Assembly: GCA_041740355.1 (NCBI GenBank)
Contig: JBGSMD010000016.1
Span: 128,001-192,000, forward strand
Length of the DNA: 64,000 nt
Origin: Bdellovibrionota bacterium
GTDB lineage: Bacteria > Bdellovibrionota_C > UBA2361 > CALJRW01
Reading direction: 5' to 3'
Each line of letters begins with the position of its first letter. Within the stretch, counting starts at the first letter, position 1. Under the pieces are notes generated by a model. The model saw only the letters and a program-made list of their open reading frames with translations, ran no database searches and was not told where the DNA came from. This document shows positions 1 through 64,000 of the stretch, piece after piece. Both the position numbers and the translations under genes were made by a program.

Positions 1-523
1 ATGGATATTTAATGGCAAAACAATTTGATCGGTCAAAGCAGTCGAAACTAAACCAGATGTAAAGACAAGAGTAAAAACGAGTCGTCCATTTGTTGGATTG
101 ATCACATTCCGCATCTTCATTTCACCATCACCAAAAGGAATATTATCAGGCCGAATCTTAATAACATAAGTACCAAAATATTCACCATCAAGCAGATCCC
201 ATACTGGACTTACCAAAGTAGATTTGGCACAAGCAATTCCATATGATTTTAATTTTTTTATAATCAGCTAAAGTTGTTTGGAACTTAGCAAGTAAAACTT
301 TATATCTAGGAGTTCTTTTCCCTTCTTTTAGTCCAGAAATTTTAGATTTAGCTTGTTCTATTTTACTATTCATATTTAACTTGAACTTTGCTTAGCGAAC
401 AACCTTAGCTCGAGGACTCAAAATCTACAGATCATTACAGTCATAGTTTTTAGCAATCGAAATTGCTGGTATTTCAGCGGATACTTGAATAGATAAAAAG
501 TATCTTGATAATATTATTTTCAT
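1..523 (-). pseudogene. Disrupted gene for a putative exported protein (runs off left edge)
   Basis: GGAG RBS then ATG at 523 (MKIILSRYF...). The same frame has two stops (TAG, TAA) and then the listed ORF 373..188. Removing one base from the T7 run at 253-259 opens a frame (KKLKSYGIACAKSTLVSPVWDLLDGEYFG...) to base 1. Confidence 0.65.
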
Positions 524-705
524 ATTTAACTCCAAACTCTTTATCTGCAATTATCAAATCAAGTTAAAATTTAAAACTTTCTACGAGGACATGGCTTACG
601 TTAATTAGTCAGATTATTAAATGCTTTATTAGCTAACCCTATTAATTACAATATAATATGATCATTTGCTTAAGAAAATATTTTTGGTAAAACTCTAATA
701 TAAAT

Positions 706-888
706 ATGGAGAATAAAATATCAGAAGGTCCTACAACAATACTTACAATTAGCATATCAAAAGAGGGAGCAGAAAAGCTACAAGAACCAGGCTCTTTGGA
801 AAAGCTTAATTTAATACTAGCTGAAGCAAATCTGCCTCCTGTTATATCCATTCGATCTGCAGAAAAAGCGGCAACCGATTCTAATTAA
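706..888 (+). CDS. Small hypothetical protein (60 aa)
   Basis: ATG-started ORF with protein-like composition in an otherwise AT-rich gap; no recognisable motif. Confidence 0.35.
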   Translation: MENKISEGPTTILTISISKEGAEKLQEPGSLEKLNLILAEANLPPVISIRSAEKAATDSN

Positions 889-945
889 ATCAGTTTTCTA
901 TCTATCAAGTTAACATTTTTACACTAAAAAAGTGAAACGCTCATG

Positions 946-3288
946 TTATCCCTGTTTTAATCCAATATAACGACGAAATCTTGGAACTTCACAGCGAAAC
1001 AATTCGCTACTATTAAGCGCAAGTTTTTTGCTTTCATAAATTGCGTTTGGATTTTGTTGAAATTGCAATAATCTCTTGGAAATTAATTGATAATCTGTGA
1101 AAGAAACATTTAATAATTTATTTGGGCATTGAAAATAAGCTTCTACTGTCCAATATTCAATGGCAAACGCTAAGGAATACAAAAAACTTAGCTGCCTAGC
1201 GTTCATTCTTTTTAGATGAGCGACTATTATTATATCCCCCATTCTAGAAAATACTACAAAGCGAGAGTTGTTTGGCACAAACAAAGTGTTCCGTCTAGTA
1301 TCAATTAATTTTTGATATACATCCCGAGCTTTTGATAGTTTTAACTTACCAATAGTTGCCAAATTCCCCTTTTTATCCAAGTAGATAAAATCTGTCTGCT
1401 GCTTAAATTTCGTTTCAGTTTTAATTTTAATAAGATTAACCAATTCTTCGATACTGAGTTTGTGTAATTTGGCATGCTTTAACTCTTGATAGCAGCGCTC
1501 TTCATGGAGCATTAAAAAAATACTCTCCATTAGTCTAATAGACTTTTTATCTGCACCGATCAGTCGAAATTGGCCTTTTACTTTTAGCAAGTCAACCTGT
1601 AGATCCTTTTGAAAATCTATTTTCATAACGAAACGAATTAAACCGGAAAGCTGAAATTGTAAATTTGCTATACCTAAATCACTATTTGCTGGAAACGTGA
1701 TCAACAATACTCCCGGAAAGATTTCAGTTTGCCAGGTTAAGGAATCACTAATCCGCTGAATGGATCTGCCAATGTAATTTGAATAGTAACTTTTAGTGTA
1801 TGATTTATCTAAAAAAATTATGGCAAATTCAAGTGGCTGATTGCTTGCGAGCGAGGCACGCGTGGCGGCTAACCAAGCTTTTAAACTAAGGGATTTAGTT
1901 CTTTGGGAAACTTGTTGCCGATAGATATTTAGCAATAAGCTCCGGCTAAAATCAATCCGTAATAGTACAATTAAAGAAGCCCCAATGATAATAACACTAT
2001 CTAATAAAATAATTCCTTGAATATTAGAGTTTGCTATATAGATTAAATAATACTGCAAAGGAATTGTAAAAAGTAAAAAATAAACTAACATAAATCTCTG
2101 GAACTGTATCTCCGTTTTAGTTACTTCAATTATCTTATAGCTTGTTTCAAAAAATGTTTTGGCTACAATAGCAATCAAAACTAAAACGAAGTAATTTAGT
2201 AAAACACTGGAACTATAACCAACCCAATAGGGAAATTTTACATAAAGTAGTGTTAAGATCGACAAGGTCAATCCTAAAAAAATTAATGTGTAAACAATCG
2301 TCCGTTTTGCATATTGATAGGCCTGCTCTAAGTGTCCTTCCTTTAAAGCAAGGTGAATATCCATTGCCAATGACCTAGATACTTGGATGGCAAAGCCAGA
2401 GAGAAAACTAATTGAAAAATATAAGAAAATATATTGTCGCCAATAGTAATTACTATGTAAATATAAGAAGCAACCGAGGCAAAGTAAATAAAGATAGTAG
2501 GCTACTGGTAATGAATAAATCTGGCGAAATACCCTAGATCGCAATAACCCTGTAAGCAAGTATCGTAACTGAATAGGCTTCCGATAGGTATAAAAATTAA
2601 ACCTCAAAGAGTCTAATGCAATTTTGATATGATAATTAATATATAATAAGTTTCCTATTAGATAGCCAAGTATATAACTATACTCCCCCATAAAGCGATA
2701 ACAACTTAGCATTAAAATGATGGGGATAATTCGATAAAAAGTAGAGATTAGAAACTCCTTTTTTAATCGTCTTTGAGTATAGGAAATTGCCCATAAAGCT
2801 AAACTTAAACTCTCTAAAGGCAAGATTATTAAGGTTGTGAAAGCAATCAGCAAAGACGATCGATCCATTTCTAAAAATATTGCTAAAGCAATAATTCCAA
2901 GACTATTTATTAAACCCAGCACTATACTAAAGTTAATAGCCAAGTAATAATAGTCATTGCATTTTTCTTGATTAAATTTCTTTTGAAATTCAACTAACTT
3001 TATCCTAAAAAACTGCATGCCTCCTTTTAGTAAACCTTTCAAACAAAAACTCAAAAAAATAATTATTGCTACTAGGCTAAAGAAGTTAGAGCGAAATAGA
3101 AAATAAATTATTGCCATCTCAAAGATTACAATCAGTTTAAAAACTAATCTCGATAGAAGTGGAAAACGAATTCTATATATTAAATATCTTAAAAAAGTAA
3201 AAAAACTCTGACCTTCCTTCCAACGTCTTAAGCTCTCGAACCTTTGCTTTTCTATTTTTGCTCTTAGGATGAACTTTTGAATTAACAT
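946..3288 (-). CDS. Polytopic membrane protein (~12 TM, MOP/Wzx/MATE flippase-like) with C-terminal cytoplasmic region; RT-associated
   Basis: Hydrophobic helices across ~aa 45-445 in two groups, then ~330 soluble residues. ATG overlaps the RT stop (TAATG at 3290-3286). Confidence 0.75.
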   Translation of the reverse strand: MLIQKFILRAKIEKQRFESLRRWKEGQSFFTFLRYLIYRIRFPLLSRLVFKLIVIFEMAIIYFLFRSNFFSLVAIIIFLSFCLKGLLKGGMQFFRIKLVEFQKKFNQEKCNDYYYLAINFSIVLGLINSLGIIALAIFLEMDRSSLLIAFTTLIILPLESLSLALWAISYTQRRLKKEFLISTFYRIIPIILMLSCYRFMGEYSYILGYLIGNLLYINYHIKIALDSLRFNFYTYRKPIQLRYLLTGLLRSRVFRQIYSLPVAYYLYLLCLGCFLYLHSNYYWRQYIFLYFSISFLSGFAIQVSRSLAMDIHLALKEGHLEQAYQYAKRTIVYTLIFLGLTLSILTLLYVKFPYWVGYSSSVLLNYFVLVLIAIVAKTFFETSYKIIEVTKTEIQFQRFMLVYFLLFTIPLQYYLIYIANSNIQGIILLDSVIIIGASLIVLLRIDFSRSLLLNIYRQQVSQRTKSLSLKAWLAATRASLASNQPLEFAIIFLDKSYTKSYYSNYIGRSIQRISDSLTWQTEIFPGVLLITFPANSDLGIANLQFQLSGLIRFVMKIDFQKDLQVDLLKVKGQFRLIGADKKSIRLMESIFLMLHEERCYQELKHAKLHKLSIEELVNLIKIKTETKFKQQTDFIYLDKKGNLATIGKLKLSKARDVYQKLIDTRRNTLFVPNNSRFVVFSRMGDIIIVAHLKRMNARQLSFLYSLAFAIEYWTVEAYFQCPNKLLNVSFTDYQLISKRLLQFQQNPNAIYESKKLALNSSELFRCEVPRFRRYIGLKQG

Positions 3289-4592
3289 TAATTTAATTGA
3301 TAATCTTTGTTGCGTTTCAATCTATTTCGCATATCTAATACGGAAACTAAACCTAGCTGACGAATCTTTCGATAGGTACAATACTTAAAAACCCGATCAT
3401 GAGAAGTTCCATAGATGAAACGCAAGGAAACTTTTGCCAACCACTTATCAAAAGATTTAAATGAGCTGCGATCATCACAGTGCATGATTAAATCATAAAA
3501 ATAATGATCTCTTCCAAGGTTTGTCAGATAATAATTCAAAGAGTTAATTATCGCTTGTAACAAATTAATCTTTGAGGAACAAAGTTTTTTATTTATGAAA
3601 TATGAATGTCTGGCAATCTCTAATATCTCTTGCTTTATGAAGTTGATCCGTCGATCTGATAAAAATAGTCCCCCCTCGGAGTTAAGCTTAAACCCTAGAT
3701 ATAAAAGTGGTTTATTTTTTATTACGCTACTAAAAACCCCTCTTTCCAATTTCTTTTCATTTAACTTGAGATTCAATTCAGAAAGTTGTTTTTCCAAGAA
3801 AAGACAGACATTGCTCACTACATTCTCTGATTCATGAGCAATTAAAAGATCGTCACCATAGCGACTATAAAAAACTTTGAAGTTATCTCTAATATCTCGA
3901 TCAACATTAACTAAGTAAAAATTTGCAATAAAACATGAGATCGAACAACCAGTTGGAACACTTGCAGATAAAAGAGTAATTTCTGATTGATTGGAAGTTC
4001 TAAATTGCGGACCTACTATCTCATTTAATAATTCCCAAAAATAATTTTCTTGTTTCGGGATTGCTAGTTTAAGCTTCGCAATTAAGATCTGTGGATTAAT
4101 ATGATCAAAATAGCTTTTGATATCACATTTCGCATAATATAAATCAACATCTGATTCCTTAATAAATTGTCGGCAATTCTTAATAGCTGAAATGCTAGAA
4201 AAACCTTTGCGATATGAATATAATGAATCTAAGTAATATTTATCTTGCAAAGCTCCTTGAAGAATATTTGCCAATGTAGCTTCAAAAATCTTATCGATCC
4301 AATTGCTTAGATAAATGGTTCTTTCCTTATTGCTTATTTTAACAATGATTTGCTTCTTAATTTCGGGGAAATATTGCTTTTGTTTGATTGCTTTACAGAT
4401 TTCATCAATAATTAAACCACGATATAATAAGCACCATTTTAAACTTACTCCTTCAGCCAAAGGACTGGAATCCAATTTTTCTTTATCTCCCATGCTTCTT
4501 TGATGAAGCTTAAAAAATACATCCTCATAGTGATCGCGACGAGCTAGTTCTTTTATTATATTTAATTTAGATAGTTTAATTGTTTTTATCAC
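3288..4592 (-). CDS. Reverse transcriptase (unclassified, UG/DRT-like)
   Basis: RT motifs KERTIYLSNWIDKIF, YSYRKG, KCDIKSYFDHI, VPTGCSISCFIANFYL, RYGDDLLI, YLGFKL. GTG start; no endonuclease domain. Confidence 0.93.
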   Translation of the reverse strand: MIKTIKLSKLNIIKELARRDHYEDVFFKLHQRSMGDKEKLDSSPLAEGVSLKWCLLYRGLIIDEICKAIKQKQYFPEIKKQIIVKISNKERTIYLSNWIDKIFEATLANILQGALQDKYYLDSLYSYRKGFSSISAIKNCRQFIKESDVDLYYAKCDIKSYFDHINPQILIAKLKLAIPKQENYFWELLNEIVGPQFRTSNQSEITLLSASVPTGCSISCFIANFYLVNVDRDIRDNFKVFYSRYGDDLLIAHESENVVSNVCLFLEKQLSELNLKLNEKKLERGVFSSVIKNKPLLYLGFKLNSEGGLFLSDRRINFIKQEILEIARHSYFINKKLCSSKINLLQAIINSLNYYLTNLGRDHYFYDLIMHCDDRSSFKSFDKWLAKVSLRFIYGTSHDRVFKYCTYRKIRQLGLVSVLDMRNRLKRNKDYQLN

Positions 4593-4615
4593 TAAAAGCT
4601 TGTTTGCAAGGAGTT

Positions 4616-4828
4616 AAAGTGGGGTTAGGGGAAATCGAAAGATTGTGTTGGAACAACTAAGTTTTTAAGTTAAGTAGTTAGCGAAGCTAAGTAGTTAGCT
4701 CAAAGAGTGAGTTATTTCAATATAGTCTGGATGTCTTATGAGTTGCAGGCTCCTCCCGTAGCACTTAATTGCAACTCCCGAGACATAAATGGGAAGGTGG
4801 TATTACCACAACACCCTAACCCTATTTC
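4616..4828 (-). ncRNA. Putative RT-associated structured ncRNA (template/primer candidate)
   Basis: Terminal inverted repeats GGGTTAGGG (4622-4630) and CCCTAACCC (4814-4822). Internal hairpins at 4797-4809, 4731-4786, 4678-4690, 4647-4657 and 4633-4644. GC-richer than its flanks and directly upstream of the RT. Confidence 0.7.
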
Positions 4829-4837
4829 AGATTAACA
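4829..4837 (-). promoter_or_regulatory. Possible extended -10 promoter (TGtTAATCT) for the ncRNA-RT transcript
   Basis: Minus strand reads CTGTTAATCTGAAATAGGG, which places the start site about at the 5' inverted repeat (4822-4823). AT-rich DNA makes chance matches likely. Confidence 0.35.
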
Positions 4838-4932
4838 GATTTTACCCTATTAATAAATTATGTTTTTAGATTAAGATGAAGAAAATACTTTAATCAATTA
4901 TGACGATCCTCCGATTTCTACTTTGATTTTTC

Positions 4933-6669
4933 ATGCGCATTATAGCTTTTCTCTTTTTCTTATTTATCCCACTAAGTGCGAGCTGCACAGAGGAGTTCAA
5001 TCTTCAACTATCAGAATTTATTGCTAATGCCACATGTTCCGACCTAGTACCCAAGAGCATCGAAGTTAAATTATCTGCGGGAGGTTTTATTTTTAGCATT
5101 CCAAGTCTTTATGATACCCCAATTATCTCTTCAACTCTGGTCTGTTACCAGCTACTCACATACCTCCATGATTACACAGAAGCATCTCCAGAATCACAAA
5201 TACTAACCTTTGAAGTTAGGGAATCTTCCGGAGAATTCCAATTCCTAGAGAAAAGCGGCCTTATAGATAGTCTTTGTTTAGATGCCGGACTATGTCAAAG
5301 GGGCTTTTTTGATTATTTTCGCTTGAATCAGAATTTGCTCAGTTGCCACGGTGCCAGAACTTTGGCTCTGTCCTTAGAAAGAGCTCTACCTAAGTTCTAT
5401 CGGACCAAGACAAAGATCGTCAAAAAAATGGGTCTTGAAATTCATCCCTTTGTTCCATTTATTCAAAAACTTGAGGAATACTTGAACGATCCTCAAGTTA
5501 AGAATATTTATGCTTCAACAATGAGCCTAGGGGATAAGAGCCTAGTAGAAGTTATTCCAAAACTTAATACTAAATTTTTAAATTTGAGCTTTGATGCCGG
5601 ATTGATGTTAATGAAAAAGCAAGAAAATTTATTTAATCAATTAATCGGTCAATTTTCAAATTTCCAAATAGCCCCAATGACTAGTGGCCAATATTATAAT
5701 AATATTTACCACTTAAAATTTATTACAAGTCCTGAAAATAACAAGTCAGTTGTTTCCTCTATGAATCTTTCTACTCCTGAGAGTACAACTTACATCGACT
5801 TTTTATATTTATTTGATGATTCAGAAATACAGCATGAATTAACTGCGATAACAAAATTAAATAAGCAGCGCTCTTGTCAAACCGAAGAAGATTTAAAGTG
5901 CCTTCTGCGTTTTGCAAACTCAAACTCCAATATTAGTAGTGAGTTTAATTCTTTATTGAAATCTTCCTGTCTAAATCAGGACCCTGTTGAAGATACCAGA
6001 TCAGGCTACTTTGCTTACAATGATGACACTGACTTAGAGCAATATATAATCAAATTTATAAACTCAGCAGAAAAAGAAATTATTCTAATGAGCTATAAAC
6101 TCTCTAATCCAAGCATACTTTCTGCGCTTCGCAAACGTCAAGCTGCTGGACTTAAGGTCTATCTGATTACTGCCTATAAGCCATATTACAATCCAAAGTT
6201 GTTTGATCATTTATATTATGCTGGGAAAGACGATCTTTCGATGATTCCCTATCCACACATGAAATTAATGATTAGCGATCGAGAACAAATGCTCTTTGGT
6301 TCAGGAAATTTTAGCGTCAATGCACTAACTCAATCAGCAGAGATGTTTGGAACTACCACAGATCAAAATGCTATCCAAAAAGCCCTTGCATATGCAGCTA
6401 CATTTGTTCAGGACTTTAACCCCAAACTTTCTAAAAACTTTTACAATCAATCCGTGGAAGATCCATTTTATTCCGTTAATTATTTAAAACAAAATTCATC
6501 GCTTCAAGTTGAATATACAGAGCCTAGCGGAATTAACTGGATGCCATATTACCGAAAGTTTAATCAGCAGGGAAAAGATATTTTAAATCAGTGCAAGATT
6601 AATAATCTTCACTTCGTTTCTAGCCAAAACTTTCAACAATGCTTAGACTTAATTAATAAAAAGTTTTAA
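4933..6669 (+). CDS. Secreted phospholipase D-superfamily protein (two HKD-type motifs)
   Basis: Signal peptide MRIIAFLFFLFIPLSASC; motifs YHLKFITSPENNKSVVSSMNLS and PHMKLMISDREQMLFGSGNFS; FINSAEKEIILMSYKLS segment typical of PLDc_2. Confidence 0.85.
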   Translation: MRIIAFLFFLFIPLSASCTEEFNLQLSEFIANATCSDLVPKSIEVKLSAGGFIFSIPSLYDTPIISSTLVCYQLLTYLHDYTEASPESQILTFEVRESSGEFQFLEKSGLIDSLCLDAGLCQRGFFDYFRLNQNLLSCHGARTLALSLERALPKFYRTKTKIVKKMGLEIHPFVPFIQKLEEYLNDPQVKNIYASTMSLGDKSLVEVIPKLNTKFLNLSFDAGLMLMKKQENLFNQLIGQFSNFQIAPMTSGQYYNNIYHLKFITSPENNKSVVSSMNLSTPESTTYIDFLYLFDDSEIQHELTAITKLNKQRSCQTEEDLKCLLRFANSNSNISSEFNSLLKSSCLNQDPVEDTRSGYFAYNDDTDLEQYIIKFINSAEKEIILMSYKLSNPSILSALRKRQAAGLKVYLITAYKPYYNPKLFDHLYYAGKDDLSMIPYPHMKLMISDREQMLFGSGNFSVNALTQSAEMFGTTTDQNAIQKALAYAATFVQDFNPKLSKNFYNQSVEDPFYSVNYLKQNSSLQVEYTEPSGINWMPYYRKFNQQGKDILNQCKINNLHFVSSQNFQQCLDLINKKF

Positions 6670-7091
6670 CAAGGAGATCGGGAACTTCTTGGACTTCTAA
6701 TGGGGCAAAGGCCACCTGTCATACTATTCCACCAGTAAGCCTTAGACTTTCCACTACCTTTTAGTGAATAAGCAACAGCAGTATATGAATTGTTATTATT
6801 ATTGGGGTCCGAGCTGACACTCATGTCAACATCCTGACCTAAGGTGAATCCAGGCAAAACATTATTACAATTGCTACTCAAGCAACTTGCATAACCAGAG
6901 ACTCCCTTGCCGACACTATCAGCATAGTAAGTTTCCTGAGCCGAGGCTACCTGTTGTAAAGTTGCGACTGAGGTAGTATCAGAAGCAAGCTTCCGGAATT
7001 CAAACATGTTTTCCATTGCGATAGATGCAATTATCGCCAAAATGGCGATGGTAACTAACAACTCAACTAAGGTAAAACCTCTACAGCTCAT
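6666..7091 (-). CDS. Type IV pilin-like protein
   Basis: Class III signal RG|FTLVELLVTIAILAIIASIA; Cys residues in the C-terminal half. Confidence 0.9.
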   Translation of the reverse strand: MSCRGFTLVELLVTIAILAIIASIAMENMFEFRKLASDTTSVATLQQVASAQETYYADSVGKGVSGYASCLSSNCNNVLPGFTLGQDVDMSVSSDPNNNNNSYTAVAYSLKGSGKSKAYWWNSMTGGLCPIRSPRSSRSPC

Positions 7092-7476
7092 ATTACAAAA
7101 TTTAAAAAGATAATTTACTAGATATCTAGGTGTAGATACTTAACTGTAAATGTTAAGCACACATAACTCGAACATAATCATCAGATACATTAATTTTTGA
7201 TTTAAATAATTTTTTATTATTTTTCAAAAAAATGATTCCTAACCCTAATACACTCCAATGATCAGTTACAGTTGAGTAGGTTTAATACTAAAGTTGCTAT
7301 ACTTTAGTACTATTATACCAAAACTAACAATATATTATATATAATTAGTGATAATAATATTATTATTAAGAATTGGGTATTATTACAATAATAATAAAAT
7401 TGTGATTATAAAATGATTTCCGCAACAAAGATGCTTTTAATCAATTATTAGAAGTAAGCTATCAATCCTTACTTAC

Positions 7477-8082
7477 TTAAGATTTATAATCTTTAGGCTT
7501 TACCTTTTGGGCAGTATGTTGGACAATTACCTTTCGTACCTCCTCTAAAATTGTAGATGTTGCATTGCGTTTGGTCGATCTAATCCTACCAATTTTTTGA
7601 AATTCCTCCGATCTTTGACTAAGATTCTCATCGATTAAATCGATATGGGATTGAACCTGATCTCGCCAAGATTTTAATTTAGTTTTCGCAGCGGGACAAA
7701 ATTTAATAATACTTGGAGCAGCAACCCCAAAACCATCTTTCTCAACAACAAAGTCAAGAATTTCCTTGGTCTCTTCGAATTTATTTTTGAGAACTAGCTG
7801 ATCACAAACTTTTAATACTTCTGTTAAAATTTCTGCAATTTCACAGAGTTCTTTAAATCCACTGTGCAACAATGTTGAAAAATAATCCCCATTAAATTGC
7901 TCGAGTAACTTTACTACCTCAGTAATTGAATTAACTTCATGGCGCAGCTCCTCTAAATCCTCAGCTATTTGAGGTGGAACAACTAAAGAATCTTCTCCAG
8001 CTTCTCGGTACTTTAAATAGCAATAAGCAGCAATTGACAAGAAAAGTCCAAAGCCACAAAAGAATGCTAAATAAACTAACAT
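7477..8082 (-). CDS. Hypothetical protein, single N-terminal TM plus helical domain
   Basis: 201-aa ORF with a hydrophobic N-terminus. Confidence 0.75.
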   Translation of the reverse strand: MLVYLAFFCGFGLFLSIAAYCYLKYREAGEDSLVVPPQIAEDLEELRHEVNSITEVVKLLEQFNGDYFSTLLHSGFKELCEIAEILTEVLKVCDQLVLKNKFEETKEILDFVVEKDGFGVAAPSIIKFCPAAKTKLKSWRDQVQSHIDLIDENLSQRSEEFQKIGRIRSTKRNATSTILEEVRKVIVQHTAQKVKPKDYKS

Positions 8083-8302
8083 CTTAAATATCGTTTAAAG
8101 TATTGCATCAGGGATAATAAAGAATTTAATCCTTAAGTGCGAAGCAAGTTGAAATTATTCCATTTCGCTAATTACCTAACTAGCTCCGACTATTTTTATA
8201 ATAGCATATCAGGCCTGAATCTACGACTATATATATTCTTAAATTTATCCTGAATATTAGCCAAGTTTTGGGTTCTAAGTTCGATTAAATTATAAGGCTC
8301 GC

Positions 8303-8698
8303 TTAAGTTTTAGCTCTTATAAAAGAGACCTGAAAGGTTTCCTTAGTAACAGCCTGATAATATGTCCCAACGAGTCGATCCTGAGCGGCATCATAGAGCA
8401 GATTATAATTAGAACCTGGATAATTAACATCTCGCAGTTCAATCATTATCTTAATATTTTCACCGTCTTGAGTTACATTTGCTTCTGATACATTAATTGA
8501 TTGTGGATTAAAATATAAAGCTTTCAAATTTCCATTTGTAGCAATATCTTCAATTGCGATAAGATAATTGCTATCAGTGCGTTTCCAGCGACCTTTAATT
8601 CTCTCGAGCAAAGAAGCATTATCAAGAGCAAATAAATCGCAACTAAGAGTTAACAATATAAATAATAAAGTAATTAGTAATTTTAAAGATTTATTCAT
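8303..8698 (-). CDS. Exported hypothetical beta-rich protein
   Basis: Signal peptide from the ATG at 8698 (MNKSLKLLITLLF); conserved-looking GRWKRTD...YFNPQSINV...YPGSNYNL motifs. Confidence 0.8.
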   Translation of the reverse strand: MNKSLKLLITLLFILLTLSCDLFALDNASLLERIKGRWKRTDSNYLIAIEDIATNGNLKALYFNPQSINVSEANVTQDGENIKIMIELRDVNYPGSNYNLLYDAAQDRLVGTYYQAVTKETFQVSFIRAKT

Positions 8699-9038
8699 AA
8701 TTAGCTCCAAGTTTACGATCTATAAAAATATTAACTTTAAAATATCTAATATTTTCTTATTCTTAATATGGACTAGTAAAAGTTTCAATTACTACCTGAT
8801 GAATTTTTCTAGTATATTTTTATTTTTAGTATAACTTAGAATTACAGGAGTATTTTCGTCCGAACTAAGATGCGCGAATTTATCAATACCAAATGTATTG
8901 CCATTGGCATTTTAGATTCTTCCTTCAGCTACATTATTGTCATCAATATAAATTTTTGCAATACCACTAAGCAATCCTCCCCCATTCCTAGATAGCTAAA
9001 AGATATATTAAGTGAAAAACATTTTTATTTTACTCAAG

Positions 9039-10517
9039 CTATCGATAATCAACTTTGTAAGGACATATCTTAAACCCAGGATTTTTTTTTAGTGCAAAAG
9101 TTATACGACGCATTAACTTCGGGTCCTGAAGACTCTCTTCTTTGTATGGTCCAATAATTAAGCGTTTTCTATCAGAACCTAAGTTCTGCTTCAACAACAT
9201 ATCTTCAATAAATCTTTCTCGATCTATTACAGGATCTGGCGTATGCCAGATTAAAAATACTAAGCTTTGCTCAGGGCATGTTTTAATCATGTTGTGCTTA
9301 GCATTCGACATCATCTGGACACGAAACTGGTAGCGTTCTAAAGTCTGGGGAATTGAGGTGTATAAATATACTAGCTGGCAAGTGATTAATATTAGAGCAA
9401 GAACTTTTTGCCATTTTCCAGATATCCCTAGCCAGCTAGTTAGTTGTTGAAGAACCGGCCAACCAAGCGAACAGATAAGCAAAAAAGATCCCCAAAAAGC
9501 AAACCAATAGCGGGAGCCGTATTGTGGCCAACCATCTTTAGAGTGAAAGGTATAGATAAAAACAATTAAAAAAATATGTAAGAATAAAACATAAAGATAT
9601 TTCGTTCGAAACACCTTATACAGTCCCAACATAAACAACAGAAAAGCTGGAAGTCCAATCAATAAAAGGAATTGATCGTAAAATAAGAAATAAAAGAAAC
9701 GATTAAAATTAGAAAAGAACTGTCGAAAGACATCTTGCCATTTTCCCAATATATGAAGCTCCGTATTTATATGTGATCCATATGTAGTTAGAGAAAACTT
9801 TCCCAACTGATAACTATTGTAAGAAATCACTAGGCCTATCCCAATTATTGCTAGAGTCGTAGTTATCAGTATTGGCACCAAACTTTTACGGACTCCATGA
9901 TAATGAACCAATCCAATCAAAATTGGAAATAAAAAGCAGGCAGTTTCAACAGGTCGTGTCAGGAAACCAAGGGCTGCGAATATTCCAATATAAAAAAGAT
10001 TCTTCTTTTGGCTTTGTTTGAGATATTCATAGAATGCCCAAATACCGGCAGTCGATATAAATAAAATTAATGGTTGAGCAAATAGAGATGCTGCGTATCC
10101 AAAGCTATAAGGTACAAAAGCGCCAAGTAATATTATTATTGCGGCATTTTTTTCATTAGTTAAATCCTTTGATAGGCGATATACAAAAAACAAGCTGAGA
10201 CACATTAGTATTGGATTTAAAACGAATGCTAATCCCAGCTTAATCGCACCAGCTAAAAGCAATGAAAATCCAGGGAAATATTTGGAGAATAAAATACCTC
10301 TTTCATAAACAATGTGTGGTTCAATAAATATATAGCTAAAGTTATTTGCTTTTATATAAAAGGACCCTTCTGAAAAAATCTTGGCCTGTATCCAGTAGCC
10401 AAATTCATCAAAACTATTGGGACGCATTTCAAAGATACAGCAGGAGATAAAAATGTAAAAAACTCCAGCGGCAATGATTACCAAGTATGTCATCTTGTCA
10501 AAAGTAGCTGGTTTCAT
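9039..10517 (-). CDS. GT-C fold membrane glycosyltransferase (ArnT/PMT-like)
   Basis: DE motif after TM1 (SFDEFGY), SKYFPG, TRP, YGSRY; many TM segments. Confidence 0.8.
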   Translation of the reverse strand: MKPATFDKMTYLVIIAAGVFYIFISCCIFEMRPNSFDEFGYWIQAKIFSEGSFYIKANNFSYIFIEPHIVYERGILFSKYFPGFSLLLAGAIKLGLAFVLNPILMCLSLFFVYRLSKDLTNEKNAAIIILLGAFVPYSFGYAASLFAQPLILFISTAGIWAFYEYLKQSQKKNLFYIGIFAALGFLTRPVETACFLFPILIGLVHYHGVRKSLVPILITTTLAIIGIGLVISYNSYQLGKFSLTTYGSHINTELHILGKWQDVFRQFFSNFNRFFYFLFYDQFLLLIGLPAFLLFMLGLYKVFRTKYLYVLFLHIFLIVFIYTFHSKDGWPQYGSRYWFAFWGSFLLICSLGWPVLQQLTSWLGISGKWQKVLALILITCQLVYLYTSIPQTLERYQFRVQMMSNAKHNMIKTCPEQSLVFLIWHTPDPVIDRERFIEDMLLKQNLGSDRKRLIIGPYKEESLQDPKLMRRITFALKKNPGFKICPYKVDYR

Positions 10518-10681
10518 GAATTTTAGTAGTCTAAGATAATTTGAGTAATCATTCAGAAAAATTGAATCTGTAAATTGCTAACTCCTATGCAAACTGCATA
10601 AATACAGACTATTTTAAAAAAAATCAGTTTTATATGTCTAACTGTGTTATTAAAAAGCAATTCTAATTTTATAATATAACC

Positions 10682-12142
10682 ATGATTAGTCAATTTGAGT
10701 CTTTAGGCGAGCCTAGTAAAAATCAGCCGTCCAAAGTCAAAGTAGATCCACCCGTAGGTTTTGAACATCTAGCATTTGGCTCTGCCTTTCAAGAATTATT
10801 ATCGCATCGACATGTTGAAGAACAGCGTCCGCTAAGCCTTAGCTTATGCTACACCAATCGGCTAAATCAACATTCAAATATATTAGGTATTGGAGAAAAG
10901 GTTCGTGTGGCAGCAGAGGAAATGCAGGCATCATATGAGTCTTTGGGAGAATTAAATCGTGGGAAGTTATCTTTTAGAAACTTTGCAACCCAAAGTTTTA
11001 ACAATGCAAATTTTCAACTTTCTCAAGATCAAGACTTCTTGGATCGCCAAAGAGTAGCAATGCATTCTGCGACAAGCCCCCAATTAACTGCCAGTCAAAT
11101 TGGAAAAGTTGAAACTCTATGCCTAAACGATCGCGCAATAGTTGCATTATGGGATGAAGTTAACCTTCCTGTACTCAAAAGTTCTAGCTATCAGGTGGCA
11201 ATGCTTGTCACTTCAATCGCAGTTTTAGCGCGTCAACATCAGGATGGAGTTTCTGACAATAATGGCTATTTCGCGGTTATGAAACCTGAGATGTTAATCC
11301 CATCAAGTTCATATCTTGCCGCTCTTGCCCACACGGCACTTCATGAAATTCCCGTAAGTATTGGAACCTACTTTAAGATGAATAGTGAATGGGCCCAGGT
11401 TGGCCGATTAAATGCTGTTTTTAAAAGTTTTGTGATAGCTGTTACTAAAGTGTTGGAAGATAAGATCGAACATCTAACGGGAGTGATCAATCAAATGGAA
11501 TATCCACTATCTGACATCCAACAATATCGTACAGATCTTCTCGGAAATCTACCAATAGGTAATGAATATAATTCTGGCGTTGCGAAAGCACTGCATTTTG
11601 CAAAACTGATCAGCACAGGGGAACTTTCGAGTAATGATTTAATAAATGTTCAGGTAGGAACTTATGTCGGATTTGAGCACCCTGTAAGTTGTGAGGATTT
11701 ACCCGCTGGTATGAATGCAAACTTCACTTTATATCACATGGCTAATGAATTAATTGAAAATTTCTTTAGAACCATTATGGTCGATCATCAAGTTAAAATT
11801 ACTAATGATCAAATGAGTTCTATCCGTCAATTAACAATCGCTCTTGGCGAATTAGAAATTTCTAAAAGAGTTGAACTCGCCGAAGAAATTAAATTTCCCA
11901 AACCTAATGTTGAACAACTAAGAGCTTTGCTAAATTATTTTTCCGACCGAACTCTTGTTTCACATCATACATTGCAAAAGCAAATTTTTCGTGACGAAGT
12001 ACCTGCTTCAGAAATTAAAAGCGTGAATGGACTTCTTACGGAAGCAAATGCTTCCCATTATATTTTTGAACGAATGGTCAAGATTCTCGATCGTCAGAAT
12101 GACGGGCTACGCTCTAAAGATTTAGTTCCATTAGCTGAATAG
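10682..12142 (+). CDS. Hypothetical protein (486 aa)
   Basis: Long ORF with no recognised motif. Confidence 0.75.
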   Translation: MISQFESLGEPSKNQPSKVKVDPPVGFEHLAFGSAFQELLSHRHVEEQRPLSLSLCYTNRLNQHSNILGIGEKVRVAAEEMQASYESLGELNRGKLSFRNFATQSFNNANFQLSQDQDFLDRQRVAMHSATSPQLTASQIGKVETLCLNDRAIVALWDEVNLPVLKSSSYQVAMLVTSIAVLARQHQDGVSDNNGYFAVMKPEMLIPSSSYLAALAHTALHEIPVSIGTYFKMNSEWAQVGRLNAVFKSFVIAVTKVLEDKIEHLTGVINQMEYPLSDIQQYRTDLLGNLPIGNEYNSGVAKALHFAKLISTGELSSNDLINVQVGTYVGFEHPVSCEDLPAGMNANFTLYHMANELIENFFRTIMVDHQVKITNDQMSSIRQLTIALGELEISKRVELAEEIKFPKPNVEQLRALLNYFSDRTLVSHHTLQKQIFRDEVPASEIKSVNGLLTEANASHYIFERMVKILDRQNDGLRSKDLVPLAE

Positions 12143-12173
12143 AATGATCTGTCAGGCAGTGAAGATTGTTGAT

Positions 12174-12214
12174 ACCAAGCTATTTTTTAAATTAATTATA
12201 GGAAATAGCTTGGT
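12174..12214. terminator. Hairpin between convergent genes (possible bidirectional terminator)
   Basis: ACCAAGCTATTT ... AAATAGCTTGGT 12-bp inverted repeat followed by a T run. Confidence 0.5.
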
Positions 12215-12241
12215 TTTAAAAAATTAATGTTTAAACAGGTC

Positions 12242-12757
12242 TCATCGTGCACAACAAACTGCTGTCGATGCTACTGCTACAGTTGTCGTACTCGCAATAT
12301 TATTTCGACCAAACTCATACTCCACTCCAGAAGAAAATCCCTCCCCACTGAATCCTCTTAATCCGATTGAAATTATATCAATATCTACGGAATTAGAATT
12401 TCCACCATGAGTTAATAAAAATTCAGTTTGATTACAGTCGGCAATTACTGCGGCAGTATCTGCCGTACCAACAATTGCCGAAGTTCCAATCACTGTGCGA
12501 CAACTACCTAAATTTAAAATCCCCGCCACACCTTGTGGACCTTGTGGTCCTACAATGCCTGGCCTTCCTAAATAGGCATCTGTATCTAGTATTGGAAGAT
12601 AACCATTTGGACATCCACCCGAGGCCAGCTTCAAGTTTTGCGCAACCTTAATTGAACCTGTAGCAGATACTTTTGTTGATTTTTTGGCACATAAAAAATC
12701 GGCACTGACTGAGCTTGTAAAAAATAGACATAAAAATAGCATGTTTAACTTGGACAT
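12242..12757 (-). CDS. Exported protein with short collagen-like G-X-Y stretch
   Basis: Signal peptide; GRPGIVGPQGPQGVAG; C-terminal AVCC. Confidence 0.8.
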   Translation of the reverse strand: MSKLNMLFLCLFFTSSVSADFLCAKKSTKVSATGSIKVAQNLKLASGGCPNGYLPILDTDAYLGRPGIVGPQGPQGVAGILNLGSCRTVIGTSAIVGTADTAAVIADCNQTEFLLTHGGNSNSVDIDIISIGLRGFSGEGFSSGVEYEFGRNNIASTTTVAVASTAVCCAR

Positions 12758-12930
12758 AACTTATTCCTTAATATTAAAGTAGAACAAGCTAAGCTTAGAG
12801 TTCAAACTATTCAAGATTGTATATCAAGACATGGGGTCGGCTTTTTAGCAAAGCACTCAATATAAGCTGGCGCATTCCCCCCTAGCTGACACCTCAATAA
12901 ACTCCTGTGTATTGGAACAATTACTAAATG

Positions 12931-13845
12931 TCACCTAAAAAGTTTTAATTCCTTAACTAAAGCCTGTAGTACCTCTGGCTCACTACTGGAATGTCCGGCA
13001 GTTACTCTCGTTAACTTAGCATGTTTTAGTTTTTGCTTTAATTGATATGCACCGATTGGTGGGCAAACCAAATCATAATTTCCTTGGACGATCGAGATTG
13101 GTATAGCTTTTAATTTGGAGCAATTATTTAAGATATAATCATCTGGGATGAAACAATTATTTTTAATGTAATGACACTCTAGTGCTGCCAGTGAATGAAA
13201 AGTAGCTTCTTTACGAATTGATTTAATAAGATCAGGTATGGGCTTCAAACTTATTATGGACATTTCATAAAGCGTCCACTCAAAAGCATATTTCTTTTGA
13301 ACCTTAATATCTTTAGAAAGAAATTTCTGATAATAGAAATCAACTAAGTTTTTTCTAGCACTAGCTGGAACAAAATTAACAAACCTCTCCCACGCTTCGG
13401 GGGCAAAGGAACTGACACCACCTTCTAAATAATGCTTTTTACTTGCCTTGTTCCCTAAAAAAATTCCGCGAAGAATCAGTCCGATAACTCGCTTTGGATT
13501 TTGGATAGCAAACACAAGTGCTAGTGTTGATCCCCAAGAACCACCGAAGATTAAAACTTTAGTTAATCCAAGATAATCTAAAAGCAGATTAAGATCAGAA
13601 ACTAAATCAGCCGTAGTATTACTCTCTAAACTAGCAAATGGCTTACTCCTTCCTGCACCCCTTTGATCAAAAAATAAAACATTAAATTTTTTAAAATCAA
13701 AAAATTTCTTATGTCCTTCATTAAATCCCGCACCTGGTCCACCATGAAGAAAGACTGTCGGAATACCCTTTTGGTTACCACAACATTCGTAATACAACCT
13801 GTGTCCATTCCCAACTTTTAAATATCCTTTCTTATATGGTTTCAT
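12931..13845 (-). CDS. pip: Proline iminopeptidase (S33)
   Basis: LHGGPGAG, FDQRGAGRS, GGSWGSTL nucleophile motif, QGNYDLVCP, AGHSS. Confidence 0.95.
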   Translation of the reverse strand: MKPYKKGYLKVGNGHRLYYECCGNQKGIPTVFLHGGPGAGFNEGHKKFFDFKKFNVLFFDQRGAGRSKPFASLESNTTADLVSDLNLLLDYLGLTKVLIFGGSWGSTLALVFAIQNPKRVIGLILRGIFLGNKASKKHYLEGGVSSFAPEAWERFVNFVPASARKNLVDFYYQKFLSKDIKVQKKYAFEWTLYEMSIISLKPIPDLIKSIRKEATFHSLAALECHYIKNNCFIPDDYILNNCSKLKAIPISIVQGNYDLVCPPIGAYQLKQKLKHAKLTRVTAGHSSSEPEVLQALVKELKLFR

Positions 13846-14036
13846 AGTCTGCCCGATAGTACTTTAAACAGAGTTAGACTAAACTAATTCTTTTAGATTG
13901 GCATTAAAATTATTATTAGATTTGACTTATAGTACTTTACACTAAAATTTCTGAACAACTGGTGTTTTATATATTGAACTTAAACCAATTATAAATTGAC
14001 CGAACCGCTTTGTATAAAGCATTCCTTGTAATTCGG

Positions 14037-14082
14037 ACCTGTCCGCCGACATCTGCACCATATCTTCAGCTAAGGCCGAAGT
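14037..14082 (+). repeat. Degenerate copy of REP-like repeat family A
   Basis: ACCTGTCCGCCGAC...CTTCAGCTAAGGCCGAAG resembles the consensus ACTTGTCCGCCGWAGCTTYAGCGAAGGTGG. Confidence 0.45.
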
Positions 14083-14225
14083 TTTACAGATATCAGGTTT
14101 TAATATATTTGCTTTCCCTAGCAATGTACCATTTTTTTATGGGTAATTATTCAAGTGACACCCCTAGCTTCCTTTTAGATTATAATCTTTGAGGAGTAAG
14201 TTTGAATCATTAATTAATGAGGGGC

Positions 14226-15425
14226 TTATTGATAGCAGCTCTCATTTAACAACTGATTACGCTCTTGGATATTATAAAAATCTCTAGAGTATAATTGCTT
14301 AAGGAAGCTTAGACCCCTCACTGGATCAAATTGTACTTTTTCAAATAAATCATTAAAATCTTTAATCCCCAAATCGGCTAATCCAGTAAAAACATGTCGG
14401 CCTGATAAGGCATAAACAGTTTTGTAATCAAAAGAAGCCGCGCGTTTCTGATTAGACAATCGATTGTACATCTCCATTTCTGCTAAATAGTTATAAAAGC
14501 TAGTCACTGCTTCCATGTCTAATTCATTTTTTAGAGACTTTTCCATTACATCGATCACGGCTCCAAGTTTGGCGGCATATTCAATGATCGAAGCATGCAA
14601 GATAACAGTTAAAACCCCATACTCATGCCGATCATCACAAACAATAGATTTTTGTATACTAGAATCTGGTTTAAACATTTTAGCTAATATCTTACTATCT
14701 GGTAGTTGCTCAACGTCAGCAGTTAATAGATTCGCAAACAACTTATCTTGAGCGTGATGGATTTCCTCACCCCAAACAACAGGCAGGCAAATCTTCTCGG
14801 CATATGCCGAAGCGGTCATTACTTCTTGCCTAATCAAACGATCCAGTATTGCTGCGAAAAAATATTCTTCTCTGATTAGCCTTGGTAATGAATGATAATA
14901 ATCAATGCTGTCTTTAATTACAGCGGTTTCATTTACAAGGGCATATTGTCCAATAGCAAAAGCAAACTCATTGGGAATATTTCCACTGTGATGTTTTCCT
15001 TTTGCAATCTTGAAACCATCTTCTCCGTATACTTTTATAAATTGGATGGAAGAAGGATCTATTTTTAGAATCTGATACTTAACGTCTAGTACCTCAGGGA
15101 AAATAATAATTTTAAGACTTACGCCAACACCAATTGGAGCTAAGAAATCAGCAGCAAGTTCACGTAAAGACTTGCTAATCTCAAGATTATTAGCAAGATT
15201 TAGCTTATCTTTAAGCTGTTCAAAGGCATTAAGTTGTTCTTGATTTAACAACTTACTTGTTCGCGTGAAAAAACGCTCCAAATTGGGAGTATTTGTTTTC
15301 GCTGAATTAATTAGTAGATCTTCCAGTAGCACAATAATTCTGTTAGAGATTGCAGGCGCAATTGTGGAAAAGATTTCCGTATTAGATCGCTGAGGGACAG
15401 GTTGAATATTAATCTGTGGTTCCAT
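14226..15425 (-). CDS. Hypothetical protein with zincin-like EEIHHAQD motif
   Basis: 399-aa ORF; WGEEIHHAQD followed by a downstream IIEYAA helix. Confidence 0.7.
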   Translation of the reverse strand: MEPQINIQPVPQRSNTEIFSTIAPAISNRIIVLLEDLLINSAKTNTPNLERFFTRTSKLLNQEQLNAFEQLKDKLNLANNLEISKSLRELAADFLAPIGVGVSLKIIIFPEVLDVKYQILKIDPSSIQFIKVYGEDGFKIAKGKHHSGNIPNEFAFAIGQYALVNETAVIKDSIDYYHSLPRLIREEYFFAAILDRLIRQEVMTASAYAEKICLPVVWGEEIHHAQDKLFANLLTADVEQLPDSKILAKMFKPDSSIQKSIVCDDRHEYGVLTVILHASIIEYAAKLGAVIDVMEKSLKNELDMEAVTSFYNYLAEMEMYNRLSNQKRAASFDYKTVYALSGRHVFTGLADLGIKDFNDLFEKVQFDPVRGLSFLKQLYSRDFYNIQERNQLLNESCYQ

Positions 15426-15818
15426 CTAGCGTGTTATGCTAAATCTGCTGTAAATGTGATAGGTATTTATTGCCGATTAAGTGAAGTCTACCTAATAATT
15501 TTCAAAGTTTGCCTATAACCCCAATCCAAACTAGATCCGACTATATTTTTAACGACTTGATCTTATTATTCTTTTTGAGATAGGCAGATGTATTTTCAGG
15601 TATTTAATCAGAGTGCAATTAACCAGCTGTGACTACATTATTTTCTTTTTAGCTAACCTGACCTTAAAAGGAAACTTTGCCCCTTAAATATGCTTATGCT
15701 ATTTTGATGACGCTTTAAAATAAGAAAGGATTTTAGAACTATCAAGTCTTTAATCAATTCAACTGATGAAAAATCAGATCAACTTTAAAATTTTATAAAA
15801 TACTTGGAGTATTTATTT

Positions 15819-16262
15819 ATGAAAATCTTACTTACAGTCTTATCAATTATGATAGCAATGCCCGCTTTTGCCGCTACCTGTAGTGTCGACATTGAAGGCA
15901 ATGATATGATGCAGTTTAATATTAAAGAAATTACTATCAGCAAAAGCTGCGCTGATTTTACAGTCAACCTAAAACATACTGGTAAGCTTGCTCAAAATAT
16001 TATGGGTCATAATTGGGTTTTAACAAAAACACCTGACTTAATGGCTGTTTCTACTGATGCTACTGCTGCTGGACTTCCTAATAATTATGTTAAGCCAGGG
16101 GATACAAGAGTAATTGCTTCTACTAAAGTTATTGGTGGTGGCGAAACTGATTCAGTAACTTTTTCAACATCAGCCCTGACTGTAGGAGGAGACTACACAT
16201 ATTTCTGCTCATTTCCGGCCCATGTTGCACTAATGAAAGGTATCGTTAAAGTTACAGAATAA
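15819..16262 (+). CDS. azu: Azurin (blue copper protein)
   Basis: Signal peptide; MGHNWV and [12 protein letters not shown] copper ligands; GGAG RBS before the ATG at 15819. Confidence 0.95.
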
Positions 16263-16272
16263 TTTTGAACTT

Positions 16273-16305
16273 CCAGATTAGAAGGTAATAAATCTTCTAA
16301 TCTGG
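16273..16305 (+). terminator. Hairpin downstream of azurin
   Basis: CCAGATTAGAAG ... CTTCTAATCTGG 12-bp stem; weak U-tract. Confidence 0.55.
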
Positions 16306-16604
16306 TTACACAATCTTAGGGTATGGCAATTTCTAAATGTTATATTATAGAGCATAGGGGAAATTAGTGGAAGCATTGCTTTAACAACGTGTGCCCTCTC
16401 CGAGATATCCACCCATTAAAAACTTACCAAAATTGAGCAATAATTTTAGTGTGCTTCCTTAAAACTCATTAAAACAACCCAGAGATTAGAATATATCGGT
16501 AATTTTAATATCGTCTATGTTCTGAATGCTATTTTCTTAGGTAACATCTTACTTACATCCTTCATAACATTTAGAGATATGACATTCTTTTAAGGCATCC
16601 TCTC

Positions 16605-17075
16605 ATGATTCAGCAAACTAGCTCCACAGTCGAAAAACTTGATTTACGAGAAATTCAACTTCCAGATGCAACACTATTAGAAAAGGCACCGCCTTCATTT
16701 AACAGAGCAGTCTACGCCCTAGCGGCCATTTCTGATTTTCTTCGTGGTGGAACAACAAAGCGATTTGCTAGTGAGAATGGCGTCGTAGATGATCCTGCTC
16801 CCGGTCAATCGATCATTCCAGGCATGGTTTTGATTTCTGAAAAACATGGTGAACATAATTCTCATAATGCTATTTCGATCTTAAAGAATGAGGCAGGCAA
16901 AGCACAACTTTTTTATGTAGAAACAAGACTAATTGCGACACAAGACTTTGGAGTTATGGTTGGAGAATATTCTCAAAGAATCAAGCCACTCGAATCAAAA
17001 CATTTAAAGAACTTTGATCAAAAAGTAACTACTGAGGAATTAAAAGCTCTAATTAAGAGAGCCTATAGTAACTAA
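16605..17075 (+). CDS. Hypothetical protein
   Basis: 156-aa ORF with no motif. Confidence 0.65.
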   Translation: MIQQTSSTVEKLDLREIQLPDATLLEKAPPSFNRAVYALAAISDFLRGGTTKRFASENGVVDDPAPGQSIIPGMVLISEKHGEHNSHNAISILKNEAGKAQLFYVETRLIATQDFGVMVGEYSQRIKPLESKHLKNFDQKVTTEELKALIKRAYSN

Positions 17076-17140
17076 TTACCTGCCAAAAATATTAATCTGT
17101 AAAGCAACAATTCCTCTTACTACTAAACTAATAATTACTA

Positions 17141-17188
17141 TCCTAGACAAAGCTGAAGATTACAGTTTTTAAAGTTAGTCGCCTAATA
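17141..17188 (+). repeat. MITE-like repeat family B, degenerate copy
   Basis: TCCTAGACAA...GAAGATTACAGTTTTT...TAGTCGCCTAATA. Confidence 0.5.
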
Positions 17189-17351
17189 ACATAACACGAA
17201 GGGTTAGAAATGGTCTTATTGAAATTAATAAATCATTTTTACCGATAACGAAACAAAAAGTTATTTTGACATGAGCTAGATCATACCATTAAAAGATCAA
17301 CTTGTTTACTTTGAATAAATCAAAAGTTTACTTTTATAAAAGGTGGTCAGA

Positions 17352-17675
17352 ATGAAAAAGATTTTAACAATTATCAGTGTATTTATGTTTATCTCTTGTG
17401 GTAGCAGCGGTGATAAGAATTCAGCTTGCAATAATTATTGTGAAGATGCCTGTAATAAATTTGCTAGCTGTGCTGAAGCTGATGGAATTACACTTAATGA
17501 TAATGAAGTTAAGCAATGTGACAACCGTTGTTTAGAAACTTTAGATAAGACAAATAATGAAAATGGACTTTCTGATGATCAAGATGACAACCAATGTTCA
17601 GTTTTAAGTGATAATCTAGAAAATACTAGCTGTTCACAATTAGCAGATTTCCTAACTACTGGCGGTGCTAGTTAA
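17352..17675 (+). CDS. Cys-rich lipoprotein
   Basis: Lipobox FISC; CxxxC repeats. Confidence 0.8.
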   Translation: MKKILTIISVFMFISCGSSGDKNSACNNYCEDACNKFASCAEADGITLNDNEVKQCDNRCLETLDKTNNENGLSDDQDDNQCSVLSDNLENTSCSQLADFLTTGGAS

Positions 17676-18224
17676 TTAGTATATTATTAATGGTATGTTC
17701 AGATACTAGGGTATATAAAAAAATTATTTCATATTACCCCAGATATACGACTGCAGGAACTTGATTTAGTCCAAGCGGGTCGCATAGCTATTTAATCTGA
17801 TACTATATGGTTAAATATAGGCCAATTACAAAACAGGAAAGAAAACAAAAAATTTCATAAGTCAAAGTGACCGATTAGGGTCAAGCGCTTGTGCTACTAG
17901 CAAAGAATTATTTCTAATGTCCCGTACCATTTCCTCTGTCGGAAGATCATTTAACGACACTTCTAGATAATTGCCAGATACCTGATTTAAGTCACAGATT
18001 TGTCGGCTTATGCTGGTTGGGAAACATACAAACTCGAAGCTGCTCCAGTTATGCTTTCTTTTTTGGTAAACTTAAGAAATATTTCGAATGTCATATTTCC
18101 ATTTAAACAAATACATAACAAAAGGATAGCTGGGGAAAGAATTAAGTATTTTCTAAGTTTCTTAGAAAAGGATATCATGTAAATATTAAGTTATTATCAA
18201 ATATTAAACAGAATCAACTAGATC

Positions 18225-19085
18225 ATGAAAAAATTAAATCGTATCCTCCAAAGCTCAGAAAAACATTGGGTTGGCAATGGCTTCCCCGTTCAGTCTGTTT
18301 TTTCTTATGATTCTATGGGCAAAGAGCTAGATCCATTCCTGTTATTGGATTATGCCTCTCCTTATCACTTTTCTCCTGGAAATGAGAAACGTGGAGTCGG
18401 TGCCCATCCGCACCGTGGATTTGAAACAGTAACAGTTTGTTATCAAGGAGAGATTGAACACCGAGATTCAAGTGGGGGTGGTGGAAAAATTGGCCCCGGT
18501 GATGTTCAATGGATGACAGCAGCTAGTGGTTTGCTACATGACGAATTTCACTCCAAAGAATTTACAAATCTTGGTGGCATCTTTGAGATGGCACAACTTT
18601 GGGTAAATCTTCCTGCAAAATTTAAAAATGCCAAACCGAATTATCAGACTATCACCGCAGAAAAAATTCCTAATGTTGATCTCGGTGAAGACGTTGGATT
18701 GCTTCGGGTGATTGCCGGGGATTATCAAGGAATTAAGGGTCCGGCTAAAACTTTTACTCCAATTGAATTATGGGATTTAACACTTATGGCAAATAAACAA
18801 ATTACTCTGCCAATTGCAGATGGCTACACAACAGCCTTACTTGTTCTCCGTGGAGAAATTACATTGGAAGAAAATGATTTAGCCGGGGAAGGAGCTTTGG
18901 TCCTTTTTGAAAGGGCTGGAAATAGCATCTCTTTTACCACTAATTCAGAGATCAAATTATTATTAATGAGTGGTGAGCCAATCAAGGAAGCAATCGTTGG
19001 TAGTGGTCCATTTGTGATGAATACTAAAACTGAGATTCTACAAGCTTATCAAGACGTTAGAGAAGGGAAAATGGGAACATTATAA
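18225..19085 (+). CDS. Pirin family protein
   Basis: DPFLLLDY, HPHRGFETVT, QWMTAASG.LHDE, QLWVNLP, GPFVMN. Confidence 0.95.
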   Translation: MKKLNRILQSSEKHWVGNGFPVQSVFSYDSMGKELDPFLLLDYASPYHFSPGNEKRGVGAHPHRGFETVTVCYQGEIEHRDSSGGGGKIGPGDVQWMTAASGLLHDEFHSKEFTNLGGIFEMAQLWVNLPAKFKNAKPNYQTITAEKIPNVDLGEDVGLLRVIAGDYQGIKGPAKTFTPIELWDLTLMANKQITLPIADGYTTALLVLRGEITLEENDLAGEGALVLFERAGNSISFTTNSEIKLLLMSGEPIKEAIVGSGPFVMNTKTEILQAYQDVREGKMGTL

Positions 19086-19419
19086 ATTATGTTCTGGCGC
19101 ACTTACTGAAAATTAGGGAGATTCTAAAGATGGACTTCCGTGAAGGAAATTCTTTTTGAAGACTTAGGCCTTAGAATTTAAATCCTAAGATTGATTTCTT
19201 CCAAATGAATATTTATCGGCATTTCTTTACTGATTATCTTCCTTTATTAACACTAAGTGAGCGCTCAGTTGAAAATCAGCTAAGTATCAATGACTATAAC
19301 AAATAGTTAATCCAGTCACCTAGATAAATTAGACAATCTCAACTTATCTTAATATACTTCTTTAAATTGAAAATTTATTTTTTTCAAATATTCTTATCTT
19401 TATTGAATTTTAAATTTTA

Positions 19420-19911
19420 ATGCACAGAAAAGGTTTTACTTTAGTTGAATTACTAGTCGTAGTTGCTGTTATTTCAATTCTGGCATCTATTTCTATTGCT
19501 AATTTTTCTGAATACAGAGAAAAAGCATTAAATACTGTAGCTATATCCCAAGCACACGATGCCATGTCGGCACTAGAAGCCACGGAAGAATCATTACAAA
19601 GTTTTTATCGTATTTTATTTATTGTAACTAAATCTGGTAGGGAAATTAGTGCCGCTAATAGCCAACCTATACAAAGTGCAGCATTACAAAGAATGGCTTT
19701 AACCAGATTTTTCCCAGCATTTAAAAAAGATCCTGATATAGTAATAGCTTTTGGTAGCACGCCTCTAGGTATTAAAATGACCCTCGCCCTAAACTGCAAA
19801 GCTAGGCGTGACAAAGTTGCCATGTCTTACCAAGGCCTGACAAAACTTGTGACCATCGCCGAAGCTACTAGTCTATATGGAGTAAATATTACTCCATACT
19901 GTGCAAATTAA
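19420..19911 (+). CDS. Type IV pilin-like protein
   Basis: KG|FTLVELLVVVAVISILASI; C-terminal Cys pair. Confidence 0.9.
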   Translation: MHRKGFTLVELLVVVAVISILASISIANFSEYREKALNTVAISQAHDAMSALEATEESLQSFYRILFIVTKSGREISAANSQPIQSAALQRMALTRFFPAFKKDPDIVIAFGSTPLGIKMTLALNCKARRDKVAMSYQGLTKLVTIAEATSLYGVNITPYCAN

Positions 19912-20003
19912 GTTTATACGTAATGATCATACAAGCAATAAACAATACTTAGTTTGTAGAATTGGGAATTAAATTTTAAAAATTATTATCTCTCGCTTAA
20001 AGT

Positions 20004-21917
20004 TTAATTTAAATTTGAAAAATAATATTGTAATCCCATCTCAACAAATGATTGATAATTATCAAAGTTTTTATTTCGGGAAAATTTAATAAAAGAAGTG
20101 AACTCACTAGTTAATTTATAGTTTTGACTGATAGAGATCGAATTAGTAGCATCATAATTATTGATCAAGGGTTGCCCAACCTTACCCTCAAATTGCATTT
20201 GTGACTTACTTGAGTTTGTCCATTGCATCAGGAGAGCCAAACCGGGAAGCGCTTCGACCTTATGTCCTAATGAATCCGCTAGATAAAATTCACCACTAGC
20301 TAGTAGTGTTGTCCTAACGTTCGGTAAAAATTCATAACTAAGTCCATAAACGGCGGAAGGTGCAAAACTTAGATTGCGTTCTGACTCCTGGACTACAATT
20401 CTTTTAAATTCAGCATTTACACCCCAAGAAAATGGTTTAATAAAATACTTTCTAATTGGAAATGAATTAATTTGAACCAATGTAAATCTTTCTAAGGAAA
20501 CCTGTTCTCTCTCAAAATAAACTCGAAATTCAGGTTCCAAAAAAAATAACTCAGAATTAGGCAGATATCCGGCATCAGGATCTGATAAACTATGCAATGC
20601 GGGACGAAGAGCGATGCCTACATATGGCGAATCACTCCCGTCTTGGTGTTGAATACCATAACTTGTTTTTAATCGTCCTAAATCTTGTCCTAATAAAGGC
20701 TCTGGTTTATTATTAATAAAATAATTACTTGCTATATTTGAAGAGAAAAGCTTACTTCTCAAATGAGCAATCTTAGCTCTTTTTTCAAGATTTAATTTAG
20801 GTACTTTCTTCACCTCAAAAGCCAGTAGTGCTTCTGTCGCATCTAATATTTTGATTTGCTCTTCAAAACTAAAAGTTTCCAAACTTAAATCGTCTTCAAC
20901 TAATACTAGATCAGCCAGCCCACGGACTTTTTCTTTTTCAATTAATGACAACTTACCTTCGAGAAAGTCCAAGACAGCAACTTCAGAAAGTCTTCTTTTT
21001 GGCTCTGAGCTAATAATTCTATATTTTTTAAGAATGCGAATAGTATCTAGTGGTATTACATAAGGAAATGGAGTTTGATAGTATTTTATATCGGGCCTAG
21101 CAACAGAGAGCAAAGCTAATAGTTGAAAAGAACAATTCTCATCAATAAAATAATAATCAAAATAAGCATTCTTCAGCTCCCAAAGATGTAATTCTAGAAT
21201 TCGAATCTCTTCCTCTGACAGATTTAAGGGATATTCCCATAGATCCCGTCGATCTGCATCCGCATATTGCTGAACTCTGACGTAGTATGGTGTGTTGTAA
21301 AATTTACCTTTATATCCACCAAATAAACCATTCCAAGCCATACTAAATCCAGTATGTTTGTGCGAATCTGCTGCGAAACTTACTGTGGGATCTAGTAACC
21401 TAGATGCAGGTAATTCACTATTTTCTAACCTAAGAAAAGTATGCCCAAACATGGAAGCAGGGTTATCTAAATAAGATTCTGCAAATATTAGTGATATTTT
21501 ATTAATACTTCTTTCCTGTATTAATTTACCTACTGCCGGACAAACTGTTTCTACGGGTGAGGCAGACTTGTATTTAGTAAAGTTATTTCTTACCCATTCA
21601 TATCGAGCAGGAAATCTACAAATAGTTTTATTTCTATTCTCAATAGAAATATTTTCCAGAAAAAATGAGTTAATAGTAAATTCTAATTCTGACTGTAAGT
21701 TAGTTTTTCCTGTGGGCGATAAGAAAAAATCCACAGAATCAACAGCACTTTGGTACTCAACACCTAAAGAATTTTTTTGAGCATGCATTAATGCTTGCCA
21801 AGCGGGGTTGGAGGCTAAACGTTTAAGTTCTAAATCAGTCGCAGAAGATGTGATTGCTACTAAGTTACTTCCAAAGAAAACTGTCGACAATAAAAATGTA
21901 AGTATCTTTTTTTTCAA
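20004..21917 (-). CDS. DUF4105 (Lnb-like) domain protein with C-terminal beta-barrel
   Basis: CRFPARY, PASMFGHTFLR, RDLWEYPLNL, YYFIDENCS; C-terminal beta-strands ending in YYF. Confidence 0.85.
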   Translation of the reverse strand: MKKKILTFLLSTVFFGSNLVAITSSATDLELKRLASNPAWQALMHAQKNSLGVEYQSAVDSVDFFLSPTGKTNLQSELEFTINSFFLENISIENRNKTICRFPARYEWVRNNFTKYKSASPVETVCPAVGKLIQERSINKISLIFAESYLDNPASMFGHTFLRLENSELPASRLLDPTVSFAADSHKHTGFSMAWNGLFGGYKGKFYNTPYYVRVQQYADADRRDLWEYPLNLSEEEIRILELHLWELKNAYFDYYFIDENCSFQLLALLSVARPDIKYYQTPFPYVIPLDTIRILKKYRIISSEPKRRLSEVAVLDFLEGKLSLIEKEKVRGLADLVLVEDDLSLETFSFEEQIKILDATEALLAFEVKKVPKLNLEKRAKIAHLRSKLFSSNIASNYFINNKPEPLLGQDLGRLKTSYGIQHQDGSDSPYVGIALRPALHSLSDPDAGYLPNSELFFLEPEFRVYFEREQVSLERFTLVQINSFPIRKYFIKPFSWGVNAEFKRIVVQESERNLSFAPSAVYGLSYEFLPNVRTTLLASGEFYLADSLGHKVEALPGLALLMQWTNSSKSQMQFEGKVGQPLINNYDATNSISISQNYKLTSEFTSFIKFSRNKNFDNYQSFVEMGLQYYFSNLN

Positions 21918-21942
21918 AGTTAGTTGAGAAACAAGTAATTCC

Positions 21943-22395
21943 TTAACTATTTTTTTGCCTTACTTCTTCAATTTTAGTAATTAAGATGGCTCCTTGGAAT
22001 TGTTCATTTGTCTGACTATGGTTTAAAAAAATAGCTTCATAATTCGCCTTTAGGAATTTATTAAATTGCTCCGAAGACTCAGAAGACGTAATCATTAGAT
22101 CTCCTAATGTTTGTAAATACTCACCTTCTCCCCTTGAAGCGTCTCTACGAATTTTCTCATAATTAAATGACGCAAACTTAATGGCCATATTTCTTCTATC
22201 TGCTTTGCTGGCAAGTTCACTTGCACCTGATTCTTTTGAGTTCGGAAAGGTGCTGGAAGTCAGACCAATTAAAGCTTCTGTAGTATTGGCCAGTGTTTCA
22301 GAGGTGCCCTCTAAACTTCTAGTAGTAACAGCACAGGCAGAGAGAATAAAAATGGTAACAAACAACGAACTTAGAAATAATAATTTATTTAACAT
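21943..22395 (-). CDS. DUF3015-like lipoprotein
   Basis: Lipobox LSAC; NYEKIRRDASRGEGEYLQTL motif; usual partner of DUF4105. Confidence 0.75.
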   Translation of the reverse strand: MLNKLLFLSSLFVTIFILSACAVTTRSLEGTSETLANTTEALIGLTSSTFPNSKESGASELASKADRRNMAIKFASFNYEKIRRDASRGEGEYLQTLGDLMITSSESSEQFNKFLKANYEAIFLNHSQTNEQFQGAILITKIEEVRQKNS

Positions 22396-22806
22396 AAATA
22401 TAATCCTGAAATATTAAAGAAGAATAAAATAAATTCAAAAATTCCGTTAAGAAGATCCTATTATAAGCTCTATTTCTAAGACTTAAATATACATAGACTC
22501 ACTGTTTATGTTATTTTTAGCTACAGAAAGCTAGATATCTGCCGTAGCTTTTGCTTTGGCGCGACAGGAATCCAAGATTTGCTTTAGCCGTAAGGACTCA
22601 GTTCAATTTACTAAGGTAAATTATTTTTGTCATTACTATTTATTACGTATGGCTTACTCGAAAATTCCAAAAATTTGACATACAACCCGTAACACAACAG
22701 TTTTTATGTGACAAGACAGAATAGATCTAGAATAATCCTACCGTCCAAATTACAAGAATGTATTACGTTTACGGAACAGATTTAATAAACTTTTCTTGGG
22801 ATGCTA

Positions 22807-22839
22807 ACTTGTCCGCCGCAGCTTCAGCGAAAGTGGACA
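22807..22839 (+). repeat. REP-like repeat family A
   Basis: ACTTGTCCGCCGCAGCTTCAGCGAAAGTGGACA; imperfect hairpin TGTCCGC/GTGGACA. Confidence 0.75.
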
Positions 22840-22943
22840 CCTTAGTTAAGATCAAGCGAAGATGAAAATTCAAGACTGGCAATATCTATCAGATTTTAAC
22901 TTATTAGAAATTATTTTTTCAATTGGGAAAAATGTCATAAAAA

Positions 22944-24050
22944 TTAAATCAAATTTTTGGGATTTAACACTTTTAATTCTGGCAAAACAAATAGTCCATC
23001 TTTACGTACAAGTTTATTATCAAAATAAATTTCCCCTCCTCCATATTCCGGTCTTTGAATTAAAACCAGATCCCAATGAACAGCAGAACGGTTACCATTG
23101 TCAGCTACTTCATAGGCCTGACCAGGTGTAAAGTGAATTGAACCAGCAATTTTTTCATCAAATAAAATATCAGACATTGGATGTAGGATATAAGGATTCA
23201 CTCCAATCGCAAATTCACCAATAAACCTTGCCCCAGCATCGGTATTCAAAATTTCATTTATCTTCTGATGATCAGAACTAGTTGCCTTAATAATTTTTCC
23301 ATTCGCAAATTCTAAACAAACATTCTCAAAACGGCTGCCCAGATAAGTGGAAGGAGTGTTATAACTAATCATTCCTTCCACTGAATTCTTTACTGGACAT
23401 GAGAACACCTCTCCATCAGGAATATTATGAGTACCGGAGCAAGCAATTGCCGGTATTGATTTAATACTAAATCGCAAATCAGTTCCCGGAGAAATAATCC
23501 GAACTTGATCTGTCTTATTCATTAACTTCACCAAGGGCTGCATTGCTTTAGCCATTTTTCGATAATCTAGCGTACAAACTTTAAAATAAAAGTCTTCAAA
23601 TCCTTCTGTACTCATGTTGGCACTTTGTGCCATTGAAGAGGTAGGCCAACGCAGGACAGTCCAGCGAGTCTTGTTAACTCGCTGGTCTAATACTGGTCTT
23701 ATTATCTTAGAGTATCCAGTAAGAACTTTGCCCGGAATATCAGCATACTCTGAAGAGTTATGGGCACCACGTATAGCAATATAGGCCTGCATTTGTTTCA
23801 TTCGAGCGAGTTCCAGCTTAGCAAATTCATTAGTTTGTGAGTCAGAACTGCCTAAAACTAACTCTCTATTTATCCGAGAATGTTTTAATTCAATAAAAGG
23901 ATGAGCTGATTTTTTCCTAACGGCCCGCACCAGGGCAATGGCAAAGTCATCAGGAGTATCAGTCAAATCTAGCAGAATATTTTCTGATTTTTTTAATTTA
24001 ACAGAGTATTCAATTAAGAGATTAGCAAGTTTTGTGTAGCGTAGATCCAT
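22944..24050 (-). CDS. Aminopeptidase, M29 (thermophilic metalloprotease / AmpS-like)
   Basis: [34 protein letters not shown]. Confidence 0.93.
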
Positions 24051-24225
24051 TTGTCAAAATTAACATGATTATTATTTTTGGCAAAGTGCGTTTTATCTCT
24101 ACTTATATCTAATAAACTATATAGTCTGAATATAAAACACTAATTTCCCATAAGTTAAATTAGTGTTTAGATCCTGAATTTGCTACTTAAGTGATATTTA
24201 GAATAAAGCTGTGGTATCCCAATAT

Positions 24226-26154
24226 TTAATTTACCAATGCATTGCGAAGTGCTAGTTTTGCTTTGCCTTTATGAACTATCCACTCGGCAGTTAGATCTTG
24301 TGAAACAGTTGTGCAAATTGGGTGAATCCCAGGCTGATACTTAAACCAAAGGCTATCACCTGTATATGCTTCAACTCCTTGGCAGTTAAACTCCCTAGGA
24401 TACTGTCCAATCCAACCACCCCCACCTAAAACTTTTACCTCTACTGTTAATGCTTCTTCTACGATAAGGCAGGCAGTATAAAGTTTAGTTTGATCCCACC
24501 GACCTTGTAATACTGGCAAACGACCATTTTCCAAATTATAATAACGATAATTGGAATGACAAATAGTAGCGGCAGCGCTTGGCTCAAGATAGGTTCGGTC
24601 TTCTTTTAAAAACTTCTCAAAATTATTATTAGAAATATTATAAAGCATTGTCGTGTAACCAAAATGCTTTATTGGACTAAGGTTTTCCCTGGCCCATTGA
24701 TGCTTAGAAAAATTGCGATACACCCCTGCCAATTGATTCACTGAAATTAAATTATATCCAGGAAGGATATGTGCTGGATTATAAACAAACTCTTTAACCT
24801 CTGAAGTAGCCATTAATTTAGAAGCCGTCAGATTTTGATTCCAATCTACGTTTGAATCTGCAATCCACTGATAAACATTCTCCTTGGGCCAAATTAATAG
24901 ATTAGTAAAGGCAAGCTGATTACCAAAATAAGGTTTAACTTCCCAGATAGCCAGAAACGTCAGCAGGAATAGAAAAAGATTAGCTGATTTCTTGGGTTTA
25001 ATATTTATAAAGACTTGAGCTACTAGCAGATATAATAATGGAATACACATTAAGGCGTAGCGCAGACCAACATGTACCCGAAAAATTAAAGAAAAATATA
25101 TTAAAAAATATACAAACAAAATGCCTGTAAAGACAAACTTAGGATCACGAAATAAAGATTTGCTTTGTTTGGTAGCATAAAATGCAGTGACGCCGCAGAT
25201 GGTAATCAAGGAGAGAGGTGTTTTTAAGATCCAACAAAGAATAAAGAAATACCAAATACCATCCGTCAATACTTGCCCCAATATAATTCCATTCCATTTC
25301 CAAGTTCTCTCCACAATTAATTGTTGATCAAAGCCAGCAATGAAATCTATCGGCAGGGGCAATGGTAAGTGTGGGATTAAAGAACTTAAGTTTTGAAATG
25401 CTTGATAATACCAAATCCGACTGGAAAAACTTAACCCCGTCCCTAGAAAACCATAGCTGATATTAATTATTAAAATTGTTATGAAACAGACAACTAAAAT
25501 TTGTATCACAAAACGGCTGACTATATGAAAAAGAGAAGCTTGCTGTAAATTTTTCACTAAAATCAGCAAAACTAGTGGTGGAAACAGAAAAGTGGCGCTG
25601 TATTTTGCTATGAAAGCTAATCCTAGTCCCAATCCTAACTTAGCGATTGAGGATTTATTAGCGTTCTTCCAATAATCAAGACTTAATTTCAACAAGAATG
25701 CTGTTGCTCCAGCAAATGGCAGATCTGTTCCAACTAAACTAGCATGTGCCAGAAGATTTGCATCGAGTGATAACAATATTAAAACTATCCATTTTACCTC
25801 ACGATTGAGAGACTTCGCTAGGATTTGAAAGCAAGAATAGAATAAAAGTAAAAGCCAAAATATTTGTGGAAGACGCGCAATGAACTTATTAAAACCCTGT
25901 TCCCCAGTAATTAGTTGATAAATTTTAATTCCAAAAACATTTAGCAACATTGCTGGTGTTGTGGAATTATAATTATGAACACTAGCTCGCTCAGTTAAAC
26001 CTTGCTGAATTAATCTTTCACTATATGAATAATGCCAATATTCATCGCCAGCTGGCCAGTCATTAGAATGCATTTGAAATAGAACAGCTAGTAGAGCATA
26101 GGCAACTAGAGTTATAGCCAAAATTTGTAAGATTTTTAGCGTTGTGATTTTCAT
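24226..26154 (-). CDS. GT-C fold membrane glycosyltransferase (ArnT-like)
   Basis: GDEYWH after TM1, GTDLP, AKYSA, GLRY, DSNVDWNQ. Confidence 0.85.
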   Translation of the reverse strand: MKITTLKILQILAITLVAYALLAVLFQMHSNDWPAGDEYWHYSYSERLIQQGLTERASVHNYNSTTPAMLLNVFGIKIYQLITGEQGFNKFIARLPQIFWLLLLFYSCFQILAKSLNREVKWIVLILLSLDANLLAHASLVGTDLPFAGATAFLLKLSLDYWKNANKSSIAKLGLGLGLAFIAKYSATFLFPPLVLLILVKNLQQASLFHIVSRFVIQILVVCFITILIINISYGFLGTGLSFSSRIWYYQAFQNLSSLIPHLPLPLPIDFIAGFDQQLIVERTWKWNGIILGQVLTDGIWYFFILCWILKTPLSLITICGVTAFYATKQSKSLFRDPKFVFTGILFVYFLIYFSLIFRVHVGLRYALMCIPLLYLLVAQVFINIKPKKSANLFLFLLTFLAIWEVKPYFGNQLAFTNLLIWPKENVYQWIADSNVDWNQNLTASKLMATSEVKEFVYNPAHILPGYNLISVNQLAGVYRNFSKHQWARENLSPIKHFGYTTMLYNISNNNFEKFLKEDRTYLEPSAAATICHSNYRYYNLENGRLPVLQGRWDQTKLYTACLIVEEALTVEVKVLGGGGWIGQYPREFNCQGVEAYTGDSLWFKYQPGIHPICTTVSQDLTAEWIVHKGKAKLALRNALVN

Positions 26155-26205
26155 TTAAACTGACTTATGATTCATGAATTAAAGAAAATTACTTAATGTG
26201 TGATG

Positions 26206-26251
26206 TACTAAGCGACATTCAAAATTACCGTTTCCTTTTTGTTGCCTAGTA
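26206..26251 (+). repeat. MITE-like repeat family B
   Basis: TACTAAGCGACA-ttcaaaattaccgtttcc-TGTTGCCTAGTA terminal inverted repeats. Confidence 0.65.
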
Positions 26252-26252
26252 T

Positions 26253-26308
26253 ATTCAAGTCCATTAAGAATGGACTTGAATGCTTGGAAAAATGCAACAT
26301 GCATTTTC
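26253..26308. repeat. Two adjacent hairpins
   Basis: Perfect 13-bp stem ATTCAAGTCCATT-AAG-AATGGACTTGAAT, then AAAATGCA-ACA-TGCATTTT. Confidence 0.6.
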
Positions 26309-26447
26309 AGTTTATTAGGATTACTATCCCCCGAAGGAAAAATTAATTTATATAGTTATGACAAAAATAAGAAAACTAACTTTTAATATTCGAAAATTAC
26401 GTTTAGTCATAACTATATATGACACCTTCTCAAAGCCTAATTATCGC

Positions 26448-27446
26448 TTAATAGGAAGGCGGCGGAAACCATTCGACACGATAACCAAGAATCATTCTTT
26501 CATAATCCTTATAAGGCTTTAAAATCTCCAAGGCAAGATCTAGACGTTGCTTAGCACTACTTGTAGCCAAAAAATCTTTAATATCTAATCTTCTTTTTGC
26601 GCAAAACTCCTCATAATTCTCCCCCCTTGATATTAATGGTCCTGGATAAACCTCAGTCCAATGCTCACGGGAATACATTCCTTTAGCTTTAATTTGTTCT
26701 TCAAATAATAGCTCAAAAAAAGCTGTTTTCTGTTCCTCCGTCAAAACTTGATATAAGGATGTAATGTTCTGCCCAGCTAAGCCCCTCGAATCTTTTTGAC
26801 TTAAGCTAATTTCTAAAACGGCCTGCAAAGTTGCCGATACTTTTCTAACAGCAAATTCATCTAAAGCCTCAATATGCAACTCCGGAAGTAATCTTATCTT
26901 TCCGAGTAAGGGGATTATCCCCGGTAAATTCATTTCTGCTTGCCATTCTCCAAATAAAATAGGTGTGTGAAAAGCTGTATCTACAACATAATCTCCGACC
27001 ATCACAGCCACATGCCCCACACCCCATGTAGCATTTTCAGCATCTCCCAAATAGACGGTAGGCATTAATTCTGCACGAAGAGCCCCATAATCATCGACAA
27101 CAAAAATACTCCCATTACTAAGGTACTTTGACCCGGTCAGCAGCCGACCAGCCTCTCTTTCCGTCTGAAACCATTCTTTAATTGGCTGAATTAGAGGTTT
27201 TCTCAGACTCAAAAAGTCGCCAACCTTAGTATTAAATACAAAAGCTCTCTTTAATAGTGAAGGATCAATTCCAGCAGATAAAGCTAATTTAAGAACTACT
27301 TCAGCTCGTTCATGACAGCCATCATCGATCACCTTACAAGGCAGCTGAGAATGTGCCTGTGCAATAGCTAGCAATTCTTGCGCCTCTGCAAAACCAAGAT
27401 ATTTCAACTTAGTATCTAAACTTTTTAAAGCGTTCTTAATTTCCAA
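26448..27446 (-). CDS. Protein-glutamine glutaminase-like (papain-fold Cys-His-Asp) protein
   Basis: DDGCHERA, WGVGHVAV and YVVDTAF match the DGCxARAH / WxxHVA / ViDP pattern of protein glutaminases. Confidence 0.65.
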   Translation of the reverse strand: MEIKNALKSLDTKLKYLGFAEAQELLAIAQAHSQLPCKVIDDGCHERAEVVLKLALSAGIDPSLLKRAFVFNTKVGDFLSLRKPLIQPIKEWFQTEREAGRLLTGSKYLSNGSIFVVDDYGALRAELMPTVYLGDAENATWGVGHVAVMVGDYVVDTAFHTPILFGEWQAEMNLPGIIPLLGKIRLLPELHIEALDEFAVRKVSATLQAVLEISLSQKDSRGLAGQNITSLYQVLTEEQKTAFFELLFEEQIKAKGMYSREHWTEVYPGPLISRGENYEEFCAKRRLDIKDFLATSSAKQRLDLALEILKPYKDYERMILGYRVEWFPPPSY

Positions 27447-27616
27447 GGCAAAATATATCGAAGGTAAACTATTCTAAGTTATGGATAAATAATAAATAAT
27501 GTAACATTTGAATATATTATTAAAAGTAAAAATCACGAATGAATTGCTAAAAAACCATTTTTGGAATTCCAGTTGGTTTGACTTTATTGCTTGTATATAA
27601 GCATTCAAACTGGGAT

Positions 27617-27658
27617 ACCTGCCCGTAACTTGCCAGCCGACTTGTCCGCCGAAGCTTT
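27617..27658 (+). repeat. REP-like repeat family A with tandem 11-12-bp units
   Basis: ACCTGCCCGTA-ACTTGCCAGCCG-ACTTGTCCGCCG-AAGCTTT. Confidence 0.7.
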
Positions 27659-27786
27659 CTTCAAAGGATAGTCCATGATTGGAGAGTCCAATAAATATTG
27701 ATTTTGAACAAATTAATTATTAACAGTCACAAATCTTACTTATGGAAAAAACCAATCCAGTTATAAATTATATTAATTGTAAGTTA

Positions 27787-29745
27787 TTAAGAACTGGCAA
27801 TCAGCTGTTTATCAACTAAATAAAAAATTGGGTAATCCGGATGAAGATTAATCAACTTCTGATTATGATCTCTTAAGTCTGTAGCAAAAATATAATTTCC
27901 ATTAAAACCAACTGAATTATCAGCAAAAAATGGTGAGTAATTACCAAAACCCTGAAGATCATAATTTAAATCATCCTGACATTCTGCGGGAATTTTGTTG
28001 CCAACTTTTAAACGAAAGGTTGAATCTCCGGCTATATTTAGCTTAAGGACTTCCTGCTTCTGAATAATAAACTCATTTAGTACAGTCAGTAATTGCTCAA
28101 AACTTAATTTGTCTTGATAATAATTTTTAATAATCTCGGATAACTGACAATGATCTGATTGACGATAAACTTGTTCGACAAGAGGAGCAGACACTCCTGC
28201 CCCACGAAGCAAAGAAACTAAGCGGTGTCCAAAACTAACCTTCACAAATACTAAGGCTTTATTGACTTTCCTAGCTTTCAGCATCTCCGGTAAATTAATT
28301 TTAAATGAAGCCATTCCATGGGCATAAGTATTGGCCCTCTGCGGGAAAGAAAAACAGAGTGAATAGATTATAGTCAAAATAATAAAACCACGCCAAAAAA
28401 CAGTTAAGGAAATTACTCGATGTCCTAAACTGAATTCTTTACTTTTGAAGTGCTGATCGATCAGGCCCAGGCTACGGACAAAAAGCGGAATTAAAAATAA
28501 GATCGAGACATGTAAAAATCTTGGACCTAAAAAAGAATCTCGGTGCCAATAAAATATGTATGCTATCGGCGTCGCAAAAGAAAGTATTAAAAATAAGCGA
28601 TCCTCTACGGTATCTTGCTTTTTTAAGAATAAAACAGGCAGAAATATCAAGGCTGGCCAAGGGGATTCGAAAAGAAATTCATTAATCAGTTTCCAGTCAA
28701 TTATAAAATCTTGGAGAGCAATTAGTGGAGTATAATCAATACCCCAGGGAGATTGATGAAAGCCTAATTGATGACTAGCTCCCCAAAGTTTGATATACCC
28801 TGCTAAAAAAGGATCTCCAGTGGTGATCATATTAAAGCCTAAATAAACACAAACGCCAGGCAAGACAGAGAATGAAGCTATTAGTAAATGGCTTATAGGC
28901 AATTCATGCCAAGTTCGTTTTAGAATATAAATCAACAATACTATACCAATTGCAATCATTTCTAATGGTCGAGTTGCTAATGCCAAGCCCGAAAAAAATC
29001 CCGATAAAATTAAATAAAATAATTTTTTATTTTCTACATATTTGAAACAATATAAAGTTGTCAGAGCAATTAATAAGAATGCTGTGCTATGACTCATAAA
29101 GCTAACGCCCAGAAATAAATAGAATGGCGAAATAGCTAATAATAAAGTCGCCCACTTGGCATCTTTGTTGGGCAAAATCATCTGATAGATGACCGACGCA
29201 GTAACAACTCCCAGTATCGAGATAAGAATTTGTACCACGTTAACACTCCCCAGATACACACCAACTGCTAGAAGTAATGAATGAAAGGGCGGATACTGGG
29301 CAAAGACTCCATTCTGCTCATAGAGAATATTATAGGTATAAAAAAATTCAGGATATTTAGGAAGTGGTGCTAGCAGATTTCCAGCAGCAAAAATTTTAGC
29401 CTGAAAAAGATAGGCGATACTATCTACCTGAGGGGGGCGGACTTTAAAAACTAAACTTGAAATTAATGCTAAAAGAAAAATACAAACAAAAAAAATTAAA
29501 GATATCGGTAATCTTTTTACGAAAATATTAAAATCAAACTGGATGATTGTTTGATTAAACCTACGAAAGAAGGAACAACTATAAGCAAAAAGAAAAGCTA
29601 AAAGCAAAGTAGCGCTGATTCCATAAGCCCAAGCTTCTAGATTCAAAGCAAATTTAATATCTTTAACTTTACCAAAAAGCAGCTCTATTGGTAATAAGAT
29701 TACCAATCCAGTAAAGAAACTTAAGATAAGATAGAAGTAACGCAA
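27787..29745 (-). CDS. GT-C fold membrane glycosyltransferase
   Basis: QVDSIAYLFQAKIFA, AQYPP, MSH, TRP, LGPRF; paralogous in motif order to 9039..10517. Confidence 0.82.
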   Translation of the reverse strand: MRYFYLILSFFTGLVILLPIELLFGKVKDIKFALNLEAWAYGISATLLLAFLFAYSCSFFRRFNQTIIQFDFNIFVKRLPISLIFFVCIFLLALISSLVFKVRPPQVDSIAYLFQAKIFAAGNLLAPLPKYPEFFYTYNILYEQNGVFAQYPPFHSLLLAVGVYLGSVNVVQILISILGVVTASVIYQMILPNKDAKWATLLLAISPFYLFLGVSFMSHSTAFLLIALTTLYCFKYVENKKLFYLILSGFFSGLALATRPLEMIAIGIVLLIYILKRTWHELPISHLLIASFSVLPGVCVYLGFNMITTGDPFLAGYIKLWGASHQLGFHQSPWGIDYTPLIALQDFIIDWKLINEFLFESPWPALIFLPVLFLKKQDTVEDRLFLILSFATPIAYIFYWHRDSFLGPRFLHVSILFLIPLFVRSLGLIDQHFKSKEFSLGHRVISLTVFWRGFIILTIIYSLCFSFPQRANTYAHGMASFKINLPEMLKARKVNKALVFVKVSFGHRLVSLLRGAGVSAPLVEQVYRQSDHCQLSEIIKNYYQDKLSFEQLLTVLNEFIIQKQEVLKLNIAGDSTFRLKVGNKIPAECQDDLNYDLQGFGNYSPFFADNSVGFNGNYIFATDLRDHNQKLINLHPDYPIFYLVDKQLIASS

Positions 29746-29930
29746 TTTAATTATAATTGAAAAAAATTAAAGAAATCAATTGCCAGGAGTTCATTCTTTT
29801 AATTTCAGAGTAGCAAGGCTCAATCATAGATACCTTAGTGTTAAGCATAACAAGCAAAACTCTTCGAATTATAAAGAATATTGCTGATTCAAGAAAGGAA
29901 GAAAATAATTCAGGTTTATATTTCCAAATT

Positions 29931-30431
29931 TTAGTCTAGTAATTGCAAGGAGCTAAAACAACTGACAATCAGATCTCCATCACAATTAGTTCGATCATCT
30001 ACATTAACCAACTGATTAATAAGTAGTTCTTCAGAAAAGCTAAGTCCAGAGTCGTTGCTAAAAAGCTGTCCGGGTCGGGCAACTAGATCGTCCTCAACTC
30101 GAACTTCGCAGCGATTGTCCTGGTCATCCCCATCGGCAAGATACAAATATGCCCCTGTTCCCAAAGAATTTAAAAAGGTGATAGCCGCTCTACTCTTCTC
30201 TGGGATCGGAGTTATAGCTTGTAATTGGATCAAATCAGCACGACCCTCATCGTCAATAATTGAAATCAAATTGGGCTCGGAAATTCCAATAATAGTTACG
30301 GGCTTACCTCGATCTTCTGAAACTGGGTTACGGAGTTTTTCATCTACGACGGCCCCACAATAAGAGGAGGCTTCAGTATTATCGTCCGTGCAGGAAGAAA
30401 GCAGAATTAATAAAATCGTTAATAATCGCAT
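29931..30431 (-). CDS. Lipoprotein with thermonuclease (SNase)-like fold
   Basis: Lipobox LSSC from the ATG at 30431; LIQLQAI and SFSEELLINQLV resemble SNase strands and helix; catalytic residues not evident. Confidence 0.6.
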   Translation of the reverse strand: MRLLTILLILLSSCTDDNTEASSYCGAVVDEKLRNPVSEDRGKPVTIIGISEPNLISIIDDEGRADLIQLQAITPIPEKSRAAITFLNSLGTGAYLYLADGDDQDNRCEVRVEDDLVARPGQLFSNDSGLSFSEELLINQLVNVDDRTNCDGDLIVSCFSSLQLLD

Positions 30432-30584
30432 AATTAGCTGAAGAAAAATAAATTGCTGATTATTATTTAGCACATAGCAGGATGCAAACAAAGAGCTTGT
30501 TACAATTTCACAATTTAATAAATTATCTCAAATAAGAACAGCAAACTCAGACTCTAAGCATTTTATTATAAAGTACAAGCAAAT

Positions 30585-31433
30585 TTAGCTTCCTGAAGAA
30601 TTTATTCTAGCTTGAAGATTTCTTGCTAGATCAACAATTAAATCAACGATCGGCAGATAATCACCCTTAATAAACTCAAAAAGATTTGACGCTTTACGAT
30701 CTTGTAGAAATTTTGTTAAGGCCCGATCGATTAATGGATTTTTACCAACTAAAGAATAAGACCCGCTTTCAGTCTGATGAGCTAAGGAATTTACAGCTCC
30801 AAAATTACGAATAATTCCTAAAAAACTTTCCTTCGATAAATCATTTATACTTAACTGACAAAGTTCTATCAGTTGGTCTAATGCTTTTATTACTTCCCGA
30901 TCAGGCGTAACCTGGCTATGTTCATTAATTGCTTTTGGTCTTCCAAATTCAATCTGTTGTCTAGTCTCTTCAAAATTCTTTGGATGTACTTCGCGATTTA
31001 AAGTAGCGCTCTTTTTAAATACTTGTCTAAAAAATTTACGATTGCTTGTGTGATTAACATCTACGGCAGTCTGTAAATCAGAATTCGCTGCAAGGAAAAT
31101 ATGGGTCATCGGACTTTTTGAATCATAAAGACAAGTAAGCATTTCTGCTAAAGATGACAAGACTCTAATTTTTTCAAGTGCTTTAGGATTTGCAATTGTA
31201 TCATCAATTAAATCAACTAAGTTTTGGTAATAACTTTGCTTTAAAGCTGATTGCTTGGCTCCCTTTGGCTGAAGGTCAATTTTAAATTTTACTAAACAGG
31301 CATCAAGCTCTTCACTTGAATTATGGTCGGTACTAAAAATCTTAACAACACATTTGATTAAATCATCATAGCGTTGCTCTAAGGGATTAATTAGATTACT
31401 TCGGATTTGTTGTTGCGTCGTCTGGGAATTCAT
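30585..31433 (-). CDS. Hypothetical protein
   Basis: 282-aa helical ORF with no motif. Confidence 0.7.
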   Translation of the reverse strand: MNSQTTQQQIRSNLINPLEQRYDDLIKCVVKIFSTDHNSSEELDACLVKFKIDLQPKGAKQSALKQSYYQNLVDLIDDTIANPKALEKIRVLSSLAEMLTCLYDSKSPMTHIFLAANSDLQTAVDVNHTSNRKFFRQVFKKSATLNREVHPKNFEETRQQIEFGRPKAINEHSQVTPDREVIKALDQLIELCQLSINDLSKESFLGIIRNFGAVNSLAHQTESGSYSLVGKNPLIDRALTKFLQDRKASNLFEFIKGDYLPIVDLIVDLARNLQARINSSGS

Positions 31434-31670
31434 AGCGAAGATTAATATTATCTAATAAAAATTGAAGGAAGCTAATCCTAATTTTTGCAATGATTAATGG
31501 GTTTTAGTATCTATCGTCCATAAACTATTAAATATTTAGCATATTCTTGTAAAATCAACTGATACATACTGGGTTTAGATAGGAGTAATCTCAAGTTTTA
31601 TTGTTATAGCTCTAAATCTTCACTTTTAAAGATAGTAATTTTTGATATCAACAGCTATAATAGTTAAAGA

Positions 31671-32213
31671 ATGAGATCATTAAACTTACTCCGTTTGCTT
31701 TTGATTCTATTAATATTACTAACGACATCATGTGGTTCAGATGATTCCCAAATCTTAATTATCTCTTCCAATTATCCAGCAAATGGTGCCGACCCTAACT
31801 CGGGTGGCACCGGTTCTTCTATCGGCTTTGTTTCTAGAAACAATGGAAAGATTAATAAAAATTTTACTACTTCAGATAGTTTTGTGCATATTAATGATCA
31901 GTCAGATGCAGCTTGCCTAGGTGCTGTTATTGGTAAAAATTCTATTTTAACAAATGCAGACTGCCTAAGTGGTAATGGAGATACTAATATTGCCAACCTT
32001 GATGGTAAGCTTATAGAAACTAAATACATTTATTTCTCTCAAGAACAATGGGGCGACAATAATAATCTTGCCATTATCAAAACTGCTGAAAATTTAAATC
32101 TACCAGTAATTAGTATCTTAGCCATTCAACAAACTATCGCCCTAACAAATCTTAACCAATCTGAATTCATTCAATTTATTAGGGAAAATGTACCTGATGT
32201 TTTATTACAATGA
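31671..32213 (+). CDS. Lipoprotein with degenerate, internally deleted trypsin-like domain
   Basis: Lipobox TTSC; CLGAVIGKNSILTNADC (cf. CSGxxIxxxxVLTAAHC); NNLAII (cf. NDIAL); no GDSGG. Confidence 0.6.
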   Translation: MRSLNLLRLLLILLILLTTSCGSDDSQILIISSNYPANGADPNSGGTGSSIGFVSRNNGKINKNFTTSDSFVHINDQSDAACLGAVIGKNSILTNADCLSGNGDTNIANLDGKLIETKYIYFSQEQWGDNNNLAIIKTAENLNLPVISILAIQQTIALTNLNQSEFIQFIRENVPDVLLQ

Positions 32214-32487
32214 TCATTTGGAACTTATCAGGAAATTGGATCCCCTTGAAAATAAAAAGGCTCTTAATAAGCTAAGAGCTTCAGCTAAACAAATCATAAA
32301 TTTTTATCAGCAGAACTGGTCAGCATTTAGTCTGAATGCTGTAAGGCTTGATATAAAAAGTTTAATTATTAACCTTAATAAATCTACTCGTGAGGCTACT
32401 TCTGGCGATCAAAGTAAATTAGGTAAAATAAAAAAGACCCAAAGGACAATTATTAAGAAGGTTCAAGTGGCTATTAAAGATTTATAA
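32188..32487 (+). CDS. Small basic helical hypothetical protein or fragment
   Basis: 99-aa ORF overlapping the previous gene end. Confidence 0.4.
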   Translation: MYLMFYYNDHLELIRKLDPLENKKALNKLRASAKQIINFYQQNWSAFSLNAVRLDIKSLIINLNKSTREATSGDQSKLGKIKKTQRTIIKKVQVAIKDL

Positions 32488-32578
32488 TATAGTAAACTCA
32501 AGAGTGAGTTTCCAATAAACCAATTCGAAATTCCTTTGGGTTGAATATCTTTGTTGTTATTTTCATTCAAACCTAGAT

Positions 32579-32646
32579 ACTTGACCGCTGACTTGTCCGC
32601 CGTAGCTTCAGCGAAGGTGGAAGGTTCAGCATTAGAGGAAGCGAAA
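32579..32646 (+). repeat. REP-like repeat family A (longest copy)
   Basis: ACTTGACCGCTG-ACTTGTCCGCCGTAGCTTCAGCGAAGGTGGAAGGTTCAGC... Confidence 0.8.
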
Positions 32647-32781
32647 GTAAATAAAGGATTAGAAAAAGCCGCTAATATTAATTTTTTATAAAATCAATAT
32701 TCAAAGAGAGTCCAAAAGTAATTTAACTAAGGAAATTCTTTTTTTCCAAATAATCTTAAGTTTCATTCAGAACTGGCGTTG

Positions 32782-33861
32782 TTAGTGCCCCAACTCCTCT
32801 TTAGAATCTTTTAATAGTTCTTCAAATCTTAATTTATCCCCCGCTTTCATATAAGCTTCATTCACCGAAATAACGCCTTTAGTTGCTAAATCCCAAAGGA
32901 CATCATCCATAAACTGCATACCCTGCAGCTTTCCTTGTTGAATCACACCTTCGATTTGAGCAATCTTACCTTCTCTAATTAAATTTCCAAGACCCGAAGT
33001 TTCTAAGAGAATTTCATTTACAGCACAACGACCTTTGCCGTCCTTGGTTTTACATAAGAGCTGTGAAACAACTCCACGGAGCGAACTTGAAAGCATTACT
33101 CTAACTTGAGATTGTTGATCATGAGGAAATGTATCAATAATTCGATTAATTGTTTTTGCCGCAGAGTTAGTGTGTAACGTGCCAAAAACTAAGGTCCCCA
33201 TTTCCGCTGCAGTTAGAGCAAGTGCAATCGTTTCTTGATCGCGCATCTCACCCACCAATATCACATCCAAATCTTGTCTGGTTGACGTTTCCAGAGCATC
33301 GGCAAAGGAGTGACAATCAATCCCCACTTCTCTTTGTACGAAGACTGATTGTTTATTGGGATGAACAAACTCGATTGGCTCCTCAATTGTTAATATTTTT
33401 TTCTTTTGGTTTGTATTAATATAATCAATAATCGCAGCTAAAGTTGTCGACTTACCAGATCCTGTTGGACCCGTTACTAAAACTAGCCCACTCTTAAAAT
33501 TAGCAAAGGTTTTTAGAATAGGTGGGACTTTCAAGTCTTCCAGTGTCAAAATTTTCGTTGGAATGATCCTAAAAATACAGCCCATTCCACTATTTTGCAT
33601 ATAATAATTTGCTCGGAAACGAGCCAACTTTTCATAGGCATAGGCAAAATCCATATCACCAACATGGAGATATTTTTTCCATCTGTTTGGTTCGCAAATC
33701 TCTTGCATCATTCGACCTAAAATCTCCCCAGTTAAAATTTCCTCACCAATAGCTTGCATCGAACCATGCAATCTAGCTTTTGGTTTTTGACCCTCTGCTA
33801 AATGTAAATCAGAGCTACCCTCGGCAATTAATATTTTAAAATACTTATCTATTTCAGACAT
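32782..33861 (-). CDS. pilT: Type IV pilus retraction ATPase PilT
   Basis: SDLHL, GPTGSGKST Walker A, TIEEPIE, VGEMRD, TLHT, LGNLIRE. Confidence 0.92.
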   Translation of the reverse strand: MSEIDKYFKILIAEGSSDLHLAEGQKPKARLHGSMQAIGEEILTGEILGRMMQEICEPNRWKKYLHVGDMDFAYAYEKLARFRANYYMQNSGMGCIFRIIPTKILTLEDLKVPPILKTFANFKSGLVLVTGPTGSGKSTTLAAIIDYINTNQKKKILTIEEPIEFVHPNKQSVFVQREVGIDCHSFADALETSTRQDLDVILVGEMRDQETIALALTAAEMGTLVFGTLHTNSAAKTINRIIDTFPHDQQSQVRVMLSSSLRGVVSQLLCKTKDGKGRCAVNEILLETSGLGNLIREGKIAQIEGVIQQGKLQGMQFMDDVLWDLATKGVISVNEAYMKAGDKLRFEELLKDSKEELGH

Positions 33862-34013
33862 AATATATTTGGAGTAAATTTAAAAAATCTCAGTGGAACA
33901 AAAATTAAACATACATAAATTCTAAATACTGACTTCAAGTTAATAATGCATAAGCAACATTTAACAAATGTTTCGTATTGGCAGTTATTAGTAAAAAATT
34001 TTGACAAACAATA

Positions 34014-35600
34014 TTACTTAACATCACTCATACTCTTACCAAGTTTACTGGGTTCTCGCGCGTATTCTCTAGCGATCGCCTCAGTAATTACACCCTGCTG
34101 CCATAATTGATAAATTGAATCATCCATCCGAATCATTCCATCACGAACACTAGTTTGCATAATATTATCCAACATAAATGTTTTACCTTCGATAATATTT
34201 TTTCTAACACTTACGTTATTTAACAAAACTTCAACTGCCAGGACTGTTCCATTTCCATCAGCTCGAGGAAGTAGTTGTTGACAAATTACACCTCTAATAC
34301 TTTCGGCAATCATCACACGAATTTGTCCTTGCTGTTTAGCTGGGAAAGCATCAATAATTCGATCTACTGTTCGGATGGCGGAAGTTGTATGTAAAGAGGC
34401 TAGAACTAGGTGTCCGGTCTCAGCAGCAGAAATTGACGCACTAATTGTATCTAGGTCTCGTAATTCTCCAACCATAATAATATCTGGGTCTTCCCTTAAA
34501 GCCCCTCTTAAGGCATTGGCATAACTCATAGTATTAATGCCCAGTGCCCTTTGAGTAACTTGCGAAAGTTTGGAACTATGCACGTACTCAATTGGGTCCT
34601 CCACTGTAATAATATGTTCCCTTCTTGTGGAATTAATTAAATCAATCATCGCGGCCAAAGTCGTCGTTTTTCCACACCCTTTCGAACCAGTTACCAGCAC
34701 CAGACCTTGATGGTACTCGGTTAATCGCTTAGCAACATTTGGTAGACCAAGACTATCGAAACTCGGGGATTGCTCGTTAATTATCCTAAATGTTCCAGAC
34801 CATCCATTAGAGCCTTGAATAATATTGGCTCGATAGCGCAAATTGTCCGGAGAAATAAGACAATAATCTAGCCCTAAATTTGATTTTATTTTTTCTAACT
34901 GTCTTTCTGATAAAATACTAAAAAGCATTTCCATTGATTCCTCAGCAGAAATTATTTTTTCACCTATTTTAATAATCTGACCATGTTTTCTAATAAATGG
35001 AAGGGTAGTTGGACTTAAATGAAAATCACTCGCTCCCTCATTACGCGCGTATTGAAGATACTCAATTAACTTAAGACCTAAACCCTTAGGCTTAGATATT
35101 GGATTAGGAATTAGCCCCGGACCTTCGATCTTATTTCGCTCCATTAGCTCGGCAGGCGCATTCTTGGCAGGTTCAACTTTGATTGGAGTAGATTTTAATT
35201 TTTCTTTTGATTCCTCAGGAATGTTTCTTTCTTGATCTTTGACGTCAAGCGCAAATTCGATTGTTACTGATTTCCTTGGTTCAATTTTATTAAATGAAAT
35301 TGGTTCTGTTGGTGCACTGAGTCCTGGGACATGCTCTAAATGTTCATCTACAATTTTAAATTCTTCCTTGGCAATGACTTTAATTAAGGGTTTAGTAAAG
35401 TTTTCTCCGTGATTTTGAATACCTAGAACTATTTTATCAATGATATCAGGTCTGATTTTATTTCTGGCACGTAATTCTGCAGGTAAACTTGTATTTGTAC
35501 CTTCCAACTGTTTAACAATCAGGTCCAAGATCTCCTGACTAACAAATTTATTGAGTAGAACAATCCGATAAAACTGCTTTTCCCCATCATCTAATGACAT
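34014..35600 (-). CDS. pilT: PilT/PilU-family ATPase with ~170-aa N-terminal extension
   Basis: ASDFHL, GSKGCGKTT, TVEDPIE, LREDPD.IMVGELRD, AAETGHLV. Confidence 0.88.
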   Translation of the reverse strand: MSLDDGEKQFYRIVLLNKFVSQEILDLIVKQLEGTNTSLPAELRARNKIRPDIIDKIVLGIQNHGENFTKPLIKVIAKEEFKIVDEHLEHVPGLSAPTEPISFNKIEPRKSVTIEFALDVKDQERNIPEESKEKLKSTPIKVEPAKNAPAELMERNKIEGPGLIPNPISKPKGLGLKLIEYLQYARNEGASDFHLSPTTLPFIRKHGQIIKIGEKIISAEESMEMLFSILSERQLEKIKSNLGLDYCLISPDNLRYRANIIQGSNGWSGTFRIINEQSPSFDSLGLPNVAKRLTEYHQGLVLVTGSKGCGKTTTLAAMIDLINSTRREHIITVEDPIEYVHSSKLSQVTQRALGINTMSYANALRGALREDPDIIMVGELRDLDTISASISAAETGHLVLASLHTTSAIRTVDRIIDAFPAKQQGQIRVMIAESIRGVICQQLLPRADGNGTVLAVEVLLNNVSVRKNIIEGKTFMLDNIMQTSVRDGMIRMDDSIYQLWQQGVITEAIAREYAREPSKLGKSMSDVK

Positions 35601-35887
35601 GGGTAAGTATCTTTAACAACATACACTCTAATCGCCAATTCAAGGCTTTTACTTTAATTTTTTGTTAAAGGAATCTCGAACATAGAATTTGCCAAGCCCT
35701 TCGATAATTCAACTTTGGCTTTATTTGGTAATCAACTTTCTCAAAATTATTTCTAATTTCGCATGACAGAAATTGCTAGTGTCAAAATTTGACCAGATAA
35801 ATTTGGAATAACTAGCTTAAATTTGCCATTAAAATATAAATTATAAACTATTAGAGTTCTCTTTATGTTTTGTATGACCTAAAAAGC

Positions 35888-35903
35888 TGGCACGATACTT
35901 GCA
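35888..35903 (+). promoter_or_regulatory. Sigma54 (-24/-12) promoter
   Basis: TGGCACG-ATAC-TTGCA is a perfect consensus match, 40 bp upstream of a pilin-like ORF. Confidence 0.85.
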
Positions 35904-35943
35904 TGATTAAAATAGGTAGAATTTAAGCTTAAGCGTAGCTGAA

Positions 35944-36072
35944 ATGAAAAATAACAAATTTACATTAATAGAATTATTAGTAGCTGTAACAATTGTTGGA
36001 ATCTTAGGAGCTATTGCTATTCCTCACTTTGAGTCCTACTTAACAACTAAAAAGCAGTCTTCTAGTAATTAA
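35944..36072 (+). CDS. Very short type IV pilin-like peptide (42 aa; absent from the ORF track)
   Basis: Translated by hand: MKNNK|FTLIELLVAVTIVGILGAIAIPHFESYLTTKKQSSSN*. Confidence 0.8.
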   Translation: MKNNKFTLIELLVAVTIVGILGAIAIPHFESYLTTKKQSSSN

Positions 36073-36143
36073 TCTAACTTGCCTTAAATCCCTTTTGGCA
36101 TTTGTCATACAAGAATGACATCTAACTTCGTAAATTATACCAA

Positions 36144-36845
36144 CTAATTAGTTAATTTTCCAGCTCGAGCAGCTCCCATTTGAGTTCGTAGTTGCGCTGC
36201 CCAAAAATCAAAAGACTCTTTAGCATCATTCCATCCTCCAAATTTAGAACGTAGTGCCTTTGTCCCAATACGCTTATCTACCGCTGCAGCTAAACGCCTT
36301 TCTGTAAATGAGTCACGAATATCAATTTCACACTGTGCTTCGCCAACAAAACTATCAGAACCTGTCACTACGCGTTTAAGTGAACTTAATGCTAAACCGA
36401 CAGGAAGAATAGTAGAAACTGTATTCATCATGACTTTGGAGCTGTCCGCATCAGTAATCGCCACTTTAATTCTCATTACATCTGGAGCAGGCGTTGCTAC
36501 TATTTTATAATCTTTTGCTAATTCGATATGAATTGCGGCAGTGAAATAATCAGCTAGCGCTTGTCTTTCCTCGTAACTTGCTTTGGATAATTTAGAATCT
36601 TTACTTGCATAGAAACTAACTGGATCAATAATTACTTTATTATACATTGACCACTGTGCCGATGGATGAACATACCTTAGTAATGCCTGGTCACTCTCTC
36701 CTGCTTTTAGCTGTGAGTAATCTCCAAGAAATCCAGACTTTTGCACAGAACGACTTTGGTGGGTAGTTGAACAGGCCAACAAGACTATAGAAAATAATCC
36801 AATAATTAGGACCTGAACAAGGGTGATTTTATTATTCATCTTCAT
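36144..36845 (-). CDS. DUF3313 (YdcL-like) lipoprotein
   Basis: Lipobox LLAC; SGFLGDYSQL, AAAVDKR, FDFWA. Confidence 0.88.
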   Translation of the reverse strand: MKMNNKITLVQVLIIGLFSIVLLACSTTHQSRSVQKSGFLGDYSQLKAGESDQALLRYVHPSAQWSMYNKVIIDPVSFYASKDSKLSKASYEERQALADYFTAAIHIELAKDYKIVATPAPDVMRIKVAITDADSSKVMMNTVSTILPVGLALSSLKRVVTGSDSFVGEAQCEIDIRDSFTERRLAAAVDKRIGTKALRSKFGGWNDAKESFDFWAAQLRTQMGAARAGKLTN

Positions 36846-37477
36846 TTTTATTAATAAAACTCAAGGCAATATAATATACCTTAAAAAAACTTGCCCTGTC
36901 TATCAATTATTTTCTTGTAATCTAGCTAGCTAATTATGAAGAAATTAATCTAATTTACGAGGAAGTTAACATAGCTGAAATAAAGATTATCAAAGACTGA
37001 TGTAGATTAATGTTTTAAAAAAGCTAGTAATCTCAAGCTTAATAATTTTTTAGATCTGCGAACAATGAAAATTAATCTAGCTGAGTTTCTTCGGAACTAA
37101 TACTTATTAAGAGTTACTCAAGTCAGAGTATCCCTATCAGCTAACTTAATTCCAATTCTCAGAAACCATCTATCTATATTAATTTATTTTAGAAGTGTTT
37201 ACGGCCACACATAATTGTCCATTTGAAAAACTGATTATTAATCCAAAATGAAGTCTTGTTGAAATCATCAACACTTATTGGCTAAAGGTTACTAAGTAAA
37301 AAATTTAGGGTTATCAGATGGCTGCATGCCTTCAGGTAACTTTTACCCAGTATGATCTAAATCATACGATCAAAAGCGATAAAATAATATATTATAAAAT
37401 TCTAAAAATAATTCTTACCTAATAAAACTTAGCATACTTTATTTTGACTCAAATTTAATCTGTAATCAATTTAATTT

Positions 37478-38851
37478 ATGAATAGTAAAATAATTACTCT
37501 AAGTCCTAGATACAAAATAAGTCTTTTGTTAATATTTATCGTTTTGATAGCATTACAATTAATTTCATTTTCGACTGTTTCTGCTCAGACCTGTCCTTCA
37601 ACATCCCCTTTGGAAAGTGCTCGGAACTTTGCCGCACTGGGTGGATCTGCCATCACCAACACTGGAAACACTACGATTATAGGAGATCTAGGTGTTAGTC
37701 CAAGTAGTACAATCACTGGATTATCAAGTGTTACTCAAGTTGGATCTGTACATCAAGCAGATGCAGTTGCTGCTCAAGCCCAAGTCGAGGTTACAACTCT
37801 TTATAATACTTTAAGTGTTTTACCATTTGATGCTGATTTAAGTGGGATTAATCTTGGAGGATTAGTTTTAACACCAGGGACTTATCGCTTTTCTTCTTCT
37901 GCCCAATTAACAGGCACTCTCACCTTAAACACACTGGGCGATCCAGATGCATCTTTCATCTTTCAAATTGGATCAACCTTAACTACCGCTAGTGGCTCTA
38001 TGGTTAATATTATAGGCAGCTCCAATGATAACATCTACTGGGCCGTAGGAAGTTCAGCAACTTTTGGAACAACCACAGCTTTTGCCGGTAATGTCCTTGC
38101 CCTTGCAAGTATTACATTAAATACTGGCGCTAGTATACAATGTGGTAGAGCATTTGCACGGACTGGTGCTGTGACATTAAATGCCGCTGAAATTGAGATC
38201 TGCGATCAGAGCTGTCTAGTTCCGGCATGTGGTGACGCTATCTTGCAGACAGGTGAACAATGTGACGATGGGAATGTTATTGATAATGATGCTTGTAGTA
38301 ACTCCTGTGTTATTCAAGTTCAAGATTGTGATGGAGTCTTTAATGGCTCAGCAGAAATTGATCACTGTGGAGTTTGTAATGGCGATGGCTATTCCTGTCT
38401 AACTTGTGTTGAAACTAATAATACTGCGCAACAATTAATACTTGACTCCTCCTCTCTTAAACTTAAGAGTCTAGTAATAAAATCCACCCGAGAGATAATG
38501 CAATTGGGTGGAAAAGTTCCAAGCTTAGTATCTTTTGTTAGACCTCTGCGTTTAGAAGCATCGGATTTATCACTACTCAACTGGCAATTTGCATGGTCGA
38601 TACCGACTCTTACACAAGATTGTAATCCTAGCCCATTTTGTTCTGAAGTTAGTTATTCAGACTTAAAAACAAGATTTATATTAAACGAAAGACGTCTTGC
38701 TCGTATTGTTAGTCGAGCGGTAACTAAACTTCAAGAGATTACCAATAATCCAAGATATGGGAATAGATATATTCGTGCTGCCAAAAGAGAAGTTCAACTT
38801 GCAATTGAAGCAAATAACCTAATTCCAGATAGTGATACCCAATGTATATAA
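37478..38851 (+). CDS. Ice-binding family (DUF3494) protein with Myxococcus-type Cys-rich repeat
   Basis: FAALGGSAITNTG, LTPGTY, FIFQIGSTLTT, WAVGSSAT; CGDAILQTGEQCDDGN; DCDGVFNG...DHCGVCNGDG. Confidence 0.9.
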   Translation: MNSKIITLSPRYKISLLLIFIVLIALQLISFSTVSAQTCPSTSPLESARNFAALGGSAITNTGNTTIIGDLGVSPSSTITGLSSVTQVGSVHQADAVAAQAQVEVTTLYNTLSVLPFDADLSGINLGGLVLTPGTYRFSSSAQLTGTLTLNTLGDPDASFIFQIGSTLTTASGSMVNIIGSSNDNIYWAVGSSATFGTTTAFAGNVLALASITLNTGASIQCGRAFARTGAVTLNAAEIEICDQSCLVPACGDAILQTGEQCDDGNVIDNDACSNSCVIQVQDCDGVFNGSAEIDHCGVCNGDGYSCLTCVETNNTAQQLILDSSSLKLKSLVIKSTREIMQLGGKVPSLVSFVRPLRLEASDLSLLNWQFAWSIPTLTQDCNPSPFCSEVSYSDLKTRFILNERRLARIVSRAVTKLQEITNNPRYGNRYIRAAKREVQLAIEANNLIPDSDTQCI

Positions 38852-38958
38852 TTTGAATTAATGGCTATCTTAGTTCAGTTTTTATTAGGCGGTTTAGAAG
38901 AAACGAAGATTAATATATTAACTAATACCTAAATCATCCAATGGTGAAAGATAGTAAC

Positions 38959-39010
38959 TACACAAGGCGACATTGAAAATTATAGATTCAACAATTAGTC
39001 GCCTAGTGTA
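38959..39010 (+). repeat. MITE-like repeat family B
   Basis: TACACAAGGCGAC ... GTCGCCTAGTGTA (12/13 inverted repeat) with the ATTGAAAATTA core. Confidence 0.7.
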
Positions 39011-39021
39011 TTATTGCAAAA

Positions 39022-39639
39022 TTATTTTACCAAAGGATTAATTGAAAGAGCTACAGCCTCGGCATAACTAATTAGAACAGTATCACCAACTTTTACCCGA
39101 GTAAGATTTTCAGGGATATTAACATTTAGAACTTGCTTAGATTTATTCGGCGTTAAGACAGTAACGGTGGCATTCTCCTGATCTATCGCTACAATAGTTA
39201 CAATAGTATTGAGGACAGAGGCAACTTCAACTCCCGGTGGTAAATCTAAATCAGTTTTTCCAGCAACTATGTCAAAGGTAGCTGGATTTGAGCGTTCTTT
39301 CTCTGTCACTGGACGAACTTCAAAGGCAAGGCTCTCGTAGTATTTTGCTTTGACCTGATCACCAACTTTAATTTCATTAAGACGCTTGATTTCATCAGAT
39401 ACTATAATCTTAGTTTCAGTTCCATTATGGCTTAACAAAACCACTTCTCTGGACTGATAATTAATTTTTTTGACTGTAGCGGTTGCCTCTATTAAGTCGG
39501 TTCGTTGTTGAACCAAAGGTCCCTTTGAGGAGCGAAGTAAGGTAGATTCAACTTTTGGTTCTGGTGGTGTTGAAACTGAAGTGCAAGCTGAAATTAATGT
39601 TGCTGCAATTAGTATCACAAAAGTAAATATTTTTTTCAT
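39022..39639 (-). CDS. Lipoprotein with two OB-fold-like repeats
   Basis: Lipobox ISAC; duplicated IKVGDQV / VKVGDTV. Confidence 0.8.
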   Translation of the reverse strand: MKKIFTFVILIAATLISACTSVSTPPEPKVESTLLRSSKGPLVQQRTDLIEATATVKKINYQSREVVLLSHNGTETKIIVSDEIKRLNEIKVGDQVKAKYYESLAFEVRPVTEKERSNPATFDIVAGKTDLDLPPGVEVASVLNTIVTIVAIDQENATVTVLTPNKSKQVLNVNIPENLTRVKVGDTVLISYAEAVALSINPLVK

Positions 39640-39935
39640 TTTGTTTTTCCAAAGATTAAAAGGACTATAAATCTCTATTTAAAAACTAAAGATTTTTTCC
39701 ACGTGTACTTTAAAAGATAGTCATATAGTTGTAAACTAAAAATTTATTTCTTTACTGTCAATAAAAGAAAACCAAAGTACATTGTCTAATCTGATCGGCT
39801 ATCAATTATCATGACTCAGTTTAGAATATCGTAATCGATGTCCAAATTAATTATTTCATACAGCTAGTATGATTTACTTACTCAGGCTTTATTGAGAATC
39901 TAAATACTATTTAGGGAATAATTTATTGTTAAAAG

Positions 39936-41051
39936 CTATTCCTGATATGCTAATCCCATCAGTTGATCTAACTCAATCTTAATAGTTGGATCAAGGTGTG
40001 TTCCACCACTGCCTGTAAAACCATTAGTTACTAATTCTTTTAAAAGTTCAAAAGCATCTTTAGCTTCGTCACTACCTGGGTATTGTTTAATACATAGTTT
40101 AAGATACATCTCTGGAAGTTCATAAATAAAAAACATCGGCGTACGCGCATATATTAAACCTAAATAAAATAAGCTTTTTCGATTTTCTTCGGGAGTCATC
40201 TGACCACGTTCGTACATCTTATGAAAACCAGCTGCTGCTCTTAAAAGCTTTATTAAATTTATCTTTTCGTAAATTGGTTGGTTAGAAAGTAAAAGATCAG
40301 AGATTAAAGCTTTGTTTTCTGAAAACACTAAAGAGATTTGACCACCAACGTTTTTCCAATCCTCTAAGGATTTAATCCAAGCATGTAAATCTTGCAGTTC
40401 ATACTTGGAAATTTTAGGATTTTTTTTGATAAAATTATTTAATTTCTTAATTCCCAATTCTGGATTATGCATAACCCGAACAATTAAATCGATCCAACGG
40501 TTAAAGGCATAATTAAATCCATATTTTTGATAATCTGCTTGAGTAATAAATTCCCAGTAATATTTTTTAGCATCCACGTATTGCCTACTTGCTAATAAGA
40601 ACTCCGCTTTTTCAAAACTATTAAAATTTTGAGGGATATCACTGTCTTTAAAGGATATATCAACATGAAAATTCGCATGACAAGTTTGACAACTGGTGCT
40701 GATGGTTTTTAGTCGCCAAAGTGACCAGTCATCGCTAGAACCTGGAGTTTTAAGATTCGCTTGCACTTGATCTAGGGTGCTTAGTAATTGTTCCAAGTTA
40801 TCCTTAAACGCTGGAAGACTTGCTTGGTTCGGATAATCTTGGAAGTTATGGAGTGAACCTCTAAGTGAAGTCACAAGTTCGTATAATTTGATTCTTTCTG
40901 CCTCTGTTAAGCTGGACTTATCATTATTATGAATTATTTTTTGAATATCTTTAAAATTTTCATAAGCTTTAACCATCGGCCGTGGATCCTCTTCTGCTAA
41001 AAGTGTCAGAGAAGTTAGAGCTAAAATTAATATCAGAAAATAGCGATACAT
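39936..41051 (-). CDS. Exported monoheme c-type cytochrome (helical bundle plus TPR-like region)
   Basis: Signal peptide; single CQTCH after a helical segment; C-terminal YLKLCI..YPGS..A, GFTGSGGTHL. Confidence 0.75.
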   Translation of the reverse strand: MYRYFLILILALTSLTLLAEEDPRPMVKAYENFKDIQKIIHNNDKSSLTEAERIKLYELVTSLRGSLHNFQDYPNQASLPAFKDNLEQLLSTLDQVQANLKTPGSSDDWSLWRLKTISTSCQTCHANFHVDISFKDSDIPQNFNSFEKAEFLLASRQYVDAKKYYWEFITQADYQKYGFNYAFNRWIDLIVRVMHNPELGIKKLNNFIKKNPKISKYELQDLHAWIKSLEDWKNVGGQISLVFSENKALISDLLLSNQPIYEKINLIKLLRAAAGFHKMYERGQMTPEENRKSLFYLGLIYARTPMFFIYELPEMYLKLCIKQYPGSDEAKDAFELLKELVTNGFTGSGGTHLDPTIKIELDQLMGLAYQE

Positions 41052-41586
41052 AATGGTATGAAAAATTAAAAAATGTTCATTAGAACCTAATTCTTTATTG
41101 CATTAATGAATATCAAAACAAAAAAAGAAATCTAAGGCTCTACCTATCATTTTGAGAATTATAAACTCAAGATAACGAGGTTTTTGTCTTGTATTCTAGG
41201 GCAAAAAAACGTCTTAGCTTTTATCTTGCTCGTCCACTGTCATTCATTTTTAGTCAAATATTAAGTTTATACTAAAACGACTGCGAAAAGCTAATCAAAA
41301 CAAGTCTTATTGATACTATAGCAGATATAAATAAAAGCGGGGAAATTTCTTTCTCATTTATAAAATTCTTTATGGTGAAAATATTTCCAAATATTCGCTA
41401 ACTTCCAATCATCCTCAAAACAGCTCTTAGAATAATTAACCCCGCGAAGAAAAACTGTAAAAAACCTTTTCATTTCACATACCAACTTAACATATGTTTT
41501 CTCCCAAGAAATTAATCAAATTTAAGTCGTATATTTCACTAGCATAACCTAGAGTCACCGCTAATAGATAGTTTTTGATTTATATA

Positions 41587-41633
41587 TATTAGGCGACTAG
41601 ATAAAAAACGATAATTATCTAAGTGACCTAGTA
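41587..41633 (-). repeat. MITE-like repeat family B (reverse orientation)
   Basis: Minus strand TACTAGGTCAC...ATAATTATCGTTTTTT...TAGTCGCCTAATA. Confidence 0.6.
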
Positions 41634-41710
41634 TATTTAGATTAATTTGCTTGTGTGACAATGCTTAATGGACTATTATATCTATTAAGTTTGCTACAAT
41701 AGGCTATTCT

Positions 41711-41902
41711 ATGAAATGTAATGTCGGGAAAAATGATCGTGTCTTGCGAATAATAATTGGACTTCTAGTTTTATCAGCTGGATTAATGTTTAGTTCATGG
41801 TGGGGTTTAATTGGACTAGTTCCATTACTTACTGGGATCATGAAATGGTGTCCTGCTTACTGCCCATTAAATATTTCAACTTGTAGTACTGATAAGAAAT
41901 AA
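41711..41902 (+). CDS. DUF2892 (YgaP-like) membrane protein
   Basis: NVGKNDRVLRII...PLLTG..WCPAY..LNISTC. Confidence 0.92.
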   Translation: MKCNVGKNDRVLRIIIGLLVLSAGLMFSSWWGLIGLVPLLTGIMKWCPAYCPLNISTCSTDKK

Positions 41903-42063
41903 AATTTGATTCTGTATTATTATCGAAAGGTCCCCGATTAAACTAAATTCTTAATTAATGAATTATTAAGTTTAATGATTGTGAGAGTCTTTAAATTATA
42001 AATTAAAGTATTAATTTATTCCTTACAAAAAACTGTTAGCTATTTTTATAAATTTTTATACGA

Positions 42064-43020
42064 ATGAAAATCTTTCTAATCTCACTTCTATTACTTGTGA
42101 ATCTAAATATTGCAGCTGAGACAATAGTTCCAGAAGCATATAAGTCTCAGTTCAAACCCATATCAATTGATCCAAGTATTAATGATCCGAAACTACAAGA
42201 TAGAATAAAACTTGGGAAAAGACTCTACTTTGAAACAAAGCTTTCTCAAGCGGGCGACATCTCCTGTAATTCCTGTCATCAATTAGATAATTATGGAGTA
42301 GATGGAAAACAATTTTCAGAAGGACATAAGAAACAATTAGGCAATAGAAATTCACCAACTGTCATGAATGCCGGATTACACTTTTTACAATTTTGGGATG
42401 GTCGGGCAAAGAATGTCGAAGAGCAAGCCTTGGGTCCCATTATGAATCCAGTCGAAATGGCTATGAAATCAGAGAAACAAGTTGTCTCTCGAATTAAAGC
42501 TGATCAAACATATGTGGAACAATTTACTAAAGCATTTCCAATGGATAAAAATCCACTTAGCTTTCAAAATATTGGAAATGCAATTGGAGCCTTTGAAAGA
42601 ACATTAATTACCCCTTCAAAGTTCGATGAGTACCTTAAAGGTAATGAAAGCGCCTTAAGCGAAGAAGAAAAACGAGGTTTTGTAAAATTTGTGGAAAGTG
42701 GCTGTAGTAGTTGTCACAATGGCGTGGGACTTGGTGGTCAAATGTTCCAAAAACTTGGTTTAGTTAAACCTTATTTAACTAAAGATACTGGTCGAGCTGA
42801 AATCACTGGTAAAGAAGAAGATCGTTTTATGTTCAAAGTTCCAACTCTTCGGAATGTTGAGAAAACTAGTCCCTACTTTCATGATGGAAGTATCAAACAT
42901 TTGGATCAAGCAGTTCGATTGATGGCTCAGCATCAATTAGGAAGAGAATTAAGTGATAATGAGATAACAGATATTATAAAATTTCTTAACACATTAACCG
43001 GTGAGTTAGATAATAATTAG
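42064..43020 (+). CDS. Di-heme cytochrome c peroxidase
   Basis: CNSCH and CSSCH; RNSPTV, QFWDGRA, NPVEM, FKVPTLRNV, PYFHDG. Confidence 0.95.
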   Translation: MKIFLISLLLLVNLNIAAETIVPEAYKSQFKPISIDPSINDPKLQDRIKLGKRLYFETKLSQAGDISCNSCHQLDNYGVDGKQFSEGHKKQLGNRNSPTVMNAGLHFLQFWDGRAKNVEEQALGPIMNPVEMAMKSEKQVVSRIKADQTYVEQFTKAFPMDKNPLSFQNIGNAIGAFERTLITPSKFDEYLKGNESALSEEEKRGFVKFVESGCSSCHNGVGLGGQMFQKLGLVKPYLTKDTGRAEITGKEEDRFMFKVPTLRNVEKTSPYFHDGSIKHLDQAVRLMAQHQLGRELSDNEITDIIKFLNTLTGELDNN

Positions 43021-43084
43021 AATAGAAAGTCTATCAAGGACTTATACAAGGAAATTATTTTTTGGGCTTAAACTTCAAGTATTC

Positions 43085-43114
43085 AAAGACTGATTTTTAT
43101 AAAAATAAGTCTTT
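43085..43114. terminator. Palindrome between convergent peroxidase and arsA
   Basis: AAAGACTGATTTTTATAAAAATAAGTCTTT is near-perfect dyad symmetry. Confidence 0.4.
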
Positions 43115-43196
43115 ATAAACTTTTCAAAACTAAGTCTTACACTCGATGGGTTTTAGTATGAGCTTTTCTCCGTAAATAAGCATCTATATATCTAAC

Positions 43197-44990
43197 TCAT
43201 AATTTTAAAGTTTTTGTTGCCAGTTGTTCTAAGGCAACTGGACCAACAGGCTCTTCCGCTTGCCAAGGTAAGCAAGCAGTTCTAGTTGAAAGTTCTTTAA
43301 CTACTTCAACTATGTAACGATGCTCAGCTTCTTCTCGTTTTTGCAGAAGTGGATCACAAGATCCGCTATTTAGAAGACTCTGATTAATAACCCAAGCATA
43401 TGGCTCTATTCCTGCACGGCGTAAATCATCCTGTAGTCCAGAGGCCTCATGCACTGGGGTTGCTTCGGGAAGTGCGACTAGCAGTATATGAGTGAAGCTT
43501 GGATCTCTTAATCGTTCAAGAAGATGTAAAACTTCTTCCGGCTGAGTGCTACGAGCCTGCCGCTCAAGTTCCTTTTGATAGGCTTCGCTAGCATCAAGAA
43601 GTAATAATGTGTGACCTGTTGGCGCAGTATCTAAAACAACAAAGCGATCTGTTCCTTGTCCAACTTCACGCGCAAAAGCGCGAAACACAGCGATCTCTTC
43701 CGTGCATGGTGATCGCAAGTCTTCCTCTAGTAATGATCGTGCTGCTTGATCCATCTCGGCACTTTGTTTTTGTATTACTTCAACTTGGTAGGCAGTTGTC
43801 TCCGCAATTGGATCAATCTTGCTTAAAGTTAAACCTGCTACTTTACCAGCTAGAGTTTGTGCTAAATGCGCAGCAGGATCTGTCGTGCTTAAGTGAACAG
43901 AATGTCCACGATTGGCGAGAGTAACTGCAATTGCTGCCGCTATTGTGGTTTTACCTACGCCCCCTTTACCCATGGTCATAATAACACCATGTCCTAGTTT
44001 TTCCATACTAGCGACAAGAGTTTCTAAGCTTTCCATGGATGGAGGAGTCCACTTAACTAATTCACGTTTAGCTTCAGTAGCTAGCTCCTGATTAACTGAT
44101 AACAGTGCGCGTAGACCTTCAATTCCTAAAATATTGATCGCTCTGAGTGGCACTTGAAATGTTGGCATGCTTTCAATAAATTCCTTCGCGGAAGCAATGG
44201 CTGATTGCCCACGTTGCTGCATGGCTTGTGCGGTAAGATCTTCGGGGCAACTGGTTTCAAATATTCCATTTATAACTAAGCACTGATTACTTACTCCTAA
44301 TGTGCGGAGTTCATTGGAAGTCCGCTCGGCCTCACGTAGTGCCGCTCCTTGAGGTCTACTCACAAGAACAAGCGTTGTTGCTGTTGCATCCGATAGTGTT
44401 TTAACTGTATTTTCATAAATTACTCTTTGCTTTTCTAATCCAGCAAGAGGCCCAAGACAAGAAGTACCACTAGTACTATTATCTAGAAATTGATCCCAAG
44501 CTTTGGCTAGGCTCATTAACCTAAGAGTGTGACCCGTCGGTGCAGTATCAAAAATTACATGGTCATATAACTTAGTCGTTTCAGGATCTCCAATTAAACC
44601 GGAGAACTCATCGAAAGCTGCGATTTCGACTGTGCAAGAACCAGAGAGTTGTTCTTCCATACTGGCTAGCGCCGCAGCTGGAAGCAAACCCCTCATCGGT
44701 GCAATTAATTTTTCCCGATAAGCTGCTGCTGCCGCAACTGGATTAATATTAATTGCGTCAAGTCCTAGCGCACCTGCAATCACAGTTGGGATATTCGTTA
44801 ACTTGGTTTCTAGAACTTCATCTAGATTAGATGCTGGATCAGTACTCACTAATAAAACACGTTTGCCAGCTTCAACTAATTTAAGAGCAGTTGCACAGGA
44901 CAGTGAAGTCTTACCCACTCCGCCCTTGCCTGTAAAAAATAAGTAGCGGGAAGTTTTAGCAGAGTCTGGTTGATAAAATTGAATATTCAT
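43197..44990 (-). CDS. arsA: Arsenical pump-driving ATPase ArsA
   Basis: Two GKGGVGKT P-loops and two DTAPTGHT motifs; probable start MNIQF at 44990, just after arsD. Confidence 0.96.
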   Translation of the reverse strand: MNIQFYQPDSAKTSRYLFFTGKGGVGKTSLSCATALKLVEAGKRVLLVSTDPASNLDEVLETKLTNIPTVIAGALGLDAININPVAAAAAYREKLIAPMRGLLPAAALASMEEQLSGSCTVEIAAFDEFSGLIGDPETTKLYDHVIFDTAPTGHTLRLMSLAKAWDQFLDNSTSGTSCLGPLAGLEKQRVIYENTVKTLSDATATTLVLVSRPQGAALREAERTSNELRTLGVSNQCLVINGIFETSCPEDLTAQAMQQRGQSAIASAKEFIESMPTFQVPLRAINILGIEGLRALLSVNQELATEAKRELVKWTPPSMESLETLVASMEKLGHGVIMTMGKGGVGKTTIAAAIAVTLANRGHSVHLSTTDPAAHLAQTLAGKVAGLTLSKIDPIAETTAYQVEVIQKQSAEMDQAARSLLEEDLRSPCTEEIAVFRAFAREVGQGTDRFVVLDTAPTGHTLLLLDASEAYQKELERQARSTQPEEVLHLLERLRDPSFTHILLVALPEATPVHEASGLQDDLRRAGIEPYAWVINQSLLNSGSCDPLLQKREEAEHRYIVEVVKELSTRTACLPWQAEEPVGPVALEQLATKTLKL

Positions 44991-44994
44991 ATCA

Positions 44995-45318
44995 TTACTT
45001 TTCATCCTCTGCCAAAGCTGCCCGAGAAAAAGCTGGGCGCTCAATCCCAGTTGGATAACGACCTGTTAAATATATCTGACCATCAATAAATATAGCAGGG
45101 AGTGCATCAGTGCCTTCCTTTTCCAACAGTTCTTTAACTGCTATATTTTGCGCAAAGGCCATTGCCTGTTGAGTCAAATTAAAGCGTTCCACCTTGACCC
45201 CTTGCTCAGCTAACTTTGATAAGGTCGACGCGAAGTTAACAAGGTCGGGATTAATTTCCGTTCCACATACTCCGGTAGCACAACACATTGGCGGGTCATA
45301 TACTTGAATTGTTTTCAT
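44995..45318 (-). CDS. arsD: Arsenite metallochaperone ArsD
   Basis: YDPPMCCATGVCG, VERFNL, GRYPT. Confidence 0.96.
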   Translation of the reverse strand: MKTIQVYDPPMCCATGVCGTEINPDLVNFASTLSKLAEQGVKVERFNLTQQAMAFAQNIAVKELLEKEGTDALPAIFIDGQIYLTGRYPTGIERPAFSRAALAEDEK

Positions 45319-45333
45319 TTTAACTTTTCCTAA

Positions 45334-46440
45334 TTAAATTATATTTTGTTTAAAAAACTTTTCTTTAAATAATAATGATACTTTGACTAAGCCCATTAGT
45401 ACGGGAACTTCGACTAAGGGACCAATAACTGCGGCAAAAGCTGCTCCAGAATTGATTCCAAAAACACCGATTGCGACTGCAATTGCTAATTCGAAATTAT
45501 TACTGGCTGCGGTGAAACTTAAGGTTGCAGCTTTGTCATAGTTAGCTCCTGCTTTGTAGCTTAGGTAAAAGGAGACTAAGAACATAACGACAAAATAGAC
45601 TAGCAGTGGAACTGCAATTCGCATCACACCAAATGGTAGGGCAATTATGTATTCGCCTTTAAGAGAAAACATAACCACAATTGTAAAAAGTAGTGCAATT
45701 AATGTTAGCGGACTAATCATGGGTATGAATTTTGTTTGATACCATTCTATGCCTTTTTTTCTAACTAGAAAAAAGCGCGAAGCCATTCCAGCTAAAAAGG
45801 GAATTCCTAAGTAAATAAAAACACTTTTGGCAATTTCAGCAATTGTAATACTTGATAGATCAACTGATTCAAAATCGAAACCAAATAGCGGCGGTAAGAT
45901 TTTTATAAAAACATAAGCAAAGACTGAAAAGAAAAGAACTTGAAAAATGGAATTAAAAGCAACAAGTCCCGCCGCATAATCTGAATCCCCTTTAGCCAAA
46001 TCATTCCAAACAAGTACCATAGCAATGCAACGAGCTAGGCCAATCATTATTAGTCCAATGGCGTATTCTGGTTTATCACTTAAGAAAAGTAATGCCAGCA
46101 CAAACATTAAGAGCGGGCCAATTATCCAATTCTGAATTAAACTCAGACCTAATATTTTCCAATCCTTAAATACTCTAGGCAACTCTTCATATCTCACCTT
46201 GGCAAGAGGCGGATACATCATCACAATTAGCCCTAGGGCAATTGGAATTGAAGTAGTTCCTACAGAAAGTGAAGTAAGCAGAGTAACAGCTGATGGAGCA
46301 AAGAAGCCAATTCCTATCCCCACTCCCATAGCAAGGAATATCCAAAGTGTAAGCCAACGATCTAGAAAGGAAAGTTTCCCTAATGCGCTAGGGCATAAGA
46401 CGGAGTCACAGGATAAACTCTGCTTGAGATTCTTGTTCAT
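45334..46440 (-). CDS. acr3: Arsenite efflux permease Acr3
   Basis: [40 protein letters not shown]. Confidence 0.96.
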
Positions 46441-46895
46441 AAAAATCTCTGATCAAGTAAAGCTTCCGGTAGTGTTTTAACATATTCTTTAATCTCATCT
46501 CTCACTCTTCGGTAATGAGGAAGTGCTTCATCCTCAGATTTAGCTCCTTCTGCGAGCTTGGGCGGATCTTCAAATCCAGCATGTAACTTCTTTGTCAGAC
46601 CTGGCAGAATTGGACAGGCTTCACTTGCTGCATCACAAACTGTCACTACATAATCAAAGTTGACCCCAATTAGTGAATTAATATGCTTTGAAGTTTGTTT
46701 TGTAAGATCAATTCCAACTTCTGCCATCACTTTAACAGCTAAAGGATTAATAGCTTGAGGAGTTGTTCCCGCTGAGTAAGGTTCAATCCTTTCTCCCTTA
46801 AGTTCTCTAGCCCAACCTTCAGCCATCTGACTTCGACAAGAATTTCCAGTACACAGAAAAAGAATTTTTATTTTTACTTCTGAGTTAAGTGTCAT
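46437..46895 (-). CDS. arsC: Thioredoxin-type arsenate reductase ArsC (LMWP family)
   Basis: [17 protein letters not shown]...CP, FEDP. Confidence 0.95.
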
Positions 46896-47281
46896 TTATT
46901 TTTCCTTTTTCTTATTGGAATGAGTTTTGTGTTGCCTAACGAACAATCTTCAAAGGCCTGGGCTAAATTTTTAAGTACTGTTGTAACTGCTTCATATCTG
47001 ACTTTGTAAAATACAGTTCGACCCTCCTTGTAAGATTCTACAATATTTGCAGTTGCAAGTATCGATAGGTGTCTGGAAACTACTGAAAAATCAACATGGC
47101 AACACTCAGCTAATTCTGATACGGAGCAAGCTCGACCACATTTTGCTAAGCAAGCAAGAAGTTTATTTCTAGTAGGATCACTTAGAGCCCGAAAGAGCGC
47201 TACGGCTAAAAGTTCGTCAATCTCCCCAGTAAGGGAAGCAGCTACTTTGGGGGAATCTGGTTTTTTGCATGTTTGCACCAT
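46892..47281 (-). CDS. arsR: ArsR/SmtB repressor
   Basis: FRALSDPTR, ELAECC, VSRHL, EGRTVFY; first gene of the ars operon. Confidence 0.9.
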   Translation of the reverse strand: MVQTCKKPDSPKVAASLTGEIDELLAVALFRALSDPTRNKLLACLAKCGRACSVSELAECCHVDFSVVSRHLSILATANIVESYKEGRTVFYKVRYEAVTTVLKNLAQAFEDCSLGNTKLIPIRKRKNK

Positions 47282-47388
47282 AATGCAAGTATTACTAACA
47301 AATTCTTAAATGTCAATTAATATTTAATTTTATCTGCGATATTTATTGTGTTGGTGCTTACTAAACACAAAATTATTTACTGGCGCAG

Positions 47389-49812
47389 TTAGGCATCAGA
47401 TTTGGCAAGTATTTGATCAAATAGATCTTGAAATTCCTTAACTGGCTTTGCCCCTTTAACTAGCTGCCCATTTATTAAAAACATTGGCGTACCATTAATA
47501 CCGGCAATTTCCCCCTTCTCAACATTATCTTTAATCTGTTTAATTTTTACTTTACTTTCAACACATGTACGAAAATCCTGCAGATCTAATCCTAGCACTT
47601 CAGCATAGTCATAAATCTTGGACTGATTGCTGTTTTTCATGTCGGAGTATAACTTATTAGCATACTCGAGGTATTTACTTTGATCTCCTGCGCATAATGT
47701 TGCATTAGCCAAGGTAATCTCTGGTTCTCGCATGATTAAAGGATAATCTAAGAATTTAAATTCCACTAAGCCTTTTTCCACATACTCTTTTGTTAATGTG
47801 GGTAAGGTATCAAAGAACCAATACTTACACATTCCACATTTTAGATCATGGAATACTTCTACTTTAATTACTGCCTCTGGGTCTCCAAGTGAAGATCCTT
47901 TGGCGTAGATTGATTTCTTAGTCAGTTTTATAATATCCACACTAGCCCTAATGCTGTCAGGTATAGTTATAGGCTCATCGTACGATATACCGTAAAAAGG
48001 ATGAGGGGGCCTCCTAGTTGGACTTGGGCTCGGATCTGGACTTGGATCCTCTTCAAGGCAATCTGAATGATCCTCGCAAGTATCTTCCCCCTCACCCTCT
48101 GTCTGATGACAATATTCGCCATCACATTCTTTGTGCCCGCATTCAGAATCTGACGTGCACTGATCAGATTCTTTGCCAGCTACTTGTGTACAATATCCGC
48201 TATTGCAGGCGGCATAAGTACAATCTGTGGATTGTGCACATTCATCCTCACCTTCTCCACTCTCAAGTGTGCAATATATACCTTCGCAAATACGGTGTGA
48301 ACAATCATCGCTTGAACTGCAAGTATCTGTTCCAGAACCTGAAACTTGTTTGCAAGTTCCATTACTATTACATTCCTTATGACCACATTCACTATTTGAA
48401 GTACATTCATCTTCCTCTGTTCCAGCAGTGTATTCACAATATCCACTTTCATTACAGGCCTTATAGATGCAATCCATGCTAGTCTCACAGCTGTCTTGTC
48501 CCTTACCAGGAGTTGGCATACAAGTTTGATCATGACATTCTAGATGAGAACAGTCATCATCTGTGGAACAGTTGTCAACGCCAGGGCCATTAAAAGTCTC
48601 GCAGGTGTTAACATCACAGCTCTTATACTGATGTTCGCAATCAGTATCTATCGTACATTCATCCTCTCCAGCTTCATCTTTTTGAACGCAATATCCATCA
48701 GGATCACATTCCTTGTGCTTACAATCTGTATCGCTGGTACAAGTGTCGGATCCAGAACCTGAAACTTGTTTGCAGATTCCATTACTATTACATTCTTTAT
48801 GCCCACATTCAGAATCGCTAGTACAGGTATCATCTCCCTCTCCCGATACTCTGGCGCAGATGCCATCACTGTTACAGTCTTTATGATGACTGCAATCTTC
48901 AGGTCCAGAACACTGATCCAAGCCTGGAGTTCTAATCACTTTACAAAATCCTTCAGCATCACATTCATTATGCCGACGACAATTTGAATTGTCGGCACAT
49001 TGATCTGTTCCGGCACCCTGCACCGCTTCGCAGAGATTACCATTGCATGCTAAATGAGTATTTGAAGAATTTTTCGTATAAATCGCAGGATCTTCCGGCA
49101 GGTCTTCAGCATTATCTAAGAAACCTGTTTCAATCTCCGTATTTGAAATGTCGCCGTTCTCAGCATTAACAGGAGTCAAGGGGACCTCAATAGCATTTTT
49201 GATGGGTAAGCCATCTTTATCAAAAAACACTATTATAACTGACTCGATTCCCAAGTTAGGATTGATACTATTAGCAGAAAACTCACTTCCAAATTTGATC
49301 TCGATATCTTGATCCTTTTTCTCAATGAACTTCTGGTCGGCAATGCTTTTAATATTTTCTATTTGAAAATAATCTGGATGATTAAAGTTATATAATAACT
49401 CAGCTCTAGCTTCGGGATTTACTATTCCATACACCTTAGCCTCTTGTGTCAGTCTAATTTTCGAATACTTGTTAAAAATCTTAAATTTACCTGTACTCGG
49501 GATTTTTTTTAAAACATAAATCTTAGCAGATGGGCTAGTTTTTAAGATCTTCCCAGTGTATTTTTTTAACATCTTAGCGACTAAGACTCTCTGTTTTAAA
49601 TTTGTAAGATTTTGATCAAAGGCTTTAAAGCTTTTTGCTCCTTCCGGGAACTTAACAATCGCCGGGCTAGTTTGGTAATTTATAGAGTTTAAACTTAAAT
49701 TTTTAGGAAAGGAGTCGCGTTTTAGTAGGGTGCGCAAAGTCGGTATACCGACTAAGGAGATTAAAATTAGAAATATTAGGAGGAGGATAGAAATTTGAAT
49801 TATTTTTTTCAT
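47389..49812 (-). CDS. Membrane-anchored protein with a long Cys-rich repeat array and C-terminal DsbA-like domain
   Basis: N-terminal TM; about a dozen ~27-28-aa 4-Cys repeats (HKECxxxGxCxQVxGxGxDxCxxxxxC); PSPDPSPSP linker; CGMC active site and GTP cis-Pro loop. Confidence 0.88.
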   Translation of the reverse strand: MKKIIQISILLLIFLILISLVGIPTLRTLLKRDSFPKNLSLNSINYQTSPAIVKFPEGAKSFKAFDQNLTNLKQRVLVAKMLKKYTGKILKTSPSAKIYVLKKIPSTGKFKIFNKYSKIRLTQEAKVYGIVNPEARAELLYNFNHPDYFQIENIKSIADQKFIEKKDQDIEIKFGSEFSANSINPNLGIESVIIVFFDKDGLPIKNAIEVPLTPVNAENGDISNTEIETGFLDNAEDLPEDPAIYTKNSSNTHLACNGNLCEAVQGAGTDQCADNSNCRRHNECDAEGFCKVIRTPGLDQCSGPEDCSHHKDCNSDGICARVSGEGDDTCTSDSECGHKECNSNGICKQVSGSGSDTCTSDTDCKHKECDPDGYCVQKDEAGEDECTIDTDCEHQYKSCDVNTCETFNGPGVDNCSTDDDCSHLECHDQTCMPTPGKGQDSCETSMDCIYKACNESGYCEYTAGTEEDECTSNSECGHKECNSNGTCKQVSGSGTDTCSSSDDCSHRICEGIYCTLESGEGEDECAQSTDCTYAACNSGYCTQVAGKESDQCTSDSECGHKECDGEYCHQTEGEGEDTCEDHSDCLEEDPSPDPSPSPTRRPPHPFYGISYDEPITIPDSIRASVDIIKLTKKSIYAKGSSLGDPEAVIKVEVFHDLKCGMCKYWFFDTLPTLTKEYVEKGLVEFKFLDYPLIMREPEITLANATLCAGDQSKYLEYANKLYSDMKNSNQSKIYDYAEVLGLDLQDFRTCVESKVKIKQIKDNVEKGEIAGINGTPMFLINGQLVKGAKPVKEFQDLFDQILAKSDA

Positions 49813-49820
49813 ATAATTTT

Positions 49821-49856
49821 AGTTAAGACTAGTTAAGACTAATATTAGTCTAACTA
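49821..49856. promoter_or_regulatory. Direct repeat plus perfect 16-bp palindrome (possible operator)
   Basis: AGTTAAGACT twice, overlapping AGACTAATATTAGTCT (49836-49851), immediately upstream of the DsbA-like gene. Confidence 0.35.
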
Positions 49857-50102
49857 TCTGACTAGTCAAAAAAGCTAGTTGAGCGTTCTTGGGAGGATCT
49901 ATCTTAAAATGGTACAATATTAGTTATGCTAGCCAATATGGTAAATGTGATTTTGAAGTGTTTTTCAGTCAGAAACATCTTTAATTTCACTTAAAGAGCA
50001 GGAGTTTATATCCAACGCTAAGCTAATTTTTTGAAATAAATAGATTATTAAAATTTTTTTAACTAATAATATCATAGACAATAAGTAAAACTACCGTACC
50101 GC

Positions 50103-53100
50103 CTAATGTACTTTCACACACTTTGTTTTTGTTCGATTAGCTTTAGTGCCTTCTTTACAGATCTTACATTTATTAGCGCCTGATTTTTTAGTAACACTTC
50201 CTTTCGGACAAGCTAAACAAGAGCTCGCACCCAAAGTAGGCGAATAGCTACCAGGGAAACATTTAGAGCAGGTAACAGATCCAAGGTTAGAACTAAATTC
50301 TCCAAGCGGGCATTGTAAACAACTAGCCCCGCCAGTTGAACTATACTGACCAAGGGGACAGGCGATACAATTATTACTGCCTTCAAATGCGGCAAAGGAT
50401 CCGGGAGAACACTCCGTGCAACTACTCTGACCAGCAGTACTTGAAAATGTTCCAACTTCGCAATCCTTACAACTGGTTCCAGGAGAAGTGTCAGAATAAG
50501 ATCCTTTAGTACAAGGAATACATTCACGCGCACCTGCTAAACTATAGGAACCAAACGGACACGGCAAACAGGAGGAAGCTGCAGCATTTGCTTGAAAATA
50601 TCCGGCGGGACAATCTTGACAGTTACTAGATCCTACCAAACTAAATGTTCCTGCTGGGCATGTGCTACAACTAGATAATCTGGAATTTTCTGCGAACGCT
50701 CCTGCCGGACAAGCTTCACATACCGAAGATCCTTCTGCAACGCTTACTGTTCCAGGAATACAGTCATTACAGGCAGATGCTCCCGATTCAGATTTAAAAC
50801 TTCCGGCAGCACAACTCTTACATGAATCAGCATCAGCGTTATCATTATAGAATCCTGAAGGACATGAAAGACATGCTGTTCGGTCTGGACTTCTGTATTT
50901 TCCACGTCCACAACTTAAGCAATTAGTAAATCCATTGGCACTAATCTGTCCTTCAGGACAATCAAGACAATTTAACATTCCAGTTGCATTAGCATAGGTT
51001 CCGGCAGTACAGCTTTGGCACGATGTTTGTCCAATATTATAATTGAAATTACCAACAGCACATGGCTCACAATTACTAGCAGAATTATTACTACTAAACG
51101 TTCCTCCTGGACATGACTGACAGCTAGCGGATCCAGAAATACTAAAAGTTCCTGCTAAACAATCAGTGCATACGAGATCCCCCAATGCGGCAAACTTACC
51201 AGCAGGACAGGCAGAACAAATTCCAGAAATTTCGATTGTACCTTCGGGGCAAGGATTACAAATGGACGATCCCTCAAAACTGGAGGTGCCATCGGAGCAT
51301 GGGAGACAAGCACTCGAACCTGCTATTGAAGAATAGGTCCCTTCTGGACAAGGAGTACAAATTCCTGCCCCTTGATCACTATAAGTACCTGGTGAACAAG
51401 GAGTGCAAGTTGCATCACCTGCATTACTAAATGTTCCAGCAATACACGCAGAACAAGAACTCGAACTTGGATTAGAAAAACTTCCTGCTGAGCAGATAGT
51501 ACATTCAGAAGCATTTGCTCCAGAGTATTTACCAGCCGGACAGCTTAGACATTCACTTAACCCAGCCTCACTACTATATTTACCAGGGGCACAGTTAGTA
51601 CAAATCGCCGAACCAGGTGTGTCGTTATATTTTCCAGCAGGACAATCACTACAACTTGAATCACCTTCAGCACTTATTGTTCCAATTGGACAATTGGTAC
51701 ATGAACTTGATGCCGTGGCACTGAATTTACCAGCTGGGCATGCACTGCATAGACTTGATCCACTACTAGCAAATGTACCTCCTAAACAATTAGTGCAGGC
51801 GCTAGCACCTGCAGTACTAATCATTCCTCCAGCACATGGCTGACAAACTCCCGAAGCTTCTTCACTAAATGTTCCAGCTAAACACTGCTCACAAGTTGAA
51901 CTTCCAACAGTTGAGAAATATCCGGCGTTGCAATTTACACAGGACGCTTCGCCAACATTTTCACTTTTAGTTCCAGCAGGACATAGCGAACAAGAATCGG
52001 AACCAATAGTACTATAACTACCACTGGCACATTGACTACATACGGAATCACCACTTGCGGAGTAAGTTCCAGCAACACAACTAGAGCAGCTGCTAGCACC
52101 ATCAGTACTTATTTTACCCGCAGGGCAATTAGTACAAGAAGCTGCGGATGCTGAACTGAATGTTCCTGCCACACATTGACTACAAACGGAATCTCCATTT
52201 GTGGAGTAAGTGCCAGCAAGACAATCAGTACAAGTGCTAGCACCGACTGTACTAATTTTACCTGCAGGGCAATTAGTACAGGAACCTGCGGCAGCGGAAC
52301 TAAATGTTCCAGCAGCACATTGTGAACATATAGAATCTCCACTTGAAGAATATGTTCCAGCAAGACAATTAGTGCATAAGCTAGCACCAGCAGTACTAAT
52401 TTTACCAGCGGGACAATTAGTACAAGAAGTTGCTGCTGCCGAACTAAACGACCCTGCAACACATTGACTACAACTGGAATCGCCTGAAGTTGAAAAAGTT
52501 CCAGCTAAACAGTTTGTGCATAAATTCGATCCTTCGGGACTTGTAGTTCCTGCCGGGCAATTGTAACAATATGTAGATCCACTAGCACTATTAAATTTAC
52601 CGGCAGGACAAGGGTCGCATGAAGTTAAACCTGTTCCTAAATTAAATTCACCTGCTGGACAAGGAGTACATTCCTCTGCTCCATATGCGTCACTAAATTT
52701 TCCTTGCGGGCAAAGTAAACATTCATTTGCTGCCTCTAATGGAGCATAACTTCCCTCAGCACAGAAGGCACATGCCGTTGCGCCGGAAGTACTAGTAAAA
52801 CTTCCTTTAACACAAGGTTCACAAATTCTAGCATCGGGTGTTTTGGCAAATCCTTCTGGGCAAGGAGCTGCTAATGTACAACTTAATAATCCCGGACCAT
52901 CTGAATTAATTAACGATGCTGATAATTTCCCACACCTTCCTGTTGTTGCACCGCAATCTATATCTAAAGTACAAGAATCTCCTAAATTAGATACTCCACT
53001 AACTGCAATACAAGTATTATGCTTATCCTGTATATCAATAAGTATTCGATCCACAAGTGGAAAGGACTCTTTTACTACTGCATTGGAGAGACAAGTAAAA

Positions 53101-53618
53101 CCACCAGGTGTCTGGTTTAATAAATCACCAAGTTGATTGATAGTTGTGGGAGTTGGAGTAAAACCAAGTCCCTGAGCTGAGTTAGATAAATCGACATTAG
53201 TCACTCCAATGCAATCAGTAGCAACTGCATCAAAAAAATCTATTAAAGCCTGATCGATAATTGCCGTAGACGCTGCTAAATAAAGAGCTGCAGTAGAGTT
53301 TGCTCCAATAAACAGCGTGCCAGAATCCAATACGCCCGCTGCACAAATACCTACATTTTTTTCTATTAAATTATTTCGACAATGTTCGGCTAATATGTTT
53401 GTTGCCGCTTGGTCACAAGAAATAAGAGCATTCAAGCAAGCACCGATTGCTAATGCTCTTGTTTGAACATAAGTGTTACCTAAAGTTTCAATACTAGATT
53501 GGCAAGTTGCTGATTCCACACTTACTTGATTAATCGCATCTTCGCCGGAACCACCAATGGCCAAGGCTTGAAATGAGAATAATAAAATAGAGTAGAAAGC
53601 TATTAAAAATATTCTCAT
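50103..53618 (-). CDS. Secreted Cys-rich repeat protein (GCC2/GCC3, ephrin-receptor-like / TNFR-like CxxCPAG repeats)
   Basis: Signal peptide; dozens of 16-17-aa CxxCxxGxFS repeats; near-identical 144-bp DNA units around 52105-52500; basic C-terminal tail. Confidence 0.9.
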   Translation of the reverse strand: MRIFLIAFYSILLFSFQALAIGGSGEDAINQVSVESATCQSSIETLGNTYVQTRALAIGACLNALISCDQAATNILAEHCRNNLIEKNVGICAAGVLDSGTLFIGANSTAALYLAASTAIIDQALIDFFDAVATDCIGVTNVDLSNSAQGLGFTPTPTTINQLGDLLNQTPGGFTCLSNAVVKESFPLVDRILIDIQDKHNTCIAVSGVSNLGDSCTLDIDCGATTGRCGKLSASLINSDGPGLLSCTLAAPCPEGFAKTPDARICEPCVKGSFTSTSGATACAFCAEGSYAPLEAANECLLCPQGKFSDAYGAEECTPCPAGEFNLGTGLTSCDPCPAGKFNSASGSTYCYNCPAGTTSPEGSNLCTNCLAGTFSTSGDSSCSQCVAGSFSSAAATSCTNCPAGKISTAGASLCTNCLAGTYSSSGDSICSQCAAGTFSSAAAGSCTNCPAGKISTVGASTCTDCLAGTYSTNGDSVCSQCVAGTFSSASAASCTNCPAGKISTDGASSCSSCVAGTYSASGDSVCSQCASGSYSTIGSDSCSLCPAGTKSENVGEASCVNCNAGYFSTVGSSTCEQCLAGTFSEEASGVCQPCAGGMISTAGASACTNCLGGTFASSGSSLCSACPAGKFSATASSSCTNCPIGTISAEGDSSCSDCPAGKYNDTPGSAICTNCAPGKYSSEAGLSECLSCPAGKYSGANASECTICSAGSFSNPSSSSCSACIAGTFSNAGDATCTPCSPGTYSDQGAGICTPCPEGTYSSIAGSSACLPCSDGTSSFEGSSICNPCPEGTIEISGICSACPAGKFAALGDLVCTDCLAGTFSISGSASCQSCPGGTFSSNNSASNCEPCAVGNFNYNIGQTSCQSCTAGTYANATGMLNCLDCPEGQISANGFTNCLSCGRGKYRSPDRTACLSCPSGFYNDNADADSCKSCAAGSFKSESGASACNDCIPGTVSVAEGSSVCEACPAGAFAENSRLSSCSTCPAGTFSLVGSSNCQDCPAGYFQANAAASSCLPCPFGSYSLAGARECIPCTKGSYSDTSPGTSCKDCEVGTFSSTAGQSSCTECSPGSFAAFEGSNNCIACPLGQYSSTGGASCLQCPLGEFSSNLGSVTCSKCFPGSYSPTLGASSCLACPKGSVTKKSGANKCKICKEGTKANRTKTKCVKVH

Positions 53619-53648
53619 GTCATATTAATCATAAATTATATATGAACC

Positions 53649-55010
53649 TTAGATAGAAACTACCTTTTTTACAATCTTTAAAATTACTTGGGGCCGAAGA
53701 TAATGACTTAATTGGATTTTACGACTAATCTTTAGCAAATACTTTTGAGATAAAACAGCAGTTTCAATTGCTGGAGCTGACTGCGCCTGATTGGCGTTAA
53801 TTAATTTAATGCTTTGTTTTACTTCTTGAACCTGATCGTAATAAACCGTACCCGGATAGGGATGTGCAAAATGAACAGTTATTAAATCAGGCCTAATACC
53901 AAGTATAAAATCCTTAGCTTCTTTTACAGATTGCCGATCATCCCAAACAAAACCAATCATAATGTATGCTAAGGAGACAATTCCAAATTGATCGCATAAA
54001 CGCATGGTCTGTTCGGCACGAGAAAAATCAGTCCTTTTTAAAACTTGCTCAGCAATCCTTTTACTGGCAACGTCAACGCCAAAACTAATTCCGTAACACC
54101 CGGCTTCCTTCATTGCCTTAATAATATCGGCATCAACTCGATCGATCCTAGTAGTAGTAACCCATTTTGCTTCCGGACAATTAATTTTAATTGCCTCGCA
54201 AGTCGCGATTACCCATTTTTTATCTTGAGTAAAGGTATCGGCTCTCAAATAAAAATATTTCGTGCCTGCAACAATTAATTCTGACATCTCCTTGGTAATA
54301 CTTTCTGGAGAACGATGCCTGGCTTGATTCCCATTTACCAAATGCACCAAGCAGTATGTACAAGTGTAAGGACATCCTCGCTGTACACGAATTGTTGCTT
54401 GATTTTTATTGCGCCCGCGCACCCGATACAAACTAGACTTTAAAATTTTTCTATCTGGCAGCGGCAATAAATCCAAATTCTTTTCCAATAAGGGAACTGG
54501 ATGCTCGATGTATTTTTCATCGTGCAGATAAGCAGTACCAAGAGCTTCTCGGTAACCCAATGTTAATAATGATTTAAAAACATTTTCGTACTCACCACGG
54601 ATGCAGAATGTAATCGCATTTGACTGCCTTAAAATTCTCTCACTGTTAACATAACAAGGAGCTCCGCGTAAACAGATATCTATCTCAGGAAAGCTCCTTC
54701 TTAAGATCTTTGCCCATTCCAAATCTAATTCCAGACTGCCGAAGGTTGTCACAACAACTAAAAGATCTGGTGAGTAATCTTTTATTCTACTAATAAACTT
54801 TTTATCTGATAATTTTTCTGCTGGGGCATCAATTAAGCTAGCGTTAGCTCCGAGAGCCTTAATTGCACCAGCAGATTCGCACTCTTCTAAAGGAGCTCGC
54901 ATCGAAGGAATTAATTCAAATTTAAAAAAAGATTGGCAACGATCCTCGCGACAGTATGAACCTGTTGGACAGAAAAGAAATAAAACTTTGTGGTAGAATA
55001 AGTTAGTCAA
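53649..55010 (-). CDS. Cobalamin-binding radical SAM protein (HpnJ-like class)
   Basis: RGCPYTCTYC; N-terminal B12-binding-like region; REDRCQ; PYPGT. Confidence 0.88.
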   Translation of the reverse strand: MTNLFYHKVLFLFCPTGSYCREDRCQSFFKFELIPSMRAPLEECESAGAIKALGANASLIDAPAEKLSDKKFISRIKDYSPDLLVVVTTFGSLELDLEWAKILRRSFPEIDICLRGAPCYVNSERILRQSNAITFCIRGEYENVFKSLLTLGYREALGTAYLHDEKYIEHPVPLLEKNLDLLPLPDRKILKSSLYRVRGRNKNQATIRVQRGCPYTCTYCLVHLVNGNQARHRSPESITKEMSELIVAGTKYFYLRADTFTQDKKWVIATCEAIKINCPEAKWVTTTRIDRVDADIIKAMKEAGCYGISFGVDVASKRIAEQVLKRTDFSRAEQTMRLCDQFGIVSLAYIMIGFVWDDRQSVKEAKDFILGIRPDLITVHFAHPYPGTVYYDQVQEVKQSIKLINANQAQSAPAIETAVLSQKYLLKISRKIQLSHYLRPQVILKIVKKVVSI

Positions 55011-55129
55011 AATATCTAATAATATTAGTTAGCTTTAAGATCATTAGTGTTATAATCTTTTCCATAAATTCTTGCCATTGTAGTCTTTTATCTAAAATAC
55101 TATTTTTATTTACTTTCCTAAGTAAAAGG

Positions 55130-55176
55130 TACTGAGCGACATTGAAATTTAACGTTTAAAATTTGGTCGACTAATA
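55130..55176 (+). repeat. MITE-like repeat family B
   Basis: TACTGAGCGACATTGAAATTTAACGTTT...GGTCGACTAATA. Confidence 0.6.
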
Positions 55177-55267
55177 CCTATAGGACAGCTTGGATTTTAA
55201 CTATATAAAATAAGGGAAAAAACTAGCAAAACAAATTTACTAAAACCCAATGTGCTGAAAAAGCTGT

Positions 55268-55303
55268 ACTTGTCCGCCGAAGCTTTAGCGTTGGAGAAAG
55301 CTT
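55268..55303 (+). repeat. REP-like repeat family A
   Basis: ACTTGTCCGCCGAAGCTTTAGCGTTGGAGAAAGCTT. Confidence 0.75.
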
Positions 55304-55408
55304 TTTTTGCAAGCAGTCAGGTCATTACTTAATGCGTTATAGTATATCAGAAATGCTTTGTATTGATTAACTAAGCAATTGATAATTTACTTTTAAAAAT
55401 TACTTTCC

Positions 55409-56866
55409 TTGAAAAGCCATAACATTACCTCATTTCTTTTTAGCTTATTAATACTTCTAATTATTGGATTAGTTTATTCACCCGTAAGAAATCATAGTTT
55501 TCTAAATATTGATGATAATGTCTTTGTTACTGCAAATCCAAATGTAGTTTTAGGTCTTACTTGGGATAATATTAAATGGGCTTTTCGAGAGCCCTATGCT
55601 GGACAGTGGCAGCCAATTACTTGGATTAGCCATATGATTGATATTGAATTTTACGGCCTATGGGCTGGTGGCCATCATCTAACAAATGCCATTATTCACG
55701 CCTTAAGTGTTTTAATTTTATTTTTTATTTTGCTGAGAATTAGAACTAAGCACTTAGTAGCATTTCTATTATGTCTGCTTTGGGGGTTGCATCCTCTACG
55801 TCTCGAATCTGTTGCTTGGGTAGCAGAAAGAAAAGATGTACTTAGCATCTTTTTTGGCCTTTCGGGATTACTGATTTATCTTACTCAACTTCGCTCTCAA
55901 ATTCTTAAACTCACTTTAGTTACTTGCTGCTATACTTTAGGATTACTTTGCAAACCAATCATTATTACCTTTCCCTTATTACTTATAATTCTAGATCTCT
56001 CGATACTAGCTCGGTTTGAAAATTGGAAAAAATTAATTATAGAGAAGCTACCATTGTTTTTAATAGCAATTATTTCGGCGCTAATCACAATCTCGGCACA
56101 ACAAGCCGATCAATCTCTGAATTCCCTATCAGGATTAACAATCCAAGATAGATTAGAAATTTCGACTACTGCCATCTTGGCCTATCTTGCAAAATTCTTT
56201 TGGCCTGTTGGCGGTGGAATTTTTTATCCTGTAGTAGATTATCCTCCCGGAGTTGGTGAAGGGGCCCTGCTAGTCTTGGGAATTTTACTTTCTATCTCGA
56301 TTAAAAATTATCAAAAACATCCTTACTATCTATTAAGTTTGGCTTGGCTAATAATATCCTCCCTGCCAATTATAGGTATTATGCATATTGGTGGACAATC
56401 TCTGGCTGATCGCTGGACTTATTTCCCGCATGTGGGTCTAACTCTGGCGCTTGCTCTTTATCTAAACAGGTGGCCAAAATTAAATTACTATCAATTAGTC
56501 TTTTTTGTAATTCTAACAACAATCTATGCTTTCTTAAGCATTTCTCAACTTCCCAATTGGAAGAATAATCAAAGTATTTATAGTTATACTTTGAAAATTT
56601 CGCCTAATAATTTCATGGCACATACTAATTTAGGTGCTGCCTATGATGCTGACGGGCGATTAGATTTAGCCACTACCCATTTTGAGGAAGCTGCCCGACT
56701 TAATCCAACATATCCAGAAGCATTAAATAACTTGGGAAGTCTAAGAGCACGACAAGGTAAAATTAATGAAGCAATTTCACTTTTTGAAAAAACATTAATA
56801 ATTAGACCTAATTTCATAAATGCCCAAAAAAACTTAACCTTAGCTCGGACATTAAAAACTGAATAA
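55409..56866 (+). CDS. TMTC-like GT-C membrane protein with C-terminal TPRs
   Basis: NIDD, WQPITWISH, HPLRLESVAWVAERKDVL, ADRWTY; TPR motifs AHTNLG and ALNNLG. Confidence 0.9.
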   Translation: MKSHNITSFLFSLLILLIIGLVYSPVRNHSFLNIDDNVFVTANPNVVLGLTWDNIKWAFREPYAGQWQPITWISHMIDIEFYGLWAGGHHLTNAIIHALSVLILFFILLRIRTKHLVAFLLCLLWGLHPLRLESVAWVAERKDVLSIFFGLSGLLIYLTQLRSQILKLTLVTCCYTLGLLCKPIIITFPLLLIILDLSILARFENWKKLIIEKLPLFLIAIISALITISAQQADQSLNSLSGLTIQDRLEISTTAILAYLAKFFWPVGGGIFYPVVDYPPGVGEGALLVLGILLSISIKNYQKHPYYLLSLAWLIISSLPIIGIMHIGGQSLADRWTYFPHVGLTLALALYLNRWPKLNYYQLVFFVILTTIYAFLSISQLPNWKNNQSIYSYTLKISPNNFMAHTNLGAAYDADGRLDLATTHFEEAARLNPTYPEALNNLGSLRARQGKINEAISLFEKTLIIRPNFINAQKNLTLARTLKTE

Positions 56867-56965
56867 ATCTATCAACGTGAACATCTCTGGAATAATGCTG
56901 TTCTATACATAACCAATTAAATACTGACCTGACACAATTTGAAAAAATGCATTTAATGCCTTCCG

Positions 56966-56996
56966 ACTTGCCCGCCGAAGCTTTAGCACAAGTGGA
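56966..56996 (+). repeat. REP-like repeat family A
   Basis: ACTTGCCCGCCGAAGCTTTAGCACAAGTGGA. Confidence 0.7.
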
Positions 56997-57008
56997 TGCA
57001 ATATCAGT

Positions 57009-57530
57009 TTATGTGGCTTTTAGTTTTATAGGCATTAGAAGATCTTCCAGAAAAAACGCTGATAATTCAGAGCGGCCAGATAATCCAGATTTAGAGTATA
57101 CAGCCATTGACTGGGCACGAGCTGTTTTCTCTGAAGTGTTACGAATTGATGCAATTTCTTTTAAGCTCAAGCCCTTTAATAGTAACAATGCTACCTCTTT
57201 CTCCGCAACCGAGAGATGCCATAAACTCAATTGTTGATCAATCGCCAGAGAGAGGCCTTCAATATATTTAATTGCTTTAAGGCGCCATAAATCTGCCTCC
57301 TCCTTGTATTTAACATGAGCCTTGATCTCATCTGCTAATAAGTGTTTAAGCGTTGAAGTTCCTCGAAGAATAATAAAAACCCCAAAGATTGCGACTGTTC
57401 CAATTGCTCCCTCTACCAGAACATGCCAAAAGCTTAAGCCATCCTGCAGATCAACTACTATATCAACGACTACCATAACGACAATCAGGGCCAGAACAAC
57501 GGCAATAATAATTCTTTCTTTAGTATTCAA
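57009..57530 (-). CDS. Membrane-anchored LuxR-type HTH regulator
   Basis: Two TM; W.LSVAEKEVALLLLKGLSLKEIA..R.TSEKTARAQ...VY.KSG. Confidence 0.92.
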   Translation of the reverse strand: MNTKERIIIAVVLALIVVMVVVDIVVDLQDGLSFWHVLVEGAIGTVAIFGVFIILRGTSTLKHLLADEIKAHVKYKEEADLWRLKAIKYIEGLSLAIDQQLSLWHLSVAEKEVALLLLKGLSLKEIASIRNTSEKTARAQSMAVYSKSGLSGRSELSAFFLEDLLMPIKLKAT

Positions 57531-57761
57531 TCAATTCTTATCTTAAAGGAGTAAATTAAATTTTACTTATTAATGATAAACATTTTACAGTTCAAAACTA
57601 ACTTTTTTAAAAGTTATAAATAAATTTAAAGATGTACAAACAAGTTTTAATAAATTTAATTCAATAATCTATACTGCGTAAAAGTTAGAGGAGCTCGATC
57701 TATAAACTTGACTTACAGAAAAGTCCTTTAAATATTTAGTAGTGACTTACCATAAAGTATC

Positions 57762-58532
57762 TCAATCCCTATTACGCTTTCTGCTATTACTATTATTCTT
57801 TTTCTGATTTTTTATAGATTTTTTATGATTTTCTTTAGATTCATTCTCTTCACTTTCTCCCAAACTTAGCATAGTCCCAAAGATATTTATACTTCTCCTT
57901 GAGCTATTATAATTAACTCCAAGATATACCCCAAAAATAATCACCAATCCTAGAAAAATTAATCCTAAAGTTGTCCGATTAGAAGAAGAATCTGCATTTG
58001 GCAGAAGATCTTTTTTCCGTCCACCGATCATACTTAAGCTAATCATTTCTCGATGACGAAGAGTATGGAGAACAATTCCACAAATATGAAGTATTACAAC
58101 GATAATAAATGCATTTGCTAATAATTCATGGAGTTCTTCGTAAAAATCATTTTCACCTCCACTACTCATTAAATATCCAGTAATTCCAAGTCCTAAAGCT
58201 AACGCTAACATTATTACCGTCACCCAACTTGACGCTGGGTTATGTCCATGCCAACGCTTTTTATCTCCAGTCAAAATACCTTTAAAGTAATGAAATAAAT
58301 CGCGTGGATCAAACGAAAATCTTGAGAATTTTGAGTAATTACCACCAACTATTCCCAGAATAATTCTTAAAAATGCAACAAAGACTAAAAGCATTCCTGC
58401 TAGCATATGCCACGAAAACAGGGAAGAGTCGTCGTCAACGGTCTTAGAAATAATAAATGCAATTAAGAAAAAGCCAGCAAAGAGCCAATGGAATATTCTT
58501 GTGGGCAAATCATAAAGATAATAAGGTTTCAT
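57762..58532 (-). CDS. Cytochrome b/b6 domain protein (Ni/Fe-hydrogenase cyt b family)
   Basis: DLPTRIFHW, WHMLAG, GHNP, ELHELLAN, LHICG heme histidines. Confidence 0.9.
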   Translation of the reverse strand: MKPYYLYDLPTRIFHWLFAGFFLIAFIISKTVDDDSSLFSWHMLAGMLLVFVAFLRIILGIVGGNYSKFSRFSFDPRDLFHYFKGILTGDKKRWHGHNPASSWVTVIMLALALGLGITGYLMSSGGENDFYEELHELLANAFIIVVILHICGIVLHTLRHREMISLSMIGGRKKDLLPNADSSSNRTTLGLIFLGLVIIFGVYLGVNYNSSRRSINIFGTMLSLGESEENESKENHKKSIKNQKKNNSNSRKRNRD

Positions 58533-59179
58533 AAAATTCTCTGATAAATAAAAAGTAAGGAAATTCCCCTGCTACTCCTAAGAAGTATTCTCGATTTAGC
58601 CTTTAAAATATTACAGCGCATCTTATGCTTTAGTGGTCTAGAATCGGGGCATCCGACAGCCAAAATAAAAAATTATGGTTTTAAGTAATTTTCAATTTTA
58701 AACCATGATAAAGATAAGTAATTTTTAATTTATATTCCATTGACCATATGCCCCATATTTGCCCAAACTTTGATTAAGACCATTTTAAGACTAAGTTTTT
58801 TGGGCTAAGTCTTTTCTGTGACTAATATAGTAAGCTAATAAAGTAATCTCTAAAAACTTTTTAGAAAGCTCTGTTGGATTGGTGATAATGGTTTTTGAAC
58901 TTTGTTAACTTAACTATTAAATTTATAATTTCCAGATTATTAGTTTTAACATACATTCATAAATTTCAGTCATATTGGTTTATAGAACTTTTGTAGTACA
59001 TTAATATTTTGTATTGAAAACTATGAAAGTCGGCTTAAATTTAAATGCTAAGATATTAAACTAGGCAGTTTTCCATCAATAACTTACTTGCAATACCAAG
59101 CAATTTAATCAAGATCATTAATTTATTAGAGTATTCCAATACCTATTCAGTATGACCCCTTGAGAAATTCAAAAAAAGC

Positions 59180-59211
59180 TCCGACCTTCGATTAAGCTTC
59201 GTCGGTGGACA
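59180..59211 (-). repeat. REP-like repeat family A (reverse orientation, degenerate)
   Basis: Minus strand TGTCCACCGACGAAGCTTAATCGAAGGTCGGA. Confidence 0.55.
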
Positions 59212-59455
59212 TTTTTTCCTTTTTTTAAAGATTGGTTTTGTATATTTGTTTCCCTAGTTATTAACTTTAATTATAGAAGTTAAATAATCCAGCGTCACTC
59301 CTTGGATTGCTTCAAGCATAAAGTTTCCAAAGACATAATAAATTTCTTTAATTATTCAATTCGTTTAACTGACTAAAGAGAGTGATATGATCACTGTCAT
59401 AGTCATTACTTACAAATCAGATATTATTTCTTTTTAATAATCTCAAGGAAAACAA

Positions 59456-59971
59456 ATGAAAAAAACTACACTAATTATATGTGTTCTCTTATTGGCAAAT
59501 TTTTGTTTTGCAGAAACAACCACTACAGAAGTTACCAAAACACTTAATGATGGAACTACCGAAGTATCTCAAAAAACCATTGAGAGAAATCAAGGTATGA
59601 ATGGCACGATTATCACCGAAACAAATTTTACTAAAAAACAAGGCCTTGCCGGAACTACGGTTTCCTCGACGACGGGAACATTCCATGTCAAATCTTTAAC
59701 TCCTGAAGTAATAAATATTAGGCCAGGATTAATTAATGAAACTGTAACCCTTGAAGGTGAGAACTTAGATAAAATTGAAAGCATTTATTTGATTAAAAAC
59801 GGAGAAATTGTTGATTCAGTTCAAATTAAGTTAGATCAAGTTGTTAATAATACAAGAAAAATTAATTTAATGTTCAATGAAAATTATGTCCAAGATGGCG
59901 ACTTAAAGTTTGTTGTTGTGAGTGGGAAAGAAGTTGTTTCAATTCCAGGAACAGTGACCTACGTAAAGTAG
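59456..59971 (+). CDS. Exported hypothetical protein, Thr-rich with C-terminal Ig/IPT-like segment
   Basis: AAGGA RBS; signal peptide; VKSLTP...VTLEGENL. Confidence 0.8.
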   Translation: MKKTTLIICVLLLANFCFAETTTTEVTKTLNDGTTEVSQKTIERNQGMNGTIITETNFTKKQGLAGTTVSSTTGTFHVKSLTPEVINIRPGLINETVTLEGENLDKIESIYLIKNGEIVDSVQIKLDQVVNNTRKINLMFNENYVQDGDLKFVVVSGKEVVSIPGTVTYVK

Positions 59972-59994
59972 TCTAAAAATAATTATTGTATATC

Positions 59995-60031
59995 AAGCAC
60001 GTGGTGCTTCAAGCGACCCCTTTGGGTCGCT
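59995..60031. terminator. Double hairpin between convergent genes
   Basis: AAGCAC-GTG-GTGCTT and AGCGACCC-CTTT-GGGTCGCT. Confidence 0.5.
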
Positions 60032-60067
60032 AAGGTACATGGCATTTAATCCTAATACTTTATGTAA

Positions 60068-62206
60068 CTAAATATTATCTACCAATATTCCTAGAGCATT
60101 TAATTCACTTTCTAGGGTAGACAGACTATGATCTAACATAATATTCACAGATTTTTGCTCAATGGAATTAGACAATGCTTTTTGAGTAGCTACATATAGC
60201 TTTTTAATTTTCTTACCAGGCTTAGTTCTACCAGCAGATTTACAGGCAGATTTATACTGATTTGTACAAAACGGACTAACCGGAGTTGTGCTACTAGCAG
60301 CTCTGACTGTTTGAAGACTTTTTACATAATATAAAAGTTCTTTATTCACTGCTGTCTGCAATTTCTTTGATAGCTTTATTTTACCAACAAAATCATTTGC
60401 AATTTCAGCGTATAATGGATGAGGAGATCTTAAAGAAAATAGTCTGTTAAAAGAAACTAGTATTTCTTCAAGTTGAACTTCTAAATTAGTAACTTCTGCA
60501 AGCTTGGTATTATTTGTATTAATCCCGGTTAGAAGTTTACTTTTGTTATTTTCTAACTCATTTACTTCTAGTTGAATTGTACTCAGGCTCTCAGGTAAAA
60601 AATATTGGGCATCGTCAATGATCTGATCATTTCTTAATTCAATGATTAACTCATAGGTTGAGATTGCTTCGCCTAATCCCCCATTTCCAGTTTCCCCTTC
60701 AGCCGAAGCAATATTTAAACTCATAACTTTAAGGCTATCTGATGCTGAGATTAATTCTGCTTCTAAAACCTCAAATCCTGATTTAATTAAGGCCTCAAGA
60801 CGTTTAGATACTGTTTCAACACTGACATTAAAGTCAGCACTTGTAGAATCCAAACTAGCTAAAGCTAATATTTCATTAAGAGCAGTAATAACTAATTTTC
60901 TATTTGCTAGTAAAATGCTTTTTTTGACAGCCTCAAGACGCTTAAAGTTCTTAGACTGAGAAAAAACTGCAAGTTTCCAGGCAGGTGAGGTATACTGATT
61001 ATTTGGTTTATCTAGAAAAAATGCATTCGCTGCAGCAATAGTTGAAATGCTTTGATATATTTTCCTAATTTGCTCTAAGCGCTTAAGCTGTCCATCAAGT
61101 TGGTTAATTTCAGTTTCTAAGTCATTCGCTAATAAACCATATTCTATTGCGACGTTGTAACGGCCACGCTTAATCTCTAAGTCAATTTTATTTTGTAAAT
61201 CTGCGTAGATATTATATTTAGTACCTCGGCAAGACTTCCAACTACTCAGTAAGCCCGGCCATGAAATCCCATCTTCATCACGAAAACCACCAAAAAGATC
61301 ATCAATGTCTTTTGGAGAAGACTTTAAGTTTGGTTGCTGTCCTGTTCTGGTAGAGCTCCATTTACTTACATTATAATCTGGCTTTGTTAGTAAGGTAGTT
61401 ACCCAATTTTTAGTATACTCGACTAATATATCATTTTGTTCTTTAAGATTTGAAAAATATGGTGTTCCACTTTCACAAAGGTTGGATAAATTCCCTTTGG
61501 TATTATCTAAGTCTGCTCCGGAGTCTAATCTAGAAACATCATGTAAGATTTCTTCCTGATTTGAAAGCAAGGCAATTTTTAAATTTAAGAAATGATCAAA
61601 ACCAAGGACTGTAAGTGTTGAACTCGGATTAGTGATCGCAACTTTTAAATCTTTGGAGTGCTTCTGAATTTTTACTTTGTTTTGAGTAACCAGATCCTTT
61701 AAATTAATAATTTCCTGATTCAATTGAGCAATCATCAAGGAAAGTGCTTTGCGGCGGTTTTGAAAATGCTGTCCATAATTGCCACTCGAAAGTGTTTCCT
61801 CACTAAATTCGATTCCTGCCTGCTGACGATAATAATCAGACATGCTCACAAGTTGATTGCTAAATTCTACTATGTTTGGATAAATATCCAGCTGAGCTTT
61901 TACTGAATAAAGGTCAAGTAATTTTTGCTCTAACTTTGTCTCTACTTCATTTAAGACTTGTTCTTTACTGTTATTATCTTGTTTTAAGTCAGCTTCGTAA
62001 GAGGATAAATAATCTAGTTTACTATCGATTTGAGATTGATTTTTTTGGTAATAACTACTTAGCTTGTTTTGACTTTCAATCAAAAGGTTTGCCGCGTTAT
62101 CAAGGGTATAACGCGCCTGAGGAGTTAGAGATGAACTCTGCGCCAGACAGACAGAATGACCAACTATTAAGATAACTAAACTTAGTGAGGATATTATTTT
62201 CAACAT
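60068..62206 (-). CDS. Exported coiled-coil hypothetical protein (712 aa)
   Basis: Signal peptide; heptad-rich helical sequence. Confidence 0.8.
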   Translation of the reverse strand: MLKIISSLSLVILIVGHSVCLAQSSSLTPQARYTLDNAANLLIESQNKLSSYYQKNQSQIDSKLDYLSSYEADLKQDNNSKEQVLNEVETKLEQKLLDLYSVKAQLDIYPNIVEFSNQLVSMSDYYRQQAGIEFSEETLSSGNYGQHFQNRRKALSLMIAQLNQEIINLKDLVTQNKVKIQKHSKDLKVAITNPSSTLTVLGFDHFLNLKIALLSNQEEILHDVSRLDSGADLDNTKGNLSNLCESGTPYFSNLKEQNDILVEYTKNWVTTLLTKPDYNVSKWSSTRTGQQPNLKSSPKDIDDLFGGFRDEDGISWPGLLSSWKSCRGTKYNIYADLQNKIDLEIKRGRYNVAIEYGLLANDLETEINQLDGQLKRLEQIRKIYQSISTIAAANAFFLDKPNNQYTSPAWKLAVFSQSKNFKRLEAVKKSILLANRKLVITALNEILALASLDSTSADFNVSVETVSKRLEALIKSGFEVLEAELISASDSLKVMSLNIASAEGETGNGGLGEAISTYELIIELRNDQIIDDAQYFLPESLSTIQLEVNELENNKSKLLTGINTNNTKLAEVTNLEVQLEEILVSFNRLFSLRSPHPLYAEIANDFVGKIKLSKKLQTAVNKELLYYVKSLQTVRAASSTTPVSPFCTNQYKSACKSAGRTKPGKKIKKLYVATQKALSNSIEQKSVNIMLDHSLSTLESELNALGILVDNI

Positions 62207-62461
62207 ACAACCTTTAGAAACAAAACCTATGTCTTAGCTAATCTGTCCAAAAACTTAATCTGCTTCTATCGATTTTTTTAGAATTTAAAGGCCTCCATTT
62301 TATATAGTTACAAAAACTGATTAATATTATTATCCTGTGTAATTCTAAGTAGTTACAACTCGCAATCTTAATAAATATACTTAATTTAACTTCAGTTTAC
62401 TAATACACCACTTGGGTAATAAGTGCCCTTTACTATGAAATACTATGGCAAATAGGTGAAA

Positions 62462-62761
62462 TTAAAATACAAAATCAACCAGTGCTCCGACAGCACGAAA
62501 TGGCAAGGCAATCACATCTCCCACAAAACCTACAGTACAACTTAATACCCCACCACAGCCATCATCTTCCGCTACTTCCAATTCACCAGAACTGACAGTT
62601 CGAGTGACTGTTCTTTCCTGCTCTCCGGTATTGGAATCAATCATGACAGTTTCGCTTGATTGACTAGTGGTGGTTCGATCTTGAGAACTACAGGCAACTA
62701 AAGTCATAAAAAATGATAATGCTAGTATAAAAACAATTCTTCGATAAATATTTAATTTCAT
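62462..62761 (-). CDS. Small lipoprotein
   Basis: Lipobox LVAC (start probably the ATG at 62761); C-terminal GDVIALPFRAVG. Confidence 0.75.
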   Translation of the reverse strand: MKLNIYRRIVFILALSFFMTLVACSSQDRTTTSQSSETVMIDSNTGEQERTVTRTVSSGELEVAEDDGCGGVLSCTVGFVGDVIALPFRAVGALVDFVF

Positions 62762-63083
62762 TTTAGTCTGCAATTTAAAGTAATAGCATATAATGCCAAA
62801 ATAAATCTCTTTCGCGTATGATAAAGATCAGACGAAGTGGCTGTCTTTGGTTAACTTCTCTTACAAAATCCAGAATTTGGAATATTACATTATAAAGCTT
62901 AAGCAGTGAGGTTGATAAAGAATGATTAAATTTGACAGAGCCGTGATCTTTATCTTTTTTTTGTATTAACTATTATCAGGATTACTACTAAAATATTGAA
63001 TTAGAATTTACTTGATACTCGAGAAACACCGAATAATTCAAATTTTAGTTTAATCCAAGCCTTTTTAATATAAATAGATTAGT

Positions 63084-63785
63084 ATGCTATCCATGAAACA
63101 GTCATTGGAACATCGCCCGCTTGCGGAAGAAAGAATGGACTCTCTTGTTCTCTCTAAAAATGAAATGCTTGGCGTAGAGCAGGCTTTAAACCGCATAAAT
63201 TATCTCAGTGGCAACTTCTTTCGGATTGCGCACTGGTTACGTGACGAATACCGGAAGAAAAACTCAGCAGAGTTTTCCTTTGCTGATATTGGTTGTGGTG
63301 GAGGTGGTTTGCTTCGATATTTAGAAAGTTATGCCCGTAGAAATAATTTCAAAGTAAAGTTTTATGGGATAGATTTAAATGAAACTTTAATCTCGATCGC
63401 TAACTCTTATAATACGAAAGAAGAAAGCATTAATTATTCCAGAAATTGCTTAGAGCAAACAGACAGTACTTACTCACTTATCAATACTAATCTAGTTTTA
63501 CATCACTTGTTACCTGAAGAAATTCAAGCATTTCTTAAATTAACTAAAGAAAGAGCTACAGTTGGAACCCGCCATGAAGATTTACTGCGTTCTCGAAGAG
63601 GCTTATATTTGGCAAGTATTTTCCCAAAACTTGTTACAAAAAGTGCGGTTGTTCATCATGACGCCAAAGTTTCTGTTTATCGTTCCTACTCACGAGAACA
63701 GTGGAAACTGATGGCAAATGAATCTGGTTATGAATTTAAAGCAATCTTTCCGGAAAGAGCATTATTAACAACGAAAGTTAAATGA
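63084..63785 (+). CDS. Class I SAM-dependent methyltransferase
   Basis: EERMD, DIGCGGG, GIDLN, LVLHHL, DLLRS, HDAKVSV.RSY. Confidence 0.9.
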   Translation: MLSMKQSLEHRPLAEERMDSLVLSKNEMLGVEQALNRINYLSGNFFRIAHWLRDEYRKKNSAEFSFADIGCGGGGLLRYLESYARRNNFKVKFYGIDLNETLISIANSYNTKEESINYSRNCLEQTDSTYSLINTNLVLHHLLPEEIQAFLKLTKERATVGTRHEDLLRSRRGLYLASIFPKLVTKSAVVHHDAKVSVYRSYSREQWKLMANESGYEFKAIFPERALLTTKVK

Positions 63786-64000
63786 AATCTGCTTCGCCAA
63801 AAATAGCCATTATTGGTGCGGGGATTGCCGGAAGTTTTTTATCCTGCCTATTAGCAAAAAAGGGGTTTCAGAAAATTTCATTATTTGAAAAAAAATCACT
63901 TGTAGTTGATCATCTGCTAGGTAAAGTTTGTGGTGGATGTCTACATAAATCAGCTGTCAAAATTCTCAAAAAATACGATCTTGGTGAATTTATTCAGCCG
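63782..64000 (+). CDS. FAD-dependent oxidoreductase (partial, runs off right edge)
   Basis: Hand translation MKSASPKIAIIGAGIAGS...LFEK...KVCGGCL; 4-bp overlap with the methyltransferase stop. Confidence 0.88.
   Translation, partial: MKSASPKIAIIGAGIAGSFLSCLLAKKGFQKISLFEKKSLVVDHLLGKVCGGCLHKSAVKILKKYDLGEFIQP

What the first reader, a model, noticed from the sequence alone, without database searches (positions are those of the whole stretch)
946..4830. Candidate new ncRNA + reverse transcriptase + flippase-like membrane protein system
Seen in sequence: three co-oriented parts on the minus strand, namely a ~200-nt structured non-coding segment, a 434-aa RT about 25 nt downstream, and a 780-aa ~12-TM protein whose ATG overlaps the RT stop (TAATG, translational coupling). 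Established: retrons and several UG/DRT defence RTs use an ncRNA-RT-effector layout, and their membrane effectors are usually small (2TM/SLATT). This RT lacks the retron NAxxH and VTG signatures and the DGR GNxxSQ motif, and no avd, TR/VR, intron RNA or cas1 is visible. Inference: a dedicated system in which RT-made cDNA gates, or is handled by, a large transporter-like membrane protein, possibly for anti-phage defence or nucleic-acid export. I do not know of a described system with this partner.
Basis: partly seen in the sequence, partly recalled or inferred. Interest (0 to 1): 0.92.

Follow-up and report, generated by a model that had tools for sequence, protein, structure and literature searches.

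The report
Reverse transcriptase coupled to membrane transporter
A bacterial reverse transcriptase gene is always paired with a large transporter-like membrane protein, here also with an exported phospholipase-D-type enzyme and a folded RNA-like element, which together look like an undescribed cell-envelope system.

Summary
The RT (3288-4592, minus) and the 780-aa membrane protein (946-3288, minus, TAATG overlap) are real. The pairing is not chance. In 21 of 21 related loci with enough sequence to judge, from at least three phyla, the RT gene lies directly before this membrane protein. One further short contig has them divergent.

The membrane protein is a 12-helix MOP/MATE/MurJ/Wzx-fold transporter. 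It carries a cytoplasmic degenerate GGDEF-like domain and has no Pfam, NCBIfam or PADLOC family.

It encodes an exported, cysteine-rich, two-lobed PLD-superfamily enzyme. Homologues follow the membrane gene in six related loci, and one homologue is fused to it.

The RT keeps its catalytic residues but belongs clearly to no modelled UG/DRT, retron or group II class.

The 210-nt structured element (about 4616-4836) is real and single-copy. It folds far better on the plus strand, antisense to the RT. Three paralogous loci share a separately conserved RNA-like element, but covariance models do not link it to the window's.

Function is inferred. My leading reading is that RT-made DNA controls, or is passed to, the transporter. 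No description was found in five literature searches.

The parts
3288..4592 (-). Reverse transcriptase, 434 aa. Catalytic YGDD at nt 3849-3860. No extra domain.
   Evidence: ORF. Pfam RVT_1 1.2e-27. D157, D247 and D248 are invariant in 8 family members. The best PADLOC profile, RT_UG26, gives only 112 bits and is nearly tied with a generic RT model.
946..3288 (-). 780-aa membrane protein. Residues 1-462 (nt 1903-3288) form the 12-TM MOP/MATE-fold domain. Residues 463-579 (nt 1552-1902) form a degenerate GGDEF-like domain. Residues 581-718 (nt 1135-1548) form a second alpha/beta domain.
   Evidence: ORF. No Pfam, PADLOC or NCBIfam hit. AlphaFold pLDDT 84.9. Foldseek: MATE1 9r1f at E 6.6e-7, TMt 0.68. 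VIA-align: MATE Z 29.9, WzxE Z 21, MurJ Z 19.1, and GGDEF domains Z 8-9.2 over 111-116 residues.
4616..4836 (.). Single-copy structured element closed by a stem of 11-14 bp, with three internal hairpins. It is probably an RNA read on the plus strand, but the strand is not shown by data.
   Evidence: Plus strand z -5.72, minus strand z -1.86. No other copy in the genome. No Rfam match. The closest related locus, L058, has a similar stem-closed element upstream of its RT, and 4 of 9 aligned pairs are compensatory. Covariance models from paralogous loci do not detect it.
4933..6669 (+). Exported two-lobed PLD-superfamily enzyme, 578 aa. It has an N-terminal signal peptide, an HKD-like motif 1 at nt 5707-5769 and a full HKD motif 2 at nt 6256-6312.
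   Evidence: PLDc_2 at 5.1e-16, 59.2 bits against a cut-off of 27. Homologues (34-37% identity to this one) follow the membrane gene in paralogous loci. H260, K262, S276, M277 and N278 and several Cys are invariant in 12 sequences. AlphaFold pLDDT 83.2. Bilobed PLD folds match at E about 1e-12 to 1e-13. The nearest solved sequences are NucT and Nuc.
4832..4861 (+). Promoter-like hexamers between the structured element and the PLD-like gene.
   Evidence: Consensus scan only. The region holds fewer such sites than its shuffles, so this is weak.

Best explanation
This is a member of a conserved, previously undescribed system centred on a reverse transcriptase.

Its obligate core has two parts. 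One is a catalytically intact cytoplasmic RT. The other is an inner-membrane protein, translationally coupled to the RT, with a MOP-fold 12-helix transporter domain and a cytoplasmic degenerate GGDEF-like module.

A third component, which varies between loci, is always exported. In this clade it is a two-lobed PLD-type phosphodiesterase.

A structured RNA encoded beside the genes probably serves as the RT's template or scaffold.

Proposed mechanism (inferred, not shown):
1. The RT makes DNA from the adjacent RNA.
2. The DNA, or the RT-DNA complex, is read by the cytoplasmic GGDEF-like module.
3. That module switches the transporter.
4. The transporter, together with the periplasmic PLD enzyme, acts on the cell envelope.

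The most likely purpose is a conditional, defence-type response to infection.

I hold the anatomy and gene linkage at about 0.9. The confidence given below is for the gating and defence mechanism.
For: Linkage:
- RT is followed directly by the membrane gene in 21 of 21 co-oriented loci with room to judge.
- This includes 6 of 6 loci found by searching with the membrane protein alone: G084, G088, G097, G260 twice, and the second G127 copy.
- RT hits scoring under 120 bits to the family profile have no such neighbour: 4 of 4 and 4 of 4.

Activity and folds:
- The RT catalytic Asp residues are invariant.
- The membrane protein has a MOP fold plus a GGDEF-like fold.
- ESM features point to GGDEF/GAF/PelD-like clusters. 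This is a lead only, with scores of 0.83-0.90.

The PLD partner:
- It is homologous across 7 loci.
- One family member (P0069) is fused to a PLDc_2 domain.

Behaviour as an accessory unit:
- Synteny between G000:C63 and G001 starts 2 nt before the RT start codon and ends about 150 nt after the PLD gene, while the flanks differ.
- Occurrence is patchy: 6 of 124 genomes in the phylum and 2 of 301 sampled in another phylum.
- Two or three divergent copies occur per genome.

RNA:
- A model built only from the C63 and G1 downstream element finds the C11 element at 39.6 bits, E 7.4e-7. The next best hit scores 12.8 bits.

RT relatives:
- The nearest RT profiles and structures are class 2 UG RTs (UG26, UG17, DRT9), CRISPR-associated RTs and group II intron RTs.
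- Passages of PMC12632851 propose that DRT10 cDNA regulates membrane effectors.
Against: - No experiment or RNA data exist for this locus.
- The genes examined around it are not defence genes: pilin-like, PMT_2, hydrolase, pirin and unknowns. The Legionellales locus sits beside a fumarase and a HemY gene.
- No relative was found in viral contigs.
- The membrane protein and the PLD gene match no PADLOC system as such. There are no hits for the former and only weak DrmC-like hits for the latter.
- An intact MOP fold with near-invariant Arg and Tyr residues, and HlyD fusions in 7 of the 9 long family members examined, fit a working exporter better than a suicide pore.
- The window's RNA element is not detected by models built from the paralogous elements.
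- The G001 locus has only 44 nt upstream of its RT.
Confidence: 0.42

Rival explanations
1. Export rather than gating. The RT makes a DNA, or a DNA-linked molecule, that the MOP transporter carries across the inner membrane. In the periplasm it is processed by the PLD-type phosphodiesterase. In other lineages it is passed on through a fused HlyD adaptor. This would work like a synthase-dependent secretion system for a nucleic acid.
For: - MOP-fold proteins are substrate translocators. The matches are MATE Z 29.9, WzxE Z 21 and MurJ Z 19.1.
- 7 of the 9 long family members examined carry a C-terminal HlyD membrane-fusion domain, and one carries PLDc_2.
- An exported partner (signal peptides and lipoboxes read by eye) was identified in 14 of the 21 loci; in Legionellales none was found.
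- The PLD model matches PLD3/PLD4 single-stranded-DNA exonucleases among others. Its closest solved sequences are the nucleases NucT and Nuc.
- Arg and Tyr residues are near-invariant in the family (Y35, R39, R95, Y170, Y312) and R174 is invariant.
Against: - I know of no precedent for a MOP transporter moving DNA (recalled, not searched).
- The PLD fold matches phospholipases, PPK1 and phosphatidylserine synthase equally well, so the substrate is open.
Confidence: 0.27
2. An envelope or lipid pathway in which the transporter and PLD enzyme handle a lipid-linked or phospholipid substrate. The RT serves only as a regulator or sensor. The system is unrelated to phage defence.
For: - The MurJ/Wzx-like fold.
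- The PLD fold is shared with phospholipase D and phosphatidylserine synthase.
- The neighbours in the window include a PMT_2 glycosyltransferase-like membrane protein.
- The flanks are housekeeping genes in the Legionellales locus.
Against: - The RT keeps all catalytic residues and is translationally coupled in every locus, which suggests its product matters.
- The patchy, multi-copy distribution is unlike a core envelope pathway.
Confidence: 0.15
3. An ordinary member of a described RT group (UG26 or another class 2 UG/DRT, retron, or group II intron) with incidental neighbours.
For: RT_UG26 is the top PADLOC profile, at 5.7e-33 over nearly its full length.
Against: - The score is only 112 bits and nearly tied with a generic RT model (104.6) and UG17 (89.2). 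Across 8 family members, the generic RT, UG26, Drt9, UG17 and UG4 profiles all match with best E-values of 1e-28 to 1e-33.
- NCBIfam group II maturase scores 102.9 against a cut-off of 300. Retron St85 scores 56.5 against 235. Drt2 scores 63.5 against 390.
- The neighbours are conserved, not incidental.
- Passages of PMC9226505 report UG26 with a YcjD-like gene in 9 of 35 members and mention no membrane or PLD partner. Its supplementary tables could not be read.
Confidence: 0.06

Closest known systems
Class 2 UG/DRT reverse-transcriptase systems (UG26; UG17 = DRT10 with SLATT; UG28 = DRT9)
   Same: Stand-alone RT of about 430 aa with no extra domain. These give the best profile and structure matches. 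There is an adjacent structured non-coding element and a membrane partner, as in DRT10-SLATT (passages of PMC9226505 and PMC12632851).
   Different: Scores are far too low and too evenly spread for membership in any one group. The partner is a 650-820-aa MOP-fold transporter with a GGDEF-like module plus an exported enzyme, not a small 2TM/SLATT protein. No defence-island context was seen.
MOP-superfamily transporters (MATE, MurJ, Wzx)
   Same: 12-helix fold over residues 25-460: Z 29.9 to 17.4 and Foldseek TMt 0.56-0.69.
   Different: No sequence-family match in Pfam or NCBIfam. It carries a cytoplasmic extension of about 300 aa and is always encoded behind an RT.
Degenerate GGDEF receptor modules on membrane proteins, such as PelD, which acts with the MOP-like PelG in Pel polysaccharide export (recalled knowledge)
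   Same: GGDEF fold at residues 463-579, Z 8-9.2 against about 30 GGDEF entries. ESM features point to GGDEF/GAF/PelD_GGDEF clusters, a lead only.
   Different: Read by eye, there is no GG(D/E)EF motif, and the region is poorly conserved. Binding of c-di-GMP or of any other ligand is untested.
PLD-superfamily phosphodiesterases: the exported nucleases Nuc and NucT, the PLD3/PLD4 ssDNA exonucleases, and bacterial phospholipase D
   Same: PLDc_2 domain above its cut-off. NucT 6ehi and Nuc 1byr are the nearest solved sequences. The bilobed fold matches PLD, PLD3/4, F13 and PssA.
   Different: 578 aa with two lobes in one chain. The N-lobe motif lacks the Asp. The protein is cysteine-rich with a signal peptide. 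NCBIfam NucT and DrmC models score far below their cut-offs. The substrate is unknown.
Tripartite efflux and type I secretion adaptors (HlyD family)
   Same: 7 of the 9 long members of the membrane-protein family examined end in HlyD_3/HlyD_D23 domains.
   Different: The window's protein has no HlyD domain. No outer-membrane channel gene was identified.
Hailong-type control of a membrane effector by a synthesised DNA (seen only in a passage and reference entry of PMC12632851)
   Same: The concept is shared: an enzyme-made DNA controls a membrane protein.
   Different: Different enzyme class and a different membrane protein. Nothing was tested here.

Membership tests
UG26 (class 2 UG/Abi RT) | Strong, specific match to the group's RT profile | tested here: inconclusive
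   RT_UG26 gives 112.2 bits, against 104.6 for a generic RT model and 89.2 for UG17. Across 8 members, UG26, generic RT, Drt9, UG17 and UG4 all match, with best E-values of 1e-28 to 1e-33. No reference tree was available.
UG26 (class 2 UG/Abi RT) | Reported accessory gene (YcjD/Vsr-like, 9 of 35 members; passage of PMC9226505) | tested here: not met
   No such domain was found among the neighbours scanned. The conserved neighbours are the MOP-like and PLD-like genes.
Class 2 UG/DRT systems in general | ncRNA that templates the RT | tested here: inconclusive
   The window has a structured element. A conserved element is shared by three paralogous loci. No link between the two was shown, and no RNA data exist.
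Class 2 UG/DRT systems in general | Anti-phage phenotype | not testable with these tools
   Needs plaque assays.
Retron | Retron RT family match and msr/msd RNA | tested here: not met
   NF038233 scores 56.5 bits against a cut-off of 235. No Rfam retron RNA in 1-9000.
Group II intron | Maturase-RT equivalog and intron RNA domains | tested here: not met
   TIGR04416 scores 102.9 bits against a cut-off of 300. No Rfam intron match in 1-9000 at E up to 1.
Diversity-generating retroelement | avd gene and TR/VR repeat pair | not tested
   No repeat search for TR/VR was run. No avd-like hit appeared among the neighbours scanned with Pfam.
MOP superfamily (MATE/MurJ/Wzx) | 12-TM fold of two 6-helix bundles | tested here: met
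   VIA Z 29.9, rmsd 3.8 over 429 residues to MATE1. WzxE Z 21 and MurJ Z 19.1. Foldseek E 6.6e-7.
MOP superfamily (MATE/MurJ/Wzx) | Sequence membership of a curated family (MatE, MurJ, polysaccharide transporter) | tested here: not met
   No Pfam or NCBIfam hit at E up to 0.1.
GGDEF domain | Fold | tested here: met
   Residues 463-579 give Z 8-9.2, rmsd 3.0-3.9, 110-116 aligned, against about 30 GGDEF entries. Z is near the tool's stated background of 7-8, but the hits are consistent.
GGDEF domain | GG(D/E)EF catalytic motif | tested here: not met
   No such motif in the sequence (read by eye). No Pfam GGDEF hit.
PLD superfamily | HxK(x)4D(x)6GSxN motif and PLD fold | tested here: met
   PLDc_2 gives 59.2 bits against a cut-off of 27. 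The C-lobe motif lies at residues 442-460. The N-lobe HxK...SMN motif is invariant but lacks the Asp. Bilobed fold matches.
NucT / DISARM DrmC | Equivalog-level match | tested here: not met
   NucT models score 19-35 bits against cut-offs of 211-351. DrmC scores 33.8 against 133.

The most novel reading that the evidence does not exclude
The RT is the polymerase of a synthase-dependent secretion machine. It makes a DNA, or a DNA-tagged carrier, at the membrane. The MOP-fold partner translocates it. The exported PLD-type phosphodiesterase, or in other lineages a fused HlyD adaptor, then processes it or passes it outward. This would be a dedicated route for placing reverse-transcribed DNA in the cell envelope or outside the cell.
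Probability: 0.2. Interest if true: 0.95.

Novelty: new variant of a known kind. Interest (0 to 1): 0.8.

Why it matters
Bacterial RT systems described so far pair the RT with small pore-forming proteins or soluble effectors. Here an active RT is locked, across several phyla, to a full-size transporter with a nucleotide-sensor-like cytoplasmic module and an exported phosphodiesterase or secretion adaptor. If the RT product gates the transporter, this is a new effector class for nucleic-acid-controlled immunity. If the product is the cargo, it would be the first sign that bacteria reverse-transcribe DNA for export. Either way it gives a function-testable context to a membrane-protein family that has no annotation. 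That family has 218 representative clusters among 1.84 billion proteins.

Tried and rejected
**Searches that found nothing or were not significant**
- Rfam scan of 1-9000 at E up to 1: nothing.
- Word-based homologue search: only 3 distant RT hits and no membrane-protein hit apart from the window's own proteins.
- All-against-all comparison of 480-nt windows (450 nt upstream plus the first 30 nt of the RT) in 16 loci: no similarity beyond 13-nt chance words.
- nhmmer with single elements found only the queries themselves. The alignment query in the same call returned nothing, not even its own sequences, so that run probably failed.
- No PLD-gene remnant downstream of the membrane gene in window 1-1000.
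- Viral contigs: 134 pattern matches, none a relative.

**Covariance models**
- R1 (three paralogous elements) and R2 (two elements) do not detect the window's element at E up to 10 and E up to 5 respectively.
- R3 (69-position core) gives 4750-4820 (+) only 6.6 bits, E 9.2, rank 9 of 9.
- None detects L058, and R2 finds no significant match in G097 or G088.
- By eye, the window's plus-strand element, the L058 antisense element and the paralogous elements share a layout. This is a C-rich stretch, a purine-rich stretch, a short hairpin, four or five bases, then the closing strand. It was a post hoc reading and is not statistically supported.

**Jobs without a usable answer**
- Complex prediction of RT with the C-terminal domain of the membrane protein: no verdict, score 0.00.
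- Sequencing runs: no RNA holder listed. There were four DNA holders in one study, coded X1-X4.
- My first shuffle script timed out. The rewritten one used only 30 shuffles per sequence (15), so its z-scores are rough.

**Calls that added nothing or were not followed up**
- The phylum search repeated the class search on the same 124 genomes.
- Locus L013 (G037:C8) was fetched but never examined. The weaker RT hits (G037, G033, G010, G004 and others) lie in genomes where the membrane-family profile found nothing.

**Closed or unavailable**
- Supplementary tables of PMC9226505, which list RT-associated protein clusters, could not be read and might list this partner.

Full report
**What is in the window**

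Two overlapping minus-strand ORFs are present as described: an RT of 434 aa at 3288..4592 and a membrane protein of 780 aa at 946..3288. The junction reads TAATG, so the RT stop overlaps the next ATG.

The RT matches Pfam RVT_1 at 1.2e-27. Its catalytic aspartates, D157 and the YGDD at 245-248, are invariant in eight family members. The membrane protein has no match in Pfam, PADLOC or NCBIfam.

The 340-nt gap upstream of the RT holds a stem-closed element at about 4616-4836.
- On the RT strand it folds hardly better than shuffled sequence: z -1.86, 7 of 200 shuffles as good.
- On the plus strand it is strongly structured: -85.4 kcal/mol, z -5.72, 0 of 200.
- It is single-copy in the genome and matches no Rfam family.

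The divergent gene 4933..6669 (+) encodes a 578-aa protein with a PLDc_2 domain, 59.2 bits against a cut-off of 27.

The window's own genome has two more copies of the module, and a genome of the same genus has one. In all three the order is RT, then a membrane protein of about 740 aa, then a protein of about 575 aa, all on one strand.

All three proteins are homologous between loci. Identities range from 24% to 71% between loci; the window's own proteins are 24-37% identical to their counterparts. The window's copy has only the PLD gene turned round. No remnant of a PLD gene lies downstream of the membrane gene.

**How firm the gene linkage is**

- Searching the phylum's 124 species genomes with the membrane-protein profile found it in 6 genomes, at 8 loci. 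Each locus has an RT directly upstream.
- A scan of one genome per species with an RT alignment returned 13 loci. Two are known loci found again, judged by equal contig lengths. Six are new, from records titled Sorangium, Polyangiaceae, Francisellaceae, Legionellales, a 'delta proteobacterium' and Bdellovibrionales. All six have the membrane gene immediately after the RT. One 1.65-kb contig has both genes divergent. Four loci with weak RT scores (49-104 bits) have no such neighbour.
- Searching other genomes with the membrane profile alone found three more loci, all with an RT upstream.
- A metagenome scan added four loci with the pair, one contig too short to judge, and four weaker RT hits without the partner.

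In total, 21 of 21 co-oriented loci show RT followed by the membrane gene. They overlap or lie within a few bases, judged from longest-ORF coordinates.

Occurrence is sparse: 6 of 124 genomes here, and 2 of 301 sampled in another phylum. Two or three divergent copies can occur in one genome.

The module also behaves as a unit. Similarity between G000:C63 and G001 starts 2 nt before the RT start codon and stops about 150 nt after the PLD gene. The flanking genes are arranged differently.

**What the proteins are**

*Membrane protein.* With an 84-sequence alignment, AlphaFold gives pLDDT 84.9 and pTM 0.83.
- Residues 25-460 match MOP-superfamily transporters. VIA-align gives MATE1 Z 29.9 (rmsd 3.8 over 429 residues), WzxE Z 21 and MurJ Z 19.1. 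Foldseek gives E 6.6e-7 and TMt up to 0.69.
- Residues 463-579 match about 30 GGDEF domains at Z 8-9.2. No GG(D/E)EF motif is present, read by eye.
- Residues 581-718 match a phytochrome at Z 7.2, which is weak.
- Language-model features point to GGDEF/GAF/PelD-like clusters. This is a lead only.
- The N-terminus is rich in Lys and Arg, which fits a cytoplasmic location for both termini. This is an inference.

*The membrane-protein family.* It has 218 representative clusters at E up to 1e-3 among 1.84 billion proteins. Of the nine long members examined, seven end in HlyD membrane-fusion domains, one in a PLDc_2 domain and one in a cNMP-binding domain.

*PLD-like protein.*
- It has an N-terminal signal peptide, read by eye in all homologues, and invariant cysteines.
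- It has two PLD motifs. One is an N-lobe HxK...SMN motif without the Asp. The other is a complete C-lobe HxK(x)4D(x)6GSGN motif.
- Its model (pLDDT 83.2) matches two-lobed PLD-superfamily enzymes of several activities. These include phospholipase D, PPK1, vaccinia F13, the PLD3/PLD4 single-stranded-DNA exonucleases and phosphatidylserine synthase.
- The nearest solved sequences are the nucleases NucT and Nuc. The substrate is open.

*Other third partners.* These also look exported.
- A lipoprotein family lies upstream of the RT in five loci.
- A separate type lies in G012 and G084.
- A small protein with a lipobox lies upstream in the Francisellaceae locus, read by eye only.
- None was found in the Legionellales locus, which is flanked by fumarase and HemY genes.

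**Where the RT belongs**

- The top PADLOC profile is RT_UG26, but at only 112 bits, beside a generic RT model at 104.6 and UG17 at 89.2.
- Across eight family members, the generic RT, UG26, Drt9, UG17 and UG4 profiles all match, with best E-values of 1e-28 to 1e-33.
- NCBIfam group II maturase, retron, Drt2 and Drt3a models all score far below their cut-offs.
- Against solved structures, the family profile scores 72-89 bits to a DRT9-like RT, a Cas6-RT-Cas1 protein and group II intron RTs.

I therefore treat it as an RT lineage near class 2 UG and group II-like RTs, not assignable to a described group without a reference tree.

Passages of PMC9226505 describe UG26 as a 35-member group, sometimes with a YcjD-like gene and with an inconclusive defence prediction. 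No membrane or PLD partner is mentioned. Its supplementary cluster tables could not be read.

**The RNA question**

Upstream regions of the RT genes show no shared sequence. The G001 locus has only 44 nt upstream of its RT.

Downstream of the PLD gene, the C63 and G001 loci share an element of about 135 nt. It is about 90% identical between them, against 66% for the module as a whole. It is closed by a 10-bp stem. A covariance model built from these two alone finds a related element in the C11 locus. That element lies upstream of the RT on the opposite strand, at 39.6 bits and E 7.4e-7. The next best hit scores 12.8 bits. So an RNA-like element travels with the module, but its place and orientation vary.

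None of three models detects the window's element. The window's closest relative is L058, with 38% RT identity and the same three genes. It has a 311-nt stem-closed element upstream of its RT. Aligned with the window's plus strand, 4 of its 9 predicted pairs are compensatory. That rests on two sequences only. No RNA sequencing run is listed for this DNA.

**How it most likely works**

Shown by the analyses above:
- An active-looking RT, a MOP-fold membrane protein with a GGDEF-like cytoplasmic module, and an exported partner are inherited together.
- An RNA-like element accompanies them in several loci.

Inferred:
- The RT copies the adjacent RNA into DNA.
- That DNA either controls the transporter through its cytoplasmic module (my leading reading, 0.42) or is itself the cargo (0.27).

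For a defence-type switch:
- The RT's nearest relatives are defence RTs.
- Distribution is patchy and multi-copy.
- The module moves as a unit.
- The third component is swappable.

For true transport:
- The MOP fold is intact, with conserved Arg and Tyr residues.
- HlyD fusions occur in the family.
- The partner is exported in 14 of the 21 loci (signal peptides and lipoboxes read by eye).
- No defence context was seen.
- No relative was found in viral contigs.

**Novelty**

Five full-text searches found no paper describing an RT or DRT partnered with a MOP, MATE, MurJ or Wzx protein, or an RT with a PLD partner. The library lacks most subscription journals, and supplements were closed. I rate this a new variant of the known kind 'RT plus RNA plus effector'. 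Its partner set is unlike any described.

Noticed in passing
window 6666-7091 (-): A 141-aa ORF with a type IV pilin-like N-terminal methylation motif (PF07963, 1.7e-8). It converges on the PLD-like gene and overlaps its end by 4 nt.
   Followed up: no
window 374-945: A stretch of about 570 nt, AT-rich and poor in ORFs, directly downstream of the membrane gene. The minus strand folds to -118 kcal/mol against -89 for the plus strand. No PLD remnant and no covariance-model hit.
   Followed up: partly
window 9360-9450: A near-perfect inverted repeat (arms of about 10 nt) inside the PMT_2-like gene region. It surfaced as a spurious covariance-model hit on both strands.
   Followed up: no
G000:C11 (L009 6124-11382) and G000:C63 (L010 6275-11515): The same genome carries three copies of the whole module. 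The other two are about 30-31% identical to the window's RT and 35% to each other. This implies old duplication or repeated acquisition.
   Followed up: partly
L010 2-11671 against L011: Between two genomes of one genus, the module sits on different sides of a 778-aa flanking gene. Similarity starts 2 nt before the RT start codon.
   Followed up: partly
P0075 (881 aa), P0069 (1316 aa): Two members of the membrane-protein family carry fusions. One is fused to a cyclic-nucleotide-binding domain and one to a PLDc_2 domain. The first hints at control by small nucleotides.
   Followed up: no
L027 6176-7768, L031 5924-7558, L054 3240-4718, L056 10904-12472, L036 6650-7744: A family of cysteine-rich proteins lies directly upstream of the RT in five loci of other lineages; three (Sorangium, Polyangiaceae, Bdellovibrionales) show a lipobox-like N-terminus, while the G260 and G127 longest ORFs do not. 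Two of them have a weak MopE-like motif.
   Followed up: partly
L013 (G037:C8): An RT hit at 24% identity, in a genome where the membrane-family profile found nothing. It was fetched but not examined.
   Followed up: no
window 9039-10517 (-): A 492-aa protein with a PMT_2 (glycosyltransferase family 39-like) domain lies about 2.4 kb from the module. A possible envelope link was not examined.
   Followed up: no

Follow-up and report, generated by a model that had tools for sequence, protein, structure and literature searches.

A structured RNA element that recurs beside homologous non-retron reverse transcriptases in a three-gene cassette of a Bdellovibrionota bacterium

The window analysed here, a stretch of 64,000 nucleotides from a Bdellovibrionota bacterium, carries a reverse transcriptase (RT) gene whose leader, as described in an earlier sequence-only reading, folds in a retron-like order despite a non-retron RT. 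This raises the question of what such a leader is doing next to such an enzyme. The features needed to answer it are as follows (coordinates are those of the window).

946..3288, minus strand: membrane protein, 780 aa, with about 10-12 hydrophobic segments in its first 450 aa followed by a soluble C-terminal portion; its translation is coupled to that of the RT
3288..4592, minus strand: reverse transcriptase, 434 aa, with the catalytic motif RYGDD at residues 244-248 (Pfam RVT_1, 1.2e-27)
4614..4830, minus strand: candidate ncRNA as a whole, about 205-217 nt, fold z -2.94, its boundaries inferred from the closing stem alone
4814..4827, minus strand: a1, the 5' arm of the basal (closing) stem, with a perfect core at 4814-4822
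4812, minus strand: unpaired G between a1 and P1, as read from the sequence
4797..4809, minus strand: P1, hairpin GUGGU-AAU-ACCAC, from the sequence and the minimum free energy (MFE) fold
4791..4796, minus strand: C-tract CUUCCC directly 3' of P1; with its complement GGGAGG at 4757-4752 it may form a pseudoknot, of which it would be the 5' strand
4731..4786, minus strand: P3, with a lower stem (4786-4781/4736-4731) and an upper stem (4777-4770/4747-4740)
4631..4730, minus strand: variable region between P3 and a2, candidate template
4640-4631, minus strand: 3' junction motif UUUCGAUUUC, the 3' end of the variable region
4617..4630, minus strand: a2, the 3' arm of the basal stem, with a perfect core at 4622-4630, ending about 25 nt 5' of the RT start codon
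4933..6669, plus strand: PLD-like protein, 578 aa, with one HxK(x)4D motif and an N-terminal signal peptide; divergent from the RNA in the window

The RT lies outside the retron clade, as the sequence-only reading had proposed and as PADLOC, NCBIfam and Foldseek all indicated. Its best PADLOC model was RT_UG26 (5.7e-33, 112 bits, profile positions 44-389 of 398), and RT_UG17 gave 6e-26 (89 bits, profile positions 49-368 of 429). The retron models of PADLOC ranged from 3.8e-16 to 2e-13 (RT_I-A 3.8e-16, RT_I-B 4.7e-16), and retron_St85_RT of NCBIfam gave 56.5 bits against a cutoff of 235. When the AF2 model of the RT (pLDDT 93.7) was compared with solved structures by Foldseek, the group II intron RT GsI-IIC was matched with a TM of 0.70 and DRT9 RT-ncRNA complexes with 0.62-0.65 over the full length, and the TMq values against retron RTs were 0.45-0.48. 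Profile comparison gave its longest aligned span with the DRT9 structure 9ioa_A (4.1e-29). The UG26, Drt9 and UG17 models were matched by all 30 family members examined (best E 2e-39, 3.5e-33 and 9.7e-30, respectively); UG26 was the best-scoring PADLOC model for every one of them, and with respect to UG17 the members scored as well or better on UG26 and Drt9. The scores of the window RT against the UG models are far below those usual for members, and the RT family fits none of the named UG groups well. Ser417, a serine near the C-terminus, is shared by all 30 sequences; it sits immediately ahead of the final helix (418-427), at a distance of 10-17 residues from the chain end. A word-based protein search yielded three weak relatives only, and an alignment-based search of genome contigs two irrelevant group-II-like loci. 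At E ≤ 1e-30, 32 protein clusters were recovered.

The RT heads a conserved three-gene cassette consisting of RT, a multi-pass membrane protein of about 750 aa and a secreted PLD-like protein. The 780-aa membrane protein had no match in Pfam, PADLOC or NCBIfam, its only lead being a weak one in the Atlas to MOP/Wzx-like flippases (score 0.76); its homologues come after the RT in other cassettes. The PLD-like protein matched PLDc_2 (Pfam, 5.1e-16), DrmC (PADLOC, 2.3e-17) and NucT (NCBIfam, 8.8e-9), and is 34-37% identical to the third gene of paralogous cassettes; signal-like N-termini were present in five of five sequences and the HKD motif in four of five. The neighbours of the locus are not defence genes but encode a pilin-like protein, a PMT_2 glycosyltransferase and SdrD_B surface proteins. 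A literature search found no description of this cassette, or of envelope-located partner proteins for any RT system.

All the helices listed by the sequence-only reading were recovered on the minus strand where it had placed them: the 5'/3' repeat, UGUU with G4812, P1 and the bulged stem at 4731-4786. The 5' arm GGGUUAGGG (4822-4814) is perfectly complementary to CCCUAACCC (4630-4622), and an inverted-repeat search extended the pair to 14-nt arms (4814-4827 and 4617-4630, 86% complementary, 183 nt apart). UGUU, which includes G4812, follows a1 directly at 4813-4810. The same type of search recovered the bulged stem P3 as two 17-nt arms (4786-4770 and 4747-4731, 82% complementary), which enclose a 22-nt apical loop (4769-4748) containing CUAC-GGGAGG. 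The 226-nt stretch had an MFE of -54.6 kcal/mol as compared with -42.6 +/- 4.1 for 200 dinucleotide shuffles (z = -2.94), one of which folded as well, and its MFE structure retained the basal stem, P1 and P3. The fold energy by itself is thus only modestly beyond chance.

Stronger evidence came from homologous loci. A covariance model of the 5' domain built from the window alone (4728-4830, minus strand) was searched against 166,473 bases from 16 sources of related loci. It returned one significant non-self match, which was full length (L048:5642-5747, 22.5 bits, E 0.0027), the next-best match being at E 0.14. Immediately downstream of the L048 match is an RT with 38% identity to the window RT. 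Between the two sequences, both sides had changed in 10 of 19 pairs and 97.3% of cells were paired, as compared with 0-1 double-changed pairs and 31-44% paired in slid controls. In P1, two of the five pairs are compensatory, and the basal stem a1/a2 contributes two further compensatory pairs (G-C to A-U and G-C to U-A). The conserved, covarying structure on which the sequence-only reading had staked its proposal is therefore present at a homologous locus.

A second model was trained on the 5' domains of the window, L048 and L009, and applied, with its filters switched off, to 15 stretches flanking the cassettes (5,714 bases in all); leader alignments made with MAFFT were inconsistent with the structure and were left out of the models. 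Its top ranks were all untrained, full-length elements: L011 (21.5 bits, E 6.5e-4), L049 (17.3 bits, E 0.0056) and L010 (15.0 bits, E 0.018). In a comparison of six sequences, 90.2% of cells were paired (40-50% when slid) and 19 of 25 pairs were double-changed. The upper stem of P3 carried compensatory changes in eight of eight pairs with 100% of cells paired, in an alignment fitted to the model; the P3 cells, in RT-sense orientation, were paired in 48 of 48 cases, including seven G.U cells. All 11 elements folded better than their shuffles (z -1.75 to -9.1), and closing stems of 9-14 bp equivalent to a1/a2 were found in related loci. The layout is conserved: inverted repeats at both ends, an unpaired G following the 5' arm, a 5' stem-loop domain and a variable 3' hairpin region. 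As read by eye, a G in a G-W-Y context stands 3 nt before P1 in five of the six closest loci (window, L048, L049, L009 and L010/L011). These results demonstrated that the leader is a real structured element which recurs, with covariation, next to homologous RTs, also in other bacteria.

In the organism's own genome, the three-sequence model found no match at E ≤ 10 beyond the two training elements, so that the element of the third paralog was missed. In a phylum-wide search over 124 genomes its results were not significant, the L049 element (E 2.55) being among about a dozen matches at chance level. A two-sequence model with default filters found no additional family member. In a separate scan the antisense of the window element scored 11.6 bits, equal to L049 under the two-sequence model. 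The generic architecture is not specific, whether as closing stem plus hairpin or in a fuller form: a loose descriptor (closing stem, hairpin, C-tract and complementary loop) had 41 seed matches in the genome of the organism itself and 28 when that genome was reversed, and on the retrieved loci it recovered six expected elements, including L054, which was outside its design, together with six other places. A 12-bp inverted repeat at L011 (AGGGTTAAGGTT/AACCTTAACCCT), similar to the window arms, was rejected as chance, because it spans a weak SspB-like ORF and differs from the element found by the model.

We considered the possibility that the structure is a functionless product of chance in an AT-rich intergenic region. 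The fold z of only -2.9, the 28 descriptor matches in the reversed genome against 41 in the real one, and the non-significant whole-genome searches would all be compatible with this. Yet a full-length match with 10 of 19 compensatory pairs stands upstream of an orthologous RT, three untrained elements are top-ranked in the cassette flanks, and L010 and L011 keep a non-coding element though their leaders are unrelated. The chance reading is already disfavoured, and we regard it as highly improbable. The same two loci bear on whether the element is a cis-acting 5' leader (an attenuator, a thermosensor or a protein-binding site) that controls the RT operon and has no template role. In favour of this, the element lies on the same strand 25 nt upstream of the RT start codon in the window, and in 8 of the 11 loci examined its 3' arm either overlaps the called RT start or stops 10-55 nt short of it. 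At L010 and L011, whose RTs are 70% identical, DNA homology begins at the RT start codon, so that the leader is not common to both; the homology extends about 150 nt beyond the PLD stop, across an element of the same layout that is antisense to the operon. These two elements thus follow the last gene of the operon and lie on the opposite strand, a strand that G.U pairs in P3 favour; this placement speaks for an RNA gene of its own rather than for a 5' UTR. Moreover, the L009 element ends 287 nt before the RT, and RNA that acts in trans, both as scaffold and as template, is the rule in all the related RT families (PMC12632851; PMC9226505). The element is independent of the operon in both position and orientation, and a purely cis-acting role is very unlikely.

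It is also conceivable, though unlikely, that the functional RNA of the window is made from the plus strand, antisense to the RT and co-directional with the downstream PLD gene, with a long G.U-rich hairpin at 4640-4728 as its main feature. The whole element folds better on that strand (-82.7 kcal/mol, z -7.8) than on the minus strand (-54.6 kcal/mol, z -2.9), with 10 G.U pairs in the plus-strand MFE structure and two in the other. The window's 5' domain helices have no G.U pair in the comparison with L048 and hence carry no strand information, and antisense z-scores are somewhat better in L009, L010 and L011 too. Against this, the conserved core elsewhere favours the RT-sense strand, as indicated by the complete pairing of P3 with its seven G.U cells. 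G.U counts are in excess on the sense strand in L054 (9 sense, 2 antisense), L015 (8 and 0), L026 (8 and 4) and L011 (6 and 2), and the sense MFE is more stable by 9-15 kcal/mol in L054, L016, L026 and L015. The G.U pairs between the C-tract and the P3 loop would become A.C on the opposite strand, and the sole plus-strand promoter-like sites (4832-4861) lie downstream of the element. MFE z-scores do not decide the strand of the element. As to the minus strand, the possible extended -10 element of the sequence-only reading turned out to be weak, since TAAAAT at 4844-4839 is preceded by GGG and not by TGn, and a consensus scan found no promoter-like site on that strand and no terminator. TAnnnT hexamers resembling a -10 element precede a1 by 8-22 nt in 8 of 11 elements, as compared with a rough chance expectation of about half.

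The strand asymmetry is also seen in the variable region, which forms a hairpin of 30-207 nt across loci. In the window, it folds to -34.9 kcal/mol (z -7.47) on the plus strand and to -14.1 (z -2.57) on the minus strand. The L048 region behaves in the same direction (-70.6 for the complement vs -62.9 kcal/mol). The window's region (A32 C24 G9 U35 over the 100 nt of 4730-4631) is G-poor, and U/A/C-rich describes it better than the C/U-rich of the sequence-only reading. This asymmetry could be taken as a sign of a true retron-like mechanism, in which the RT would read the 5' domain as an msr analogue, prime from the 2'-OH of G4812 and copy the variable region, as an msd analogue, into branched hairpin msDNA: the cDNA-sense complement of this region is far more self-complementary than the RNA, a1 and a2 flank the element, a variable hairpin sits between the conserved domain and a2, and the unpaired G before P1 recurs in most of the closest loci. 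Folded as DNA, that complement reaches -10.5 kcal/mol (z -2.71), and the six G.U pairs that stabilise it as RNA would be weak as G.T. The RT does not belong to the retron clade, its nearest characterised relatives, DRT9 and DRT10, prime from protein (PMC12483538; PMC12632851), and no Rfam family was matched. We hold a true retron mechanism to be quite unlikely.

Like retron msr-msd RNA, the element has a1/a2 inverted repeats (nine perfect pairs in the window) and an unpaired G shortly after a1; its 5' stem-loop domain is conserved, and its variable 3' hairpin would have a hairpin DNA as complement. The retron-like order noted from the sequence has stood up in so far as this layout is conserved and recurs at homologous RTs. 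The basal stem is equally a hallmark of the DRT10 and DRT9 ncRNAs, and the RT is much nearer to their RTs than to those of retrons; as DRT9 and DRT10 also have protein priming, "retron-like" denotes an architectural resemblance rather than membership. Rfam holds retron msr models, but a scan of the leader gave four matches at E ≤ 10, all of them snoRNA, U6atac or RAGATH noise far below the gathering score, and the leader ncRNA family is absent from Rfam. To our knowledge, the effectors of the cassette are unlike those of any known retron type.

Closer parallels are offered by the class-2 UG RTs, which have been linked to TERT (PMC12632851). In both DRT10 and DRT9, the 5' and 3' ends of the ncRNA form a basal stem, and in DRT10 the template occupies the segment from the last stem-loop to the 3' strand of this stem (PMC12632851; 10.64898/2026.06.29.735271). 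DRT10 consists of a UG17 RT, a SLATT protein and an independently transcribed ncRNA of 137-143 nt (PMC12632851; 10.64898/2026.04.29.721553; 10.64898/2026.06.29.735271). The window system resembles it in having a class-2 UG-type RT of about 430-470 aa and an RNA whose ends form a basal stem (SL1 in DRT10) followed by several stem-loops. DRT9 and DRT10 RTs prime from their own C-terminal Ser or Tyr (PMC12483538; PMC12632851), for which the invariant C-terminal Ser of the window family would by analogy be a candidate. The differences are that the window RT matches the UG17 model weakly (89 bits); that neither of its two neighbours matched SLATT in Pfam, PADLOC or NCBIfam, its partners being instead the multi-pass membrane protein and the secreted PLD-like protein; that the RNA is longer (about 135-325 nt), with a variable insert and a possible pseudoknot, a word that does not occur in the main text of 10.64898/2026.06.29.735271; and that A-B-A' patterns are not enriched in the family. 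DRT9 (a UG28 RT and an ncRNA) is the closest solved defence RT by fold and by profile; it also has a structured ncRNA upstream of the RT and is protein-primed (PMC12483538). DRT9 differs, though, in its universally conserved poly-U template for poly-dA, the longest U run within 4614-4830 being 3, and in being a two-component system without membrane or PLD partners. UG26 (PMC9226505) is likewise a class-2 RT without extra domains and provides the best model for the family, but with modest scores, and the YcjD-like endonuclease found next to 9 of 35 UG26 members is absent from the window cassette; in the main text of that paper, no ncRNA, PLD or membrane partner is given for UG26, and the terms "PLD" and "phospholipase" do not occur. 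By analogy only, a helix-closed ring with a pseudoknot and a template region also recalls the template/pseudoknot core of telomerase RNA, from which the element differs in the order of its parts, in the putative nature of its pseudoknot and in having no known repeat product.

The most likely explanation is that the leader is the RT's own RNA partner and template, an ncRNA in the style of DRT9 and DRT10 rather than a retron. We think it rather probable that it is a separately acting structured ncRNA, the RNA subunit of a class-2 UG/Abi-type RT in an RT/membrane/PLD-like cassette. Transcription, the strand used in the window, templating, priming chemistry, the product and a role in defence are all matters that we infer. 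The ends of the ncRNA would pair as the basal stem a1/a2, and the conserved 5' domain (P1, the C-tract and P3 with its GGGAGG-like loop able to pair with the C-tract) would probably serve as the RT-binding scaffold. Either the variable region that separates P3 from a2 or the conserved U-rich motif immediately 5' of a2 would probably supply the template, and by analogy with DRT9 and DRT10 the RT would copy part of the RNA into single-stranded DNA. Priming would most likely start from a protein hydroxyl, with the invariant Ser417 as the candidate, and the two envelope proteins would then receive the DNA product as a signal or effector input.

A broader reading, which we offer tentatively as possible but rather doubtful, is that of an undescribed system in which an RT is joined by a flippase-like membrane protein and by a PLD-type nuclease or lipase that is secreted, with an ncRNA combining a closing helix, a pseudoknot and a hypervariable insert, in which the core would be selected on the RT strand and the insert for structure on the complementary strand. 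If so, copying of the insert would yield a single-stranded DNA, folded as a hairpin or carrying repeats, as the real signalling molecule, and the system would stand mechanistically between retrons, with their structured msDNA, and the telomerase-like DRT9 and DRT10, with protein priming and a closed RNA ring. Class-2 UG RTs have lately shown several unexpected chemistries, namely de novo genes (DRT2), poly-dA (DRT9) and telomere-like repeats (DRT10), each dictated by a dedicated ncRNA. The present family is a defined and testable candidate (an RNA of about 200 nt and a 434-aa RT) that could reveal the products of another branch of these enzymes and tell whether the retron logic of a structured DNA product occurs outside retrons.

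Two details of the element bear on its scaffold and template. The C-tract (4791-4796) may pair with the P3 loop GGGAGG (4757-4752) as a pseudoknot, for which the signal is modest: 86.1% of cells were paired as compared with 44-78% when slid, 4 of 500 shuffles reached the observed value, and in a test of cognate against non-cognate partners, with hand-chosen windows, 15 of 100,000 permutations did so. As to template repeats, the pattern UUUCGA-UUUC at 4640-4631 was equalled by 1102 of 2000 shuffles, and at 8 of 10 loci A-B-A' patterns next to a2 did not exceed their frequency in shuffles, the standouts being L048 (110/2000 shuffles) and L016 (459/2000) alone. The variable region of the window also contains a 17-nt tandem repeat (4667-4700, 88% identical), which is peculiar to it, since nine other elements contain no direct repeats of at least 10 nt.

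A putative non-coding RNA of about 217 nt (4830-4614, minus strand) lies 25 nt 5' of the GTG start codon of a reverse transcriptase (RT) gene. A sequence-only reading had described it as a retron-like leader RNA beside a non-retron RT, and every part that it listed, from arm a1 and the UGUU with G4812 through P1 and P3 to the segment that follows, was recovered in place on the minus strand:

3288-4592, minus strand: RT, 434 aa (Pfam RVT_1, 1.2e-27; motif RYGDD)
4822-4814, minus strand: a1, GGGUUAGGG, basal-stem arm pairing with a2
directly 3' of a1, minus strand: UGUU with G at 4812
4809-4797, minus strand: P1, hairpin GUGGU-AAU-ACCAC
4786-4770 with 4747-4731, minus strand: P3, bulged stem
3' of P3, minus strand: G-poor 100-nt region (A32 C24 G9 U35)
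4667-4700, inside the G-poor region: 17-nt tandem repeat, 15/17 identical
4630-4622, minus strand: a2, CCCUAACCC, basal-stem arm pairing with a1

The arms extend to 14 nt with 86% complementarity, and the element folds at -54.6 kcal/mol (z = -2.94; 1 of 200 shuffles equally good). An Rfam search of the element returned no family match, and a consensus scan of the minus strand detected no promoter and no terminator. Of note, ~40 nt are imperfectly duplicated in direct orientation in the intergenic DNA between the element and the divergent PLD-like gene (4825-4902; repeat units 4850-4862/4890-4902 and 4825-4835/4864-4874); the two copies may be a pair of promoters or operators for the divergent genes.

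The RT is part of a conserved three-gene cassette. Translational coupling joins it to a 780-aa protein (946-3288, minus strand) with about 10-12 hydrophobic segments in its first ~450 residues and a soluble C-terminal part of ~330 aa. No known family in Pfam, PADLOC or NCBIfam matched this protein, the sole lead being a weak match to MOP/Wzx-type flippases (Atlas score 0.76). The third partner, a 578-aa PLD-like protein encoded divergently upstream of the RT (4933-6669, plus strand), carries one HKD motif and a signal peptide (PLDc_2, 5.1e-16; DrmC, 2.3e-17; NucT, 8.8e-9). Signal peptides were present in all five PLD-like partners inspected, and both partner proteins appear to act at the envelope. 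Two paralogous cassettes occur elsewhere in the same genome (RT loci L009, G000:C11:29114-30367, and L010, G000:C63:95271-96551); their RTs are 30-31% identical to the window RT, and the three are 30-35% identical to each other. Further cassettes, in the order RT-membrane-PLD, come from a congener, from other genomes within the phylum and from one marine metagenome contig, the RT family being present in 12 of 124 genomes of the phylum at E <= 1e-50. A PLD-like gene lies 5' of the RT in two loci. A distant cassette, L053 (G084:C405), has PLD-like genes on either side of its RT-membrane pair (3171-4673 and 8292-9415), both related to the third gene of locus L012.

The main text of Mestre et al. 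(PMC9226505) makes no mention of membrane and PLD-like partners for any UG group ('PLD' and 'phospholipase' have no occurrence in it), and our literature searches found no RT system with membrane and secreted PLD-like partners; the cassette appears to be new. A defence role might be proposed from the relatives of the RT alone. Next to the cassette lie genes for a pilin-like protein, a PMT_2 glycosyltransferase and SdrD_B proteins rather than defence genes, and this context gives no support for such a role.

The best PADLOC model for the RT was RT_UG26 (5.7e-33, 112 bits), followed by a generic RT model, RT_UG17 (6e-26), Drt2, UG27, Drt3a and Drt9. A word-indexed protein search gave three weak relatives and an exhaustive one 32 clusters at E <= 1e-30, of which the nearest shares 40% identity; the UG26, Drt9 and UG17 models each matched all 30 aligned family members, none strongly. 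The structure nearest to an AlphaFold2 model of the RT (pLDDT 93.7) was the group II intron RT GsI-IIC (TM 0.70), followed by DRT9 RT-ncRNA complexes (TM 0.62-0.65, full length) and then by G2L4, DGR and DRT2; a PDB sequence-profile search gave the same picture. Retron-like branching, with G4812 as the branching nucleotide, would suit the order of the RNA parts, but the RT rules out membership of the retron family: PADLOC retron models reached only 1e-13 to 1e-16, and retron RTs superposed at TM 0.45-0.48. The resemblance to a retron thus holds for architecture, and perhaps for logic, and we regard branching itself as distinctly unlikely. A serine near the C-terminus (S417 in the window RT), 10-17 residues from the end and directly before the last helix, is invariant in 30/30 family sequences and is, by analogy with DRT9 and DRT10, a candidate priming residue. 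In G009, a genome of the same order, seven near-identical RT copies (e.g. C7:32151-32795) match the family profile in the core only (positions 54-275; 122.6 bits in six, 122.7 in the seventh) and look like a multicopy group II intron.

To look for the fold at related loci, we built a covariance model from the window 5' domain alone (P1 and P3, 19 pairs) and searched both strands of 16 sources (166,473 bases). The single significant non-self match (L048:5642-5747; 22.5 bits over the full length, E 0.0027; next best, E 0.14) adjoins the 5' side of an RT 38% identical to that of the window. Double-sided changes affected 10 of the 19 pairs, with 97.3% of cells paired, versus 0-1 pairs and 31-44% when the 3' partner was slid by 1-3 columns; this alignment was fitted to the model, which biases it toward pairing. 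The basal stem covaries too (G-C to A-U and G-C to U-A). A second model, from the window, L048 and the paralog L009, was run with filters off on 15 short cassette-flanking stretches (5,714 bases). Three untrained elements came out on top, each full length, in both of two runs: L011 (21.5 bits, E 6.5e-4), L049 (17.3 bits, E 0.0056) and L010 (15.0 bits, E 0.018); L013 reached only 6.9 bits. The six sequences aligned to the model had 90.2% of cells paired versus 40-50% when slid, with double changes in 19 of 25 pairs; in the upper P3 stem all eight pairs covaried and 100% of cells were paired. All 11 delimited elements folded better than shuffles (z -1.75 to -9.1), a figure biased by their having been picked by closing stems. 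The conserved, covarying structure at homologous loci that the sequence-only reading had asked for was found. The observation is confirmed, and the element accompanies the RT as a conserved partner.

Searches of whole genomes are beyond the power of the models. A search of the organism's own genome returned only the two training elements at E <= 10, and in the 124-genome search the L049 element, at E 2.55, stood with about a dozen chance-level matches while that of L011 was lost to filters. The architecture by itself often arises by chance, and the antisense of the window element scored 11.6 bits with a two-sequence model, equal to L049. The homology claim therefore relies on the restriction to cassette flanks, the full-length register of the matches and the comparison of L010 with L011; given the covariation, a mere chance structure is highly improbable. 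The best non-training match of the three-sequence model in the phylum (G021:C8:190960-191025; 24.6 bits, E 0.04 per genome) is probably chance, since it spans 66 nt of a 106-position model; the RT family was not found in that genome. A perfect 12-bp inverted repeat at L011:6347-6592, resembling the window arms, was judged coincidental, as the covariance model finds nothing there; the repeat covers a weak SspB-like ORF (E 5e-4 for Pfam SspB, under the cutoff) that lies 5' of the L011 RT.

We considered the possibility that the element is a cis-acting leader of the RT mRNA, as its place in the window would allow. The L010 and L011 RTs are 70% identical, and DNA similarity between the two loci sets in precisely at the RT start codon, which leaves them without a common leader. 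The similarity runs ~150 nt past the PLD stop codon, and on the strand antisense to the operon this conserved non-coding piece has the layout of the window element; its P3 contains G.U pairs, which would be A.C on the opposite strand. Each of the three cassettes in the window's genome has its own copy of the element, placed 25 nt 5' of the RT in one, 287 nt 5' of it in another, and in the third downstream of the operon on the antisense strand. The element need not lie at the 5' end of the RT mRNA, and a leader function is very unlikely.

The strand was a further question. The window variable region (4631-4730) is weakly structured as minus-strand RNA (-14.1 kcal/mol, z -2.57), whereas its complement folds at -34.9 kcal/mol as RNA (z -7.47, 0/200 shuffles; 37 pairs, 6 of them G.U) and at -10.5 kcal/mol as DNA (z -2.71). 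For this reason the whole element looks better on the plus strand (-82.7 versus -54.6 kcal/mol). The 207-nt insert of L048 shows the same tendency (-70.6 versus -62.9 kcal/mol) and is likewise poor in G on the RT strand. The asymmetry could mean that the window RNA is made from the plus strand, that the insert is a template whose cDNA is the structured species, a retron-like logic, or it could be a side effect of the near-palindromic repeat. The conserved core favours the RT strand, P3 having seven G.U cells and no mismatch. The RT-sense strand is also more stable by 9-15 kcal/mol at four other cassette loci (L054, L015, L026 and L016) and much richer in G.U pairs in the first three (3 versus 2 in L016). 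Transcription from the opposite strand is judged unlikely.

Among the ncRNAs that PMC9226505 describes for class-2 UG RTs are those of UG2/DRT2, UG28/DRT9, UG27 and UG3+UG8. The DRT10/UG17 ncRNA is described as 137-143 nt long, with its 5' and 3' ends paired in SL1, an A-B-A' template between the last stem-loop and SL1, priming by a C-terminal Ser or Tyr, and tandem-repeat DNA as product (PMC12632851; 10.64898/2026.04.29.721553; 10.64898/2026.06.29.735271; 10.64898/2026.10.08.757509). DRT9 is described with a poly-U template and Tyr priming (PMC12483538). The basal stem that suggested a retron is therefore also a signature of RNAs of the RT's nearer relatives, and DRT10 shares it with the window element. 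In contrast to DRT10, the cassette has no SLATT gene, and unlike DRT9, the element has no poly-U tract; A-B-A' patterns were not enriched beside a2. On balance, the element is probably a DRT9/DRT10-style scaffold-and-template ncRNA of the new RT-membrane-PLD cassette, the best-supported reading.

Read by eye across loci, the elements share one order. Arm a1 is followed by a spacer of 3-5 nt containing a G (G-W-Y), then by P1, a C/U tract, a GGGR run and P3; next come a variable region, 30-207 nt long, a U-rich motif abutting a2 (UUUCGAUUUC, UUCAAUGUUC, UUCAAAAUU, UUUCAAAUU, AAUCAAAUUU or UCAAUUU) and a2. The apical part of P3 is a mini-hairpin of 3-6 bp with a purine loop (e.g. CUAC-GGGAGG), and this loop is complementary to the C-tract in each locus listed:

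window: CUUCCC with GGGAGG
L048: CCUCUU with AAGGGG
L049: CCCCUU with AAGGGG
L009: UCCCC with GGGGA
L013: CUCCUG with CAGGAG
L010: UUCUCC with GGAGAA
L054: CCUCUU with AAGAGG
L015: CUCUUC with GAAGGG

These pairings may form a pseudoknot, an idea that preceded the inspection of L054 and L015; the loop-to-P3 linker is 3-5 nt in all, as an H-type pseudoknot needs. Statistical support was moderate, and a pyrimidine tract opposite a purine loop has a high baseline. Complementarity was 5.65 for cognate versus 4.24 for non-cognate combinations (15 of 100,000 permutations reached the observed sum; 10 loci, hand-chosen windows). On a model alignment built without this pairing, 86.1% of cells were paired versus 44-78% in slid controls; 4 of 500 shuffles were as high. 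The 17-nt tandem repeat is peculiar to the window (0/9 other elements). Just 5' of the L048 element, outside the modelled RNA, lies an A-rich unit of 14 nt, AAAAAACTTAAGTA, in two to three tandem copies (L048:5585-5625).
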